Assembly (NCBI GenBank): GCA_018623495.1
Contig: JAAZVP010000006.1
Span: forward strand, 5,353-69,352
Reading direction: 5' to 3'
DNA length: 64,000 nt
Source of the DNA: Halothiobacillus sp.
GTDB taxonomy: Bacteria > Pseudomonadota > Gammaproteobacteria > JAAZVP01
The first letter of the stretch is position 1, and every line of letters begins with the position of its first letter. This document shows positions 1-64,000 of the stretch, piece after piece. Position numbers and translations under genes: made by a program. Below the pieces are notes generated by a model. The model worked only from the letters and a program-made list of their open reading frames with translations. It was not told the DNA's origin and did not search any database.

Positions 1-577
1 CGCCCTTGGGAATCCGCCCGCCGAGACGCTGGAACTTGGAGGGATCGCGCAGGAAGTCCACCAGCTCGACGACCTCTTCCTTGGCCTCCTGGACCCCGGC
101 CACGTCGCCGAAGGTCACCTTGACCTGCTCCTCGGTCATCATCTTGGCCTTGCTCTTGCCGAAGGACATCGCCCCCCGGCCGCCGGCACCGCCCTGCATC
201 TGGCGCATGAAGAACAGCCAGATGCCGATCAGCAGGAAGAACGGGAACCACTGGATGAAGATGGTCAGCAGCAGCGACGGCTTCTCCGGCGGCTTGGCCC
301 GGATCTCCACGTCGTTGCCCAGCAGCTGGCCGATCATGGCCTTGTTGTCGGACTCGGGGGTATAGGTCTGGAAATGCCCGCCGGTGATCAGCCGGCCCTG
401 GATCTCCTTGCCCTCGATGACCACGCTGGCGACGTTGCCGGCCTCGACCTTGTCGAGGAACTCGGAATACGGCATGGCCTGGTCGGTGGGTGCGCGGGTG
501 CCGAAGCTGTTGAACACGGTCATCAGGATCACCGCGATCACCACCCACAGAATGATGTTCTTCGCCAGATCGTTCAA
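1..577 (-). CDS. ftsH: ATP-dependent zinc metalloprotease FtsH, N-terminal part (3' end runs off the window)
   Basis: Not in the ORF track because it is open to the window edge. Minus-strand translation from TTG at 577 (AGAGG 7 nt upstream) reads NDLAKNIILWVVIAVILMTVFNSF...IFIQWFPFFLLIGIWLFFMRQMQGG...FGDVAGVQEAKEEVVELVDFLRDPSKFQRLGGRIPKG, i.e. TM1, periplasmic loop, TM2 and the start of the AAA module. It lies directly downstream of rlmE, the usual synteny. Confidence 0.85.
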   Translation of the reverse strand, partial: MNDLAKNIILWVVIAVILMTVFNSFGTRAPTDQAMPYSEFLDKVEAGNVASVVIEGKEIQGRLITGGHFQTYTPESDNKAMIGQLLGNDVEIRAKPPEKPSLLLTIFIQWFPFFLLIGIWLFFMRQMQGGAGGRGAMSFGKSKAKMMTEEQVKVTFGDVAGVQEAKEEVVELVDFLRDPSKFQRLGGRIPKG

Positions 578-628
578 AGCGCTACCTCTTGCGATCTTTC
601 GCTCGGATTACACTGGATTTTGACGGTA

Positions 629-1255
629 CTACACACGATGGTTCCTGGCTACCGCGTAAACCTCGCGGCTACGGTCCCGGGAGGCGCTCGGCTTGCGCAT
701 CGCCACCTTGCCGAAGTCGGCGCGAAGCGCCTTGAGAAAGGGGTCGAAGCCCTCGCCCTGGAAGAGCTTGACCACCAGGCTCCCGCCGCCGGCGAGCACG
801 TCGTCGGCAAGCGCCTTGGCCAGCTCGGCGAGATCCATCGCCCGGGGCTGGTCCACCGAGTCCACGCCACTGAAGTTGGGGGCCATGTCCGAGAGCACGA
901 TGTCCACCGGCCGGCCGTCGAGCGCTTCCATCAGCGCCGCGAGCGCATCGTCCTCGCGGAAATCGCCCTGCAGGAGGGTAACCCCCGGCAAGGGCTCGAT
1001 CTCGAGCAGGTCCAGGGCGATCACCAGGCCCTTCCGGCCCACCCGCTCCGCGGCATACTGCGACCAGCCCCCGGGGGCGGCGCCGAGATCCACCACGGTC
1101 ATGCCCGGCCTGATCAGCCGCTCCTTGCGATCGATCTCGGCGAGCTTGTAGACGGCGCGCGAGCGATAGCCGTCGCGCTGCGAACGCTGCACGTACTCGT
1201 CGTCGAAATGCTCTCGCAGCCAGCGGCGGCTGCTCTTGCTTCTGCTCTTGCCCAT
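629..1255 (-). CDS. rlmE: 23S rRNA (uridine2552-2'-O)-methyltransferase RlmE/FtsJ
   Basis: The frame 629..1312 contains [67 protein letters not shown]..., the FtsJ SAM-binding motif. Start taken at the MGKS ATG (1255). Sits upstream of ftsH. Confidence 0.93.
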
Positions 1256-1380
1256 GGTTTCCTGGCGTTCGCTCGTACTCGCCGGACCGGTTGGAGGCCC
1301 CGGCGGCGACAAAGTTCGTCCGCCGCAACGACAAAAGGGCCGCCCTGGGGCGGCCCGCTGCGCTGCCGGCGAACGGCCGG

Positions 1381-1842
1381 TCAGTGGTGATGGTGGTGCA
1401 TGTGGCCGCCCATGGCGCCCCGCTTGCGCACCTCGGCCTCGACAACCACCGGCGGGTGATCGGCGAAGTTCAGCGTCACCGGCACGGTATCGCCGGCCGT
1501 GGGACGCTCCTGCACGCCGATCAGCATGATGTGGTAGCCGCCCGGGGCCAGCACCCGCTCGCCGCCGGCGGGCACGGTGATCCGCTCCTGCTTGATCATC
1601 TTGGCCAGCCCGTCCTGCATCTTCGAAAGGTGCAACTCCACCCGCTCGAAGCCGGGCGCATCGGCCGAGCGGATCACCCGCTCCCGCTCGCCGTGGTTCA
1701 CCAGCGTCATGTAGGCCGCCAGCACGCGCGCATTCGGTGGTGCCTCGGGCACCCAGGCGTCACGCACCTCCAGCCCCGCCGGGTCGCCCGCCTGCACGGG
1801 CAGGGCGATGGCCAGCAACAATACCGCGAACAGTCTTTTCAT
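1381..1842 (-). CDS. Periplasmic copper chaperone PCu(A)C (DUF461) with a C-terminal His-rich tail
   Basis: Signal peptide [19 protein letters not shown]. Also [10 protein letters not shown]...VELH...M...GGYHIMLIG (the H(M)X10MX21HXM-type Cu site region). Ends GGHMHHHHH. Adjacent to an SCO gene. Confidence 0.85.
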
Positions 1843-1845
1843 GGT

Positions 1846-2547
1846 TCAGCCCTCCGCTGCCTGGATGACCTGCCGGTAGGCATCGGCCATCTTCTCGGGA
1901 TCGTGGGGCGCGGGAAACACCGCCCGCAGCCGCGCACTGGGATCGATCAGAAGGATCGAGGAATAGTGGTTGATGAGATAGGCGTCCTCCATGTCCGCCT
2001 CGTCCATGCCCGGCACCGGCACCTTCTCCCAGCCCACGCCCAGCGGGCCGGCTAGCTCGCGCAACACCTCCGGGTCGGCGGTCGCACCACGGATGTGGGA
2101 GTCGAAGTAGCGCACGTACTCGCCGATGCTCTCGGGGGTATCGCGCCCGGGGTCCACCGACACGAACACCATCTGCGGCGGCTCGATCCCCGGCGCCTCG
2201 CGCAACAACCGGGCCAGCCGGGCCAGCGCCGAGAGCTCCACGGGGCAGATGTCGGGGCAGTGGGTGTAGCCGAAGTACAGAAGCGACCACCCGCCCTGGA
2301 AATCCCGCCGCCCCAGGGGCTCCCCGCGGGTGTCGGTGAGGGTGACGGCGGGCAGCGGCACCGGCCGCGGCTCGAACTGGAGCACCAGCGGCTCCACTGC
2401 CACGCGCTCGGCCAGCGGGCGGGTCTCGCCGCCGAAGCGGGCGACCGCGAGGACCACCATCACCGCCACCATCGCCAGGATCAGGGCGATGACCGGCGCG
2501 GCCAGCCCGCGCTGCCGGGCGCCGACGGGAAGATGCTTGTCGTGCAT
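1846..2547 (-). CDS. SCO1/SenC family copper-binding thioredoxin-fold protein
   Basis: N-terminal TM segment, FGYTHCPDICP (CxxxC motif) and a downstream His. Only 3 nt upstream of the PCuAC gene. Confidence 0.88.
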   Translation of the reverse strand: MHDKHLPVGARQRGLAAPVIALILAMVAVMVVLAVARFGGETRPLAERVAVEPLVLQFEPRPVPLPAVTLTDTRGEPLGRRDFQGGWSLLYFGYTHCPDICPVELSALARLARLLREAPGIEPPQMVFVSVDPGRDTPESIGEYVRYFDSHIRGATADPEVLRELAGPLGVGWEKVPVPGMDEADMEDAYLINHYSSILLIDPSARLRAVFPAPHDPEKMADAYRQVIQAAEG

Positions 2548-2700
2548 GCTCGGGTCTCGTCAATAAGCCGAATTTATGCGTGAAGTATAGGGGCGCCTTG
2601 CGAGCGCCCGCAATCGGTCATTTCACACACCCCCGGCTTGCACCAATCCCGTGCCGGACGGACAATACGGGGCTTTCCCAGCACGCGAGACCGACTCCCG

Positions 2701-2994
2701 ATGGCCCTGACCAACCCCCAGCGCAAGTTCCTCCGCGGTATCGCTCAGCAGATGCGCCCGGTCGTCATGGTCGGCCAGCACGGCCTCACCGAGTCGGTGC
2801 TCGAGGAGCTGGAGATCGCCGTGGACCACCACGAGCTGGTCAAGGTCAAGATCGCCGGTGCCGACCGGGAGGCCCGGCGCGCCATGATCGAGCGCATGTG
2901 CGAGTACACCGGCGCCGAGCTGGTCCACAGCATCGGCCACACGGCCACCCTCTTCCGCCAGCACCCCGAGAAGTCCGACTTCGAGCTGGACTGA
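2701..2994 (+). CDS. yhbY: Ribosome assembly RNA-binding protein YhbY (CRM domain)
   Basis: MALTNPQRKFLRGIAQQMRPVVMVGQHGLTESVLEELEIAVDHHELVKVKI... Start taken at ATG 2701 inside ORF 2638..2994. Confidence 0.88.
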   Translation: MALTNPQRKFLRGIAQQMRPVVMVGQHGLTESVLEELEIAVDHHELVKVKIAGADREARRAMIERMCEYTGAELVHSIGHTATLFRQHPEKSDFELD

Positions 2995-3004
2995 CGGTCA
3001 CGGC

Positions 3005-3700
3005 ATGCCCGTCTACGAGCTCGACCCGCTGGACCCGGCCCAGGGCTTTCCCGACCCCGAGCTCGCCCTCGACGAACCCAACGGCCTGCTGGCCCTGGGG
3101 GGCGACCTGTCCACCCCCCGGCTGCTCAACGCCTACGCCGCGGGCATCTTCCCCTGGTACGCCGAGGGGCAGCCGATCCTCTGGTGGTCCCCGGACCCGC
3201 GCACGGTGCTCACGCCCGGGACCCTGCACGTCTCCCGCCGCCTGGCCCGGACCCTGCGCCGGGGCCGCTTCGAGGTGACCGCCAACCGCGCCTTCGACGC
3301 GGTGATCGAGGCCTGCAGCGCCCCGCGCGCGGGCCAGGACGGCACCTGGCTGCTGCCGGAGATGCGCGCCGCCTACCGCCTGCTGCACCGCCACGGCCAC
3401 GCCGCCTCGGTGGAATGCTGGCACGAGGGCGAACTCGCCGGCGGCGTCTACGGCGTCCAGCTTGGCCGGGTGTTTTTCGGCGAGTCCATGTTCACCCGCG
3501 TCACCGACGCCTCCAAGGTGGCCCTCGTCCACCTGCTGCGCGAACAGGTGGCCGGCCCCGTGGAGCTGCTCGACTGCCAGGTCGCCTCCGGCCACCTGCA
3601 CCGACTGGGCGCCTTCGAACTGCCCCGCACCGAGTTCCTGGGCCGGCTTGCCGCCCTGCTTCCCCGGGGGATCGACCGCCCGCCGTGGCACGGCAATTAA
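3005..3700 (+). CDS. aat: Leucyl/phenylalanyl-tRNA--protein transferase
   Basis: GLLALGGDLSTPRLLNAYAAGIFPWY...PILWWSPDPR...ECWHEGELAGGVYGVQLGRVFFGESMF, typical Aat motifs. Confidence 0.92.
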   Translation: MPVYELDPLDPAQGFPDPELALDEPNGLLALGGDLSTPRLLNAYAAGIFPWYAEGQPILWWSPDPRTVLTPGTLHVSRRLARTLRRGRFEVTANRAFDAVIEACSAPRAGQDGTWLLPEMRAAYRLLHRHGHAASVECWHEGELAGGVYGVQLGRVFFGESMFTRVTDASKVALVHLLREQVAGPVELLDCQVASGHLHRLGAFELPRTEFLGRLAALLPRGIDRPPWHGN

Positions 3701-3742
3701 TATTTTATTAATATGCCGATAACTCCAATTGATCGTTATCGG
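3696..3742. promoter_or_regulatory. Two adjacent perfect inverted repeats in an AT-rich island upstream of the Tat-SQR gene
   Basis: ATTAATA-TTT-TATTAAT (3696..3712) overlaps the aat stop codon. CCGATAAC-N11-GTTATCGG (3716..3742) has a loop containing CAATTG. This is the only strongly AT-rich stretch for several kb. Confidence 0.4.
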
Positions 3743-3748
3743 ACTGCC

Positions 3749-5116
3749 ATGAGCGAACAGCGCAAGCACCCCCAGACCCCCGGAACCCCGGAAAACCCCG
3801 ACCGCCGCGATTTCCTCAAGGGCCTCGGCCTCGCCGGTGGTGCCGCCGTCACCGGCGCGGGCGGCCTGGGCTACCCCGAGGACAGCCGTGCCGCGGTCGA
3901 GACCCGGGCCCGCATCGTGATCGTCGGCGGGGGCGCCGGGGGCATCACCGCCGCCGCCAAGCTCGCCCGCTGGCTCGACGGGGCACGGATCACCGTGATC
4001 GAGCCTCGGGCCACGCACCGCTACCAGCCCGGCTGGGTGTTCGTGGGCGCGGGCATCATGGACAAGGAGGAGACGATCGACCGCCGCACCGGCGAGCTGC
4101 TCCCCGACGACATCGACTGGCGCCAGACGAGCGTGGCCGAGTTCGACCCGGACAACGATGCCCTGACCACCGACGACGGCGAGCGCATCGACTACGACTA
4201 CCTGCTGGTGGCCACCGGCTGCCAGCTCAATTATGCCGACATCGACGGCCTGAGCCGCGACGACCTCGGCCGCGACGGCATCACCAGCGTCTACGCCGGT
4301 GCCGACCAGGCCGAGGCCATGTGGCAGGCCATGCAGCGCTTCGTCGAGAACGGCGGTCGCGGCGTGTTCACCAAGCCGGCCACCCCCCTCAAGTGCGCCG
4401 GCGCACCGCTGAAGATGGCCTACCTCACCGAGTCCCGGCTGGTCGAGGCCGGCCGGCGCGAGGCGGCCGAACTGGTCTACCACACCCCCGACCGGACGCT
4501 CTTCTCGGTGCCCGAGATCGCCGACCTGGCCGCGCGCCGTTTCCGCGAGAAGTCCATCGACTTCGACTACGGCTACACCCTCACCGCGGTAGACAAGGCC
4601 CGCCGGACCGCCACCTTCACGGGGCCGGACGGCACCCTCGAGGAGGCCTACGACTTCCTCCACGTGGTCCCGCCCATGAGCGCCCCCGACGCCGTGCGCG
4701 ACAGCGCCCTCGCCTGGCAGACCGGCGACCTGGCCGCCGGCGGCTGGCTGGAGGTGGACAAGGTCACCCTCCAGCACAAGCGCTACCCCAACGTCTTCGG
4801 CGCCGGCGACGTCAACGGCATCCCCATGGGCAAGACCGCTGCCAGCGTGAAGTTCCAGGCCCCCATCGCCGCCCGGCACATCGTCAACCTGATCGAGGAC
4901 CGCGCCTTCGAGGAACGCTACAACGGCTACACCTCCTGCCCGCTGGTCACCGGCATCGGCAAGGCCGCCCTGGTGGAGTTCAACTACCAGGCCGAGCTGA
5001 TCCCCACCATCCCGTTCATGGATCCCACCAAGGACAAGGGCATCTGGTGGCTGATGGACCTCTACATGATGAAGCCGTACTACATGCAGATGCTCAAGGG
5101 CCGGATCCCCGCCTGA
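3749..5116 (+). CDS. Type II (SQOR-like) sulfide:quinone oxidoreductase family flavoprotein with a twin-arginine signal
   Basis: Tat motif DRRDFLKGLGLAGGAAVTGAG. FAD Rossmann motif RIVIVGGGAGGITAAAKLA. PLKCAGAPLKMAY and YNGYTSCPLVTGIGKAALVEFNYQAELIPTIPFMDP... match, as I recall it, the human SQOR C-terminal region including both redox Cys. Start taken at ATG 3749; ORF 3713 is an alternative. Confidence 0.75.
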   Translation: MSEQRKHPQTPGTPENPDRRDFLKGLGLAGGAAVTGAGGLGYPEDSRAAVETRARIVIVGGGAGGITAAAKLARWLDGARITVIEPRATHRYQPGWVFVGAGIMDKEETIDRRTGELLPDDIDWRQTSVAEFDPDNDALTTDDGERIDYDYLLVATGCQLNYADIDGLSRDDLGRDGITSVYAGADQAEAMWQAMQRFVENGGRGVFTKPATPLKCAGAPLKMAYLTESRLVEAGRREAAELVYHTPDRTLFSVPEIADLAARRFREKSIDFDYGYTLTAVDKARRTATFTGPDGTLEEAYDFLHVVPPMSAPDAVRDSALAWQTGDLAAGGWLEVDKVTLQHKRYPNVFGAGDVNGIPMGKTAASVKFQAPIAARHIVNLIEDRAFEERYNGYTSCPLVTGIGKAALVEFNYQAELIPTIPFMDPTKDKGIWWLMDLYMMKPYYMQMLKGRIPA

Positions 5117-5165
5117 GCCGGCCGGCCCCGGTGTCCTGATTAGACCCATTTATGGGCCCCATGCA

Positions 5166-5189
5166 CCCCTGATATTTTCGGGGGTTTTT
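5166..5189 (+). terminator. Candidate intrinsic terminator after the Tat-SQR gene
   Basis: CCCCTG-ATATTTT-CGGGGG stem (one G-U pair) followed by TTTTT. Confidence 0.45.
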
Positions 5190-5191
5190 CT

Positions 5192-6608
<1,417 letters not shown>

Positions 6609-6634
6609 CCCGGCCGAACCGACGCCGACCGACC

Positions 6635-6660
6635 AGGGCGCCCACCGGGCGCCCTTTTTG
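6635..6660 (+). terminator. Intrinsic terminator after sqr
   Basis: AGGGCGCC-loop-GGCGCCCT followed by TTTTT. Confidence 0.7.
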
Positions 6661-6779
6661 GTTCCAGTCCCCGTGGCCCGGCCGCGCGCCGGGACCCGCC
6701 ACCTCCCGTTTCACCCCGGCGTCCTCCGCGCCTTCGCGAGAGCCCGGGCACCGGCCAGGCACCGCGCCGGGGCCGGGCA

Positions 6780-7838
6780 TCAGCCTCTCTCTTCCACCAG
6801 CTCCGCGAGTACCGCGGTGGCGAAGCAGCCGGCGGGCAGGTCGAAGGCCAGCCAGAGGTCGTCCTCCGCCCAACCCCATTCCAGCTCCCCGGGCCGCAGG
6901 CGCAGGGCGCGTCGCTCCTGGTCCATCCCGGCGGCCTCGAGGCCGCGGGCGATTTCGGCCTCCGCCTCGGCCACCGCCCGTTCCAGGTCCCGGCACTCGC
7001 CGCGGCTCGGCAGCTCGCCGCGACCCCAGAGCGGGCCACTGGGGTGGATGTCGAAGCGGTCGAGGCGCTCGGCGATGGCGGGATCGCCCGCCTCGGGCAA
7101 AAAGAAGCTGCCACTGCCGTCGAGCACGAAGGCCTCGCCCTCCAGGGGACGATCCCAGCAATCGCGGGCCACCCGCTCGGCCAGCACCCGGTTGAACAGC
7201 CAGCTGCGTGCCGCGGACAGGTGGATGCCCCGCTGCGAGCGCCGGGGGTGCCAGTCCCCGGCGAACATCGCCCGCGCGCGGGCAAGATTGGCCCCGCCCC
7301 GGCCGAAGCGCTGGGGGCCGAAGTAGTTGGGCACCCCGCGCCGGGACACGGAATCGAGCACGGCCTCGGCCCGCTGCCGGTCGCCGTCCACCTCGCGCAC
7401 CCACAGCCGGAAGCGGTTGCCCGCCAGGGCCCCGTGCTTGAGCTTGCGGGTGTGGCGCCGGCGGTCGATCACCGCGAAGCCCTCGCCCGCGAGGCTGTCG
7501 GCCTCCGGCAGTGCCCGGGCGATCGGCCACGGTGCCGAGAACCACTGGCCGGTGACGGCATGGCGATCCTTGAGCCCGGCATAGCCGATGTCCCGCAGCC
7601 GGCAACCCAGCCTTTCGGCCAGGCGGCGGGCCACCCAGTCGGTGTTCTGGCCGCGCTTCTCCACCCACAACCAGAGGTGCTCGCCCTCGCCCACCGGGTC
7701 CTGCCCCGGCCGTTCGACCACGCGGAAATCCTCGGGCTGCCGGCGCAGCACGCCGCTGAGCGGCGGCCCGCCGAAGGCCGCCGGCCCCGTGAGCGAACCC
7801 CCGGCCCTGTCACTGGTCCCAGAACCTGTCATGCCCAC
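6780..7838 (-). CDS. truD: tRNA pseudouridine(13) synthase TruD
   Basis: PEDFRVVE...GEGEHLWLWVEKRGQNTDWVARRLA...GYAGLKDRHAVTGQWFS...PNYFGPQRFG. Exact start uncertain (ATG 7838 or 7832). Confidence 0.9.
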   Translation of the reverse strand: MGMTGSGTSDRAGGSLTGPAAFGGPPLSGVLRRQPEDFRVVERPGQDPVGEGEHLWLWVEKRGQNTDWVARRLAERLGCRLRDIGYAGLKDRHAVTGQWFSAPWPIARALPEADSLAGEGFAVIDRRRHTRKLKHGALAGNRFRLWVREVDGDRQRAEAVLDSVSRRGVPNYFGPQRFGRGGANLARARAMFAGDWHPRRSQRGIHLSAARSWLFNRVLAERVARDCWDRPLEGEAFVLDGSGSFFLPEAGDPAIAERLDRFDIHPSGPLWGRGELPSRGECRDLERAVAEAEAEIARGLEAAGMDQERRALRLRPGELEWGWAEDDLWLAFDLPAGCFATAVLAELVEERG

Positions 7839-7888
7839 CTCCTGGCTGCGTTATCATTCACCGTTCGACCCACGACCCGCGAGCATCG

Positions 7889-10027
7889 ATGCCCCCGGAG
7901 ACCGCCACCGACTGCCCGTCCCTCGTCCACGACCTGCGCGAGGCCAGTGATGCCGAGCGCGAAGCCTGCGCCGAGGCCTGCGCCCTGGCCGCCGCGACGG
8001 CGGACGACGACCCCCGCCTGCCCCGCGGCACCGCGGTGGCGCGCATCCTGGTGGACCTGGGGCTCGACGCCGAGGCGGTGACGGCCGCCCTGCTCGCCGA
8101 TCCCCGCCTGCGCGAGACCCCGGAACGCGCCCGGCTGCTGGAACGGCTCGGCGGCACCATCCCGGAGATGGTGGCCGCGGTGGACCGGCTCAACAACTTC
8201 CGCGACTACGACGAGGCCGCGGCGACCCCCGAGCAGACCGAGCGGATGCGCCGCCTGCTGCTGTCGATGACCAGCGACCTGCGGGTGATGCTGATCAAGC
8301 TCGCCTACCGCCTGGAACGCCTGCGCGTGCTGCCGGCCGACGACTTCGAGATCCGCAAGCGGGTGGCACGCGAGACCCTCGACCTCTACGCCCCGCTGGC
8401 CAACCGCCTGGGCGTGGCCCAGCTCAAGTGGGAACTGGAGGACCTGGCCTTTCGCTACCTCGAACCGCAGACCTACCGGCGCATCGCCAGGCTGCTGGAT
8501 GCCAAGCGCGACGAGCGCGAGGCCTTCATCGGCGAGGTGATCGAGTCCCTCGAGACCACCATGGCCGAGGCCGGCATCGACTGCCGGATCAGCGGGCGCT
8601 CCAAGCACATCTTCAGCATCTGGAACAAGATGCGCCGCAAGCAGCTCGACTTCGACCAGCTCTTCGATCTCAGCGCGGTGCGCATCTACGTGGAACACAC
8701 CCGCGAGTGCTACGCCGCGCTGGGCGTGGTCCACAGCCTCTGGACACCGGTCAAGGGCGAGTTCGACGACTACATCGCCCAGCCCAAGCCCAACGGCTAC
8801 CAGTCACTGCACACCGCCGTCTTCGGCCCGGGCGGCAAGGTGGTCGAGATCCAGATCCGCACCCGGGCCATGCACGAGGCGGCCGAGTACGGCATCGCTT
8901 CCCACTGGCGCTACAAGGAAGGCGGGGGCAATGCCGACGCCGGCCTGGAGAACGCCATCGCCGGACTGCGCCGGCTGCTGGAGAACCCCGCCGAGCTGCC
9001 CGGCCACGCGGGCGCGGAGCTCGACCTCGACCGCATCTACGTGTTCACCCCCAGCGGCGAACTGATGGAGCTGCAGCGCGGCGCCACCCCGCTGGACTTC
9101 GCCTACGCCATCCACACCCAGGTGGGCCACGGCTGCCGCGGGGCCAAGGTCAACGGCCGCATCGTGCCGCTCACCCACGAGCTGCACACCGGCGACCGGG
9201 TGGAGATCCTGACGGAGAAGAACGGCGAGCCCCGGCGGAACTGGCTCAACCCGCATTTCGGCTACGTGCACACGGCCCGCGCGCGGACCAAGATCCGCAA
9301 CTGGTTCAACCACGTCGACCGTCGCGACAACATCCGCGAGGGGCGCCAGATCCTCGACCGCGAGCTGCGGCGGCTGGACCTGTCGCGCAAGCGCCTGCCG
9401 GCGATCCGCAGGGAGCTGGGCTGCGAGGACCCCGAGAAGCTCCACGAGGAACTCGGCCGCGGCAACATCGGCGTGGAGCAGATCGCCCGCGCCGCCCAGC
9501 GCCTGCTGGAGCCGGAAACCACCGGGACCGAGCGGCCCGCCCCGCCGACCACCGCGCAAACCCGCCGGCGCCCGGCCGGCGACGACGTGCACATCGAGGG
9601 GGTGGGCAACCTCAAGACGCAGATGGCCGGCTGCTGCAACCCGCTGCCCGGCGACCCCATCATCGGCTACATCACCCGCGGCAAGGGCGTCACCGTCCAC
9701 CGCCAGGACTGTCCCACCGTCCTGGCCATGCCCGAGTCCGAGCAGGCGCGGCTGATCCGCGTCGACTGGAGCGGCGAGGCGGCGACCACCTACCCCGTGG
9801 AGGTCGCCATCGAGGCCTTCGACCGCCAGGGCCTGCTGCGCGACATCACCAACCTGCTCTCGGGGGAAAAGGTCAACCTGGTCGCGGCCAACACCCGGAC
9901 CGAGAAGGCCGACCAGAGCGTGCGGATGACCCTGAAACTCGAGATTCGCGACCTCTCCCAGCTCTCGCGCGTGCTCGACCGCATCGAGCAACTGCCCAAC
10001 GTCGCCGACGCCCGCCGGCTGAAGTGA
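7889..10027 (+). CDS. relA: GTP pyrophosphokinase, RelA-type long RSH (degenerate hydrolase domain, synthetase, TGS, ACT)
   Basis: RVMLIKLAYRLERLR...LYAPLANRLGVAQLKWELEDLAFRYL...GRSKHIFSIWNKMRRK...DLSAVRIYV...YIAQPKPNGYQSLHTAV...EIQIRTRAMHEAAEYGIASHWRYKEG. C-terminal ACT region is present. Confidence 0.9.
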   Translation: MPPETATDCPSLVHDLREASDAEREACAEACALAAATADDDPRLPRGTAVARILVDLGLDAEAVTAALLADPRLRETPERARLLERLGGTIPEMVAAVDRLNNFRDYDEAAATPEQTERMRRLLLSMTSDLRVMLIKLAYRLERLRVLPADDFEIRKRVARETLDLYAPLANRLGVAQLKWELEDLAFRYLEPQTYRRIARLLDAKRDEREAFIGEVIESLETTMAEAGIDCRISGRSKHIFSIWNKMRRKQLDFDQLFDLSAVRIYVEHTRECYAALGVVHSLWTPVKGEFDDYIAQPKPNGYQSLHTAVFGPGGKVVEIQIRTRAMHEAAEYGIASHWRYKEGGGNADAGLENAIAGLRRLLENPAELPGHAGAELDLDRIYVFTPSGELMELQRGATPLDFAYAIHTQVGHGCRGAKVNGRIVPLTHELHTGDRVEILTEKNGEPRRNWLNPHFGYVHTARARTKIRNWFNHVDRRDNIREGRQILDRELRRLDLSRKRLPAIRRELGCEDPEKLHEELGRGNIGVEQIARAAQRLLEPETTGTERPAPPTTAQTRRRPAGDDVHIEGVGNLKTQMAGCCNPLPGDPIIGYITRGKGVTVHRQDCPTVLAMPESEQARLIRVDWSGEAATTYPVEVAIEAFDRQGLLRDITNLLSGEKVNLVAANTRTEKADQSVRMTLKLEIRDLSQLSRVLDRIEQLPNVADARRLK

Positions 10028-10096
10028 GCGCCGGCCGAGCGCGGGTCCTTGGCAGCGGCGAGCGCCGCGGGGGCTGCCGCCTGCAGGCATCGAGAC

Positions 10097-10114
10097 GCCC
10101 TTGCGCGCAAGGGC
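10097..10114. terminator. Perfect 18-bp palindrome between convergent relA and folD (no T tract)
   Basis: GCCCTTGCG|CGCAAGGGC. Confidence 0.35.
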
Positions 10115-10129
10115 CGCGGCGTGCCCCGG

Positions 10130-10990
10130 TTACGGGCTCGCCGTGCGCTCCAGGCAGGCCTCGAGGGTGTTGCGCATCAGCATCGCGCGGGTCATGGGGC
10201 CGACACCGCCGGGGACGGGCGTGATCGCGCCGGCCCGCTCGCGGGCCGTGTCGAACTCCACGTCGCCGGCCAGCGAGCCATCCTCCATGCGGTTGATGCC
10301 CACGTCGATCACCGTCGCCCCCGGCCGCACCCAGTCGCCGGGAATGAAACCCGGGCGACCCACGGCCACCACCAGCAAATCCGCCCGGCGGACGTGTTCC
10401 TCGAGGTCGCGGGTGAAGCGGTGGCAGACGGTGGCGGTGGCCCCGGCGAGAAGCAGCTCCAGGGCCATGGGCCGGCCGACGATGTTGGAGGCCCCGACCA
10501 CCACCGCCTCGGTGCCCTTCACCGGCAACCCGGCGTGCTCGAGCATGGTCATCACCCCGTAGGGCGTGCAGGGGCGCAGGCGCGGCATCCGGGCGCAGAG
10601 ACGGCCGATGTTGTAGGGATGGAAACCGTCCACGTCCTTGGCCGGGTCGATGCGCTCGATCACCGCCTCGGCATCGATGTGCGCCGGCAGGGGCAGCTGG
10701 ACGAGGATGCCGTCCACCGCGTCGTCCCCGTTGAGGGTGTCGATCAGCTCCAGCAGCTCGGCCTGCCCGGTGGCGTCGGGGAGATCAAAGGCGCGCGACT
10801 CGATGCCCACCTTGTCGCAGTCCTTGCGCTTGTGGGAGACATAGACCTGCGAGGCGGGATCCTCGCCCACCTGGATGACCGCCAGTCCCGGCCGCCGCCG
10901 GCCCGCCTCGACCAGCCCGGCGACCTCCGTGGCCACCGAGCCGTTGACCTCTGCCGCGATCTTGCGCCCGTCAATCAGTTGCGCGGTCAT
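10130..10990 (-). CDS. folD: Bifunctional methylenetetrahydrofolate dehydrogenase/cyclohydrolase
   Basis: [15 protein letters not shown]...[20 protein letters not shown]...HPYNIGRL...[18 protein letters not shown]...[12 protein letters not shown]. Confidence 0.95.
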
Positions 10991-11152
10991 CCGTCAGAAA
11001 CCTCCGTCGGGAAAGCAGGCGATTTTCTCACGCGCGCGCTCGGCTACTCAAGCGCACCGCGACGCCCGGCAGACGCCGGCATTTGGTGAGGACACGGCAA
11101 ATGTGGAAAATGGCGGGATGATCGCCGATCCAACAGGGATGGCCCAGAGCGG

Positions 11153-11941
11153 GTGGAGCCAGTGAGCAGCGACGCCGAGAAACGGGTATTCGAGCAGCCG
11201 CTCAACGAGCGGATGCGCACCTTCCTGCGCCTGGAGGCGCTGGTGGCACGCCTGCGCCTGTTCGCCGCCCGCCCGTCCAGCCCGGATTCCCGCGCCGCGG
11301 TGGCGGCCCTGCTCGAGCTGCAGGAACTCACCTCGCGGGTGGATCTCAAGCGCGAGCTGATGAAGGAGCTCGACCGCCAGTGCGGCAACCTCACCCGCCT
11401 GGCCCGCACCCCGGACGTGGACGCCTCCAAGCTCCAGGGCGTGCTCGACCACCAGAAGTCGCTGGTCAATCGCATCCACGGTCTCACCGGCCAGGTCGGC
11501 CACCACCTGAAGAACAACGAGTTCCTCGGCGGCATCAAGCAGCGCGCCTCGATCGCCGGCGGCCTGTGCGACTTCGACGCCCCTTCCTACCACCACTGGC
11601 TGAGCCTGCCGCATGCCGAGCGCCGGGCCGACCTGGAGGGCTGGCTGGAGCCCTTCGACCTGGTGATCGAGGCGGTCGAGCTGACCCTCGACCTGGTCCG
11701 CAAGAGCGTCTCGCCGCTGCGGGTCCAGGCCGAGAACGGCTTTCTCCACCAGGCCCTGGACGCCGGTGTCCCCTACCAGATGATCCGCGTCGAGCTGCCG
11801 GCCGACTCGCCGTTCTTCCCCGAGATCAGCGGTGGCAAGCACCGCTTCTCGGTGCGCTTCTTCACCCTCTCCCGCGACGAGTGGCGCAGCCTGCAGGCCG
11901 AGGAGGACATCCACTTCCACCTCTCCTGCTGCGCCATCTGA
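11153..11941 (+). CDS. zapD: Cell division protein ZapD
   Basis: VFEQPLNERMRTFLRLE...LKRELMKELDRQ...FLGGIKQRASIAGGLCDFDAPSYHHWL...FPEISGGKHRFSVRF. GTG start at 11153 or 11162. Confidence 0.88.
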   Translation: MEPVSSDAEKRVFEQPLNERMRTFLRLEALVARLRLFAARPSSPDSRAAVAALLELQELTSRVDLKRELMKELDRQCGNLTRLARTPDVDASKLQGVLDHQKSLVNRIHGLTGQVGHHLKNNEFLGGIKQRASIAGGLCDFDAPSYHHWLSLPHAERRADLEGWLEPFDLVIEAVELTLDLVRKSVSPLRVQAENGFLHQALDAGVPYQMIRVELPADSPFFPEISGGKHRFSVRFFTLSRDEWRSLQAEEDIHFHLSCCAI

Positions 11942-11990
11942 CCGGCGAGGGTGACCGACACCACCAACGACAACAACGACAACCGAATCC

Positions 11991-12740
11991 ATGAACGACA
12001 CCCCCGCCTTCGAGCTCAAGGGACGCCTGCTCACGCTCACGGTCCTACGCCTGTTCGAACCCCACGTGGTCAACCTCGCCATGGCCCTCAAGGCCAAGGT
12101 GGAACAGGCCCCGGGCTTTTTCGACAACACCCCCGTGGTGCTCGACCTCGAGCCACTGCAGGACGGTCACAAGGTGATCGACTTCCCGGCGCTGGTGAGC
12201 CTGCTGGGCAACCACGGCCTGCTGGTCAGCGGGGTGCTCGGCGGCAACGAGAAACAGCGCCGCGCGGCCGCCGACGCCGGTCTGGGCCTGTTCTCCGACC
12301 GCCAGCGCGGTGCCGAACCGCCGCAACCGGCCCCCGAGCCGGCACCCGCCGCGGAACCCGAACCCCGACCCGAGCCCGAACCGGAACCCGAGCCACCGGC
12401 ACGCCCGGCGACCTGCTCGGCGCGACTGGTCACCCAGCCGGTGCGTTCCGGCCAGCAGATCTACGCCCGCGGCGGCGACCTGGTGGTGCTGGCGCCGGTC
12501 AGCGCGGGTGCCGAGATCATTGCCGACGGCCACATTCACGTATACGCTCCGCTGCGTGGACGGGCGATCGCCGGGGCCGCCGGCGACGTCGATGCCCGCA
12601 TCTTCTGCCAGAGCCTGGAGGCCGAGCTGGTCTCCATCAACGGCGTGTACCAGATCAAGGAGGACCTGGAACAGGGCGTCCCCGGCACCCCGGTCCAGAT
12701 CCACCGGCAAAACGACAACCTGATCATCCGACCGCTTTGA
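11991..12740 (+). CDS. minC: Septum site-determining protein MinC
   Basis: [15 protein letters not shown] at the N-terminus, a Pro/Glu-rich linker, and a C-terminal beta-helix region [44 protein letters not shown]. Followed by minD and minE. Confidence 0.9.
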
Positions 12741-12751
12741 GGGGTAACAGC

Positions 12752-13564
12752 GTGGCTAGAATCATCGTCGTCACATCCGGCAAGGGTGGCGTGGGCAAGA
12801 CCACGTCCAGCGCCGCCATCTCCACCGGCCTGGCCCAGCGCGGCTACAAGACCGCGGTGGTGGACTTCGACGTCGGCCTGCGGAACCTGGACCTGATCAT
12901 GGGCGTGGAGCGCCGCGTGGTCTACGACTTCGTCAACGTCATCAACGACGAGGCCAAGCTCGGCCAGGCGCTGATCCGCGACAAGCGCGTCGAGAACCTC
13001 TACGTCCTGCCGGCCTCCCAGACCCGTGACAAGGACGCCCTGACCCAGGAGGGCGTGGGCAAGGTCCTCGGCCAGTTCGCCGAGGACGGCTTCGACTACG
13101 TCATCTGCGACTCGCCGGCCGGCATCGAGCGCGGTGCCCAGCTGGCGATGTACTTTGCCGACGAGGCCATCGTGGTGAGCAACCCCGAGGTCTCCTCGGT
13201 ACGCGACTCCGACCGCATGCTGGGCATCCTCTCCAGCAAGTCCCGGCGCGCCGAGCAGGACGACGAGCCGATCCGGGAACACCTGCTGATCACCCGCTAC
13301 CAGCCCGAGCGCGTGGATCTCGGCGAGATGCTCTCGGTGGAGGACGTGCTCGAGATCCTCTCGGTCCCGCTGCTCGGGGTCATCCCGGAGTCCGAGGCGG
13401 TCCTGCAGGCCTCCAACGCCGGCGTCCCGGTGATCATGGAATCCGGCTCCGACGCCGGCCAGGCCTACGACGACGCCGTCGCCCGCCTGCTGGGCGAAGA
13501 ACGGGAACTGCGCTTCGTCGACGCCCGCAAGAAGGGCTTCTTCAGCCGTCTGCTAGGAAAGTGA
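12752..13564 (+). CDS. minD: Septum site-determining ATPase MinD
   Basis: GTG 12752. ARIIVVTSGKGGVGKTTSSAAISTGLAQRG...DFDVGLRNLDLIMG...ICDSPAGIE... C-terminal amphipathic helix KKGFFSRLLGK. Confidence 0.95.
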   Translation: MARIIVVTSGKGGVGKTTSSAAISTGLAQRGYKTAVVDFDVGLRNLDLIMGVERRVVYDFVNVINDEAKLGQALIRDKRVENLYVLPASQTRDKDALTQEGVGKVLGQFAEDGFDYVICDSPAGIERGAQLAMYFADEAIVVSNPEVSSVRDSDRMLGILSSKSRRAEQDDEPIREHLLITRYQPERVDLGEMLSVEDVLEILSVPLLGVIPESEAVLQASNAGVPVIMESGSDAGQAYDDAVARLLGEERELRFVDARKKGFFSRLLGK

Positions 13565-13566
13565 AG

Positions 13567-13827
13567 ATGAGTCTTTTCGATTACTTCCGTTCCTCGCGCA
13601 AGTCCAGCGCCAGCGTCGCCAAGGAGCGGCTCAAGATCATCGTCGCCCACGAGCGCGGGCGCCGCGGCGGCCCGGACTACCTCCCGCAGATGGAGGAGGA
13701 ACTGCTGGCCGTGGTGCGCAAGTACACCAGGGTGGGCGACGACGCCGTGCGCGTGAACCTGGAAAAGGACCAGGGCTTCGACGTGATGGAGGTCAACATC
13801 ACGCTGCCCGAGCGCGACGAGGACTGA
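13567..13827 (+). CDS. minE: Cell division topological specificity factor MinE
   Basis: MSLFDYFRSSRKSSASVAKERLKIIVAHERG...YLPQMEEELLAVVRKY. GTG 13561 is an alternative start. Confidence 0.9.
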   Translation: MSLFDYFRSSRKSSASVAKERLKIIVAHERGRRGGPDYLPQMEEELLAVVRKYTRVGDDAVRVNLEKDQGFDVMEVNITLPERDED

Positions 13828-13854
13828 CCCGCAAGGACCCGGGAAAGAAACGGC

Positions 13855-14520
13855 TCAGGAGGCGAAGCGCTCGGCGCCGTAGCCGCCCGACTTGCGGATG
13901 TGCTCGAAGAACGCCTGCTCGAAGTTCTCCGGCACCGAGTCCTGCACCGCCTCCATCGCCAGCATGGCGTCGGTCCAGCGCGACAGGCCGGGAAAGTCCG
14001 CCTCGTCCATGAACTCCCCGGCCCCGTTGAGCAGCCGGTTGCGCATCAGCAGGGGCGCCACCGCGGCATCCACCAGCGAGAAGCCCCGGCCGTCGAAGTA
14101 CGGCTCGCCGCCCTCGGGCAACTGCCCTTCCAGGGTCCGGAGGTTATCGACAAAGGCGGCGCGCTTGGTGTTGTAGGTCGCCTCGTCGGCCGCCATGGCC
14201 ATCTGGAACTGGCCGAAGATGCACTCCGAGGCGAACTCGATCCAGGCCCGGGCCCGGGCTCGCGGCAGCGGCTCTTCGGGCAGCAGCGAGCCCGGGGTCA
14301 CCTCGTCGACGAACTCGTTGATCACCGCCGACTCGAACAGCACCTCGCCGTCCACCTTGAGCAGCGGCACCTTGCCCAGCGGCGAGATGGTCCTGAACCA
14401 CGCCGGCGGCTCCTCCAGGTCGATGTAGGTGACGTCGAACTCCGCGCCCTTGTAGAGCAGGGTGATCACCGATCGCTGCACGAACGGGCAGATATTGAAA
14501 CTGATCAGCTCCAGGTTCAT
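13855..14520 (-). CDS. Glutathione S-transferase family protein (Cys-type active site)
   Basis: MNLELISFNICPFVQRS...SPLGKVPLLKVDGEVLFESAVINEFV (GST N-terminal fold). Start taken at the ATG 7 nt after AAGGAG (14520). Confidence 0.8.
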   Translation of the reverse strand: MNLELISFNICPFVQRSVITLLYKGAEFDVTYIDLEEPPAWFRTISPLGKVPLLKVDGEVLFESAVINEFVDEVTPGSLLPEEPLPRARARAWIEFASECIFGQFQMAMAADEATYNTKRAAFVDNLRTLEGQLPEGGEPYFDGRGFSLVDAAVAPLLMRNRLLNGAGEFMDEADFPGLSRWTDAMLAMEAVQDSVPENFEQAFFEHIRKSGGYGAERFAS

Positions 14521-14558
14521 AGTCATCTCCTTGTCATTGCATCTCGTTTTCACCATCC

Positions 14559-14963
14559 ATGCCCGACACCGATGCGAGCAACCCCCGGGTCCGCCTGGAC
14601 AAGTGGCTGTGGGCGGCCCGCTTCTTCAAGACCCGTGGCCTGGCCACCGACGCCATCAAGGGTGGCAAGGTGGAGATCAACGGGCAACGGGCCAAGCCCG
14701 CGCGGGCCGTCACCGTGGGTGACCGCCTGGCCGTGCGCAAGGGGCCGGTGGCCTTCGAGATCACCGTGGATGCCCTGAGCGAGCGCCGCGGCCCGGCCCG
14801 CGAGGCCGAGAAGCTCTACACCGAGAGCGAGGCCAGCCGCGCGCGCCGCGAAGAGGAGGCCGCCATGCGCCGCGCCGCGGGCCGCGGCCAGAAGGCCCCG
14901 AAGCATGCCCCGGCCAAGCAGGACCGCCAGGCCCTGATCCGCCTCAAGCGAGGTGGCCGGTGA
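14559..14963 (+). CDS. hslR: Ribosome-associated heat shock protein Hsp15 (S4 domain)
   Basis: RVRLDKWLWAARFFKTRGLATDAIKGGKVEINGQRAKPARAV..GD. Confidence 0.85.
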   Translation: MPDTDASNPRVRLDKWLWAARFFKTRGLATDAIKGGKVEINGQRAKPARAVTVGDRLAVRKGPVAFEITVDALSERRGPAREAEKLYTESEASRARREEEAAMRRAAGRGQKAPKHAPAKQDRQALIRLKRGGR

Positions 14964-15373
14964 GCCGTCCCGAGACCCCCGCCCTCACCGTCGACGTGGT
15001 GATCGAGCTGGTCGACCGGCCCGGGCGACCCGTGGTCCTCGTCCGCCGGCGCAACCCGCCCCACGGCTGGGCCCTGCCCGGCGGTTTCGTGGACATCGGC
15101 GAGACCCTGGAGGCCGCCGCCGTGCGCGAGGCCCGCGAGGAGACCGGCCTGGCCGTGGAACTCGACGGCCTGCTCGGCTGCTACTCCGACCCCGACCGCG
15201 ACCCGCGCGGCCACACCGTCTCCGCGGTGTTCACCGGCCGCGCCCGGGGACGCCCGCAGGCCGCCGACGACGCCCGCGAGATCGCCATCGTCGACCCGGC
15301 CGCCATCGACCGGCCGCTGGCCTTCGACCACGCCGGGATCATCCGCGACTACCGCGAGGCGCGGCGCCGGTGA
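14960..15373 (+). CDS. NUDIX hydrolase
   Basis: Nudix box GGFVDIGETLEAAAVREAREETGL. The GTG start overlaps the hslR stop. Confidence 0.8.
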   Translation: MSRPETPALTVDVVIELVDRPGRPVVLVRRRNPPHGWALPGGFVDIGETLEAAAVREAREETGLAVELDGLLGCYSDPDRDPRGHTVSAVFTGRARGRPQAADDAREIAIVDPAAIDRPLAFDHAGIIRDYREARRR

Positions 15374-15888
15374 AGCCCCTCCCCGCCCGCCGGCCCTCGG
15401 CCGCCTTCCGTCTGCTGGCGCTGGTGGCTGCGCTGTTGCTGGCCGCGGGCGCGCTGGCGACCGAGGACCCCCTGGCCGCCCTGGGGCTCACCGGCGAGAT
15501 CCCCGCCGACTGGCGCCTGGTGGAACGGACCCCCGAGGCGCTGACCTTCTCCATCCCCGGCGGTGGCCGGGCCCTGGTCCGCAGCTGGCAAGGCTCGCTG
15601 GACCTGGGCCATGCCGCCTCGGCGCTGGTCCTGGAGGGCCGGCGCAGCGGCTGGACCGACATCGACTACGGCATGATCCTGCTCCACGGCCGCCGCGCCT
15701 TCCGCATGCGCTCCGGCCTGCCCGGCGGGACCAGCGGGCCGTTTCGCCAGGTCGCCTACCTGGTGAGCGACGACGACCGCTCCTGGCTGCTGCACGTGAT
15801 CCGGCCCGGCGCCCGTCCGCTGGGCCGCGGCATCGGCCTCACGGCCGAGAGCCTGCGCCCGGCGCCCCGCCCAGCATCATCGGACTGA
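15370..15888 (+). CDS. Hypothetical secreted protein
   Basis: GTG 15370 overlaps the NUDIX stop (GTGA). Signal-like segment AAFRLLALVAALLLAAGALA. No motif recognised. The 3' end overlaps the convergent DUF945 gene by 50 bp. Confidence 0.5.
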   Translation: MKPLPARRPSAAFRLLALVAALLLAAGALATEDPLAALGLTGEIPADWRLVERTPEALTFSIPGGGRALVRSWQGSLDLGHAASALVLEGRRSGWTDIDYGMILLHGRRAFRMRSGLPGGTSGPFRQVAYLVSDDDRSWLLHVIRPGARPLGRGIGLTAESLRPAPRPASSD

Positions 15889-17221
15889 TGGGCTGACCGT
15901 TGACGGTGAGGCTGCCGCCATCGAGCTCGGCGAGCACGTGGTAGGCATCGCCCTCGCGCCGCAGAAAGCCCATCCGCTCCACGCCTTCGAGCTGCTGCCG
16001 GGCCTGCAGCCGGGCCTGCTCGGCCAGCGCCTCGCCGTCCTCCATGCCGGCGGCCAGCATCCGGCTGCGCAGGCCGCCGGCGAGGAGCTGGCGCAGCACG
16101 GCGGCACCCGCCTGCATCTCCACCCGACCCTCGAGTGCCTGCAGCGGCCCCAGGGCCCTGCCGCCGTCGCCGGCGTAGCGCAGGTGTCCGTGGATGTCCA
16201 GCTCGCCTTCGCCGGTGGCCAGCCCGAGGCGTTCCAGTCGCAGCTCGGGCGATCCGGCGAGCAGCGCCGGCAACCGGGCCTGCAGCGCCTGGCCCATGAG
16301 CCGCCCCTGCTCCTCGGGGGCGTGGCCGGCGGCCACGATCGCCTGCATGCGTTCCTGCAGGTCGTTGTAGGCCGCCCGGTCGATGTTCTCCAGGGAAAGG
16401 GCGAGTCCCGCGTCGCGCACCTGCTGGCCGGCACTGTCGAGCGCATCGGCCTCGACCACCATGCCCAGGGTGAGCTGATCCCCGCTGCCCGTGACCGCGC
16501 TCTCGATGCGCGCCCCCGCCAGTTCCAGCTCCCGGGGTGTGCCGGCGAGGTCGGTGCCGGAGAACGCCAGCCGCTCCAGGCCCATGCGCGCCTCACCCAG
16601 CCAGACGGTCTCGCCCGCCTCGCGGTGGTTGTCGAACTCGAGGCGCAGTCCCTCCAGCGCCAGCGACCCGCTCTGGTCGTCCTCGACACCGAGGTGCGGC
16701 GCCTCCAGCTCGCCCCGGACCCGGCGATTGTCGGCGCTCACTTCCACGGTCCCGGACAGCCCCGACCAGTCGACCGTGGCGGTCTCCAGCGGGCCGCTGT
16801 AGTCCGGCGACGCGATGCGGTGGGTCTGGGCGCCGGTGACGCCGATCACGGAATCGATGCGCAGCGGCGCCCGGTCGCCGAAGTAGGGACGCAGCGCCTC
16901 GGCCACCTCCGCGGGCAGCACGGGCACGGACTCGACCCGCGCCAGTCGCCCGGAGATCGGCGGGCCGTGGTGGATGACGTGATCGAAGCCCACCTCGACG
17001 GCGCCATCGCCGGTGGGAATGGTCCAGCGGGTCTCGGCATGGGACTGCATCCAGCCCCGCTGGTAGTCGGCGACGTCCACTTCCAGCCCCTGGACGCTCA
17101 TCCGCTCGACGGCGGCGTCGAAACCGGACTCGACCTTGGCCCCGCTGACGACGGGTACCCCCGCGCCCACGGCGGCGACGCTCACCGCGGTAATGCCTGC
17201 AGCCCAGCGCATCGTGCTCAT
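15839..17221 (-). CDS. YdgA/DUF945 family protein
   Basis: N-terminal anchor MRWAAGITAVSVAAVGAG. IHHGPP and the C-terminal ...SLTVNGQPISPMML resemble E. coli YdgA (HGPFP ... ITLNGQKMSPEDF) as I recall it. Confidence 0.7.
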   Translation of the reverse strand: MSTMRWAAGITAVSVAAVGAGVPVVSGAKVESGFDAAVERMSVQGLEVDVADYQRGWMQSHAETRWTIPTGDGAVEVGFDHVIHHGPPISGRLARVESVPVLPAEVAEALRPYFGDRAPLRIDSVIGVTGAQTHRIASPDYSGPLETATVDWSGLSGTVEVSADNRRVRGELEAPHLGVEDDQSGSLALEGLRLEFDNHREAGETVWLGEARMGLERLAFSGTDLAGTPRELELAGARIESAVTGSGDQLTLGMVVEADALDSAGQQVRDAGLALSLENIDRAAYNDLQERMQAIVAAGHAPEEQGRLMGQALQARLPALLAGSPELRLERLGLATGEGELDIHGHLRYAGDGGRALGPLQALEGRVEMQAGAAVLRQLLAGGLRSRMLAAGMEDGEALAEQARLQARQQLEGVERMGFLRREGDAYHVLAELDGGSLTVNGQPISPMMLGGAPGAGSRP

Positions 17222-17296
17222 CCTTCCCCTCCCGGATTCGAGTCCATTCGTTGGTGGTTTTTTGATGATTGTCGTTCTGGCGGGATGGCAACGGCG

Positions 17297-18310
17297 CTAG
17301 AACTCGCCGAGCTGTCCCCGCAGGAGAATGATACCCACAAGGATCGCCAGGGATATACCCCAGATGAGCATGTAGACGCGGCTGGAGTGCCGGGCCTTCT
17401 GCTTCTCGAACCAGGTGCGCGGCTGGATCCCCTTGAGCAAGAAGACCAGCTTGGCGGAGAGGTTGACCGCCACCACGTTGACCGCCAGCAGCAGGCCCGC
17501 CCCGGTGGCCAGTATCCACTGGCCATTGCCCAGCATGATCCCCAGGCTGGCCGCCGGCGGCAGCAGGGCCACCGCCACCATCACGCCCACCAGCACGCTG
17601 GAGACGCCGGCGGTGAGCGAGAGCACCCCCGCCGCCCCCGAGGCCAGCGCCAGCGCAACGTCGTCCAGGCCGATGTCGGTGCGGGCCATGATCTCGCGGG
17701 AGAAACTCTCCGCCGGCCACAGCCAGGCGATGGCCATCGACAGTACCACCGCCAGCGTCAGGCCGGCGAAGTTGGTGGCCAGTGACCGCAGGGTGAGGCG
17801 CGAATCGCCCAGGGTGGTGGCGAAGGCCAGGGCGATGTTGGGGCCCAGCAGGGGGGCGATCACCATCGCCCCGATGATCACCGCGACGTTGTCCTCCACC
17901 AGGCCGATGGCCGCCACCACGGTAGAGAGCACCACCAGCAGCAGGTAGTTGAGGTCCAGCCGGCTGCCCTTGTCGATCTGCGCGTAGAGCTCCTCGCGGG
18001 TGACCCCGAAGAAGGCCACGCGCTCCTTCTCCGATTCCGCGGCGGCCTTTTCCTCTTCCTCCTCCCGCCGCGGCAGGGAGACCTCCACCGGCAGCACCAG
18101 GATGCGGGCGTCGCCGGAGAAGGCCACCGCGCTCTGCAGCGCGTCCATCACCGCCTGGCGGGCCTCCGGCCCCACCAGCACGCGCAGGCTGCGGCGCGCA
18201 CCGTCGTCGTGACCACCCCCCAGCCAGGCGTCCTCCGCACCGTTTTCCATGGCCACGTCGCGGATCCGTTCCAGGTTTTCGTCGCGGGTCACGACCTCGA
18301 TGACCTTCAC
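17297..18310 (-). CDS. TIGR00341/DUF389 family membrane protein
   Basis: Soluble N-terminal domain followed by about 6 TM helices (VVAAIGLVEDNVAVIIGAMVIAPLLGPN...). Immediately downstream of the CHAD gene. Confidence 0.72.
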   Translation of the reverse strand: MKVIEVVTRDENLERIRDVAMENGAEDAWLGGGHDDGARRSLRVLVGPEARQAVMDALQSAVAFSGDARILVLPVEVSLPRREEEEEKAAAESEKERVAFFGVTREELYAQIDKGSRLDLNYLLLVVLSTVVAAIGLVEDNVAVIIGAMVIAPLLGPNIALAFATTLGDSRLTLRSLATNFAGLTLAVVLSMAIAWLWPAESFSREIMARTDIGLDDVALALASGAAGVLSLTAGVSSVLVGVMVAVALLPPAASLGIMLGNGQWILATGAGLLLAVNVVAVNLSAKLVFLLKGIQPRTWFEKQKARHSSRVYMLIWGISLAILVGIILLRGQLGEF

Positions 18311-18317
18311 GCCCCGT

Positions 18318-19226
18318 TCACCCCTTGCGCCAGGCCTTCCAGCGGCGCTTCATGCGCTTGCGGAAGGTCCCCGGCTTGTCGTGGAAGAGTCGTCCGCCCA
18401 GCTCCCGGGCATCGGCCCGCAAGCGCGCCTGCTCGGCATCCACCACCTCCAGCAGGGGCATGCGCACGTCGTCGGCCAGTTCCGGCCCCTCGTCCCCGGT
18501 GAGCAGTGCACGCAGCACCGCCAGGTCGTGGTCGTCGCCGAGGCGGTCGGAAAGCGTCTTGAAATCCCGCTTGAGGCGGCGCATGGCGGGCGGGTCGGTC
18601 TTTTCCAGCAACTGGGTGAAATACCAGAGATCCTTGACCCGCTTGCGCCACTCGTGGAAATTCTCGGCGGTGGGCTCGGCCAGGACCCGGTCGCGGGCCT
18701 TCCGGCCACGCTGGTAATAGGCCTTCAGCCCGGGGCCGAGCAGGCCGAACCCGTCTCGGCCCGGGGACAAACCGGCGAGCCGCTCGCGGGCCGCGGCGAG
18801 CACCTCGAGGGTCTCCTGCACCCGCGCCCCGATTCCCGCGTCGTCACCGGCCACCGCGTCGCGGCGGTCGACGAACACCTGGTGCAGGTCGCGATAGCCG
18901 GCCTCCCCGAGCCGCCGAATCACGGGCGACTCGAGCCGCTCGATGGTCTCGACCATGGCACCGGCGTCGCGCGCCGCCGCCAGCGCCCGGCCGGCGTCCC
19001 GGAAGACCGCGTTCTCGCGCCGGTAGAGCGTCGGCAGGCGGGGACGCACCAGGCGCAGCACCGCGCGCGTGCGCTTGAAGCACTTGCGGGCCTCGTGGAT
19101 ACCCTCGTCGCGGCCGGCGGAGGGCTCGGCGAGGTGGCCGACCGCCGCGTCGATCTGTTCCAGGAGGATCCGGCGGACGCCCTCGCCGGCCGGCTCCCTG
19201 CGTTTGAAGCGATAACTCATGACCAT
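18318..19226 (-). CDS. CHAD domain-containing protein
   Basis: GIHEARKCFKRTRAVLRLVRP...FHEWRKRVKDLWYFTQLL...LGDDHDLAVL, the conserved CHAD helix-bundle motifs. Confidence 0.8.
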   Translation of the reverse strand: MVMSYRFKRREPAGEGVRRILLEQIDAAVGHLAEPSAGRDEGIHEARKCFKRTRAVLRLVRPRLPTLYRRENAVFRDAGRALAAARDAGAMVETIERLESPVIRRLGEAGYRDLHQVFVDRRDAVAGDDAGIGARVQETLEVLAAARERLAGLSPGRDGFGLLGPGLKAYYQRGRKARDRVLAEPTAENFHEWRKRVKDLWYFTQLLEKTDPPAMRRLKRDFKTLSDRLGDDHDLAVLRALLTGDEGPELADDVRMPLLEVVDAEQARLRADARELGGRLFHDKPGTFRKRMKRRWKAWRKG

Positions 19227-19362
19227 TAGCCTGTCGCGCCGCTACATAGGGCACAATAACAAATCGGCGCCCGCAGGGGCCGGCCGCTTCACCGGCGTTT
19301 AACCCGGTGATGTTGCAATCACCTCGACGCGAAGCCCGCCCGGAAAAGAGACGGCACCCGCC

Positions 19363-20010
19363 ATGAAGATTCTCATCGGTTATTCCATGCGCAGCGGCAG
19401 CACGCTGCTGCAGCACATCCTCAACGGTCACAGCCAGATCCGCTCCTACAGCGACGTCTCCTCGGCGCTGATGCTGCCGCGCATCCTCATGGGCCTGGGC
19501 CCGCGGGACAACGTCTGCGTCAAGCCCGTCGACCTGCTTTTCCTCCAGCGCAAGCTGGACTTCTACCGGCACTTCGACCGCTTCATCTGGCTGGCCCGTG
19601 ACCCGCGCGACAGCTACCTCTCCACCGTCGAGTCCGGCTACGCCTACTGGTTCTGGCGCAAGGGCGAGCCGGTGGACGGCATCGACACCGGCCTGCTCGC
19701 GCGCTGGCAACGTATCTACCGGCAGTACTTCGAGCACGCCGACACCTGGAAGCTGATCCGCTACGAGGACCTGGTGGCCGAGCCCGAGGCCACCGTCGCC
19801 GAGATACTCGCCTACCTCGAACTGCCCTACGAGAAGCTCTTCCCCTTCGAGAAGTTCTCGATGGTCCAGGGCGGCGACTACAAGCTCAAGCAGTCCAACA
19901 CCGTCAGCAAGAAATCGGCCCGGCGCCACGAGCGCGAGCTCGACGAGGCCCAGCAGGCCCTGTTCCGTGAGCGCCTGGGCACGGAGATGGAGGCGCTGGG
20001 CTACGCATGA
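19363..20010 (+). CDS. Sulfotransferase family protein
   Basis: 5'-PSB-like loop YSMRSGSTLL and 3'-PB-like LARDPRDSYLS. The stop overlaps the next gene's start (ATGA). Confidence 0.72.
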   Translation: MKILIGYSMRSGSTLLQHILNGHSQIRSYSDVSSALMLPRILMGLGPRDNVCVKPVDLLFLQRKLDFYRHFDRFIWLARDPRDSYLSTVESGYAYWFWRKGEPVDGIDTGLLARWQRIYRQYFEHADTWKLIRYEDLVAEPEATVAEILAYLELPYEKLFPFEKFSMVQGGDYKLKQSNTVSKKSARRHERELDEAQQALFRERLGTEMEALGYA

Positions 20011-20423
20011 AGGCCGCGCGACGGGCAGCGGGCATCGTGATCTTCGCGAAGGGGACCTGCCGCTGCCTCCTGCTGCGGGCCTACCGCTACTGGGACTGCC
20101 CCAAGGGCGAGATCGAGACGGGCGAGACCCCCCTCGAGACCGCTTGCCGCGAGGTCCGCGAGGAGACCGGCATCGACCGGCTGGAATTCCCCTGGGGAGC
20201 GGCCTTCACCGAGACCCCGCCCTACGCCGGCGGCAAGATCGCCCGCTACTACTGCGCCAGGACCGACCAGACCGACGTCCACCTGCCGACCGACCCCGAC
20301 CTCGGCCGTCCCGAGCACCACGAATGGCGCTGGGTGGAGCCCGCAGCGGCCCGCGCCCTGGTGGGGGCGCGCGTGGCCGACGTGCTCGACTGGGCCTGGC
20401 GACTGACGGGCTGCAACCGCTGA
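20007..20423 (+). CDS. NUDIX hydrolase (Ap4A-hydrolase-like)
   Basis: Nudix box PKGEIETGETPLETACREVREETGI. Translationally coupled to the sulfotransferase. Confidence 0.8.
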   Translation: MKAARRAAGIVIFAKGTCRCLLLRAYRYWDCPKGEIETGETPLETACREVREETGIDRLEFPWGAAFTETPPYAGGKIARYYCARTDQTDVHLPTDPDLGRPEHHEWRWVEPAAARALVGARVADVLDWAWRLTGCNR

Positions 20424-20496
20424 CCGCTTGCCACCCTCCCCTCCCCCGCGGCATCCTGAAACCGCGACGGCCCGCACCACCCGGGAGGATCACAGC

Positions 20497-20799
20497 ATGA
20501 CCATCATCCGCCTCGCGGAGAACTTCATCGGCAAGGAGGACAAGGAGCGCCTCGAGCACTTCGGCGGCCACCTCATCGCCACCGGCCGCGCCACCCGCTG
20601 GCACTGGGCGCAGGACGACGACGGCGCCGACCTCCTCGAGGTCTACCACGGCGGCGCCGACGAGCGACTCTTCGCCCGTATCGGCCGCCACAGCCGACTC
20701 GACGAGTTCTACGCCGAGGACCGCGCCGGGCGCCAGCTGGGTTCCGGGCAGCTCGACCACGTCATGGCCGTGCTCGAGGAAATCGCCGACCGCGATTGA
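20497..20799 (+). CDS. Hypothetical protein (100 aa)
   Basis: ATG 20497 preceded by GGGAGGA. MTIIRLAENFIGKEDKERLEHFGG... No motif recognised. Confidence 0.5.
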   Translation: MTIIRLAENFIGKEDKERLEHFGGHLIATGRATRWHWAQDDDGADLLEVYHGGADERLFARIGRHSRLDEFYAEDRAGRQLGSGQLDHVMAVLEEIADRD

Positions 20800-20838
20800 A
20801 CGGGTCCCTCGAAAACCGCCGCGAGCCTGCGAAGGACC

Positions 20839-21633
20839 ATGCCCGAACTCCCCGACGTCGAGATCGAGCGCCGTTACTTCGAGGCCCACGCCCTGCACCA
20901 GGCCGTGGCGCGCACATCCGTACCCGCGCCGGACGTGCTCGAGGCCACCTCGCCCGCGCGCCTCCAGCACGCCCTCAAGGGCCACGCCTTCGTCGAGACC
21001 CGCCGCCACGGCAAGCACCTCTTCGCCCGTTTCGACGGCCGGCAGTGGCTGCACCTGCACTTCGGCATGAGCGGCCGGCTGGACTACGACGAGGACGACG
21101 TCCGACCCGCGCACGCCTGCGTCGTGTTCCACTTCCGTGGCCACCACCGGCTGGCCTTCGTCGCCCCGCGCAGGCTGGGGGCGGTGGGACTCACGGCAGA
21201 CCCGCGGTCGGTGATCGAGGACCGGGGACTGGGCCCGGACGCCCTCGCCCTCTCCCGCGAGGCCTTCCTCGAGGCGGCCGCCGGCACCCGCCGCCAGGCC
21301 AAGGCCTGGCTCATGGACCAGTCCGTACTGGCCGGCATCGGCAACGTCTACTCCGACGAGATCCTCTTCCAGGCCGGCATCCATCCGCGGCGCAACCTGG
21401 ACGAACTGGGCGAGGCCGAACGACGAGCGCTATTCGAGACGATGCACGAGGTGCTGGAAGCCGCCATCGAGGCACAGGCCGATCCCGAGCGGATGCCCGA
21501 GGACTGGCTCCTGCCCCACCGGGAGGACGGCGCCCGCTGCCCCCGCTGCGACGGACCCGTGGAACAGGTCGACGCCGCCGGGCGCACCGCCCGCTACTGC
21601 CCCCGCTGCCAGCCTGCCCCCGGCGCCGGCTGA
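20839..21633 (+). CDS. Fpg/Nei family DNA glycosylase
   Basis: N-terminal MPELPDVE, H2TH region LMDQSVLAGIGNVYSDEILFQAGIHP, C-terminal zinc finger CPRCDGP...YCPRCQ. Confidence 0.85.
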   Translation: MPELPDVEIERRYFEAHALHQAVARTSVPAPDVLEATSPARLQHALKGHAFVETRRHGKHLFARFDGRQWLHLHFGMSGRLDYDEDDVRPAHACVVFHFRGHHRLAFVAPRRLGAVGLTADPRSVIEDRGLGPDALALSREAFLEAAAGTRRQAKAWLMDQSVLAGIGNVYSDEILFQAGIHPRRNLDELGEAERRALFETMHEVLEAAIEAQADPERMPEDWLLPHREDGARCPRCDGPVEQVDAAGRTARYCPRCQPAPGAG

Positions 21634-22034
21634 AGGGAGGCTGGGGGCGACCTCCCGGTCGCGAACGGCGCTCACCCCAACCCCGGCACCGGGGAGATTC
21701 GCGGCGGGGACGCCGCTCCCACCGGGCCACCCGGCACACGGCGAACCGGTGCCTCCCGCCGCCAGCCCCCCGGCGCCGGCTGAAGCGAGGGTGGGAGCGA
21801 CCTCCCGGTCGCGAACGGCGCTGACCCCGCCTCGGCTCCCTGGGAGATTCGCGGCGGGGACGCCGCTCCCACCGGGCCGCCCGGGACAGGGCGAACCGGT
21901 GCCTCCCGCCGCCAGCCCCCCGGCGCCGGCTGAAGCGAGGGTGGGAGCGACCTCCCGGTCGCGAACGGCGCTGACCCAACCCCGGCACCGGGGAGATTCG
22001 CGGCGGGGACGCCGCTCCCACCGGGCCACCCGGC
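21596..22034. repeat. Tandem array, about 2.9 copies of a 150-bp unit, each unit an inverted REP doublet
   Basis: CGGCGCCGGCTGAAG recurs at 21621, 21771 and 21921 (period 150). Each unit carries GGTGGGAGCGACCTCCCGGTCGCGAA on the plus strand and GGTGGGAGCGGCGTCCCCGCCGCGAA on the minus strand. Both are 6-bp-stem hairpins with a TCCC loop. Units are roughly 90% identical by eye. Confidence 0.9.
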
Positions 22035-22096
22035 AGGCGGGGCCGCGCAACCCCGGCTTTCGGCGCCCTCCGTGGCCGACGCCGGGCCCCAACGAG

Positions 22097-22129
22097 AACG
22101 GGCCGGCGCCCCCCGGCGACCGGCCCGTT
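22097..22129. terminator. Strong hairpin between the REP array and the hpf-csd gene
   Basis: AACGGGCCGG...CCGGCCCGTT (10-bp outer stem, inner CGCC/GGCG pairs), followed by TTT on the plus strand. Confidence 0.5.
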
Positions 22130-22156
22130 TCCTGCGACAGCCCGGACGGGCTCAGA

Positions 22157-22711
22157 TCACTTGCCGATCACGTGGACGGTGGAGGCCTGGGGACCCTTGT
22201 CGCCCATTTCCTCGTTGAACCACACCGGCGTGCCCTCGGCGATCTTGTCGAAGTCCTCGTTGATGACGCTGTTGCGGTGGAAGTAGATGTTGCGACCATC
22301 CTCGGCGGTGATGAAACCGTGGTCCTGGGTCGGGATGATCGCGGTCACCAGGCCGCCGGGGGGACCCTCGTGGGTCTTGACCGCACCGCGCTGCACCTTG
22401 GCCTTCTTGTCCAACTGCTTCTCCAGCGCCTTGAAGGCGTCGCGCACCGCCACGTAGGCATCCTCGTGGGCGTGGTTCTTCTCCGGTTCGCGGCTGACGA
22501 CCAGGTCGCCGCCACCCGGCACGGTGACCTCGATATTGACGTGGTAGATCGTGCCCTGGTGGTTGTGCTGGTGCGGCGCGGAGATCACCACGCGGCAGCT
22601 GGTGATCCGGTCGTGGAAACGCTCGAGCTTGGCGGCTTTCTCGCGGATGGCGTTCTCGATGGCGTCCGAGTGCTCGATGTCGCGGAAGGTCACAATCAGG
22701 GGAATTTGCAT
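22157..22711 (-). CDS. HPF/RaiA (ribosomal S30AE) domain fused to a cold-shock (CSD) domain
   Basis: ATG 22711 preceded by AAGGAG. N-terminal half: MQIPLIVTFRDIEHSDAIENAIREKAAKLERFHDRITSCRVVISAP...VNIEVTVPGGDLVV...DAYVAVRDAFKALEKQL (HPF fold). C-terminal half: GLVTAIIPTQDHGFITAEDGRNIYFHRNSVINEDFDKIAEGTPVWFNEEMGDKGPQASTVHVI (CSD/OB fold). Confidence 0.8.
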   Translation of the reverse strand: MQIPLIVTFRDIEHSDAIENAIREKAAKLERFHDRITSCRVVISAPHQHNHQGTIYHVNIEVTVPGGGDLVVSREPEKNHAHEDAYVAVRDAFKALEKQLDKKAKVQRGAVKTHEGPPGGLVTAIIPTQDHGFITAEDGRNIYFHRNSVINEDFDKIAEGTPVWFNEEMGDKGPQASTVHVIGK

Positions 22712-22790
22712 CGCGTTCTCCTTCTCAACGCATGGCTCGCGATTGATTGTCCCGGGGGCCCACCCGGGGTCGGCCGGAGCCCACGCCTCC

Positions 22791-22819
22791 ATTAATTCAC
22801 ACCCGTGTCATTTGTTCAA
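22791..22819 (-). promoter_or_regulatory. Candidate sigma70 promoter of the hpf-csd gene
   Basis: Minus strand reads TTGAAC-17 nt-ATTAAT. This would give a leader of about 70 nt. Confidence 0.3.
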
Positions 22820-22857
22820 TACAGCCCCGCCGGACGAGACACGCGAACCCCGCGCGG

Positions 22858-22867
22858 ATGCTAGTCT
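22858..22867 (+). promoter_or_regulatory. Candidate extended -10 (TGcTAGTCT) of the second ftsH
   Basis: ATGCTAGTCT lies 28 nt upstream of ATG 22895. GGGGAG SD at 22884..22889. Confidence 0.3.
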
Positions 22868-22894
22868 GGTGATGGACAACCGCGGGGAGCCCCG

Positions 22895-24703
22895 ATGGAT
22901 CGCAACACCCTTGCCTGGATCGTCACCCTGGTGGCCCTGCTGTTTCTCTATGCCTCGCTGATGCAGGGCCCCGAGCCCGAGGCAGTGAGCTACTCGGCCT
23001 TCAAGGAGGCCGTGCGCGGCGACCGCGTGGCCAGCGTGACCCTCGAGGGGCAGACCCTCACCGGCCACTACCGCGACGCCGCCGAGGGCGCCGCCGGCTT
23101 TCGCACCACTCTCCCGCCGGTGGACGACCCCGGCCTCATGGAGCTGCTCGAAGGCCACGACGTGGAGATCACTGCCCGTTCCAGCCAGACCGCCTGGTGG
23201 CAGCAGATGCTCATCTACGCGCTGCCGTGGCTGCTGATCATCGGCTTTTTCGTCTACAGCTCCCGCCTGCTCCAGCGCCGCATGAGCGGCCAGGACTCGC
23301 CGTTCTCCTTCGGCAAGTCCAAGGCGCGCCTCTACCGCAAGACCACCGAGGACGTGCACTTCGGCGACGTCGCCGGCGCCGAGAGCGCCAAGCGTGACCT
23401 CGCCGAGATCATCGACTACCTCAAGGATCCCGAACGCTTCCATTCCATCGGCGCGAATATGCCCAAGGGCGTGCTGCTGATGGGCCCGCCGGGCACCGGC
23501 AAGACGTTGCTGGCCCGTGCCGTGGCCGGCGAGGCGGACGTGCCCTTCTATTCCATCAGCGGCTCGGAGTTCATCGAGATGTTCGTGGGCGTGGGGGCCT
23601 CGCGGGTACGCGACATGTTCCAGGACGCCCGCAAGCAGGCCCCCGCGCTGATCTTCATCGACGAGCTGGACGCCGTGGGCCGGGCGCGGGGCACCGGCCT
23701 GGGCGGCGGTCACGACGAGCGCGAGCAGACGCTCAACCAGATACTGGCCGAGATGGACGGCTTTTCCACCACCGAGCCGGTGGTGGTGCTCGCCGCCACC
23801 AACCGGCCGGACGTGCTCGACCCCGCCCTGCTGCGTCCCGGCCGCTTCGACCGCAAGGTGACCCTGGAGCTGCCCCAGCGCGACGCCCGCCGCGAGATCC
23901 TCGCCGTGCACACCCGCGACATCCCGCTGGCCGACGACGTCGACCTCGAGCGCATGGCGGCGGCCACCGCCGGCTTCTCCGGCGCCGACCTGGAGAACCT
24001 GGTCAACGAGGCGGCGCTGCTGGCCGGCCGGCGCGAGTCGCAGACGGTCACCCACGACGATTTCGACACTGCCCGGGACAAGGTCATCCTCGGCGCCGAG
24101 CACCGCGAGCGGATCACCGACGCCGAGCGCGAGCGCATCGCCTACCACGAGTCGGGCCATGCCATGGCCGCCTGGTTCTTGCCCAACGCCGATCCGCTCA
24201 ACAAGGTCACCATCATCCCCCACGGCCAGTCGCTGGGGGCCACCGAGCAGATCCCCCGCGAGGACCGCCACAACTACCCCCAGGCCTACCTCGAGGACCG
24301 CATCTCGGTGATGCTCGGTGGTCGCTGCGCCGAGCGGCTGGTCTACGACGAGCCGAGCTCGGGGGCGGCCGACGACCTCAAGCAGGCCACCCGCCTGGCC
24401 CGGCAGATGGTGGCCCAGTGGGGCATGAGCGAGCGGCTGGGTCCGGTGAGTTTCCGCGAGGGCGAAACCCATCCCTTCCTCGGCCGGGAGATGGCCGGCC
24501 CGCGGGACCACAGCGAGCACACCGCCGAGGTCATCGACGAGGAGGTCAAGGCCCTGGTCGAGCGCTGCGAGCAGGCCACCCTCGAGGTGCTGCGCCACCA
24601 CCGTGACCGCCTCGAGGCCCTGGCCAGGGCCCTGCTGGAACACGAGACCCTGGAAGGCGAGAGCCTCGAAACGGTGCTGGGAAGCCACGGGGAGGCGACG
24701 TGA
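22895..24703 (+). CDS. FtsH-family ATP-dependent zinc metalloprotease, second paralogue
   Basis: Two TM segments, Walker [19 protein letters not shown], Walker [13 protein letters not shown], zinc site HESGHAM. Full length (602 aa). Distinct from the canonical ftsH at the window start. Confidence 0.9.
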
Positions 24704-25428
24704 GCGAGCTGCGCATCGGCACCGCGGGCTGGAGCTACGACCACTGGACCGGCCCCTTCTACCCGGACGACCTGGCGGACGACCAGCGGCTGGGCTTCTA
24801 CCAGGCCCGCTTCGACACGGTGGAGGTCGACAACAGCTTCTACCACCTGCCCGCCCGGGCGGCCGTCGAGGCCTGGCGGAGGCAGGTGGGCGCAGGCTTT
24901 CGCTTCGCGGTGAAGGCCAGCCGCTACATCACCCACATGAAAAAGCTCAAGGACCCGGTCGAGAGTACCGCCCGCTTCTTCGCGGCCATCGCGCCGCTGG
25001 GCGAACACCTCGGCCCCGTGCTCTTCCAGCTGCCGCCCCACTGGCGCGCCGACCCGGCGCGCCTGGCGGCGTTCATCGACGCCCTGCCCGGCGGCATCCG
25101 CTATGCCTTCGAATTCCGCGACGAGCGCTGGTGGACCGACGAGGTGGCCGGGGTGCTCGCCGAGCGCGACTGCGCCTTCTGCCTGTTCGACCTCGCCGGC
25201 CGCCAGTCGCCACCGACGGTGACCACCGACCTGGTCTACCTGCGCCTGCACGGCCCCGAGGCGGCCTACCGCGGCGGCTACCCGGACGCCGATCTCGACC
25301 ACTGGGCCGAGCGGATCCGCGACTGGCGTGCCGAGGACCGCTCGGTGTGGTGCTACTTCGACAACGACGCCGACGGCCACGCGCCCCGGGACGCCGAACG
25401 GCTGGTTCAGCGCCTGGCGGGACGTTGA
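24700..25428 (+). CDS. DUF72 (YecE-like) domain protein
   Basis: IGTAGWSYDHWTGPFYPDDL...FYQARFDTVEVDNSFYHLP...GFRFAVKASRYITH. The GTG start overlaps the ftsH-paralogue stop. Confidence 0.88.
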   Translation: MSELRIGTAGWSYDHWTGPFYPDDLADDQRLGFYQARFDTVEVDNSFYHLPARAAVEAWRRQVGAGFRFAVKASRYITHMKKLKDPVESTARFFAAIAPLGEHLGPVLFQLPPHWRADPARLAAFIDALPGGIRYAFEFRDERWWTDEVAGVLAERDCAFCLFDLAGRQSPPTVTTDLVYLRLHGPEAAYRGGYPDADLDHWAERIRDWRAEDRSVWCYFDNDADGHAPRDAERLVQRLAGR

Positions 25429-25495
25429 GCGGTGGAGTCGTCGGGTGGTCGAGCAGTCGCCGCGGGTGGCATGGCGCTCGGCCACCCGTACCGGG

Positions 25496-26590
25496 TCACA
25501 CCACCAGGTCCAGCTTCTGCACGGTGCCGGCGCCGCCGTCCTCGCGGAGGTAGAGGCCCGATTCGCGCAGCTGGCCGGCCATCTCGCCGTTGCCATCGTG
25601 CACGGCAAAGGGCGTGGCGACCCGGCCGAGGAAGATCGCCCCGACCCCGCTCTGGCCCAGGCCGATCAGTCGGCCCTGCTCGTCGTCCCCCTCGTGCAGC
25701 CACACCTGCAGGCGGTCCCAGATGGGATCGGCCTCGTCGATCCAGCCGTTGCCGTCGGCATCGAAGCGCGCCAGCTCGCCGAACCCGTCGCCGGTCATGG
25801 CCCCGAACAGCTCGGAACCGTCGGTCACCCGGCCGTTGCCGTCCCGATCCAGCGCCAGGAAGCCGCTCCCCGCCGCCAGGCGGGCGACGCGGTCCTGCTC
25901 GCCGTCGGCATCGATGTCGAAGTGCATGCGCCGGCTCTCCAGCTCCGCCGACCCCCCGTCGAAGTTGATCACCAGCGGGTCCTTCAGCCGCGCGGCACCG
26001 GCGCGGATGTCCACCTCGCTGTATTCCACCACCTCGCGGCTCATGGACAGCGACAGGTCGAGCTCGATCTCGCGGCCGTCGGCGGTGCGCACCCGGCTCT
26101 GGGCCTGGAAGTCGAAGCGCTCCGACTCGGCGCGCCATTCCTCGCGGCGGTAGTGCACCCCGAATCCCGACTCGGGGGACGCGGCCTCGCGGCCCGATCC
26201 CGCCGGGGACGGCTTCCCTTCCGGCACCGCGGTCTCGTCGGAAGGCTCGTCCAGGACGAGGGTTTCGAGTTCCAGCTTGCGCCCGGTCAGCGCCTCGACG
26301 AAGGCCGAGAGGATGCTGAAACGGAGCATGTCCTTGCCGTCCAGCCGGGGTCCGGTACCCTCGGCCTTGCCGCTCGCCTCGCCGCCGGCGGCCTTGCCGG
26401 TCTTGTCCGCCGGGACCGGCGGCGCGGCGGCCTCGGCCGGGCGCGGGGTGTCGCGGGCCGCCTGCGCGCCCGGTTCGGCGGCCGCCTCCGGCCGGCCCAT
26501 CCAGCCGGCGGTGAGGGTCTCGCGGGTGACCTCCACCCGCGTATGGCTGTAGCTGGCAGCCAGGTTCATCATCGAGCCCTGGATCTTCAT
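25496..26590 (-). CDS. Hypothetical protein with three EF-hand-like Asp-rich loops
   Basis: DIDADGEQD, DRDGNGRVTDGSE and DADGNGWIDEAD in the C-terminal half. A Pro/Ala/Glu-rich low-complexity region follows the N-terminus. No obvious signal peptide. Confidence 0.6.
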   Translation of the reverse strand: MKIQGSMMNLAASYSHTRVEVTRETLTAGWMGRPEAAAEPGAQAARDTPRPAEAAAPPVPADKTGKAAGGEASGKAEGTGPRLDGKDMLRFSILSAFVEALTGRKLELETLVLDEPSDETAVPEGKPSPAGSGREAASPESGFGVHYRREEWRAESERFDFQAQSRVRTADGREIELDLSLSMSREVVEYSEVDIRAGAARLKDPLVINFDGGSAELESRRMHFDIDADGEQDRVARLAAGSGFLALDRDGNGRVTDGSELFGAMTGDGFGELARFDADGNGWIDEADPIWDRLQVWLHEGDDEQGRLIGLGQSGVGAIFLGRVATPFAVHDGNGEMAGQLRESGLYLREDGGAGTVQKLDLVV

Positions 26591-26681
26591 GGTCGTTCCC
26601 CGGTTACACCAATGCCCCTGTTGTCGGCCATCGCGAGCGAAGCTTTAGGGGAAACCCCCGGCGCCGGGCCGCGGGGCCCGT

Positions 26682-27905
26682 TCAGTCCCGGTCGGCGAGG
26701 AACCGATCGAGCAGCGGCCGCATGGCGGGGGCCTGGACGAAGAGTGTGAACAGCACCACGCCGTAGGCGATCGACTGCACGGTCCACCAACCCTCGAGGG
26801 CCACCGGCAGGGACAGCGCCAGGGCGATGGTGACCGCGCCGCGCAGGCCGCCGAGCATCAGGGCGTGGCGTTCGCCGGGCGTGACCGGCACCAGTGGCGT
26901 GGCCCGTCCCAGCAGGGCGACCAGGCCGTAGACCACCACTCCACGCGCGAGCAGCACGGCACCGATACCGATGAGCATGGCCAGCCAGCGCTCGGTGAAC
27001 ATGCCGACGGTGACCGTGGCACCGAGCAGCAGGAATACCAGCGCATTGGCGACGAAGGCGTGGTGTCCCCAGAAACGGCGGACGAAGGACCGGTCCTCCG
27101 GGGCATGGCGGTCGAGGGCGAAGGCGATGGCCAGGCCCGCGGCGAGTACCGCCAGCACGCCGGAGGCATGCAGCACGCGCTCGGCGAGGACGAAGGCGAA
27201 AAAGGCACTCACCAGCGATACCGCCGCCCGCTCGATCGCCCCCGGACGACGACGCAGCACCCAGGCCCCGAGCAGGCCGATGGCCGCCCCGGTCGCCAAC
27301 CCGGCGACGAACTGCCAGGCGAAGGCCCCGGCCACCTCCAGTGCCCCGCCCTCGCGCTCGCCCGAGGCCAGCGCGGCAAGGAACGTGAACAGCACGATGG
27401 CGCCGGCGTCGTTCAGCAGGCTCTCCCCCTCCACCAGCGTCTCCAGGCGTCGAGGCGCGCCGCGCTCGCGGAACAGCGCGACCACCGCCACCGGATCGGT
27501 GGCCGAGAGCAGCACCGCGGCGATCAGCGCCGCCAACCAGGGAAACCCGGCGGGATGACCGATACCGTAGTAGACCAGTACGGCCGTGATGCCCGCTGCC
27601 ACCAGCATCGACGGGACGGCGAGAATCAGCACCCAGGCCAGTTCGCGCACCAGCGCCCGCGGCTCGAGCCGCAGCGCCGACTCGAAGACCAGCACGGGCA
27701 GGAGCACGTGCAGCACCAGGTCACGAAAGTGATGCCAGCGCAGCCCGATATCGCCGAACAGCCAGACACCCGCCTCGGCGGCGAGAAAGCCGGCCACCAC
27801 CAGTACCGCCGAAAACGGCAGCCGCATGCGCCGGGCCCAGGGCTCGACCAGGATGGCAAGCAGCAGCAGACCGGCAAAGGCCGCCAGTGCGGTGATCATC
27901 GACAT
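26682..27905 (-). CDS. Cation:proton antiporter (CPA1/NhaP-type Na+/H+ exchanger)
   Basis: About 11-12 TM helices. LLSATDPVAV...ESLLNDAGAIVLF, typical of the Na_H_Exchanger family. Confidence 0.85.
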   Translation of the reverse strand: MSMITALAAFAGLLLLAILVEPWARRMRLPFSAVLVVAGFLAAEAGVWLFGDIGLRWHHFRDLVLHVLLPVLVFESALRLEPRALVRELAWVLILAVPSMLVAAGITAVLVYYGIGHPAGFPWLAALIAAVLLSATDPVAVVALFRERGAPRRLETLVEGESLLNDAGAIVLFTFLAALASGEREGGALEVAGAFAWQFVAGLATGAAIGLLGAWVLRRRPGAIERAAVSLVSAFFAFVLAERVLHASGVLAVLAAGLAIAFALDRHAPEDRSFVRRFWGHHAFVANALVFLLLGATVTVGMFTERWLAMLIGIGAVLLARGVVVYGLVALLGRATPLVPVTPGERHALMLGGLRGAVTIALALSLPVALEGWWTVQSIAYGVVLFTLFVQAPAMRPLLDRFLADRD

Positions 27906-28028
27906 TTCCAGCTCCCTGCCCGGCCCGCCGGCCGGACGCCATTGACCTGGCCCGAAGCCGCCCCGCGGCGGGACGACGGCGGGCCATGGGAGGGCCGCCG
28001 CGGCGAACGGCCGCAGCGGCCGGTGTCG

Positions 28029-28637
28029 CTAGCGACGCGCCGAGAAACGCCGGCGGATCCAGTAGTCCGCGCTGACGTAGCGCCCGCCGCCGACGAAGAA
28101 CAGCATCAGCAGCATCACGAAGTAGGTGGCGGCCCACTCCATGCCGTTGTTGGAGATGACGAAGGCACCGGTCTCGGTCAGCCACGAGTAGTTGCCGTAT
28201 TCCTGGAGCAGGCTGCGGGCCGCCTCGAGGCGCTCCTGGACGCCCTCGATATCGGCCGGCGGGAACGGCGACCGGGGATCGGCCACCGCCTGCCAGCCGT
28301 TCTCCCGGTGCACGGCGAACATGGCCACCAGCATGATCACCATCAGCGGGATGGACACCCAGCGTACCGCCAGTCCCAGCAGCAGGCAGACCGCCCCGCC
28401 CACCTCCGCGGCGGTGGCCAGCGCGGCCATCAGCCAGGGCAGCGGCAGGCCCAGGCCCCACTCGGGATTGCCGAACCACTGCACGACGCTGTCGAAGCCG
28501 GTCAGCTTGTTGGTCCCCGCCACCCAGAACACCGGCACCAGGTAGAGCCGCAGTGCCAGCGGGCCGAGAAAGTCCACCGCGCGCGTGGCGTCCAGCAGGC
28601 GCTGGGCGCCCACCAGCCAGTCAATTGATCCCCGCAT
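28029..28637 (-). CDS. DoxX-family membrane protein with a soluble insert
   Basis: LALRLYLVPVFWVAGTNKL...AAEVGGAVCLLLGLAVRWVSIPLMVIMLVAMF, DoxX-like helices. Overlaps the upstream gene by 17 nt. Confidence 0.65.
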   Translation of the reverse strand: MRGSIDWLVGAQRLLDATRAVDFLGPLALRLYLVPVFWVAGTNKLTGFDSVVQWFGNPEWGLGLPLPWLMAALATAAEVGGAVCLLLGLAVRWVSIPLMVIMLVAMFAVHRENGWQAVADPRSPFPPADIEGVQERLEAARSLLQEYGNYSWLTETGAFVISNNGMEWAATYFVMLLMLFFVGGGRYVSADYWIRRRFSARR

Positions 28638-30156
28638 CGCTCAAGCCTCCCCGCTTGTGGATCGAACGCGAGCCGTAGAGCTCGTCGAGCGACACCGAGC
28701 GGCCCGGCGCCACCACGATCCGGCAGTGCTGGCGGCGCAGCTGGCGCGGCTCGGGCACGCCGCAGGCATGCGCCAGCAGGCCCACCTCGCGGACCATGTT
28801 GTCGACGAAGTGGCAGACCCGCTCGGCCTTGTCCTCGGGCACCAGGCCCCGCTGCAGCCGCGGGTTGTGGGTGGTGATCCCGGTGGGACAGGTGTCGCGG
28901 TTGCACTGCATGGCCTGGATGCAGCCGAGGGCGAACATGAACCCGCGCGCGGAGGTGACGAAGTCCGCCCCCACGCACAGCGCCCAGGCCACGTCGCCCG
29001 GGTTGATCAGCCGGCCCGAGGCGATCACCCGCACCCGGTCGCGCAGCTCGTACTCGATCAGCTTGTCCACCAGCGCCGGCAGGGCCTCGCCGATGGGCAG
29101 GCCCATGTAGTCGGCGAGGCTCATGGGCGCGGCCCCGGTGCCGCCCTCGGCGCCGTCCACGGTGATGAAGTCCGGCGCACTCTCCGGGCCGCGGGCGTGG
29201 ATCTCGGCGAACAGGGCGTCCAGCCAGTCGGGCGAGCCGATGACGGTCTTGATGCCCACCGGCTTGCCGGTCACCTCGCGGATGTGGCCCACCATGTCCA
29301 GCAGGTCGGCCTCGCTGCCGATCTCGGGGTGGCGGTTGGGGCTGACCGAGTCCTCGAAGACGGGAATACCGCGGATGCGGGCCACTTCGCCGTTCACCTT
29401 GCAGCCGGGCAGCAGCCCGCCCTTGCCCGGCTTGGCGCCCTGGCTGAGCTTGAGCTCGAACATGCGCACCTGCTCGTGGCCGGCCACCTCGCGCAGCTTG
29501 TCGTCGGCGAGCCGGCCCTGGCTGTCGCGCACGCCGTACTTGGCGGTGCCGACCTGGAACACCAGGTCGGCACCGCCCTCCAGGTGGTGGGCCGAGAGCC
29601 CGCCCTCGCCGGTGTTCATCCAGCAGCCGGCCATGCAGGCCCCCTTCGACAACGCACGCACCGCCGGACGCGAGATGGCGCCGTAGCTCATGCCGGAGAC
29701 GTTGATCAGCGAACGGGTGACGTAGGGCCGCTCGCAACCCTCGCCGATGACCACCTCGCGGGGCGAGGCGGCGTCCACGCTCAGGGTGGGATGCGGGCAG
29801 TTGACGAACTGGAAGCTGCCCGGGCGCTGCATGTCGCGGGTGGAGCCGAAGGCCTGCGTGCTGTCGAGATCCTTGGCGGCGCGATAGACCCAGGAGCGCT
29901 GGGCCCGGTTGAAGGGCAGTTCCTCGCGGTCCATGGCGAAGAAGTACTGGCGGAAGAACTCGCCCAGGCGCTCGAAGGCGTAGCGGAAGTGACCGATGAC
30001 CGGGTAGTTGCGTCGCAGGGCCTGGTGGGTCTGGGTGCGATCGAGGATGTAGACCACCACCAGCGCCAGTGTCCCCAGCCCGATGAGCACCACGAACAGC
30101 GCCGCCATGATCTCCAGGCTGATGAACAGGAAACTCTCGAACGCGCTCATGGGCAT
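28621..30156 (-). CDS. FMN-binding glutamate synthase family protein (GltB domain-2-like) with an N-terminal TM anchor
   Basis: NYPVIGHFRYAFE...INVSGMSYGAIS...LSQGAKPGKGGLLPG...DFITVDGAEGGTGAAP...IASGRLINPGDVAWALCVGADF. Confidence 0.88.
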   Translation of the reverse strand: MPMSAFESFLFISLEIMAALFVVLIGLGTLALVVVYILDRTQTHQALRRNYPVIGHFRYAFERLGEFFRQYFFAMDREELPFNRAQRSWVYRAAKDLDSTQAFGSTRDMQRPGSFQFVNCPHPTLSVDAASPREVVIGEGCERPYVTRSLINVSGMSYGAISRPAVRALSKGACMAGCWMNTGEGGLSAHHLEGGADLVFQVGTAKYGVRDSQGRLADDKLREVAGHEQVRMFELKLSQGAKPGKGGLLPGCKVNGEVARIRGIPVFEDSVSPNRHPEIGSEADLLDMVGHIREVTGKPVGIKTVIGSPDWLDALFAEIHARGPESAPDFITVDGAEGGTGAAPMSLADYMGLPIGEALPALVDKLIEYELRDRVRVIASGRLINPGDVAWALCVGADFVTSARGFMFALGCIQAMQCNRDTCPTGITTHNPRLQRGLVPEDKAERVCHFVDNMVREVGLLAHACGVPEPRQLRRQHCRIVVAPGRSVSLDELYGSRSIHKRGGLSDAGIN

Positions 30157-30369
30157 CGATCCACCTCCTCGCGGCCGCCCGCGGCGGCCCCATTACTCAA
30201 GCTAGACCACGCACCCCGCCCCCGCCATGCGCCCTTGCAGGGGCGGCGGCCTCTCCCGCACGGGCTCCCGGGAATCTTGCCGGTCCGGCGTGGGCATCGG
30301 GTAGAATGAGGGCATCGTCACCCGGGCGCGCCGCAGCCGCCGCGCGCCGACCCGAATCCATGGTGGACC

Positions 30370-31089
30370 ATGAGCGAATCCCGGCCCAATGTCGATCCCG
30401 CCGAGCTGGACAAATTCAACCGGATCGCCGAGCACTGGTGGGACCCGCACGGCGATTCGCGCCCCCTGCACGAGATCAACCCCCTGCGGCTCTCCTTCAT
30501 CCGCTCCCATGCCCGCATCGAGGGCGTGGACTGCGTCGACGTGGGCTGCGGCGGCGGCATCCTGGCCGAGGGACTGGCCCGGGCCGGGGCACGCGTCACC
30601 GGCATCGACATGGCCGCCGACGCCCTCGCCGTGGCCCGCGACCATGCCCGGCAGGAGGGGCTCGAGATCGACTACCACCAGCAGACCGCCGAGGCCTTCG
30701 CCGACCGGCACCCGGGCGAGTACCCGGTGGTCACCTGCATGGAGCTCCTCGAGCACGTCCCCGACCCGCAGGCGGTGGTTTCGGCCTGCGCGCGGCTGGC
30801 CGCGCCCGGCGGCCGGGTGTTCTTCTCCACGCTCAACCGCAACCCCAAGTCGTTCCTGTTCGCCATCGTTGGCGCCGAGCACGTCCTGCGCCTGCTGCCA
30901 CGCGGGACCCACAGCTACGCACGCTTCATTCGCCCGCACGAGCTGGCCGGCTGGATGCGCGGCGCCGGGCTGGAGCTGGAGGCCATCACCGGGCTGACCT
31001 ACAGCCCGGTCACCCGCCGCTACCGCCTGACCCGCAACACCGACGTCAACTACCTGGTGGCCGCCCGCCGCCCGGCCGGGGAAGGGTGA
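30370..31089 (+). CDS. ubiG: Bifunctional 2-polyprenyl-6-hydroxyphenol/3-demethylubiquinol O-methyltransferase
   Basis: ELDKFNRIAEHWWDPHGDSRPLHEINPLRLSFI...VDVGCGGGILAEGLAR...VTCMELLEHVPDP...GTHSYARFIRPHEL. Confidence 0.92.
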   Translation: MSESRPNVDPAELDKFNRIAEHWWDPHGDSRPLHEINPLRLSFIRSHARIEGVDCVDVGCGGGILAEGLARAGARVTGIDMAADALAVARDHARQEGLEIDYHQQTAEAFADRHPGEYPVVTCMELLEHVPDPQAVVSACARLAAPGGRVFFSTLNRNPKSFLFAIVGAEHVLRLLPRGTHSYARFIRPHELAGWMRGAGLELEAITGLTYSPVTRRYRLTRNTDVNYLVAARRPAGEG

Positions 31090-31094
31090 GCGGG

Positions 31095-31772
31095 ATGTTC
31101 CGAACCATCCTCTTCGACCTCGACGGCACCCTGGTGGACACCGCCCCGGACATGGCCGCCGCCCTCAACCGCCTGCGGGTCGAACGGGGCCGGCCGGAAC
31201 TGGACTACGCCGCCATCCGCGGCCAGGTCTCCAACGGTGCCGCCGGCCTGCTGCGCGTGGGCTTCGCCGACGTCACCGATGCCGAGGCGCTCGCCGACCT
31301 GCGCGGGCGCTTCCTCGAACTCTACCGCGCCGACCTGCACCGCCACTCACTGCTCTTCCCGGGCATGGAGGCCATCCTCGGCGCCATCGAGGCCTCCGGC
31401 CGCCACTGGGGGGTGGTCACCAACAAGCCCGGCTGGCTCACCGACCCGCTGCTGGCCGGGCTGGGCCTCGACCACCGGGCCGCCTGCGTGGTCTCCGGCG
31501 ACACCCTCGCCGAGCGCAAGCCCCATCCCCTGCCGCTGCAGCACGCCTGCCGGCTCACCGGCGCCGAGCCCGGCGCCTGCCTGTACGTGGGCGACGCCGC
31601 CCGCGACGTGGAGGCCGGCCGCGCCGCCGGCATGACCACCGTGGTGGCCCGCTTCGGCTACATCCCGGCCGGGGAGCGCCCCGACACCTGGGGCGCCGAT
31701 GCCCTGATCGACGACCCCGCCGAGCTGCGGGCCTGGCTGGAGCCGCTGGAACCGGGGGGCCTGGCCTCGTGA
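31095..31772 (+). CDS. HAD-family phosphatase (phosphoglycolate phosphatase/MupP-like)
   Basis: ILFDLDGTLVDT...VVTNKP...YVGDAARDVEAGRAAGM. Position directly after ubiG, as in Pseudomonas ubiG-mupP. Confidence 0.85.
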   Translation: MFRTILFDLDGTLVDTAPDMAAALNRLRVERGRPELDYAAIRGQVSNGAAGLLRVGFADVTDAEALADLRGRFLELYRADLHRHSLLFPGMEAILGAIEASGRHWGVVTNKPGWLTDPLLAGLGLDHRAACVVSGDTLAERKPHPLPLQHACRLTGAEPGACLYVGDAARDVEAGRAAGMTTVVARFGYIPAGERPDTWGADALIDDPAELRAWLEPLEPGGLAS

Positions 31773-33043
31773 ATCCCGCCCTCGCCTGGCTGCCCGAGCC
31801 GGTGATCGCCCTGCCCCTGGGGCTGGCCGTCGGCTTCCTGCTGGCCTGGCTGGTCCAGGCCCGGCGACTGCAGGCCGAACGGGAGCGGCGCCTGCGCCTG
31901 GAGGTCGAGATCGACAGCCGCAACGCCGCCGTGGAACGCGAGCGCGACCACCTCGATGCCCTCCAGGAACAGCTCCGCGACCGCTTCGCCGCGCTTTCCT
32001 CCGAGGCCCTGGAGCGCAACAGCCAGGCCTTCCTGCAGCTCGCCGAGCAGAACCTCGCGCAGTTCCAGGGCCGCGCCGAGCACCGGCTGCGCGAACGCGA
32101 ACAGGCCGTGGAGGGCCTGGTCAAGCCCATCCGCGAGACCCTCGAGCGCACCCGCTCGCAGATCGAGACCCTGGAGGCCCACCGACGCGAGTCCCAGGGC
32201 GCGCTCGACGAGCACCTCCGGCGCATCGCCCGCGACAGCGAGAACCTCCAGCGCGAGACGCGCCAGCTGGTCCAGGCCCTGCGCCGCCCGGAGGTGCGCG
32301 GCCAGTGGGGCGAGATGACCCTCAAGCGCCTCGCCGAGCTCGCCGGCATGGTGGAACACTGCGACTTCCAGGAGCAGCCCACCGCCGACGGCGGCCGGCT
32401 GCGGCCGGACATGATCGTCCGCCTGCCCGGCGCGCGCAGCATCGTGGTGGACGCCAAGACCCCGCTGGACGCCTACCTGAGCGCCGTCGAGGCCCGCGAC
32501 GACGCCGAGCGCGACCGCCACCTCGGCCGCCACCTGCAGAACCTGCGCGGGCGGGTGCGCGAGCTGGCCGCCAAGGCCTACTGGGAACAGTTCAGCGAGT
32601 CGCCGGACTTCGTGGTGCTGTTCATCCCCGGCGACCAGTTCCTGAGCGCCGCGCTGGAGCAGGACCCGAACCTGATCGAGTCCGCCCTGGGCCAGCGGGT
32701 GATCCTGGCCACGCCCACCAGCCTGGTGGCCCTGCTGCGGGCCGTGGGCTACGGCTGGCGCCAGCAGGCGGTGGCCGAGAACGCCGAGCGCATCCGCGAG
32801 CTGGGCGAGGAACTCTACCGCCGGCTGGGCCGCTTCACCGACCACCTGGGCAAGCTGGGGCGCAGCCTGGGCACCAGCGTGGACCACTACAACAAGGCGG
32901 TGGGTTCGCTCGAGCGCCAGGTCACCCCGGCCGCCCGCCGCTTCACCGAGCTCGGCATCCAGCCGCGCCGGCCGATGGCCGAGCCCGAACCCGTGGACAA
33001 GGCGGTCCGCGAGCCGCAAACCGACTCGGAGACGCCTTCATGA
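31769..33043 (+). CDS. rmuC: DNA recombination protein RmuC
   Basis: N-terminal TM and coiled coil. RGQWGEMTLKRLAELAGM...PDMIVRLPGARSIVVDAKTPL...DFVVLFIPGDQFLSAALEQDPNLIE. Confidence 0.9.
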   Translation: MNPALAWLPEPVIALPLGLAVGFLLAWLVQARRLQAERERRLRLEVEIDSRNAAVERERDHLDALQEQLRDRFAALSSEALERNSQAFLQLAEQNLAQFQGRAEHRLREREQAVEGLVKPIRETLERTRSQIETLEAHRRESQGALDEHLRRIARDSENLQRETRQLVQALRRPEVRGQWGEMTLKRLAELAGMVEHCDFQEQPTADGGRLRPDMIVRLPGARSIVVDAKTPLDAYLSAVEARDDAERDRHLGRHLQNLRGRVRELAAKAYWEQFSESPDFVVLFIPGDQFLSAALEQDPNLIESALGQRVILATPTSLVALLRAVGYGWRQQAVAENAERIRELGEELYRRLGRFTDHLGKLGRSLGTSVDHYNKAVGSLERQVTPAARRFTELGIQPRRPMAEPEPVDKAVREPQTDSETPS

Positions 33044-33873
33044 GCCGCAACACGCCACCGCCCATCACCCGTGACGGCGGCCGCCACTTCGCCGGCCGAC
33101 CGCTGGCCCTCTACCTGGCCCGCCCGCCGGGAGCCACGCTGGGTGCCGTCTACGACCTGGGTGCGGCCATCGAGCGGCGGGTGGACGAGATGGCCGTGGA
33201 CGTCGGCGAACGCCGCGCCTGGCTCGACGCCTGGGCCGCCGACCTGGAGGGCGCCAGCCGCCCGGCCGACCCGGTGCTCGCCCGGCTGTGGGACGCGGTC
33301 CGCCGCGACCGGCTGCAACTCCAGCCGCTGCTGGACCTGATCGAGGGCGGCCGCCGGCGCCTCGACCACCGCCAGCCCGCCAACTTCGGCGAGCTGATGG
33401 CGGTGGCGCGGCTCTCGGGCATCCCCTACGCCCGCCAGTACCTGCACCTCAAGGGCATCCACGACCCGCAGGCCCTGGCCCGCGGCGATGCCCTGGGCAG
33501 CGCCCTGTGGCTGCTCGATCGCCTGCTGGCGACCGCGCCCGAGGCCACCGGCCAGGGCCGGGTGACGCTCCCGGCCGACGAGATGGAGCGCTTCGGCGTG
33601 GCCCACGACGAGCTCTGCCGCGGCCACCAGTCGCCGGCGCTGCGCCGGCTGCTGCGCCACCAGTTCCAGCGCGCGCTGGGGCCGCTCAACGCCGGCGCCG
33701 TGCTGGGCCGGGAGCTCGGTCCCCTGCGGGGCCTGGTCCTGCGGATGGTGGTCCTGCGCGCCTGGCAACGCAGCCAGCGCTTCCAGCAGCAGGGCGATCT
33801 CGCCGAGTCGCCCCGCCTCCAGCCCAACGACTGGATCAAGGTCGTCTCCCACGCACTGCGCAACGCCTGGTAA
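33040..33873 (+). CDS. Squalene/phytoene synthase-fold protein, Asp-rich motifs degenerate (paralogue 1)
   Basis: Overall SQS_PSY-like pattern (...LIEGGRRRLD..., ...GRVTLPADEMERFGV...). The positions of the two DxxxD motifs read ERRVDEMAVD and LLDRLLATAPE. ATG 33040 overlaps the rmuC stop. Confidence 0.65.
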   Translation: MSRNTPPPITRDGGRHFAGRPLALYLARPPGATLGAVYDLGAAIERRVDEMAVDVGERRAWLDAWAADLEGASRPADPVLARLWDAVRRDRLQLQPLLDLIEGGRRRLDHRQPANFGELMAVARLSGIPYARQYLHLKGIHDPQALARGDALGSALWLLDRLLATAPEATGQGRVTLPADEMERFGVAHDELCRGHQSPALRRLLRHQFQRALGPLNAGAVLGRELGPLRGLVLRMVVLRAWQRSQRFQQQGDLAESPRLQPNDWIKVVSHALRNAW

Positions 33874-33876
33874 GCC

Positions 33877-34746
33877 ATGGAGCCCGAGCACGTCTGCAGC
33901 GCCAAGGCCGCCCCCCGCGGCAGCGACTTCTTCTACGCCACGCTCTACGCGGACGCCGAGCGGCGCCGCGCCCTGCACGCCGTTGAGGCGCTCTGGCGCG
34001 AGCTCGAGCAGAGCATCACCGGGGCCAGCGACGAGCGCGTCAGCCGCGCGCGGCTGGAGTGGTGGCGCGGCGAGCTCGACGCCACCTTCGCCGGCCGCCC
34101 CAACCATCCCGTGGGCCGCGCCCTGCTGCGCGCCGCCGAGCACTTCAACCTGGCACGGGAATACCTCGACGAGATGGTCGAGGGCGTGGAGCTGGACCTG
34201 CGCTACACCGGCTACCAGGCCTTCGAGGACCTGGGGCTGTACTGCTACCGCACCGGCGCGGTGCGCTGGATGCTCTTCGCCGAGATCCAGGGCATCGGCC
34301 ACCCGCGGGTGAACAAGTTCGCCCACGACCTGGGCACCGGCCTGCGGCTGCTGGAACTGCTCCAGGATGCCGGGCGCAACTGCGGCCGCGGCATCATCCA
34401 CTTCCCGGCCAGCGACATGGAGCGCGCCGGCATCAAGCCGGCGGACCTGATGGCCCCGCAGACCACCGAGGCCGTGCGCGGCTTCTTCGCCCTCCAGGGC
34501 GACCGGGTGACCGAGCAGCTCGACCATGCGCTGGCCCACCTGCCCGAACCGGCCCGCCACGACCAGCTGGTGGGCCTGATCGCCGAGCGCCTGGGCCGCG
34601 CCCTGCTCGCCGAGATCGCCGACGACGGCTACGCCGTCCTCGACCGCCGCATCGAGCTCAACCCCCTGCGCAAGCTCTGGCTCGCCTGGCGGACCATGCG
34701 CCGGGAGAAGCGCCGCGCCCGCAAGACCAGGACCCCGAGGCCATGA
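33877..34746 (+). CDS. Squalene/phytoene synthase-fold protein, Asp-rich motifs degenerate (paralogue 2)
   Basis: SDFFYATLYAD..RRRALHAVEALWRELEQSI (canonical proteins have ...YAFCRxxDDxxD), MVEGVELDL, YCYRTGAVRWMLF, LQDAGRNCGRGIIHFP (canonical RDVGEDxxxGRxYLP). Confidence 0.72.
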   Translation: MEPEHVCSAKAAPRGSDFFYATLYADAERRRALHAVEALWRELEQSITGASDERVSRARLEWWRGELDATFAGRPNHPVGRALLRAAEHFNLAREYLDEMVEGVELDLRYTGYQAFEDLGLYCYRTGAVRWMLFAEIQGIGHPRVNKFAHDLGTGLRLLELLQDAGRNCGRGIIHFPASDMERAGIKPADLMAPQTTEAVRGFFALQGDRVTEQLDHALAHLPEPARHDQLVGLIAERLGRALLAEIADDGYAVLDRRIELNPLRKLWLAWRTMRREKRRARKTRTPRP

Positions 34747-35507
34747 CCGACATCCGCACCCTGCTCGACTTCGACGCCCCCCGCGACCTGCTGGCCGACC
34801 GCGTGATCCTGCTCACCGGGGCTTCCGGCGGGCTGGGCAAGGCCCTGGCGACGCGCCTGGCCCGCTGCGGGGCCACGACGATCCTTTTGGGCAAGCGCGT
34901 GGAGGCGCTGGAGGCCCTCTACGACCGCATCCAGGATGCCGGCGGCCCGGAACCGGCCCTCTACCCCATGGACCTGGAGGGCGCCGGGCCGGACGACTAC
35001 GCCGATCTCGCCGCCAACATCAACGCCCACTTCGGCCGCCTGGACGGGCTGATCCACAACGCCGCCTGGCTGGGCGCCCCGGCGCCGGTGCGCCACTACG
35101 ACCCCTTCACCTGGATGCGCGCCATCCAGGTGAACCTCAACGCGCCGTTCTTGCTCACCCGCGCCTGCCTCGACCTGCTCGAACGCGGCAGCGAGCCGCG
35201 GGTGCTGTTCACCAGCGATGCCAGGCAGGGGGCCTACTGGGGGGCCTACGGGGTGTCCAAGGCGGGCCTGGAGGGCTTCATCCACATCCTGGCCGAGGAA
35301 CTGGAGGATGCCGGCACCATCCGCGTGAACGGCATCGACCCCGGCCCACTGCGCACGCCCCTGCGCACCCGGGCCTTCCCCGGCGAGGACCCGACCGGCC
35401 TGCGGGACCCGGCCTGGGCCGTTCCCGCCTTCCTCTACCTGCTCGGCCCGGCCGGCGCGGGGCGCAACGGCGAGATCCTGCGTCTCCAGCCGGACCGGTC
35501 CGGCTGA
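34743..35507 (+). CDS. yciK: YciK-like short-chain dehydrogenase/reductase
   Basis: ILLTGASGGLGKA...NAAWLG...YGVSKAGLEGF (YxxxK). ATG 34743 overlaps the upstream stop. Confidence 0.85.
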   Translation: MTDIRTLLDFDAPRDLLADRVILLTGASGGLGKALATRLARCGATTILLGKRVEALEALYDRIQDAGGPEPALYPMDLEGAGPDDYADLAANINAHFGRLDGLIHNAAWLGAPAPVRHYDPFTWMRAIQVNLNAPFLLTRACLDLLERGSEPRVLFTSDARQGAYWGAYGVSKAGLEGFIHILAEELEDAGTIRVNGIDPGPLRTPLRTRAFPGEDPTGLRDPAWAVPAFLYLLGPAGAGRNGEILRLQPDRSG

Positions 35508-35543
35508 AAACGCCGGGAAACCGCGGCGGGGGCAGCGGTCGGC

Positions 35544-36746
35544 CTACTCCAGCTCGCCCTGGACCTCGCCGGCCCACTCGATGGCGTCGATGTAGCTGCC
35601 CGCCGCGTCGGTGACGCAATCGCCGGTCCGCTCCACCGCCTCCCAGTCGCCCTCCTCGTAGCGGGTCACGCAGTCGAGCAGCTCGCCCATGGGGCCCTTG
35701 CGCTCGAGCAGGGCGTCGCAGAGGTCGGCCTCCAGCGGCAGGCGCTCGACCACCTCCGCCAGGGGCAGATCCATCATCGCGTCCAGCAGCGAGAACAGGC
35801 CCACGGTGAAGCAACGCTCCGGGGAGAGTCCCGCCCGGTGCTCGGCCATGCGCTCGCAGAACCGGGCGCGCACCAGGCAGCGGGTGATCAGCGCCTCGGG
35901 CTTGTCGTCCAGGTGGGCGAGCAGAAGCAGCCGCACCCAGCGGCGGATATTGGTCATCCCCAGCAGGGTCAGCGCGTGGCGGATGGAGTCCACGGGGGTG
36001 TTCAGGCCGTAGAAGGCCGAGTTGACCACCCGCAGCAGGCGGTAGGAGAGCGTCACGTCGGTGGAGACCAGTTCCTCGATGTCCCCGGCGGCGACCTCGG
36101 GCTTCTCGAGCGCGGCCAGCAGGCGCATGATGGTGGCGCGGTTGCTGCTCAGCCGCGTGCCCGGCAGTACCCGCGGGCGGCTGAAGAAGAAGCCCTGGAA
36201 GAGCTCGAAGCCCATGCCCTTGAGCCGCTCGAACTGCTCGGCGGTCTCCACCCGCTCGGCCAGCAGGCGGACCCCGCGCTCGGCGAGCATCGCCACCACG
36301 CCGGGCAACTCGCCCGCCGGGACCTGCTCGATGTCCACCTTGACGATGTCGGCGTAGGGCAGGAGGGCCTGGCTGTCGGGACCGATCACGAAGTCGTCCA
36401 GGGCCAGGGTGTAGCCGCCCTCGCGCAACCCGGCCAACCGGGAAAGGACCGTATCCGTGGCCGGCACGTCCTCGAGGACCTCGAGGACCACCGGCCCGGC
36501 GAACTCGGGCAGCAGCGCCTCGTCGCCGAGGAACTCCGCGGGGATGTTGATGAAGGCCGGCACGTCGCCCACCAGGCTGTCGAGACCGATCTCGACGATG
36601 CCGTTGAGCAGCACCTCGCTGGTGGCCTTGCCGGGGTCGTCCACCCGTGCGCGGTTCTCCGGGCCGGCCCGGTAGAGCAGCTCATAGCCCCGCAGGCGAC
36701 GCTCCGCATCCAGGATCGGCTGGCGGGCGATGAAGATGTCGGGCAT
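35544..36746 (-). CDS. EAL domain plus HDOD domain signalling protein
   Basis: IARQPILDAERRLRGYELLYR...ALDDF...VKVD...LAERVET..QF......G..LFQGFFF (EAL), followed by IMRLLAAL...LVSTDVTLSYRLLRVVNSAFYGL...SIRHALTLLGM (HDOD). Confidence 0.85.
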   Translation of the reverse strand: MPDIFIARQPILDAERRLRGYELLYRAGPENRARVDDPGKATSEVLLNGIVEIGLDSLVGDVPAFINIPAEFLGDEALLPEFAGPVVLEVLEDVPATDTVLSRLAGLREGGYTLALDDFVIGPDSQALLPYADIVKVDIEQVPAGELPGVVAMLAERGVRLLAERVETAEQFERLKGMGFELFQGFFFSRPRVLPGTRLSSNRATIMRLLAALEKPEVAAGDIEELVSTDVTLSYRLLRVVNSAFYGLNTPVDSIRHALTLLGMTNIRRWVRLLLLAHLDDKPEALITRCLVRARFCERMAEHRAGLSPERCFTVGLFSLLDAMMDLPLAEVVERLPLEADLCDALLERKGPMGELLDCVTRYEEGDWEAVERTGDCVTDAAGSYIDAIEWAGEVQGELE

Positions 36747-36879
36747 GCACCCTTCGGCGTGTTCGACAAGCCGATTCTAGCCCAGACCGGGGGGCCTTGA
36801 ACCAACCCCGATCATGCGCCTGTCATTCGCACCGCGTAGGCTGCCGGCCTCATCGATCCACGCACAGGACCCGCCGACC

Positions 36880-36963
36880 ATGCGCACCCGACTGCCCCTG
36901 CTCCTCGCCCTTGTCGCCACGCTCACCGCCTGCTGCGGCGTGCCGCTCGTGCCCGGGGTCTGA
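36880..36963 (+). CDS. Candidate 27-aa micro-lipoprotein
   Basis: Not in the ORF track because it is too short. MRTRLPLLLALVATLTACCGVPLVPGV has a lipobox LTAC. AGGA lies 9 nt upstream. Convergent with the ParA-partner ORF. Confidence 0.3.
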   Translation: MRTRLPLLLALVATLTACCGVPLVPGV

Positions 36964-36981
36964 CCCACGGCCGCGCCCACT

Positions 36982-37182
36982 TCAGTCCGGCCAGACGCGG
37001 CGGGCGGGCATGGGCGCGGGGGACGGCGCTTCCCGGGTCGGGGCCTGGCGGGTGACAACGCTGCCGGCGGCATCGGCGGGTTCGCCGGCGGGCGTCGTTG
37101 CCTTCCGCCCGGTCCGCGGGTCGGGTGGGTCGTTCTTCGCCTGGCGCACGCTCTGCGCCAGCCGGGATGCGATCCGGCTCAT
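36982..37182 (-). CDS. 66-aa proline-rich putative ParA partner protein (McdB-like)
   Basis: The ATG at 37182 overlaps the ParA stop (ATGA). MSRIASRLAQSVRQAKNDPPDPRTGRKATTPAGEPADAAGSVVTRQAPTREAPSPAPMPARRVWPD has 11 Pro and 12 Ala, a basic N-terminus, and W as its only aromatic residue, third from the end. Confidence 0.45.
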   Translation of the reverse strand: MSRIASRLAQSVRQAKNDPPDPRTGRKATTPAGEPADAAGSVVTRQAPTREAPSPAPMPARRVWPD

Positions 37183-37817
37183 GGTCCGGTGATCTCCTCG
37201 ATGATGGCAGCGATCTCGGCCTTCGCGGCATCGCCCTGCCGGCCCAGGCAGAAGACGCTGCGCCCCTCGATGGCCACGTTGCGGTAGACGGCACGCCGGC
37301 GAATGGGGCTGGCGAGCGCCGGGATCTCGAATTCGGCCAGGGCCTCCTGCATGGCGCGCGAGAGCGCACTGCGCGGCTCGAGCTGGTTCACCACCAGGCA
37401 GGCCTCCAGCCCCGGCCGGATCGGGCGGATCTGCTCGATGGCCCGGGCCAGGCGCATGCTCGCCCAGAGGTCCACCGGCGAGGGCAACACGGGGACCAGC
37501 ACCCGGTCGGAGGCCAGCATGGCCTTGTTCGTCCGCTCGGTCTCCAGCGAAGGCGGGCAATCCACCACGATGAAGTCGTAGTCCCGGCGAAAGCGCTGGA
37601 TTTCGCTGGCCAGGTTGTCCCCCAGCGCGATCACCGGGACGGGGAAGGGCCGCCGCTCCGGGGCCATCCCGCTCCATTGCACCGCCGAACCCTGGGGATC
37701 GGCATCCACCACCAGGGTCCGCCCCCGACCGGACAGGCCCGCGGCCAGGTTCATGGCCAGGGTGGTCTTGCCGCTCCCGCCCTTCTGGTTGGCAATCGAG
37801 AATACCGTCGCAGTCAT
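37179..37817 (-). CDS. ParA/MinD-superfamily ATPase (small, type Ib-like)
   Basis: MTATVFSIANQKGGSGKTTLAMNLAAGL (deviant Walker A with signature Lys), VVDADPQGS, DFIVVDCPPSL. 212 aa. Confidence 0.88.
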   Translation of the reverse strand: MTATVFSIANQKGGSGKTTLAMNLAAGLSGRGRTLVVDADPQGSAVQWSGMAPERRPFPVPVIALGDNLASEIQRFRRDYDFIVVDCPPSLETERTNKAMLASDRVLVPVLPSPVDLWASMRLARAIEQIRPIRPGLEACLVVNQLEPRSALSRAMQEALAEFEIPALASPIRRRAVYRNVAIEGRSVFCLGRQGDAAKAEIAAIIEEITGP

Positions 37818-38135
37818 GCTCTCGTCCCGTGAACCCACGATCGGAGCGCGCCGCGGTGGCCGGCGAGGGAACCCCCGTCCCCGACCACCGCTGCCCCTAC
37901 GGGGCCCACGATATCAGGAATCCGCGCCCATGAGCCTCGCCGACACGGTTCGACGGGCAATGCCGATGCACCGGGAAGAACCCATTGACCCATACCGATG
38001 GATTCCGCGGAAAGGGGCGGGAATCACGCAGGACCGACCGCAAGGCCGTGGAGCATTCCCGGCGGGCCCGGCCGGGGACACGCGAGTCGGCGAACGGCGC
38101 TGACCGTCTCGCCGGGCGCACCGGCCCCGCCGTGA

Positions 38136-39041
38136 TCACTCCCCTTCATCCACCGCCGGCACCGAGGGTGGCCTCCGGCCACCGGAACGGACACTCAACG
38201 CGGTCACCGTGACCAGGATCAGCGCCATGCCCACAAGCTGGGCCCCGACCAGGGTCTCGCTCAGCACCACCACCCCGAAGAGCGAGGCGGTGACCGGCTC
38301 CACCATGGCCACGATCGAGGCCACGGCCGGCGCGGTGTGGTTGAGCCCGATGATGTAGAGCACGAAGGACAGCCCCGCGCCCAGGACCCCCAGCGTCACG
38401 AACAGCGGCCAGTCCGACGTCTGCAGGACCTCGGCCGCCTGGCCGAGGCCGGCCGGCCCGATGAGGGTGACGGCGAGCACCGCGAAGGCGATGGCGAGAA
38501 TCGCCTGGGGGCTGCCGTGGGGCGCGGCGTACTTGAAGCCGAAGATGAACACCGCGTAGGACAGACCCGAGAGCAGCCCGGCCCCCACGCCGATCGCCGT
38601 GACCCCGCTCGCGCCGATGTCGTGGACCCGGGTGAGCAGCATGATGCCGATCATGACCACCACGATCGCGCCCCATTTCCCCGCGCTGGGCTGCTCGAGC
38701 TTGAGCGCGAAGGAGACCAGGTAGACGAACACCGGCGCGCAGTACATCAGCGTCGCCGCCACCGCGACGCTGCCCTCGGAGATGCTGAGGAAATAGAACG
38801 AGAAGTTGCCGGCGACCCCCAGCCCCGCGACCGCCGACCAGAACCACAACCGCGGGTTGCCGAGCCCGCTGCCCCGGGAGCGCAGCGCCAGCCAGACCAG
38901 GACGAACAACAGCCCGATCGCCCCCCGGTAGAAGGAGACCACGAAGGCATCCCAGCCCCCGTCCATGAGGATCGCGGCAATCCCGCCGGAGAGCCCCCAG
39001 AAAAAGGCCGCCAACGCCACCAGAACCGTGCTTGCACCCAC
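38136..39041 (-). CDS. EamA/DMT family transporter
   Basis: GTG 39041 preceded by AAGGAGG. 10 TM helices in two EamA repeats (FFWGLSGG...; ...LGLNHTAPAVASIVAMVEPVTASLFGVVVLSE). Confidence 0.85.
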   Translation of the reverse strand: MGASTVLVALAAFFWGLSGGIAAILMDGGWDAFVVSFYRGAIGLLFVLVWLALRSRGSGLGNPRLWFWSAVAGLGVAGNFSFYFLSISEGSVAVAATLMYCAPVFVYLVSFALKLEQPSAGKWGAIVVVMIGIMLLTRVHDIGASGVTAIGVGAGLLSGLSYAVFIFGFKYAAPHGSPQAILAIAFAVLAVTLIGPAGLGQAAEVLQTSDWPLFVTLGVLGAGLSFVLYIIGLNHTAPAVASIVAMVEPVTASLFGVVVLSETLVGAQLVGMALILVTVTALSVRSGGRRPPSVPAVDEGE

Positions 39042-39279
39042 TGGATCCGACCTCCTTTGCCCAACAAACGCGGGCCGGCAGCCTAACAATCCCGGCCCAC
39101 CGACCAAACCGCGAGGAATGCCGGTCCATTGCCGAAAGGCCGGCCCCGCGGGACGCGGCACGCCGGGCGAAACACGTCGATGCGGCGGGAGGCATCCGGC
39201 CGGGCAGACCGTGGGGCCCCGGGCGTCCCGGGCCCCCTTCACCGTCATCGAGCCCGCACCCGGTCCTTCGACCGCTCGA

Positions 39280-39936
39280 TCAGCCGAGGGTCCCGGCGCT
39301 CTCGCAGATGGCCTCCAGCGGACAGCCGGCACACACCGGCCTTTTCCGGCAGTGCGTCTTGGCATGGCGCACGATCAGGGCGTGGTACTCGTTGAACAGC
39401 GCCACGTCGGCGGGCAGCTCGCGCTCGAACAGCGCCCGCAGGGCCTCGTAGGCCAGCCCCTCCACGTCGTGGCCCACCCGGCCGATGATCCGGCGGGTGT
39501 AGGCGTCGATGACGAACACCGGGCGCTCGAAGGCGTACAGGAGGATGTCGTCGGCGGTCTCGGGACCGATGCCGTGGACGGCCAGCAGGCGGCTGCGCAG
39601 CGTCCCGGTATCGACCCGGGCCAGCGGCTCGAAGCCGCCGGCGTCGATATACCAGCGGGTGAAGGCCTGCAGGCGGCGGGCCTTGACGTTGAAGTAGCCG
39701 GCCGGGCGGATGGCCTCGGCGAGCCGCTCGACGGGGGCGTCCAGCAGGGGCCGGGGTTCGAGCAGACCGGCGTCGGCCAGCCGGAGGATGGCGCGCTCGA
39801 CGTTGGTCCAGGCGGTGTTCTGGGTGAGCACCGCGCCCACCATCATCTCGAAGTGGCCGTCCGCCGGCCACCAGCCCTGCGGACCATGGGCGGCGAGCAG
39901 GCGATCGAAGATCGCCCGCAGGGCCGGCGCGCTCAT
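39280..39936 (-). CDS. Endonuclease III-related HhH-GPD protein with a C-terminal Fe-S cluster loop
   Basis: [16 protein letters not shown]...[20 protein letters not shown]...VIDAYTRR...[16 protein letters not shown]. The ATG overlaps the rluB stop. Confidence 0.85.
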
Positions 39937-40781
39937 CGGCGGCGCTTGCGCGGCGGGCCGCCCTTGCCGGACCGGCCGCCGCGACGGCCGGGCCGACCGG
40001 GGCGCTTGCCCGGGCCGCCCGCGCGGGCGGGCTTCTTCTGCGGCTCGAGGCCCACCATCTGGCCGAGCTCGTTGACCTCGCCGGGGGTGAGCTCCGCGGT
40101 ACGGCCCTGGGCCAGGCCGGGGGGCAGGATCACCGGCCCGTAGCGCACGCGGATCAGCCGCGAGACCTTGAGCCCCTGGGATTCCCACAGCCGACGCACC
40201 TCGCGCTTGCGGCCCTCGAGGATGACGACGTGGTACCAGCGGTTGGCACCCTCGCCGCCGGAGTCGACGATCTCCTCGAAACGCGCGGGCCCGTCGTCGA
40301 GCTGCACGCCGTTGACCAGGTTCTCCAGCACCCGGCCGTCCACCTCGCCGAACACGCGCACGGCGTACTCGCGCTCCACCTGGCTGGAGGGGTGCATCAG
40401 GCGGTTGGCCAGCTCGCCGTCGGTGGTGAGCAGCAGCAACCCGGAGGTGTTGACGTCCAGCCGGCCGACGCTGATCCAGCGGCCCACCTCGAGCCGGGGC
40501 AGGCGCTCGAACACCGTGGGCCGGCCCTCCGGGTCGGAGCGGGTGGTCACCTCGCCCTCGGGCTTGTGGTAGATGAGCACCCGGCGCGGCAGGCTCTCCA
40601 GGCCGCCGAGATCCACGGCGCGGCCGCGCACGCGGACCTCGTCCCCGGGGCCGGCGCGCTCGCCCAGGCGGGCGACGCGGCCGTTGACTTCCACCTCGCC
40701 GTCGGCGATCCACTGCTCGACCTGGCGGCGCGAGCCGAGACCGGCGTGGGCGAGGAGTTTCTGCAATCGTTCCTTGCTCAT
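39933..40781 (-). CDS. rluB: 23S rRNA pseudouridine(2605) synthase RluB
   Basis: [25 protein letters not shown] (S4 domain), [27 protein letters not shown], Arg/Gly/Lys-rich C-terminal tail. Confidence 0.9.
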
Positions 40782-40803
40782 GGGATCTGTGGGCAACCGG
40801 TTG

Positions 40804-40900
40804 TCACAGTTGGATGATGAACCAGGCGGCGAAGGCGAGCGCGGCGAACACCAGCACGAGCTTGAACGCGATCAGGCGCTTGAGCAGGCGCCTGCCCTCT

Positions 40901-40923
<23 letters not shown>
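40804..40923 (-). CDS. Candidate 39-aa single-TM small protein
   Basis: Not in the ORF track. [48 protein letters not shown] lies 5 nt upstream of the ATG. The start overlaps the last 23 nt of scpB. It fills the scpB-rluB gap. Confidence 0.35.
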
Positions 40924-41480
<557 letters not shown>

Positions 41481-41491
<11 letters not shown>

Positions 41492-42275
41492 GCTCGCTCC
41501 CGGCGCTGCAGACGTGGATGCGGCCGAAGGTCTCGCTCTGTACCACTTCCAGCAGGGCCTCCTTGAGCAGTTCCAGGATCGCGAGGAAGGTCACCACCGC
41601 CCCGCTGCGCCCCTCCTCGACGTCGAACAGCGCCTCGAAGGGAACGAACGCCTCGCCGCCCAGCCGCTCGAGCACCTGACTCATGCGCTCGCGCACGGAG
41701 AGTTCCTCGCGGGCCACGGTGTGCCGGGTGTACATCCGGGCCCGCTGGAGCACCCGGCGGTAGGCGGCCAGCAGCTCGTCGAGCTCCACGTCCGGATCGG
41801 GGCTCAGCACCTCCATCGGCGGGCGCTCGGCGGCGAGGACGAAGATCTCGCGCGAGACCCGCGGGAGGGCGTCGATGTCCTCCGCGGCCCGGCGGAAGCG
41901 CTCGTATTCCTGCAGCCGGCGGACCAGCTCGGCGCGCGGGTCGATGTCCTCCTCGTCGTCGGCGGCCGGGCGCGGCAGCAGCATCCGCGACTTGATCTCG
42001 GCCAGCCAGGCCGCCATCGCCAGGTACTCCGCGGCCAGCTCGAAGCGCATCTCGCGCATCAGCCGGATGTATTCCATGTACTGGGCGGTGACCCGGGCGA
42101 TGGGGATGTCGAGGATGTCCAGATTCTGCTTGCGAATCAGGTAGAGCAGCAAGTCCAGCGGGCCCTCGAAGGACTCCAGGATCACCGCCAGGGCGTCCGG
42201 CGGGATGTAGAGGTCCTCGGGGATGTCGACGGGCTCGCCGCGTACCCGCGCCAGCGTCTCGGCCGTCTCCGCCAT
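41481..42275 (-). CDS. scpA: Segregation and condensation protein A
   Basis: ATG 42275. FEGPLDLLLYLIRKQNLDILDIPIARVTAQYMEYI...ELAAEYLAMAAWLAEIKSRMLLP. Confidence 0.9.
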
Positions 42276-42277
42276 GC

Positions 42278-42928
42278 TCAGAGCCCCACCAGCGCGCGCA
42301 GCAGCCCGCGCAGGAAGAAGATCGCCGGCAACAGGATCCGGCCCAGCACACCGGTGACCAGCAGGAGCACCAGGATGATCAGGCCGTAGGGCTCGATGCG
42401 GGCGAAACCCGCCGCCAGGTCGCGCGGCAGCAGGCCGGTGAGGATGCGCCCCCCGTCCAGCGGCGGGATGGGCAGGAGGTTGAGGACCATCAGCACCAGG
42501 TTGATGAAGATGCCGGCCTCCGACATCAGCACCAGCGGCGTGGCGATCCACGGCTGGCTGGCGAGCAGCGCCAGGCCCAGCTTGAGCAGGCCCACCCAGA
42601 TCAGCGCCATCAGCAGGTTGGCCCCGGGGCCGGCGGCGGCCACCCAGATCATGTCCCGGCGCGGGTTGTTCAGCCGCCGGAAGTCCACCGGCACGGGCTT
42701 GGCCCAGCCGAAGACGAAGGAAGTGAGCACCAACATCACCCCGGGCACCAGGACGGTGCCCACCGGGTCGATGTGGCGGATGGGGTTGAGGGTCAGGCGG
42801 CCCTGGTCGCGGGCCGTGGGATCGCCCAGGCGGTCGGCGACCCAGCCGTGGGCCACCTCGTGGACCGTGATGGCGAAGATCACCGGCAGGGCCCAGACCG
42901 CGATCTTCTGGACCAGGGTGAGCTCCAT
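42278..42928 (-). CDS. Site-2 protease (peptidase M50) family membrane protein
   Basis: HEVAHGWVA (HExxH), multi-TM, LLPIPPLDGG. Confidence 0.85.
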   Translation of the reverse strand: MELTLVQKIAVWALPVIFAITVHEVAHGWVADRLGDPTARDQGRLTLNPIRHIDPVGTVLVPGVMLVLTSFVFGWAKPVPVDFRRLNNPRRDMIWVAAAGPGANLLMALIWVGLLKLGLALLASQPWIATPLVLMSEAGIFINLVLMVLNLLPIPPLDGGRILTGLLPRDLAAGFARIEPYGLIILVLLLVTGVLGRILLPAIFFLRGLLRALVGL

Positions 42929-43557
42929 CAGGGTCGCTCCACGTCCGCCGGCACCTCGCCCTGTCCCTCGCGTACCAGCACCGGCGCCTCACCGGAGAGG
43001 TCGATCACCGTGCTGGGCTGCAGCCTGCCCTCCCCGCCGTCGATGATCACGTCCACCTGGCGGTCGAGCCGGTCGATGATCTCGTTGGGGTCGGTGAGCG
43101 GCTGCTGCTCGCCGGGCAGGATCAGCGAGGAACTCATCAGCGGCTCGCCCAGGGCCTCGATCAGCGCCTGGCAGATGGGATCGCCGGGGATGCGGATGCC
43201 GATGGAGCGCCGCTTGGGGTGCTGCAGCCGGCGCGGCACCTCGCGGCTGGCCGGCAGGATGAAGGTGTAGGGTCCCGGGGTCCGCTCCTTGAGCAGGCGG
43301 AAGTCCCGGTTGGTGAACTGGGCATAGGCCGAGATCTCGGAGACGTCGCGGCACAACAGCGTCAGGTGGTGATCCTCGCGCAGGCCGCGCAGCTGGCGGA
43401 TGCGCTCGACCCCCTTCTTGTTGCCCAGCCGGCAACCGATGGCGTAGCAGGAGTCGGTGGGATAGACCACCACGCCCCCGCGGGCGATCTCGGCCACCGC
43501 CTGGCGGACCAGGCGCGGCTGGGGATTGTCGGGATGGATCTGCAGGACGGTGCTCAT
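42928..43557 (-). CDS. yciO: L-threonylcarbamoyladenylate synthase-like protein YciO (Sua5/YrdC/YciO family)
   Basis: GGVVVYPTDSCYAIGC...ERIRQLRG...HLTLLC.D.S......F.LLK..TPGPYTFIL. Confidence 0.88.
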   Translation of the reverse strand: MSTVLQIHPDNPQPRLVRQAVAEIARGGVVVYPTDSCYAIGCRLGNKKGVERIRQLRGLREDHHLTLLCRDVSEISAYAQFTNRDFRLLKERTPGPYTFILPASREVPRRLQHPKRRSIGIRIPGDPICQALIEALGEPLMSSSLILPGEQQPLTDPNEIIDRLDRQVDVIIDGGEGRLQPSTVIDLSGEAPVLVREGQGEVPADVERP

Positions 43558-43653
43558 GGACGACTCGCTCGGGAAACGCGGCCCGGATGACCCTGTGCGG
43601 CCGGCAGTGATAACTTTCCGGCATCGTACTCAATCCTGCCGGACAAACAGCCG

Positions 43654-44196
43654 ATGAAGCTGCTCTTCGACCTCTTCCCGGTCATCCTCTTCTTCGTGGC
43701 CTACAAGGCCGCCGGAATCTACGTGGCCACGGCCGTGGCCATCGCGGCTTCCTTTATACAGGTGGGACTCTACTGGCTCAAGCGACGCCGCTTCGAGACC
43801 ATGCACCTGGTCTCGCTGGGCCTGATCGCCGTGTTCGGCGGCGCCACCCTGCTGCTGCAGGACCCGGTATTCATCAAGTGGAAACCCACCATCCTCAACT
43901 GGCTGTTCGCGGCGGTCTTCGTGGGCAGCCAGTTCGTCGGCGAGAAGCCGCTGGTCCAGCGGCTGATGGGCCACGCCGTGCAGGTCCCGGACTTCGCCTG
44001 GCGGCGGGTGAACCTGCTCTGGGCGGCCTTCTTCGTCCTCTCCGGCGTCGCCAACCTGTTCGTCGCCTTCAACTACAGCGAGGACACCTGGGTGAACTTC
44101 AAGCTCTTCGGCCTGATGGGCATGACCTTCGTGTTCATCATCGCCCAGTCGTTCTACCTCGCCCGCTTCATGGTCGAGGAAACCGAGGAGGCCTGA
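43654..44196 (+). CDS. yciB: Intracellular septation protein A
   Basis: MKLLFDLFPVILFFVAYK...FIKWKPTILNWLFA...WRRVNL.W..FF...G..NL.VAF. Confidence 0.9.
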   Translation: MKLLFDLFPVILFFVAYKAAGIYVATAVAIAASFIQVGLYWLKRRRFETMHLVSLGLIAVFGGATLLLQDPVFIKWKPTILNWLFAAVFVGSQFVGEKPLVQRLMGHAVQVPDFAWRRVNLLWAAFFVLSGVANLFVAFNYSEDTWVNFKLFGLMGMTFVFIIAQSFYLARFMVEETEEA

Positions 44197-44490
44197 ATGC
44201 GCGTCGCCATCATCGCCGAGGACGCCCCCGGAAGCCGGGCAGCGCGCCAGGCCGCCCGCCCGGCCCACCTTGCCCGGCTCGAGGCGCTGGACGCCGAGGG
44301 CCGGCTGGTGCTCGCCGGACCCTTCCCGGCCGAGGAGGAACCCGCGGGCTTCTCCGGCAGTCTGATCGTTGCCGACTTCGAGTCGCTCGGCGCGGCCCGG
44401 GACTGGGCCGCGGCCGATCCCTACCGCGAGGCCGGGGTCTACGCCTCGGTCGACGTCAAACCCTTCAAGCAGGTATTTCCAGGACGATGA
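44197..44490 (+). CDS. YciI family protein
   Basis: ARPAHLARLEALDAEGRLVLAGPF...ADPYREAGVY. Directly after yciB, as in E. coli. Confidence 0.85.
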   Translation: MRVAIIAEDAPGSRAARQAARPAHLARLEALDAEGRLVLAGPFPAEEEPAGFSGSLIVADFESLGAARDWAAADPYREAGVYASVDVKPFKQVFPGR

Positions 44491-45326
44491 AAGCCATGAA
44501 GATGACCCGCTCCTTCACCACCGCCGCCCTCGCCATCGCCGTCACCGTGGGCTGCCAGGCCCCGGCCGAGAACGCCAATGCCGCCGGCGACACCCCGGCC
44601 GCGGTGGTCAACGGCACCCCCATCAGCCAGCAGACCGTCGACCTGCTGCGCCAGGGCGGCCAGCAGCAGGGCCAGCCTCGCGACCCCGAGGCCCACCTCG
44701 ACCAGCTGGTGACCCTCGAGGTGCTGGCCCAGAAGGCCCGCGAGCAGGGCCTGGACGAGAAACCCCAGGTCCGGGCCGAGCTCTGGCAGAAGCAGGCCGC
44801 CACCCTGGCCAACGCCCTGATCGGCGACTACATCGACGCCCACCCCGTCACCGACAAGGAACTGCGCGCCGAGTACGACAAGCGCGTGGCGGACCAGGCC
44901 GGCGGCGTCGAGTACAAGGCCCGCCACATCCTGGTGGACGACGAGGACAAGGCCGAGTCGCTGATCGACGAGCTCGACGGCGGCGCGGACTTCGCCGAGC
45001 TGGCCAGGGCCGAGTCCACCGGCCCCTCCGGCAAGAAGGGCGGGGATCTCGGCTGGTTCGGCCCCGAGCGCATGGTGCCGGCCTTCAGCAAGGCCGTGCA
45101 GGCCCTCGAACCGGGCCACTACAGCGAATCGCCGGTGAAAACCCGCTTCGGGTGGCATGTTATACTGCTCGAGGATACGCGGGACAAACAGCCGCCGTCC
45201 TTCGACCAGCTCAAGCAGCGGATCCGCGTGGACCTGGTCAACCAGAAGCTCGACGCCTACATCCGCGACCTGCGCGAGGCCGCGGACGTGACCATCGAGC
45301 AGCAACCGCAGGATTCCGGGGCCTGA
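44487..45326 (+). CDS. PpiC/parvulin-type peptidyl-prolyl isomerase, lipoprotein
   Basis: Lipobox TVGC. YKARHILV...FAELA...S.....GGDLGWF....MVPAF......L..G......V.T.FGWHVI. Confidence 0.85.
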   Translation: MKAMKMTRSFTTAALAIAVTVGCQAPAENANAAGDTPAAVVNGTPISQQTVDLLRQGGQQQGQPRDPEAHLDQLVTLEVLAQKAREQGLDEKPQVRAELWQKQAATLANALIGDYIDAHPVTDKELRAEYDKRVADQAGGVEYKARHILVDDEDKAESLIDELDGGADFAELARAESTGPSGKKGGDLGWFGPERMVPAFSKAVQALEPGHYSESPVKTRFGWHVILLEDTRDKQPPSFDQLKQRIRVDLVNQKLDAYIRDLREAADVTIEQQPQDSGA

Positions 45327-45369
45327 CGCGCCCCGGCGAACACCCACCCCACTGCCAGAGAGACGCCGG

Positions 45370-45867
45370 GTGATGAACCAACCAGTCGACAGCAGCCTGC
45401 TGGAAAACACCGCGCTGACCACCGAGCTCACCGCCGAGGAATGCGCCATCCTCGCCGGCATCGCGCACCTGCGCGAGCTGGAGAGTGGCGACATCCTCTT
45501 CAGCGAGGGCGAGGAAGACGACCGCCTGTTCGTGATCGTCTCCGGCCGGCTGGCGGTGACCCGCTCCGTGGGCCGCGACCGGTGGGACACGCTCAAGCTG
45601 CTCGACCCCGGCGACATGGCCGGCGAGTCCGCCTTCATCGAGGGCGGACCGCACTCGGTCACCCTGCGCGCCGTGGGCGCGACCACGGTGGTGGGCCTGG
45701 GACGCGAATCCTTCGAGGCGCTGCTCGACCAGCACCCGCGCATGGTCTACCGGGTGATGCGCTCGATCATCCACCACCTGCGCGAGATCATGCACCAGAT
45801 GAACGAGCAGCACGTGCAGATGACCCAGTACATCAACCAGGCGGGTTACGGCTCCAGCTACCGCTGA
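45370..45867 (+). CDS. Stand-alone cyclic-nucleotide-binding domain protein
   Basis: GDILFSEGEEDDRLFVIVSGRLAV...LDPGDMAGESAFIEGGPHSVTLRA (cNMP beta-roll, FGE-like and RA motifs). Confidence 0.8.
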   Translation: MMNQPVDSSLLENTALTTELTAEECAILAGIAHLRELESGDILFSEGEEDDRLFVIVSGRLAVTRSVGRDRWDTLKLLDPGDMAGESAFIEGGPHSVTLRAVGATTVVGLGRESFEALLDQHPRMVYRVMRSIIHHLREIMHQMNEQHVQMTQYINQAGYGSSYR

Positions 45868-45894
45868 CCGCGGGCCCGCCCCGTCCCGGCAACG

Positions 45895-45926
45895 AAAAAG
45901 CCCGGCGCCATGCGCCGGGCTTTTTT
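45895..45926. terminator. Bidirectional intrinsic terminator
   Basis: AAAAA-GCCCGGCGC-CAT-GCGCCGGGC-TTTTTT. Confidence 0.8.
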
Positions 45927-45963
45927 CGGGCGGGAGACACGGCCACCCGCCTGCCCGATGCCT

Positions 45964-45991
45964 CCGCCCCGCTCCGCCCGGAGCGGGGCGG
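45964..45991. terminator. 12-bp perfect hairpin downstream of sspB
   Basis: CCGCCCCGCTCC-GCCC-GGAGCGGGGCGG. No U tract on either strand. Confidence 0.45.
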
Positions 45992-46006
45992 CGTTCCGGG
46001 TCGCGC

Positions 46007-46432
46007 CTACTTGATGACCTTCAGGTTGGGCCGACCCTTCTCCTTGCCGCCTTCCGGCTTGTCCTCGCTCTCGGCGTCCGCCTCGGCGGCCGGGGCGCCG
46101 GCAGCGCTGCCGTCGGCGGCGCCCGGCTCGTCGGCGAACATCATGCCGCGACCGTTCTCGCGGTCATAGATGGCCTTGACCGCCTCGATGGGCACGTAGA
46201 CCTCCATCGGCTGGCCGGAGAAACGGGCGTTGAAGGACACCGCCTCGTTGTCCATCTGCAGGCCCTGGACCGCGGTATAGCCCACGTTGAGAATGATCTG
46301 GCCGTCGCGCACGAAGGCCTCGGGAACCACCACGCCCGGCTGGGTGGCGTCCACCAGCAGGTGGGGTACGTGGCCGTTGTCCACGATCCACTCGTGCAGG
46401 GCACGGATCAGGTAGGGTCGGCTGGAAGTCAT
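46007..46432 (-). CDS. sspB: ClpXP adaptor / stringent starvation protein B
   Basis: ATG 46432. SRPYLIRALHEWIVDNGHVPHLLVDA...FNARFSG. Acidic linker, C-terminal ...PNLKVIK ClpX-binding tail. Confidence 0.9.
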   Translation of the reverse strand: MTSSRPYLIRALHEWIVDNGHVPHLLVDATQPGVVVPEAFVRDGQIILNVGYTAVQGLQMDNEAVSFNARFSGQPMEVYVPIEAVKAIYDRENGRGMMFADEPGAADGSAAGAPAAEADAESEDKPEGGKEKGRPNLKVIK

Positions 46433-46488
46433 GCTCACCTCGCGTTGACGCACCGGGGCGACGGCGCCGCCCCACGGTGGATTTGGAC

Positions 46489-47112
46489 TCAGTCGCGCAT
46501 CTCGCGTTCCGCGCGCGAGAGGCTGGCGCGGAAGGTCGGCCGCTCGAAGATCCGCTCGGCGTAGGCCTGCACGGCGGCGGGCTGGCCCGGCAGCTCGACA
46601 CCCCAGTGCGGCAGGCGCCAGAGGATCGGCGCGATGGTGGCGTCGAGGAGGGTGAACTCCTCGTTGAGGAAGAACGGCATGTGGGCGAACACCTCGGAGA
46701 TCGAGGCGATGCTCTCGCCCAGCCGCTTGCGCCCGCGGGCACCGTCGGCCACGCCGGTGCCCGCGGGGTCGAGCAGGCCGTACCAGTCCCGCTCGATGCG
46801 CTCGAGGGTCTGGCGCGTGCGCGCCCGGGCCACGGGGTCCACCGGCATCAGCGGGGGATGGGGGAAACGCTCGTCGAGGTATTCCATCATCACCGCCGGC
46901 GAGTACAGCGCCAGGTCGCGGTCGACCAGGGTCGGTACCGAGCCGTAGGGATTGAGATCGAGCAGATCCTCGGGCTTGTTGTCCGGGTCCACGTCGATGA
47001 GCTCGGCCGAGAGCTCCTTTTCCGCGAGCACGATTCGGACCCGGTGGCTTTCGGGACACTCGGGTACCGAGAACAGGGTCATCACGGAGCGACGGGCGGC
47101 ACTCGTAGCCAT
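46489..47112 (-). CDS. sspA: Stringent starvation protein A
   Basis: MTLFS....P.SHRVRIVLAEK......IDVD....PEDL..LNPYGSVPTLVDRDL.LY....MMEYLDERFPHPPLMP. Confidence 0.92.
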   Translation of the reverse strand: MATSAARRSVMTLFSVPECPESHRVRIVLAEKELSAELIDVDPDNKPEDLLDLNPYGSVPTLVDRDLALYSPAVMMEYLDERFPHPPLMPVDPVARARTRQTLERIERDWYGLLDPAGTGVADGARGRKRLGESIASISEVFAHMPFFLNEEFTLLDATIAPILWRLPHWGVELPGQPAAVQAYAERIFERPTFRASLSRAEREMRD

Positions 47113-47208
47113 GGGCGCAAAATCTCCTGCATTGGCCGGGGCGATGGCCCGACAGGGGCCGGGCAAGAGGCCCATTCTATCACAGGGCCCCCTGCCCCCG
47201 CGGCCGCC

Positions 47209-47964
47209 TCAGGCGCGGCCGGACTTGACGTCCTTCCAGTACTCCCGCTTGAGCAGGAAGATGATCACCAGAAAGATCAGCAGGAAACCGATCACCTTGG
47301 GGGCAAGGCGATGGGCCTGGATCTGCGACGGCTCGCCCATGTAGACCATGAAGTTCACCAGGTCGCGGATCATGGCGTCGAACTCGTCCGGCGACAGGGT
47401 GCCCGGCTCGGCGAGCTCCAGGTGGTCGAGGGTCTCGTGGGTCTCGCCGTCGGCGCCCTTCTCGGTCTTGTAGACGGCCTCCTGGATGCCCTGCTCGCGC
47501 CAGAAGACGTGGGGCATGGAGACGTCGGGGAAGAGCGCGTTGTTCACGCCCAGGGCCTTGTCCGGGTCGCGGTAGAAGCTGCGCAGGTAGGTGTAGAGCC
47601 AGTCGGCCCCGCGCACCCGCGCCACCAGGCTGAGATCGGGCGGCACGGCACCGAAGGCGTCCCGGGCATAGTCGTCGGTCATGGCCGCGTTGGTCATGGT
47701 CTCGCCGATCTTGGCATCACCGCGGACCAGGCGGGCCTTGACGTCCTCGGGGCTCATGCCCAGGTCCTCGCCGATGCGCTGGTAACGCATGTACTGGGCG
47801 CCGTGGCAGCTGGCGCAGTAGTCGACGAAGATCTCGGCGCCCCGCTGGAGCGAGGCCGTGTCGCCCATGTCGATGTCGACCTCGTCGAGGTCGGCATGGC
47901 CGCCCCCGGCGGCCGAGGCCGCGACCGGCACCAGCATCATCAGGGTCAGAAGGAGGCGCTTCAT
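47209..47964 (-). CDS. petC: Cytochrome c1 of the ubiquinol-cytochrome c reductase
   Basis: Signal peptide, heme site CASCHG, PPDLSLV, MPHV, C-terminal TM anchor. The ATG 47964 overlaps the petB stop. Confidence 0.9.
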   Translation of the reverse strand: MKRLLLTLMMLVPVAASAAGGGHADLDEVDIDMGDTASLQRGAEIFVDYCASCHGAQYMRYQRIGEDLGMSPEDVKARLVRGDAKIGETMTNAAMTDDYARDAFGAVPPDLSLVARVRGADWLYTYLRSFYRDPDKALGVNNALFPDVSMPHVFWREQGIQEAVYKTEKGADGETHETLDHLELAEPGTLSPDEFDAMIRDLVNFMVYMGEPSQIQAHRLAPKVIGFLLIFLVIIFLLKREYWKDVKSGRA

Positions 47965-49175
47965 TTGGCTGTCACTCTCTCGGGAACGGGGCGGGTTTTC
48001 TCGTGTCGGCTGATCAGCCACAGGGCCACGAAGAAACCGAAGTAGACGGCGGTGAAGATCCGCGCCAGCAGCGTCAACAGGGGAGTGGCGGGCTGCATGC
48101 CCAGCCAGCCGAGGAAGACGAAGCTGACCACGAACGCGCCCAGGAGCACCTTGTAGGCCAGCGAGCGGTAGCGGATGGAGCGCACGCCGCTGCGGTCCAG
48201 CCAGGGCATCAGGAAGAGCACGATGATCGCCCCGCCCATGGCCACCACGCCCAGGAACTTGTCCGGGACCGCCCGCAGGATCGCGTAGAAGGGCGTGAAG
48301 TACCACACCGGCGCGATGTGCTCGGGGGTCTTGAGCGGGTCGGCGGGCTGGAAGTTCGGCGGCTCAAGGAAGTACCCGCCCATCTCGGGCATGTAGAAGA
48401 CCACGATGAAGAAGAAGATCAAAAAGACCGTGGCCCCCACCATGTCCTTGAGGGTGTAGTAGGGATGGAAGGGGATGCCGTCGAGCGGCTTGCCGTGCTC
48501 GTCCTTGTGCTCCTTGATCTCCACCCCGTCGGGGTTGTTCGAGCCCACCTCGTGCAGCGCCATGATGTGCGCACCGATGAGGAACAGCAGCACCAGCGGC
48601 AGGGCAATGACGTGCAGGGCGAAGAAGCGGTTGAGGGTGATGTCGGAGACCACGTAGTCGCCGCGGATCCACAGCGCGAGATCCGGGCCGATCACGGGGA
48701 TGGAACCGAACAGGGAGATGATCACCTGGGCACCCCAGTACGACATCTGGCCCCAAGGCAGCAGGTAGCCCATGAAGGCCTCGGCCATCAGCACCAGGTA
48801 GATCAGCATGCCGAAGATCCAGACCAGCTCGCGCGGCTTCTTGTAGGAGCCGTACATCAGCCCGCGGAACATGTGCAGGTAGATGACCACGAAGAAGGCC
48901 GAGGCGCCGGTGGAGTGCATGTAGCGGATCAGCCAGCCCCACTCCACGTCGCGCATGATGTACTCGACGGAGCCGAAGGCCAGGTCACCGTCGGGCTTGT
49001 AGTTCATGGTCAGCCAGATACCGGTGACGATCTGGATCATGGAGACCAGCAGCGCCAGCGAGCCGAAGAAGTACCAGAGGTTGAAGTTCTTCGGCACGTA
49101 GTAGCCCGAAAGGTGGGCGTTCCAGAACCGGGATACCGGCAGTCGATTGTCGAACCAGTGGAAAACCTGCCTCAT
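47961..49175 (-). CDS. petB: Cytochrome b
   Basis: WWNFGSL-type N-terminus (NLWYFFGSLAL), RYMHSTGASAFF, HLLPWGQMSYWGAQVI-like, PEWYF-like (APVWYFTPFYAILR). Confidence 0.95.
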   Translation of the reverse strand: MRQVFHWFDNRLPVSRFWNAHLSGYYVPKNFNLWYFFGSLALLVSMIQIVTGIWLTMNYKPDGDLAFGSVEYIMRDVEWGWLIRYMHSTGASAFFVVIYLHMFRGLMYGSYKKPRELVWIFGMLIYLVLMAEAFMGYLLPWGQMSYWGAQVIISLFGSIPVIGPDLALWIRGDYVVSDITLNRFFALHVIALPLVLLFLIGAHIMALHEVGSNNPDGVEIKEHKDEHGKPLDGIPFHPYYTLKDMVGATVFLIFFFIVVFYMPEMGGYFLEPPNFQPADPLKTPEHIAPVWYFTPFYAILRAVPDKFLGVVAMGGAIIVLFLMPWLDRSGVRSIRYRSLAYKVLLGAFVVSFVFLGWLGMQPATPLLTLLARIFTAVYFGFFVALWLISRHEKTRPVPERVTAK

Positions 49176-49771
49176 GAGACCGCCTCCGGGTCTTCACCAA
49201 TGAGAATGCGCGAGTCGGTCACGAACCGGTAGGGCGGCACCTCGAGGTTGGTGGGTGCGGGCACGCCCTTGTAGACCCGGCCGGCGAGGTCGAACCGCGA
49301 GCCGTGGCAGGGGCAGAAAAAGCCGCCCCGCCAGTCCTCCCCCAGATCGGCGGGGGCGATCTCGGGCCGATAGGTGGGCGCGCAGCCGAGATGGGTACAG
49401 ATCCCCACCATTACCATGTACTCGGGCCGAAGCGACCGGTACTCGTTCTGCGCGTAGTCCGGCTGCTGGTCGGCCCGGGTGGAATGGGGATCGCGCAGAC
49501 GGTCGTCGAGCTCGGGCAGAAAGCCGAGCATCTTGTCGCTGCGATGCACGATCCACACGGGCTTGCCACGCCACTCGACGGTCACCATCTGCCCCGGCTG
49601 CAGCCGGGAGACATCCACCTCCACCGGCGCACCGGCAGCCTCGGCCTTGGCGCTGGGCTTGAAGGAGGCGAGGAAGGGAATGGTGGCCGCCGCGAGGCCG
49701 GCGCCACCCACCACGGTGGCCGCGCCCGTCAGGAAACGGCGACGCGCCTTGTTAACGCCACTATCCGGCAT
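49172..49771 (-). CDS. petA: Ubiquinol-cytochrome c reductase Rieske iron-sulfur subunit
   Basis: ATG 49771. Tat-like RRRFLTGAATV. CTHLGC...CPCHGSRFD Rieske boxes. Confidence 0.93.
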   Translation of the reverse strand: MPDSGVNKARRRFLTGAATVVGGAGLAAATIPFLASFKPSAKAEAAGAPVEVDVSRLQPGQMVTVEWRGKPVWIVHRSDKMLGFLPELDDRLRDPHSTRADQQPDYAQNEYRSLRPEYMVMVGICTHLGCAPTYRPEIAPADLGEDWRGGFFCPCHGSRFDLAGRVYKGVPAPTNLEVPPYRFVTDSRILIGEDPEAVS

Positions 49772-49961
49772 CGATGCTCTCCAGTGAGGACTTGGCTTCT
49801 TGTCGGGATGGCGTGGCCGAGCCCGCGAGCCCGAACGCCTGGGTTGCCCCTTGGCCGGGGCCCGCGGGCTCCCGTCACAAAAGCGACACAAGGATTCCGC
49901 AAGGGTTGCAGGGCGTCAAGGTGCATTCCCCGACCGCGGCACTCGGGTTTTTTATTGATAA

Positions 49962-50726
49962 TCAGGCCGGGTTATCGACGTCCACGAATTCGTGCTCGAG
50001 ATCGAACCGCTTGGCGAGATGCTCGCCCAGCGCGCGGGCGCCCATGCGCTCGGTGGCGTGGTGTCCGCAGGCAAAGAAGTGAATGCCCCGTTCGCGGGCG
50101 ATATGGATGGTGCGCTCGGAGACCTCGCCGGTCATGAAGGCGTCCAGCCCCAGGTCGGCGGCCTCGTCGATGAAACCCTGCGCCCCGCCGGAACAGATGC
50201 CCAGGCTGCGGATGTGTTCCGGGCCGCCGGGCTCGACCAGCGGCTCGCGGTCCAGCAGGCCGGCGATCCGGGCCCCCAGCTCCGCGGCCCCCAGCGGCTC
50301 GTGCAGGCGGCCGTAGACGGCCAGCTCGCGCCCCTGCCCACCGGCGAACCAGCCGTCGGCGTGCAGGCCCAGGGCGTGGGCCAGCTGGGCGTTGTTGCCC
50401 AGATCCCGGTGGGCGTCCAGCGGCAGGTGGTAGGCGATGAGGTTGATGCCGTTGGCCAGCAGGGCCTCGAGCCGACGGCGCTTCATCCCGGTCACGCAGG
50501 GGGATTCACCCTTCCAGAAATAGCCGTGATGGACCAGCAGGGCGTCGGCGCCACGCTCCACGGCGACGTCCACCAGTGCCTGGCAGGCGGTCACCCCGGA
50601 AACGATCCGCGAGATGGTCTCGCGGCCCTCCACCTGCAGGCCGTTGGGGGCGTAGTCGCGGAAGGCATCGGCCTCCAGCAACCAGTCGCTGTAGTCCACC
50701 AGTGCCTTGCGGCTGACCTCACCCAT
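49962..50726 (-). CDS. Nif3-like dinuclear metal centre protein (YbgI family)
   Basis: APNGLQVEG...VSGVTA...ADALLVHHGYFWKGE...NLIAYHLPLDAH...GNNAQLA...FMTGEVSE. Confidence 0.88.
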   Translation of the reverse strand: MGEVSRKALVDYSDWLLEADAFRDYAPNGLQVEGRETISRIVSGVTACQALVDVAVERGADALLVHHGYFWKGESPCVTGMKRRRLEALLANGINLIAYHLPLDAHRDLGNNAQLAHALGLHADGWFAGGQGRELAVYGRLHEPLGAAELGARIAGLLDREPLVEPGGPEHIRSLGICSGGAQGFIDEAADLGLDAFMTGEVSERTIHIARERGIHFFACGHHATERMGARALGEHLAKRFDLEHEFVDVDNPA

Positions 50727-50742
50727 GACGCTCTCCTCCGCT

Positions 50743-51822
50743 TCAGAGGGCGCGTTGCAGCGCCTCGAGAAATGCCTCGTTTTCCTCCGGCCGCCCCACG
50801 GTGACCCGCAGGCAATCGCTCAGCAGCCCACCGGACCCGTGGAGGTTCTTGATCAGGATACCGGCATCGAGCAGCGCATCGAAGAGCGCGTCCGCCCGGC
50901 CCGCGGGCACGCGAAAGAGGATGAAGTTGGCCCGCGAGGGAAAGGGCTCGATGCCGTCGAGGGCGGCCAGCGCCTCGAACAGGCGGCCGCGCTCCTCGGT
51001 GAGGCGCGCGGTCTGCGCCTCGAAGACCTCGATGTGCTCGAGGGCGAACTCGCCGGTCACCTGGGTCAGGGTGTTGATGTTGTAGGGCAGGCGCAGCTTG
51101 TCGAACTCGCGCAGCCAGGGCTCCGGCCCGGCGAGCATCCCCAGCCGCAGGCCGGCCAGGCCCAGCTTGGAGACGGTGCGCATCACCAGCAGGTTGTCGT
51201 ACTCGCCCAGCTTGTCCATGAAGCTCGCCCCGGCGAAGGCGTGGTAGGCCTCGTCGACCACCACCAGCCCGGGGGCGAGCTCGATGATCTCGCGGATCTC
51301 GGCCTCGTCGAAGAGGTTGCCGGTGGGGTTGTTGGGATAGGCGAGAAAGACCACCGCCGGCCGCTGTTCCAGCAGCGCCGCGCGCATGGCCTCCATGTCC
51401 AGGGAGAAATCCTCGGCCAGCGGGACGCCGATGAAGTCGATGCCGGCGAAGGTGGCGATCATGCGGAACATCGCGAAGCTGGGCACCGGCGCCATGATCG
51501 CCCGTCCCGGCTCGGCCACCGCGAGCGTCACCAGCTGGATCAGTTCGTCGGAGCCGTTGCCCAGGATCACGGCGGCGTCGTCGGGCACGCCCATGGCGGC
51601 CGCCACCCGCTGGCGCAGCTTGCGCGCGGCGGCATCCGGGTAGCGGTTGACGGTGACGCCCTCCAGGCGCCGCTGCCAGTCCGCCGTCAACGCGTCGGGC
51701 CAGGTGTAGGGGTTCTCCATGGCATCCAGCTTGATCAGCCCGGAGGAATCCGGCACCGGGTAGGCCTGGAGTTCCTGGATCTCGGGGCGGATCCACTCGC
51801 GCACGCGCTCGCCGGCTCCCAT
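50743..51822 (-). CDS. hisC: Histidinol-phosphate aminotransferase
   Basis: ATG 51822 overlaps the hisD stop. KLDAMENPY...NRYPD...LGNGSDELI...YPNNPTGN...VVVDEAY..F....VMRTVSKLGLAGLRLG. Confidence 0.92.
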   Translation of the reverse strand: MGAGERVREWIRPEIQELQAYPVPDSSGLIKLDAMENPYTWPDALTADWQRRLEGVTVNRYPDAAARKLRQRVAAAMGVPDDAAVILGNGSDELIQLVTLAVAEPGRAIMAPVPSFAMFRMIATFAGIDFIGVPLAEDFSLDMEAMRAALLEQRPAVVFLAYPNNPTGNLFDEAEIREIIELAPGLVVVDEAYHAFAGASFMDKLGEYDNLLVMRTVSKLGLAGLRLGMLAGPEPWLREFDKLRLPYNINTLTQVTGEFALEHIEVFEAQTARLTEERGRLFEALAALDGIEPFPSRANFILFRVPAGRADALFDALLDAGILIKNLHGSGGLLSDCLRVTVGRPEENEAFLEALQRAL

Positions 51823-53132
51823 CAGCCGCCCTCCTCTCGGGTCCGGTACTCGGCCGAGCGGGCATGGGCCTCGAGGCCCTCTCCGCGCGCCAGGGTGGCC
51901 GCGGTGGGACCGAGGTTGGCCGCGCCGGCGGCCGAGCAGCCGATCAGGCTGGAACGCTTCTGGAAGTCGTAGACCCCCAGCGGCGAGGAGAACCGGGCCG
52001 TGCGCGAGGTGGGCAGCACGTGGTTGGGGCCGGCACAGTAGTCTCCCAGGGCCTCGGCGGTGTAACGGCCCATGAAGATGGCGCCGGCATTGCGGACCCG
52101 GGCCGCCAGGCCCTCGGCGTCGGCCACGGAGAGTTCCAGGTGCTCGGGGGCGACGAAGTCGATCACCTCGGCGGCCTCGTCGAGGTCGCGCACCTTGATC
52201 AGTGCGCCCCGCTCGGCCATGGAGGCGGCGATGATCTCGCGCCGGGGCATCTCCGGCAGCAGCCGCTCGATGCTCTCGGCCACCCGCTCGAGGAAGGCGC
52301 CGTCCGGCGAGACCAGGATGGCCTGGGCATCCTCGTCGTGCTCGGCCTGGGAGAAGAGATCCATGGCGATCCAGTCGGGGTCGGTCTGGCCGTCGCAGAC
52401 CACCAGGATCTCCGAGGGGCCGGCGATCATGTCGATGCCCACGGTGCCGAAGACCTGGCGCTTGGCGGTGGCGACGAAGACGTTGCCCGGGCCGGTGATC
52501 TTGTCCACCTGCGGGATGCTCTCCGTGCCGTAGGCCAGCGCGGCCACGGCCTGGGCCCCGCCCAGGGCGATGACGCGGTCCACGCCGGCGATGGCGGCGG
52601 CCGCCATGACCATGTCGTTGCGCTCGCCCCGGGGCGTGGGCACCACCATGATCACCTCGGGCACGCCCGCCACCTTGGCGGGCACGGCGTTCATCAGCAC
52701 CGAGGAGGGATAGGCGGCCTTGCCGCCCGGCACGTACAGACCGGCACGGTCCAGCGGGCTGACCTGCTGGCCGAGCACGGTGCCGTCGGCCTCGGTGTAG
52801 GACCAGGAGGCCATGGACTGGTGCCCGGCGTAGGCCCGCAGCCGCTCGGCGGCCGCCCGGAGGGCCTCGCGCTGGTCGGCGGGGATGCGCTCCAGGGCGG
52901 CCTCCAGCTCGGCGGCGGGGATCTCCAGCTCGGCCATGGAGGCCACGTCCAGGTGGTCGAAGCGGCGGGTGTACTCGAGCACCGCCGCGTCGCCGCGACG
53001 GCGGACGTCGTCGAGAATGCCGCGGACCGTGTCCTTGATGCGGTCGTCGGAGACCGATTCCCACTCCAGCAGGCGGCCGAGCCGCTCGCGGAAGTCGGCC
53101 TGGGCGGAATCGAGGCGGGTGATCTCGGGCAT
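51822..53132 (-). CDS. hisD: Histidinol dehydrogenase
   Basis: [25 protein letters not shown]...[44 protein letters not shown]...SQAEHD. Confidence 0.95.
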
Positions 53133-53159
53133 TTGCGTCCCTCCCCTGGGCAGGGCCGG

Positions 53160-53804
53160 TTACCGGGCGGCGGCCACGGCGTCGGCGATCTGGGCGATGA
53201 ACTCGCGGATGCGGGCGTGCTTGATCTTGAGCGAGGCCTTGTTGACGATCAGCCGGGAGCTGATGTCGGCGATGTGTTCCAGCGGCTCGAGGCCGTTGGC
53301 CCGCAGGGTGTTGCCGGTGTCGACCACGTCGACGATGAAGTCGGCGAGCCCCACCAGCGGCGCCAGCTCCATGGAGCCGTAGAGCTTGACCAGCTCCACC
53401 TGTCGGCCCTCGTCGGAGAAGTGGTCCCGGGCACAGTTGACGTACTTGGTGGCCACGCGCACCCGCGCGCCGGCCGGCGGCAGCGCCTCGCCCTCGCGCC
53501 CGGCGACCATGAGCCTGCAGCGGGCGATCTCCAGGTCCACGGGCTCGTAGAGGCCCTCGCCGCCGTGCTCCATGAGCACGTCCTTGCCCGCCACGCCCAC
53601 GTCGGCGGCGCCGTACTGCACGTGCGTGGGCACGTCGGTGGCGCGCAGGATCAGCAGCTTCACGCCCGGCTGGTTGGTATCCAGGATGAGCTTGCGGCTC
53701 TTGTCCGGATCCTCGGTGGGCTCGATCCCCGCCGCGCGCAGCAGCGGCAGGGTCTCCTTGAAGATGCGCCCCTTGGAGAGGGCTATGGTCAGACGGTCAC
53801 TCAT
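53160..53804 (-). CDS. hisG: ATP phosphoribosyltransferase (short form)
   Basis: LTIALSKGR......LL..AGI.......SRKL........VK.L.LRA.DVP..V..GAAD.G..GKDVL.E... Confidence 0.93.
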
Positions 53805-53819
53805 ACAGGCCTCGTTGCA

Positions 53820-55463
<1,644 letters not shown>

Positions 55464-55467
<4 letters not shown>

Positions 55468-56102
55468 CCCGCCTGCTCCCGGTTGCGGCTGCGCATCTGC
55501 TCGATCACGCCGTCGATGCCGCTCATGCGGATCTGCTGGGCGAAACTGGCGCGGTAGTTGGTCACCAGGCTGACGCCCTCGACGGTCACGTCGTAGACCT
55601 GCCAGTCGCCGGCATCGGTGCGGTGGAGGCGGTAGTCGATGGGGATGGCCATGCCGCGGTCGTCGCGGATCTCGGTGCGCACGGTGACGTCCCCGCGCTC
55701 CACCGAGCCCCGCGACGGCAGGAACGCGATCTCCTGGCCGTCGTAGGACTCCAGCGAACGGGCGTAGGTGCGCACCAGCAGCTGGCGGAACTCCTCCTGG
55801 AAGGCCGCCTGCTGATCCTCGCTGGCCCGGCGCCAGTAGCGGCCCAGCACCAGCCGGCTCATCATCTCGAAATCGAAGTGCGGCAGCACCTCTTCCTGGA
55901 CCAGCGCGTAGACGGTCTGCGGCTCGGTCTCCAGCTGCTCGCGGTGGCTTTCCAGGAGCGAGACCACCTCCTCGGCGGTCTCGCGCACCAGCTCCTCCGG
56001 TGCCGGCTGGGCGACCGCCGCCGGCGGCAGCGACAGCAGCAGGGCCATGATCATCCGATGAACACGTGCTCGCACGGTGGTTCTCCCTGGTTGCGGCCTC
56101 AC
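55464..56102 (-). CDS. mlaC: Phospholipid-binding periplasmic protein MlaC
   Basis: Signal peptide ...LLLSLPPAAVAQP. FDFEMMSRLVLGRYWRRAS..Q...F..EF..LLVRTYA (Tol_Tol_Ttg2 family). A start further inside the ORF is possible. Confidence 0.85.
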
Positions 56103-56560
56103 TCGGCGGCCTTGTTGTAGAGGAACTGCCCGATCAGCTGCTCGAGGACCAGCGACGACTGGGTGATGCGGATCTCGTCGCCGTCGGCCAGGGGCTCCAT
56201 CGCCGCCCCCGGCTCCAGCGCCACGTACTGCTCGCCCAGAAGCCCCGAGGTGAAGATGCTCGCGCTGGTATCGCGCGGCAGCTGGTCGTACTGCGACTCG
56301 ATGTCCAGGCGCACCACCGCCTGGAAGGTCTCCATGTCGTATTCCACGCCGGCCACGCGGCCGACCGTGACACCGGCCACCTTCACCGGCGAGCGCACCG
56401 TCAGCCCGCCGATGTTGTCGAAACGGGCGGTCACCTCGAAGCCATCGCCGGCATCGTAGGTGGACAGGTTACTCGCCTTCATGGCGAGAAAGAACAGGGC
56501 CGCGAGCCCCGCGGCGACGAACAGCCCAACCAGGATCTCCACCCGGCGCGAATTGCCCAT
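56099..56560 (-). CDS. mlaD: Outer-membrane lipid asymmetry protein MlaD (MCE domain)
   Basis: VGLFV..GLAALFFLAMK.SNL....F.NIGGL..RSPVK.AGV.VGRV. Confidence 0.88.
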   Translation of the reverse strand: MGNSRRVEILVGLFVAAGLAALFFLAMKASNLSTYDAGDGFEVTARFDNIGGLTVRSPVKVAGVTVGRVAGVEYDMETFQAVVRLDIESQYDQLPRDTSASIFTSGLLGEQYVALEPGAAMEPLADGDEIRITQSSLVLEQLIGQFLYNKAAE

Positions 56561-56562
56561 GA

Positions 56563-57354
56563 TTACTCCCCGAACATCAAGGCGGTGAGAACGAAATCCA
56601 GACCCAGCACGGCCAGCGACGTGTGCACCACCGTGCGCGTGGTCGCCCGGTTGACCCCTTCCGAGGTCGGCCGGCAGTCATACCCCTCGAAGACCGCGAT
56701 CCAGGCGGCGACGAAGCCGAAGACCACGCTCTTGATCACCCCGTTGGCGACGTCCTCGAAGACGTCCACCTTGTCCTGGATCTGCGACCAGAAGGCGCCG
56801 GGGTCCACGCCCAGCAGGCCCACGCCGACCGCGAAGCCACCGCCGATGCCCACCACCGAGAAGATCGCGGCCAGAAGCGGCATCGCCAGCACCCCGGCGA
56901 GAAAGCGCGGGGCGATCACCCGGCTCATGGGGTCGACGGCCATCATCTCCATGCCCGAGAGCTGCTCGGTGGCCTTCATCAGGCCGATCTCGGCGGCCAG
57001 CGAGGAACCCGCGCGCCCGGCGAACAGCAATGCCGCCACCACCGGCCCCAGCTCGCGCACCAGCGACAGTGCCACCACCACGCCCAGGCTCTGCTCGGCA
57101 CCGAAACCCACCAGGGTGTTGTAACCCTGCAGCCCCAGGACCATGCCCACGAAGCCGCCGGAGACCACGATGATCAGCAGCGAGAGCACGCCCACCGAAT
57201 ACAGCTGGGCCACCACCAGCCCCGGCCGCAGCAGCAGCCCCGGCAGGGCCCAGAGGGTGGCCAGCAGAAACAGCGTGCCCCGCCCCAGGCGCTGGCCCGC
57301 CGCCAGCCCCCAGCGCCCCAACGCCGCCAGCCGATCCCCCAGCCACTCAAGCAT
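56563..57354 (-). CDS. mlaE: Phospholipid ABC transporter permease MlaE
   Basis: ATG 57354. VGV.SL.II.VSG.F.GMVL.LQGY..L..FGAE..LG......[15 protein letters not shown]...[18 protein letters not shown]. Confidence 0.92.
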
Positions 57355-58180
57355 GACCGTCCACCAGCAGGTCCTCGGCGTAGTCCTGCGCCGGGTAGTG
57401 GAAGGGCACCGGCCCGTCCGGCAGCCCCTCGAGGAACTGGCGCACCCGTGGTGCCTCGGAGGCCCGCAGCTCGGCCGGCGACCCGGCGGCGACCACCCGC
57501 CCGTCGGCCACCAGGTAGACATGGTCGGCGATGGAGAGGGTCTCGGCGACGTCGTGGGAGACCACGACGCTGGTCAGGCCCAGGGCATCGTTCATCAGTC
57601 GCACCAGCTTGACCAGCACGCCCATGGAGATCGGGTCCTGGCCGGTGAACGGCTCGTCGTAGAGGATCATCATCGGATCCAGGGCGATCGCCCGGGCCAG
57701 GGCCGCCCGCCGGGCCATGCCGCCGGAGAGCTCGGCGGGCATCAGCGCGCGGGCCCCGCGCAGGCCCACCACCTGGAGCTTCATCAGCACCATCTGGCGG
57801 ATCAGTGACTCCGGCAGGCGGGTGTGCTCGCGCAGGGGGAAGGCCACGTTGTCGAACACGCTCAGGTCGGTGAGCAACGCCCCGCTCTGGAACAGCATCC
57901 CCATGCGCTGGCGCAACCGGAACAGCCGCCGGCGCGAGAGGGCGTGGACGTCCTCGCCGTCCACGTGGACGCTCCCCCCGGCCGGCCGCAGCTGCCCGCC
58001 GATCAGCTTGAGCAGCGTGGTCTTGCCGGTGCCCGACGGCCCCATGATGGCCGTCACCCGGCCCCGCGGGATGTCGATGTCCACGCCGTCGAAGATGGTC
58101 CGGCTGCCGCGGGCGAAATGCAGCCCGCGGATGCGTACCAGCGGCTCGGCGGCCATCGCCTGTTCGGTCCCGGCCCTCAT
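57347..58180 (-). CDS. mlaF: Phospholipid ABC transporter ATP-binding protein MlaF
   Basis: [50 protein letters not shown] 58180 overlaps the upstream gene's stop (ATGA); ATG 58156 is an alternative start. Confidence 0.92.
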
Positions 58181-58818
58181 CGCAGCCCCATGAGTTCGAG
58201 CAGGGTCTGGCCCTCCTCCAGCAGGCCCACCGGCGGCGGATCGCCGTCGAGCACCAGGACGATCTCGGGGGCGCTGCAGGCCTGGCGCAGGTCGTCGATC
58301 CAGGCGCGCAGCTGGCGCACCGTGCGGCAGGCCGCCCCGGGGGGCAGCACCGCCACCGCCCGGCCGACGACCTTCAGGCCCGGCTCCAGCGGCCGCAGCA
58401 CGCGGGCGAGATCCGGCCCCTCGCCCAGGGACGCGAACACCGGTGCCCGGCGGCCCAGCTGCATGACCGCCTCGCGCGCCGTGTCGGCGTCCACCACCAC
58501 CCCGGCGAGCGCCTCGCCCAGCCGCTCCAGACGCGCCCCCGTCGGCTCGGGCTCGGCCGCTGCCTGCGGCGAGAGCTCGACCAGGAACCGAAAGCCCTCG
58601 CCGACCTCGTCGGCCCACTCCTCGAGCTCGTCGCCGGTGGCGGCGTCGAAGCGCTCGGCGGGCACCAGCACCACCGGGAACTGGTTGGCATAGTAGGCCA
58701 GCCGCCAGTCGGCGGGCAGGTCGTCGGGGTAGAAATCCGCGTCCCAGCCGGCATGTTCCCAGCCGCGGGCCCCGAGCAAGAAACGGTGCTCGGGCTGCGC
58801 TGCACTCTCCATCGGCAT
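58177..58818 (-). CDS. Divergent DUF72-like protein
   Basis: LLGARGWEHAGWDADFYPDDLPADWRLAYYANQFPVVLVP...WADEVGEGFRFLVELS aligns by eye with the DUF72 paralogue at 24700 (IGTAGWSYDHWTGPFYPDDL...FYQARFDTVEVD...VGAGFRFAVKAS). Confidence 0.6.
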   Translation of the reverse strand: MPMESAAQPEHRFLLGARGWEHAGWDADFYPDDLPADWRLAYYANQFPVVLVPAERFDAATGDELEEWADEVGEGFRFLVELSPQAAAEPEPTGARLERLGEALAGVVVDADTAREAVMQLGRRAPVFASLGEGPDLARVLRPLEPGLKVVGRAVAVLPPGAACRTVRQLRAWIDDLRQACSAPEIVLVLDGDPPPVGLLEEGQTLLELMGLR

Positions 58819-58821
58819 TCC

Positions 58822-60018
58822 TCAGAACTCCCTGACCAGGCGAAAGCCCAGGTTGAGGTCGAACTCCCCCAGCTGGCGCGCGCGCCGCGAGGCGCTGCGA
58901 CAGGCATCGGGACCGTCGAACCAGGAACCGCCGCGGACCACGCGCAGGCTCGGGTTCTCGCCACCGGCACTGGCGATGCTGCCGTCACGCGGGGTGGCGG
59001 CGTAGCTCTCGCGCCAGTGATCCTGGACGAATTCCTGCACGTTGCCGTGCATCTCGTGCAGCCCCCAGCGGTTGGCCGGCATGGAGCCCACCGGCACCGG
59101 CCGCCCCAGGCCGCAGAGGAACAGCCCGCGGGTGCAGTGCAGCCCGCCGCTGCAGTTGACCTCGTGGCGGTGGATCTTGTCGCCGAAGGCGAAGGCCGCC
59201 GCGGTGCCCGCGCGGGCGGCGTACTCCCACTCGCCCTCGGTGGGCAGGCGGTAGAGCTCGCCGGTGCGGCGCGAGAGCCAGCGCGCGTATTCGCAGGCCT
59301 CCTCCCAGGTGACGTTGATCACCGGCATGCTGCCGCTGGTCCAGCGGCCGTAGGGCTGGGGCAGCGGGTGCCCCGCGTCCCGGCAGAAGGCCTCGAACTG
59401 GGCGTAGGTCACCGCGTGGCGGGCGATGGCGAAGGGCCGCTCGAAGCCCACCTTGTGCAGGGGCTCCTCGCAGGCCTCGTGGGCATACTCGTCCACCGGC
59501 GACCCCATGAAGAAGCTGCCCGGGGGGATCACCGCCATCTCGGGCACCCGCGCATCGCCGGGCGCATCACGGAAGAAGACCGCCACACCCAGCGACTCGG
59601 CCGCCTGGCGCTGGTGCTCGCGCACCTGCTCGGCATCGGCGCCGTGGAGCGAGTCCGAGCGCCAGCGCTTGACCGCGTCCATCACCAGCGTGCGGCGATC
59701 GCCCGCCAGCGCCTCCAGGCCCGGAAAGACCGTCCCCGCCAGCTCGAAGTAGTGACGCGCATCGCCCCGCAGGCCATCCGCCTCGAGGGCCTCGGCCCGC
59801 CGGCAGTAGACCTCCGCGATCCGCTTGCGGCCCTCGTCGGGGAAGGGGTCGCCCGGCAACAGGCGCTCGATCTCGGCAAGCGCGGTGAGCGCGTCGTCCT
59901 CGCCGCCGCTCAACCGCCCCTCCTCCAGGCGCCGCTCGAAGCGGGCGCGCAGCAGTGCTGCTCGCTTCTCGGTGCCGAGCCCGTTGTTCCGGTCCTGCGC
60001 CACGTCTCGAGTACGCAT
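58822..60018 (-). CDS. Formylglycine-generating-enzyme (FGE/SUMF1) domain protein with a helical N-terminal extension
   Basis: EMAVIPPGSFFMGSP...V.F.RPFAIARH.VTYAQF..F...........PV..V.W.EA..YA.WLS..TG..YRLPTEGEWEYAARAGT...WGLH.MHGNV.EFV.D.W...RV.RGGSW. No signal peptide. Confidence 0.8.
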   Translation of the reverse strand: MRTRDVAQDRNNGLGTEKRAALLRARFERRLEEGRLSGGEDDALTALAEIERLLPGDPFPDEGRKRIAEVYCRRAEALEADGLRGDARHYFELAGTVFPGLEALAGDRRTLVMDAVKRWRSDSLHGADAEQVREHQRQAAESLGVAVFFRDAPGDARVPEMAVIPPGSFFMGSPVDEYAHEACEEPLHKVGFERPFAIARHAVTYAQFEAFCRDAGHPLPQPYGRWTSGSMPVINVTWEEACEYARWLSRRTGELYRLPTEGEWEYAARAGTAAAFAFGDKIHRHEVNCSGGLHCTRGLFLCGLGRPVPVGSMPANRWGLHEMHGNVQEFVQDHWRESYAATPRDGSIASAGGENPSLRVVRGGSWFDGPDACRSASRRARQLGEFDLNLGFRLVREF

Positions 60019-60217
60019 CACCACCCCCACGCGCGGAGAAAATGGAGCCGTCATTCTAGCGTCGCCGGGCGCCGAGCGCGACCGCCGCCGGCGAACCCGG
60101 CGAATCGGCCACGCCCGCGCACCGCGGGGAATGACCTCGGCGGCTTGCATGGGGCCCTTCGCTCCGTGATCATACGCTGCCACCCACTGCCAACGACCAC
60201 AACCGACCCGACTGCCC

Positions 60218-61180
60218 ATGCTCATCCATATCGCTGCCGTGCTCGGCGGGCTGATCGTGCTCGTCTGGAGCGCCGACCGCTTCGTTCTCGGCGCCTCGGC
60301 CACCGCCCGCAACCTGGGCCTGGCGCCGCTGATCATCGGCCTGACCATCGTCGCGGTGGGCACTTCCTTCCCCGAGCTGATGATCTCCTCGCTGGCCGCC
60401 CTGCAGGGCAACCCGGGGCTGGCCATCGGCAACGCCATCGGCTCCAACATCGCCAACATCGCCCTGATCCTGGGCTTCACCGCGGTGGTGGCCCCGCTCA
60501 CCGTGCGCTCGATGACGCTCAAGCGCGAGATGCCCCTGCTGGGCGGGGTGATGGTGTTCGCCTACCTGGTGCTGGCCGACCACCACCTGTCGGTCACCGA
60601 CGGCGTGCTGATGATCGGCGCCCTGGTCCTGCTGCTGTTCTGGCTCACCACCGAGGCCCTGCGTGCCAGTGCCGACGATCCCCTGCGCGAGGAGGTCGCC
60701 GCCGAGGTGCCCGAGCCGATGCCCATGACCCGAGCGATCTCCTGGCTGGTACTGGGCCTGGTGCTGCTGCTGGCCAGCTCCAAGGCGATGGTCTGGGGGG
60801 CCTCCAACATCGCCAGCGCCCTGGGGGTGAGCGACCTGGTCATCGGCCTGACCATCGTCGCCATCGGCACCAGCCTGCCGGAACTCGCCTCCGCCGTGGC
60901 CAGCGTGCGCAAGAACGAGCACGATCTCGCCATCGGCAACGTGATCGGCTCGAACTTCTTCAACACCCTGGGGGTGATCGGCATCCCCGCCCTGCTCCAA
61001 CCGGGGGCGGTGGAGGCAACCGCGGTGGACCGCGACCTGATGATCAACATCGGCCTGACCATCATGCTGGTGGCCATGGCCGCCGGCCTGCGCCAGCGCA
61101 ACCGCATCCTCAAGGCGGAGGGGGCGGTGCTGCTGGCCTGCTTCGGCGCCTACCAGACCATGCTCTTCTTCTCCGCGTGA
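60218..61180 (+). CDS. yrbG: Ca2+/Na+ antiporter (CaCA family, YrbG-like)
   Basis: Two alpha-repeats: GLTIVAVGTSFPELMISS and GLTIVAIGTSLPELASAV...GNVIGSNFFN. Position upstream of kdsD. Confidence 0.88.
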   Translation: MLIHIAAVLGGLIVLVWSADRFVLGASATARNLGLAPLIIGLTIVAVGTSFPELMISSLAALQGNPGLAIGNAIGSNIANIALILGFTAVVAPLTVRSMTLKREMPLLGGVMVFAYLVLADHHLSVTDGVLMIGALVLLLFWLTTEALRASADDPLREEVAAEVPEPMPMTRAISWLVLGLVLLLASSKAMVWGASNIASALGVSDLVIGLTIVAIGTSLPELASAVASVRKNEHDLAIGNVIGSNFFNTLGVIGIPALLQPGAVEATAVDRDLMINIGLTIMLVAMAAGLRQRNRILKAEGAVLLACFGAYQTMLFFSA

Positions 61181-61182
61181 CC

Positions 61183-62154
61183 ATGGACGAGACCCGACTC
61201 ATCGAACTCGCCCGCGCCGTGCTCGAGACCGAGGCGGAGGCCGTGCGCCGGCTCACCGACCGCCTCGACGATGCCTTCGTCGGCGCCTGCCGGCGGATGC
61301 TGGAATGCCGCGGCCGGGTCGTGGTCACCGGCATGGGCAAGTCCGGCCACGTGGGCAACAAGATCGCCGCCACCCTGGCCTCCACCGGCACGCCGGCGTT
61401 CTTCGTCCACCCCGGCGAGGCCAGCCACGGCGACCTGGGGATGATCGTCCCCGGCGACGTGGTGCTGGCGCTGTCCAATTCCGGCGAGACCGCCGAGCTG
61501 CTCACCATCCTGCCGGTGCTCAAGCGCCGCGGCGTGGCGCTGATCGCCATGACCGGGCGGCCGGGCTCGTCGCTGGCGCGGGAGGCCGATTTCCACCTGG
61601 ATGCCGGCGTCGACGGGGAGGCCTGCCCCCTGGGGCTGGCGCCCACCGCCAGCACCACCGCCGCCCTGGCACTGGGCGATGCACTGGCGGTGTCGCTGCT
61701 GGAATCGCGGGGCTTCACCCGCGAGGACTTCGCCTTCTCCCACCCCGGTGGCGCGCTGGGGCGGCGACTGCTGCTGCACGTGGCCGACGTGATGCACACC
61801 GGCAGCCGGATCCCGCGGGTGGTGGCCAGCGCGCCGATCAAGGACGCGCTGGTGGAGATCAGCCGCAAGGGCCTGGGGATGACGGCGGTGGTCGACGAGC
61901 ACGACCGCCTGGCGGGGATCTACACCGACGGCGACCTGCGGCGCACCCTGGACCACAACGTCGACGTGCACGACACGCCCATCGGCGAGGTGATGACCCG
62001 CGGCGCGCGCACCACCCGTCCCGACCGCCTGGCCGCCGAGGCCCTGCACGTCATGGAGACGCACAAGATCAACGGCCTGCTGGTCACCGACGAGGCCGAC
62101 CGGCTGGTGGGAGCACTCAACATGCACGACCTGCTGCGGGCAGGCGTGGTCTGA
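61183..62154 (+). CDS. kdsD: Arabinose-5-phosphate isomerase (SIS domain plus two CBS domains)
   Basis: GRVVVTGMGKSGHVGNKIAATLASTGTPAFFVHPGEASHGDLGM...ISNSGET.E......LKR.G..LI..TG, followed by CBS pairs. Confidence 0.93.
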   Translation: MDETRLIELARAVLETEAEAVRRLTDRLDDAFVGACRRMLECRGRVVVTGMGKSGHVGNKIAATLASTGTPAFFVHPGEASHGDLGMIVPGDVVLALSNSGETAELLTILPVLKRRGVALIAMTGRPGSSLAREADFHLDAGVDGEACPLGLAPTASTTAALALGDALAVSLLESRGFTREDFAFSHPGGALGRRLLLHVADVMHTGSRIPRVVASAPIKDALVEISRKGLGMTAVVDEHDRLAGIYTDGDLRRTLDHNVDVHDTPIGEVMTRGARTTRPDRLAAEALHVMETHKINGLLVTDEADRLVGALNMHDLLRAGVV

Positions 62155-62207
62155 ACCGCAACGGCAAGAGACTCAAGGCGGGCCGCCACCCGCCCGGGGA
62201 CCGAAAG

Positions 62208-62732
62208 ATGCAGGACATACTGGAAAAGGCTTCGCAGATCCGCCTGGTGCTGTTCGACGTCGACGGCGTGCTCACCGACGGACGGCTGTTCTTCGGCGAC
62301 CACGGCGAGCAGTACAAGGCCTTCCACTCCCGCGACGGCCACGGCATGCGCATGCTCCAGGAGGCGGGCGTCTCGCTGGGGATCATCACCGGACGCCAGT
62401 CGCAGGTGGTCACCCACCGGATGGAGGAGCTGGGCATCGAGCACGTCTACCAGGGCTGCCGGGAGAAGCTGCCCTTCTTCGAATCGCTCTGCGAGCGCCT
62501 GGCCATCCCCACCGACACCATCGCCTACATGGGCGACGACGTGGTCGACCTGCCGGTGATGCGCCGGGTGGGCTTCGCCGCGACCGTCGCCGACGCCCAC
62601 CCGCTGGTGAAGCGCCATGCCCACTGGGTAGCCGAGCATGCCGGCGGCCAGGGCGCGGCACGCGATCTCTGCGAGCTGATCCTGGAGGGCCGCGGCCAGC
62701 TCGACACCATCCTCGGCCGCTACCTGGAGTGA
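62208..62732 (+). CDS. kdsC: 3-deoxy-D-manno-octulosonate 8-phosphate phosphatase
   Basis: IRLVLFDVDGVLTDGRLFF...G.E.KAF..RDG.G...L...G....IITGR.S..V..R...LGI.H.YQG...K......Y.GDD..DLPVM..VG. Confidence 0.92.
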   Translation: MQDILEKASQIRLVLFDVDGVLTDGRLFFGDHGEQYKAFHSRDGHGMRMLQEAGVSLGIITGRQSQVVTHRMEELGIEHVYQGCREKLPFFESLCERLAIPTDTIAYMGDDVVDLPVMRRVGFAATVADAHPLVKRHAHWVAEHAGGQGAARDLCELILEGRGQLDTILGRYLE

Positions 62733-62736
62733 GGCG

Positions 62737-63294
62737 GTGCGTGCCACGGTCCTGGCCCTGCTGATCGCCGCCGCGGCGCTGACCGTCTGGCTGCGCTGGG
62801 ACGCCGGCCGCGCGCCGGAGGCCGACGGCCGTCCCGGGGTGGCCGCCGTGGACCAGTCGATGACCGCCTTCAGTGTGCGCGTCACCGACCTCGCCGGCCA
62901 GCCCGAGTACCGCTTCACCGGCGACGCCCTGCGCCACTACAGCCACAACGGCGAGCTGGTGGTGGACAACCCCCGCCTGCACTACGTCGGCGGCGAGGGC
63001 CGCTGGATCCTGGACGCGCCGCGGGCCCGGGCCGACGCCGCCTTCGACGAGATCGTCTTCCAGGGCGCCACCGTCATCCGCGGCCCCGACCTTCCGGACC
63101 GCCCGCCACTGCGGGTGGACACCACCGATCTGGTACTCTACCCGGACCGACGACTGGCGCGCAGCGACTCGCCCACCACCATCACCGCGCCCGAGTGGAG
63201 CAGCCGCTCGGGCGCCTTCGAGGCCGAGCTCGACCGCCAGATCCTGCGACAGACCCAAGCGGTGAACGACCACTATGCCCCAGTCTCGCGATAG
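62737..63294 (+). CDS. lptC: LPS export system protein LptC
   Basis: N-terminal TM anchor, OstA-like beta-jellyroll region. Position between kdsC and lptA. GTG start. Confidence 0.78.
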   Translation: MRATVLALLIAAAALTVWLRWDAGRAPEADGRPGVAAVDQSMTAFSVRVTDLAGQPEYRFTGDALRHYSHNGELVVDNPRLHYVGGEGRWILDAPRARADAAFDEIVFQGATVIRGPDLPDRPPLRVDTTDLVLYPDRRLARSDSPTTITAPEWSSRSGAFEAELDRQILRQTQAVNDHYAPVSR

Positions 63295-63793
63295 CCTGCT
63301 CGGCCTGCTCGCCCTGCTCCTGCTGCCCGGCCTGGCCTGGGGGCTTTCCTCCGACCGCGAGCAGCCGCTGGAGCTGGAGGCCGACCGCAAGGTCACCCGC
63401 TACAAGCAGGGCGTGAGCGAGTACACCGGCTCGGTGCGCCTGGACCAGGGCAGCCTGCACCTGGAGGCCGAGCGCATGACCCTCCATGCCGACAGCGACG
63501 GCGAGCTCGAGCGCATTACCGCCGAGGGCGACCCGGTACGCTTTCGCCAGCTCACCGACGAGCAGGTGGAGGTCCGCGGCGAGAGCCGGCGGATGGAATA
63601 CGACCTCGCCGGCCAACTGCTCACCCTGGAGGACGGCGGCGTGCTCCGCTACGGCGAGGACGTGCTGGAGAGCGACCTGATCGAGTACGAGATGGACACC
63701 GAGGTGCTGCGCGCCGGCGAGCCCGGTGGCGACGACCGCGTCCACATCACCCTCCAGCCCCGCGACGGGGACGACGACGGGGAGCAGCCGTGA
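63275..63793 (+). CDS. lptA: LPS transport periplasmic protein LptA
   Basis: Signal peptide ...[15 protein letters not shown]......Y.G.V...QGSL.L.A.R...H (OstA N-terminal domain). Confidence 0.85.
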
Positions 63794-64000
63794 GCCGGCG
63801 CCTGGTCGTCGAGAACCTGGAGAAGCACTACCGCAAGCGCACCGTGGTCAACGGCGTCTCGCTGCACGTGGACGAGGGCGAGATCGTCGGCCTGCTGGGG
63901 CCCAACGGGGCCGGCAAGACCACCACCTTCTACATGGTGGTGGGCCTGGTCCGCGCCGACGGCGGCGAGATCCGCCTCGACGAACGCCCCATCACCCGCC
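63790..64000 (+). CDS. lptB: LPS export ABC transporter ATP-binding protein LptB (5' part, runs off the window)
   Basis: GTG 63790 overlaps the lptA stop. [50 protein letters not shown]. Confidence 0.92.

Follow-up and report, generated by a model that had tools for sequence, protein, structure and literature searches.

An alpha-type McdA-McdB pair, probably encoded away from the carboxysome operon, in an uncultured gammaproteobacterium

What does a ParA-type ATPase position when neither a DNA-binding partner nor a carboxysome gene lies near it? The question is raised by two overlapping minus-strand genes in a window of 64 kb (the whole stretch of DNA that was analysed), one for an ATPase of 212 aa and one for a partner of 66 aa. 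The first-pass annotation had read the pair as an orphan, McdAB-like Brownian-ratchet module with no visible cargo. Our results suggest, with a probability of roughly 0.86, that it is an alpha-type McdA-McdB system encoded away from the carboxysome operon. The features on which the analysis draws are as follows.

37179..37817, stop included (coding 37182..37817), minus strand: mcdA, 212-aa ParA-type ATPase, assigned to alpha-McdA from the ORF, family matches and clade.
37761..37790, minus strand: deviant Walker A box NQKGGSGKTT, residues 10-19, with signature Lys12, read directly in the sequence.
37179..37182, minus strand: ATGA stop/start overlap of the mcdA TGA with the mcdB ATG, read in the sequence and recurring in relatives.
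36982..37182, stop included (coding 36985..37182; stop 36982-36984), minus strand: mcdB, 66-aa adaptor, assigned to alpha-McdB from the sequence, alignment A1 and GC3.
37123..37182, minus strand: basic N-terminal helix, McdB residues 1-20, MSRIASRLAQSVRQAKNDPP, from the AlphaFold2 helix and the conserved motif; putative McdA-binding and ATPase-stimulating peptide.
36985..36999, minus strand: RVWPD motif, McdB residues 62-66, with R, W, P and D invariant in the aligned partners; putative carboxysome-binding motif.

The mcdA ORF runs from an ATG at 37817 to a stop at 37179-37181 on the minus strand, and its protein starts MTATVFSIANQKGGSGKTT. This ATG was preferred to the GTG at 37838 because the relatives have the same start Met. 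By its published description (PMC8359340), an alpha-McdA is a ParA whose Walker A, A' and B boxes are deviant, and all three are found in the 212-aa ATPase: the A box N10-QKGGSGKTT-19, the A' box D38-x-D40-P-Q42 and the B box D86-C-P-P89. The columns of these boxes are conserved in all aligned ParAs. The protein also matches the Pfam profiles AAA_31, CbiA and MipZ.

[quoted passage not shown] Basalla et al. 2024 give the consensus as R(V/I)WPD and the lengths as 51-169 aa (PMC11321042). The partner identified here, MSRIASRLAQSVRQAKNDPPDPRTGRKATTPAGEPADAAGSVVTRQAPTREAPSPAPMPARRVWPD, lies directly downstream of mcdA, its 66 aa fall within the published lengths, and the ATGA overlap couples the two genes translationally. 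It ends in RRVWPD, and mcdB is alone among the 851 stop-to-stop segments of the window in having a [VI]WP[DE] ending. The composition is biased (Ala 18.2%, Pro 16.7%, A+P+K+S+T 53%, Gln 4.5%) and the hydrophobicity is low (GRAVY -0.91); F, Y and H are absent, and the sole aromatic residue is the Trp at position 64 of 66. The net charge is +5, all of it within residues 1-27, and the R7-L8-x4-R13-x2-K16 of this positively charged, conserved N-terminus aligns with the K-L-x4-R-x2-K of the partners in other genomes. AlphaFold2 predicts one helix, residues 3-17, and no other secondary structure (pTM 0.27), which gives modest support for disorder because the model is a single-sequence one. The residue matching K7 of the Halothiobacillus neapolitanus McdB is Arg here and Lys in at least 90% of the aligned partners; judged by sequence, this is a conservative change.

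The description of the two proteins in the first-pass annotation is borne out by these results. The ParA/MinD-fold ATPase with its NQKGGSGKTT and the stop overlapping the partner as ATGA are read in the sequence. The sequence quoted for the partner was exact, about one of its residues in six is indeed Pro, and the Trp third from its C-terminus is the only aromatic residue. The structure prediction that had been proposed as a check returned coil after residue 17.

More than 5,800 homologues of the ATPase are detectable, and many from uncultured proteobacteria are 63-80% identical to it; the closest named relative, that of Thiohalospira halophila DSM 15071, is 76% identical. Homology of McdB was detectable only via synteny, sequence searches returning the query alone. 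We extracted the sequence following the ATPase gene at each of the 80 loci that a scan with the ATPase found in one genome per species. In 24 relatives, counted as independent loci with a fully readable partner ORF and with 49-76% identity in the ATPase, this sequence is an ORF of 51-114 aa whose product has a basic motif near its N-terminus and ends in WPD; at two further loci (L001 and L002) the contig ends just past the same N-terminal motif. At all loci of at least 49% identity for which sequence was available, the partner ORF shares the same 4 nt with the ATPase gene at its stop, except in L007, where it begins 3 nt past the stop. Of the 20 aligned partner loci, 19 show this -3 overlap, and the ATGA recurs likewise in L081, L083 and L088-L090. 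The partner ORFs share an N-terminal K-L-x-x-S-V-R-x-A-K, a low-complexity middle that varies freely in length and sequence, and an R-(V/I)-W-P-D end. In alignment A1, made of the window McdB and 19 syntenic partners, the columns L8, R62, W64, P65 and D66 are invariant, while K7, R13 and K16 are conserved in at least 90%. Taken over these sequences, the pairing of ATPase and partner is far beyond chance.

Below 45% ATPase identity the partners are of other kinds, either of the ribbon-helix-helix (RHH) type (L030, L031 and L037) or ParB-like and of about 335-365 aa (L032-L036). In a neighbour-joining tree, which carries no bootstrap values, the ATPases with a WPD partner form one clade that includes the McdAs linked to cso genes, and this clade is sister to DNA-partition ParAs with RHH or ParB-like partners. 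Residues were taken as clade-specific if conserved in at least 90% of the WPD clade and in at most 15% of other ParAs. The window McdA has 22 of these 22 residues, concentrated at residues 111-120 and 145-206; the signature was derived here as a proxy for the three family-specific regions of alpha-McdA (PMC8359340), and by this proxy and by its clustering with the cso McdAs the ATPase groups with the alpha family. Two outcomes had been named in the first-pass annotation as counting against its own reading: a small ORF that is not conserved, and homologous ATPases consistently paired with ParB- or RHH-type proteins. The opposite was found in both cases. The position of the small ORF, its ATGA overlap, basic helix and C-terminal Trp are conserved in relatives of at least 49% identity, and the DNA-binding partners are confined to the sister clades, where identity is at most 44%.

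Linkage of the clade to carboxysome genes was searched with tblastn, using CsoS1A, CsoS4A, a RuBisCO large-subunit segment and the CbbQ of a Nitrobacter locus. At 19 loci no more than 4 kb separate the pair from the CsoS4A/B and CsoS1 shell genes and/or CbbQ, the shell set beside it consisting of CsoS4A, CsoS4B and two or three CsoS1. These loci include those of Nitrobacter, Nitrosomonas eutropha, Thiomonas delicata, Thiobacillus and Halothiobacillus, in all five of which the pair is inside the cso operon. In L005, which is in the same subclade as the window pair (63% identity), the pair is 1.2 kb upstream of cbbL and three csoS1 copies. L038 has csoS1 upstream and a ParA gene that holds a masked stretch; it was considered as a disrupted mcdA and dismissed, the locus containing 100 masked N bases. 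The gene structure, the orthology of both proteins, the conservation of the partner termini and the cso linkage at the level of the clade are thus matters of observation.

The window pair itself is elsewhere. Neither the 64-kb window nor the part of the 168-kb source scaffold that was covered, positions 1-80117, contains a cso, RuBisCO or cbbQ gene; the genes seen on that part are housekeeping ones (for example nuo, ftsH, rpoN, mla and lpt). The immediate neighbours are EamA, HhH-GPD and EAL+HDOD genes, in agreement with the earlier description. A promoter/terminator scan returned no promoter-like site near the pair and one terminator-like match, which is on the wrong strand inside mcdB. Such a layout has a precedent. 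MacCready et al. 2021 (PMC8359340) described three genomic arrangements of alpha-mcdAB. In arrangement (iii) the cso operon contains a lone, orphan mcdB, while mcdA is found at a distant locus together with another mcdB; the example that they name is T. halophila DSM 15071 (Fig. 6d/7c). In our data this species (L081) has a 212-aa ATPase, the ATGA overlap and a 65-aa McdB, MSRTASKLTNSVRQAK...MPSRRVWPD, flanked by the genes for coproporphyrinogen oxidase (HemF) and a DUF488 protein, and no cso genes were found within 10 kb of the pair. Three long metagenomic contigs (L088-L090) carry the same two-gene cassette, with partners ending in WPD, in other housekeeping contexts. The subclade with this distant locus has a mean identity of 69% and thousands of metagenomic members. 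In each genome examined the cassette sits in different housekeeping surroundings. The earlier description of the pair as an orphan with no visible cargo therefore stands in that no cso genes are seen nearby, and gives way in that the layout is the already published arrangement (iii).

Since cso genes were not seen in the 80 kb examined, the carboxysome is something that we infer for the host: its genome would carry a cso operon elsewhere, and this operon probably contains a second, 'orphan' mcdB. The RelA of the host is about 50% identical to that of named relatives, such as Thioalkalivibrio, Acidihalobacter and Thiohalobacter, which is too distant for its physiology or the possession of carboxysomes to be read from taxonomy. 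The host is a deep-branching uncultured gammaproteobacterium, which RelA places loosely among the sulfur-oxidising gammaproteobacteria.

Other explanations of the locus differ in what they take the cargo, or the partner, to be. The module may derive from McdAB and position some other cargo, such as a different microcompartment, a storage granule or a protein cluster, in a host without a cso operon. The absence of carboxysome genes from the 80 kb around the locus would fit this, as would the occurrence of the cassette among unrelated housekeeping genes in many genomes and the unusual conservation of the subclade (69%). Against these points, R(V/I)WPD is the signature of the carboxysome-associated alpha-McdB, and a distant locus is on record for species that do possess carboxysomes. 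We consider a different cargo unlikely because McdB-like proteins encoded beside operons for other microcompartments have a terminal Tyr in place of the Trp (PMC8359340) and because L005, from the same subclade, is directly beside cbbL and csoS1. The nature of the partner bears also on whether it is a protein at all, since high-GC DNA yields many spurious ORFs and the 66-aa ORF could be a non-coding shadow frame that leaves the ATPase truly orphan. A word-indexed search of 5.8 billion proteins and an exhaustive phmmer search of 1.84 billion representatives each returned McdB itself as the only match, as might be expected of such a frame. Nevertheless, its position, the overlap and both motifs are kept across alpha-, beta- and gammaproteobacterial loci, those of low GC included, and the termini are conserved despite a complete turnover of the middle. 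The GC3 of mcdB, 0.88 in its own frame vs 0.74 and 0.71 in the other frames, is as expected of a gene in a genome of 72% GC, and an independent gene caller also called the ORF on the source scaffold. A shadow frame is the least credible of the explanations and is effectively refuted by synteny.

A type Ib DNA partition system, in which a ParF-like ATPase and a small centromere-binding protein would segregate the chromosome or an integrated element, is the explanation that the ATPase by itself might bring to mind. Its score of 207.5 bits against the NCBIfam equivalog NF041546 'ParA family partition ATPase' exceeds the cutoff of 180. Its nearest solved structures are ParF and the TP228 ParA (E = 4e-24), no beta-McdA structure being among its PDB matches at E <= 1e-5, and its sister clades are paired with RHH or ParB-like proteins. 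All members of its own clade, however, have a WPD partner. Such systems are recognised by a DNA-binding fold, RHH or HTH, in the partner and by centromere repeats beside the operon, and neither was found. The partner matches no Pfam or NCBIfam domain, and its predicted structure, one N-terminal helix followed by coil, has no ribbon-helix-helix. Between 36700 and 38400 there are no iterated centromere-like repeats, the weak matches of 2-3 copies (69-100% identity) being mostly in coding sequence, and the flanks are core housekeeping genes rather than a mobile element. With tblastn no Spo0J/ParB-like or RHH-like match was found in the 64-kb window, and MinD and MinE are at 12752..13558 and 13567..13821. 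This agrees with the earlier statement that the window has no ParB or RHH protein and that its Min genes are separate. We regard DNA partition as very improbable.

An alpha-McdAB system encoded at a distant locus is accordingly the reading that we retain: in every feature of the published alpha-McdA and alpha-McdB that can be judged from sequence, the pair agrees with the family. The published McdAB mechanism is the most likely one because the pair has the features of alpha-McdAB and lacks those of type Ib systems. Residues 1-20 of the H. neapolitanus McdB are necessary and sufficient for McdA binding, and its N-terminus is a predicted 17-residue helix in which K7 is critical for this binding (Byrne et al., PMC12139897), while its C-terminal Trp is needed for association with carboxysomes (PMC11321042). 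By analogy with that species, from which all biochemistry of the window pair is drawn, ATP-bound McdA dimers would coat the nucleoid non-specifically. The mostly disordered McdB monomer would attach to alpha-carboxysome shells by its C-terminal RVWPD, and its basic helix (residues ~3-17) would dock on the McdA dimer, stimulate ATP hydrolysis and release McdA from the DNA. A carboxysome coated with McdB would thereby make a local zone of McdA depletion and climb the remaining gradient as a Brownian ratchet, spacing the carboxysomes along the nucleoid and securing their inheritance. If the cso operon of the host does contain an mcdB, this operon-embedded orphan and the McdB linked to McdA may form a two-adaptor system with divided labour. 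The Brownian-ratchet module proposed in the first-pass annotation, which named a carboxysome encoded elsewhere as its first candidate cargo, is supported by the conserved partner termini and the clade-level cso linkage. Its term 'McdAB-like' had the family right and understated the relationship, the pair being an orthologue of the published alpha-McdAB with its R(V/I)WPD.

The family, its motifs, the mechanism and the split layout were already published between 2021 and 2025; the discovery value of this locus is small and its practical value lies in annotation. The ATPase is automatically named 'ParA family partition ATPase' or 'chromosome partitioning protein' and the adaptor is invisible to sequence searches, which is why loci like this one keep resembling orphan ParAs. 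A ParA of this clade, an ORF overlapping its stop and a terminal R(V/I)WPD together make a reliable rule for recognising them, and the same rule marks the host as a probable alpha-carboxysome autotroph.

The logic of the pair is shared with beta-McdAB of Synechococcus elongatus PCC 7942, which also consists of a nucleoid-bound ParA-type ATPase and a carboxysome-binding adaptor, and beta-McdB has the same charged N-terminus and invariant C-terminal Trp. Published beta-McdBs differ in being 132-394 aa long, with a coiled coil, Gln-rich stretches, hexamers and no WPD end. An assignment to the beta type was rejected, because the window partner is 66 aa long, contains 4.5% Gln and is predicted to be helical no further than residue 17. 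The ParF-ParG system of TP228 resembles the window pair in its small ParA (~206-212 aa) that has no N-terminal DNA-binding extension, and ParF is the closest solved structure to the window McdA. ParG, also a small protein, stimulates the ATPase through a flexible basic tail at its N-terminus and binds centromere repeats through a C-terminal ribbon-helix-helix. Unlike ParG, the window partner has no RHH fold and its locus no repeats, and the cargo would be a protein organelle, not DNA.

Closest in layout is the alpha-McdAB of T. halophila, itself only a distant relative of the window host. Its McdA, also of 212 aa, is 76% identical, its McdB has 65 aa against 66 here, and the two adaptors agree at both ends, with MSRxASxLxxSVRQAK at the N-terminus and RRVWPD at the C-terminus. 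Both pairs have the ATGA overlap and are surrounded by housekeeping genes away from cso genes, although HemF and DUF488 flank the pair of T. halophila and EamA and EAL-HDOD that of the window. The window McdB has Arg7 for Lys7 and a middle richer in Pro and Arg.

The experimentally characterised system is the alpha-McdAB of H. neapolitanus, which is of the same family as the window pair. In Halothiobacillus the pair is part of the cso operon, with shell genes on one side and cbbQ on the other, whereas no cso gene was seen in the 80 kb examined around the window pair. The window McdA is 56% identical to the McdA of a Halothiobacillus MAG (L012), whose McdB is longer, at 102 aa. The Halothiobacillus McdB has K7/K13/K17 where the window McdB has R7/R13/K16. 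The H. neapolitanus and window systems share a deviant Walker A with its signature Lys and a disordered partner with a terminal RVWPD, and the predicted helix of the window McdB (residues 3-17) mirrors the basic N-terminal helix, of about 17 residues, of the H. neapolitanus McdB.

The housekeeping neighbourhood of the mcdA-mcdB cassette differs in every genome examined (Thiohalospira halophila DSM 15071, locus L083, the metagenomic contigs L088, L089 and L090, and the window). Loci L009 and L010, two further loci of McdA relatives, have 79% nucleotide identity, limited to mcdA and the start of mcdB, while in L009 the pair lies within a cso operon and in L010 outside one. The mcdA-mcdB unit evidently moves between sites as one block. 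McdA of the window's subclade is strikingly conserved, with 76% identity to the T. halophila protein and a subclade mean of 69%. This can be set against the RelA of the host:

Window ~7884-10022 (converted from L086 1816-3954): RelA gene

The identity of RelA to its counterparts in named organisms goes no higher than ~50%, and its best 120 matches include no T. halophila sequence. The difference between the two proteins suggests either strong constraint or horizontal spread of the cassette.

Locus L005, from a complete 1.5-Mb gammaproteobacterial MAG chromosome, has another layout. Here mcdAB immediately precedes cbbL and a tandem run of three csoS1 genes (L005 4001-8162) instead of lying downstream of the shell genes, and McdB has 114 aa with long K/A/P-rich repeats. 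This layout is seemingly absent from the three published arrangements (MacCready et al. 2021, PMC8359340).

Two features lie close to mcdB in the window:

36880-36963, + strand: possible 27-aa micro-lipoprotein ORF (MRTRLPLLLALVATLTAC followed by CGVPLVPGV; L-T-A-C lipobox)
35544-36746, - strand: EAL + HDOD protein, 400 aa, immediately downstream of mcdB

The possible micro-lipoprotein ORF is convergent to mcdB, ending 19 nt from its stop, and was left uncalled by the gene caller on the source scaffold. The EAL + HDOD protein is likely a c-di-GMP phosphodiesterase or signalling protein. PAS-GGDEF-EAL genes are also found within 10 kb of mcdAB in T. halophila and L088, and the proximity of EAL-type genes in these three cases is probably a coincidence.

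The alpha-McdA (window 37182-37817) scores above the cutoff of NF041546, an NCBIfam equivalog entitled ‘ParA family partition ATPase’, and pipelines therefore label it a DNA-partition protein. No Pfam or NCBIfam model matched the window McdB (36985-37182), and neither a word-indexed search of 5.8 billion proteins nor phmmer against 1.84 billion representatives returned a homologue besides the query. The result is an annotation gap, in which McdA is named as a DNA-partition protein and McdB is without a family model.

At McdB position 7, at least 90% of the sequences in the alignment of 20 partners have Lys. The natural K-to-R variant at this position of the window McdB, as read from the alignment, could have a tuned affinity for McdA. 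K7 of Halothiobacillus neapolitanus McdB is reported to be critical for binding to McdA, and for partitioning rather than for positioning alone (PMC12139897). The aligned codon 7 of the window McdB (37162-37164) encodes Arg.
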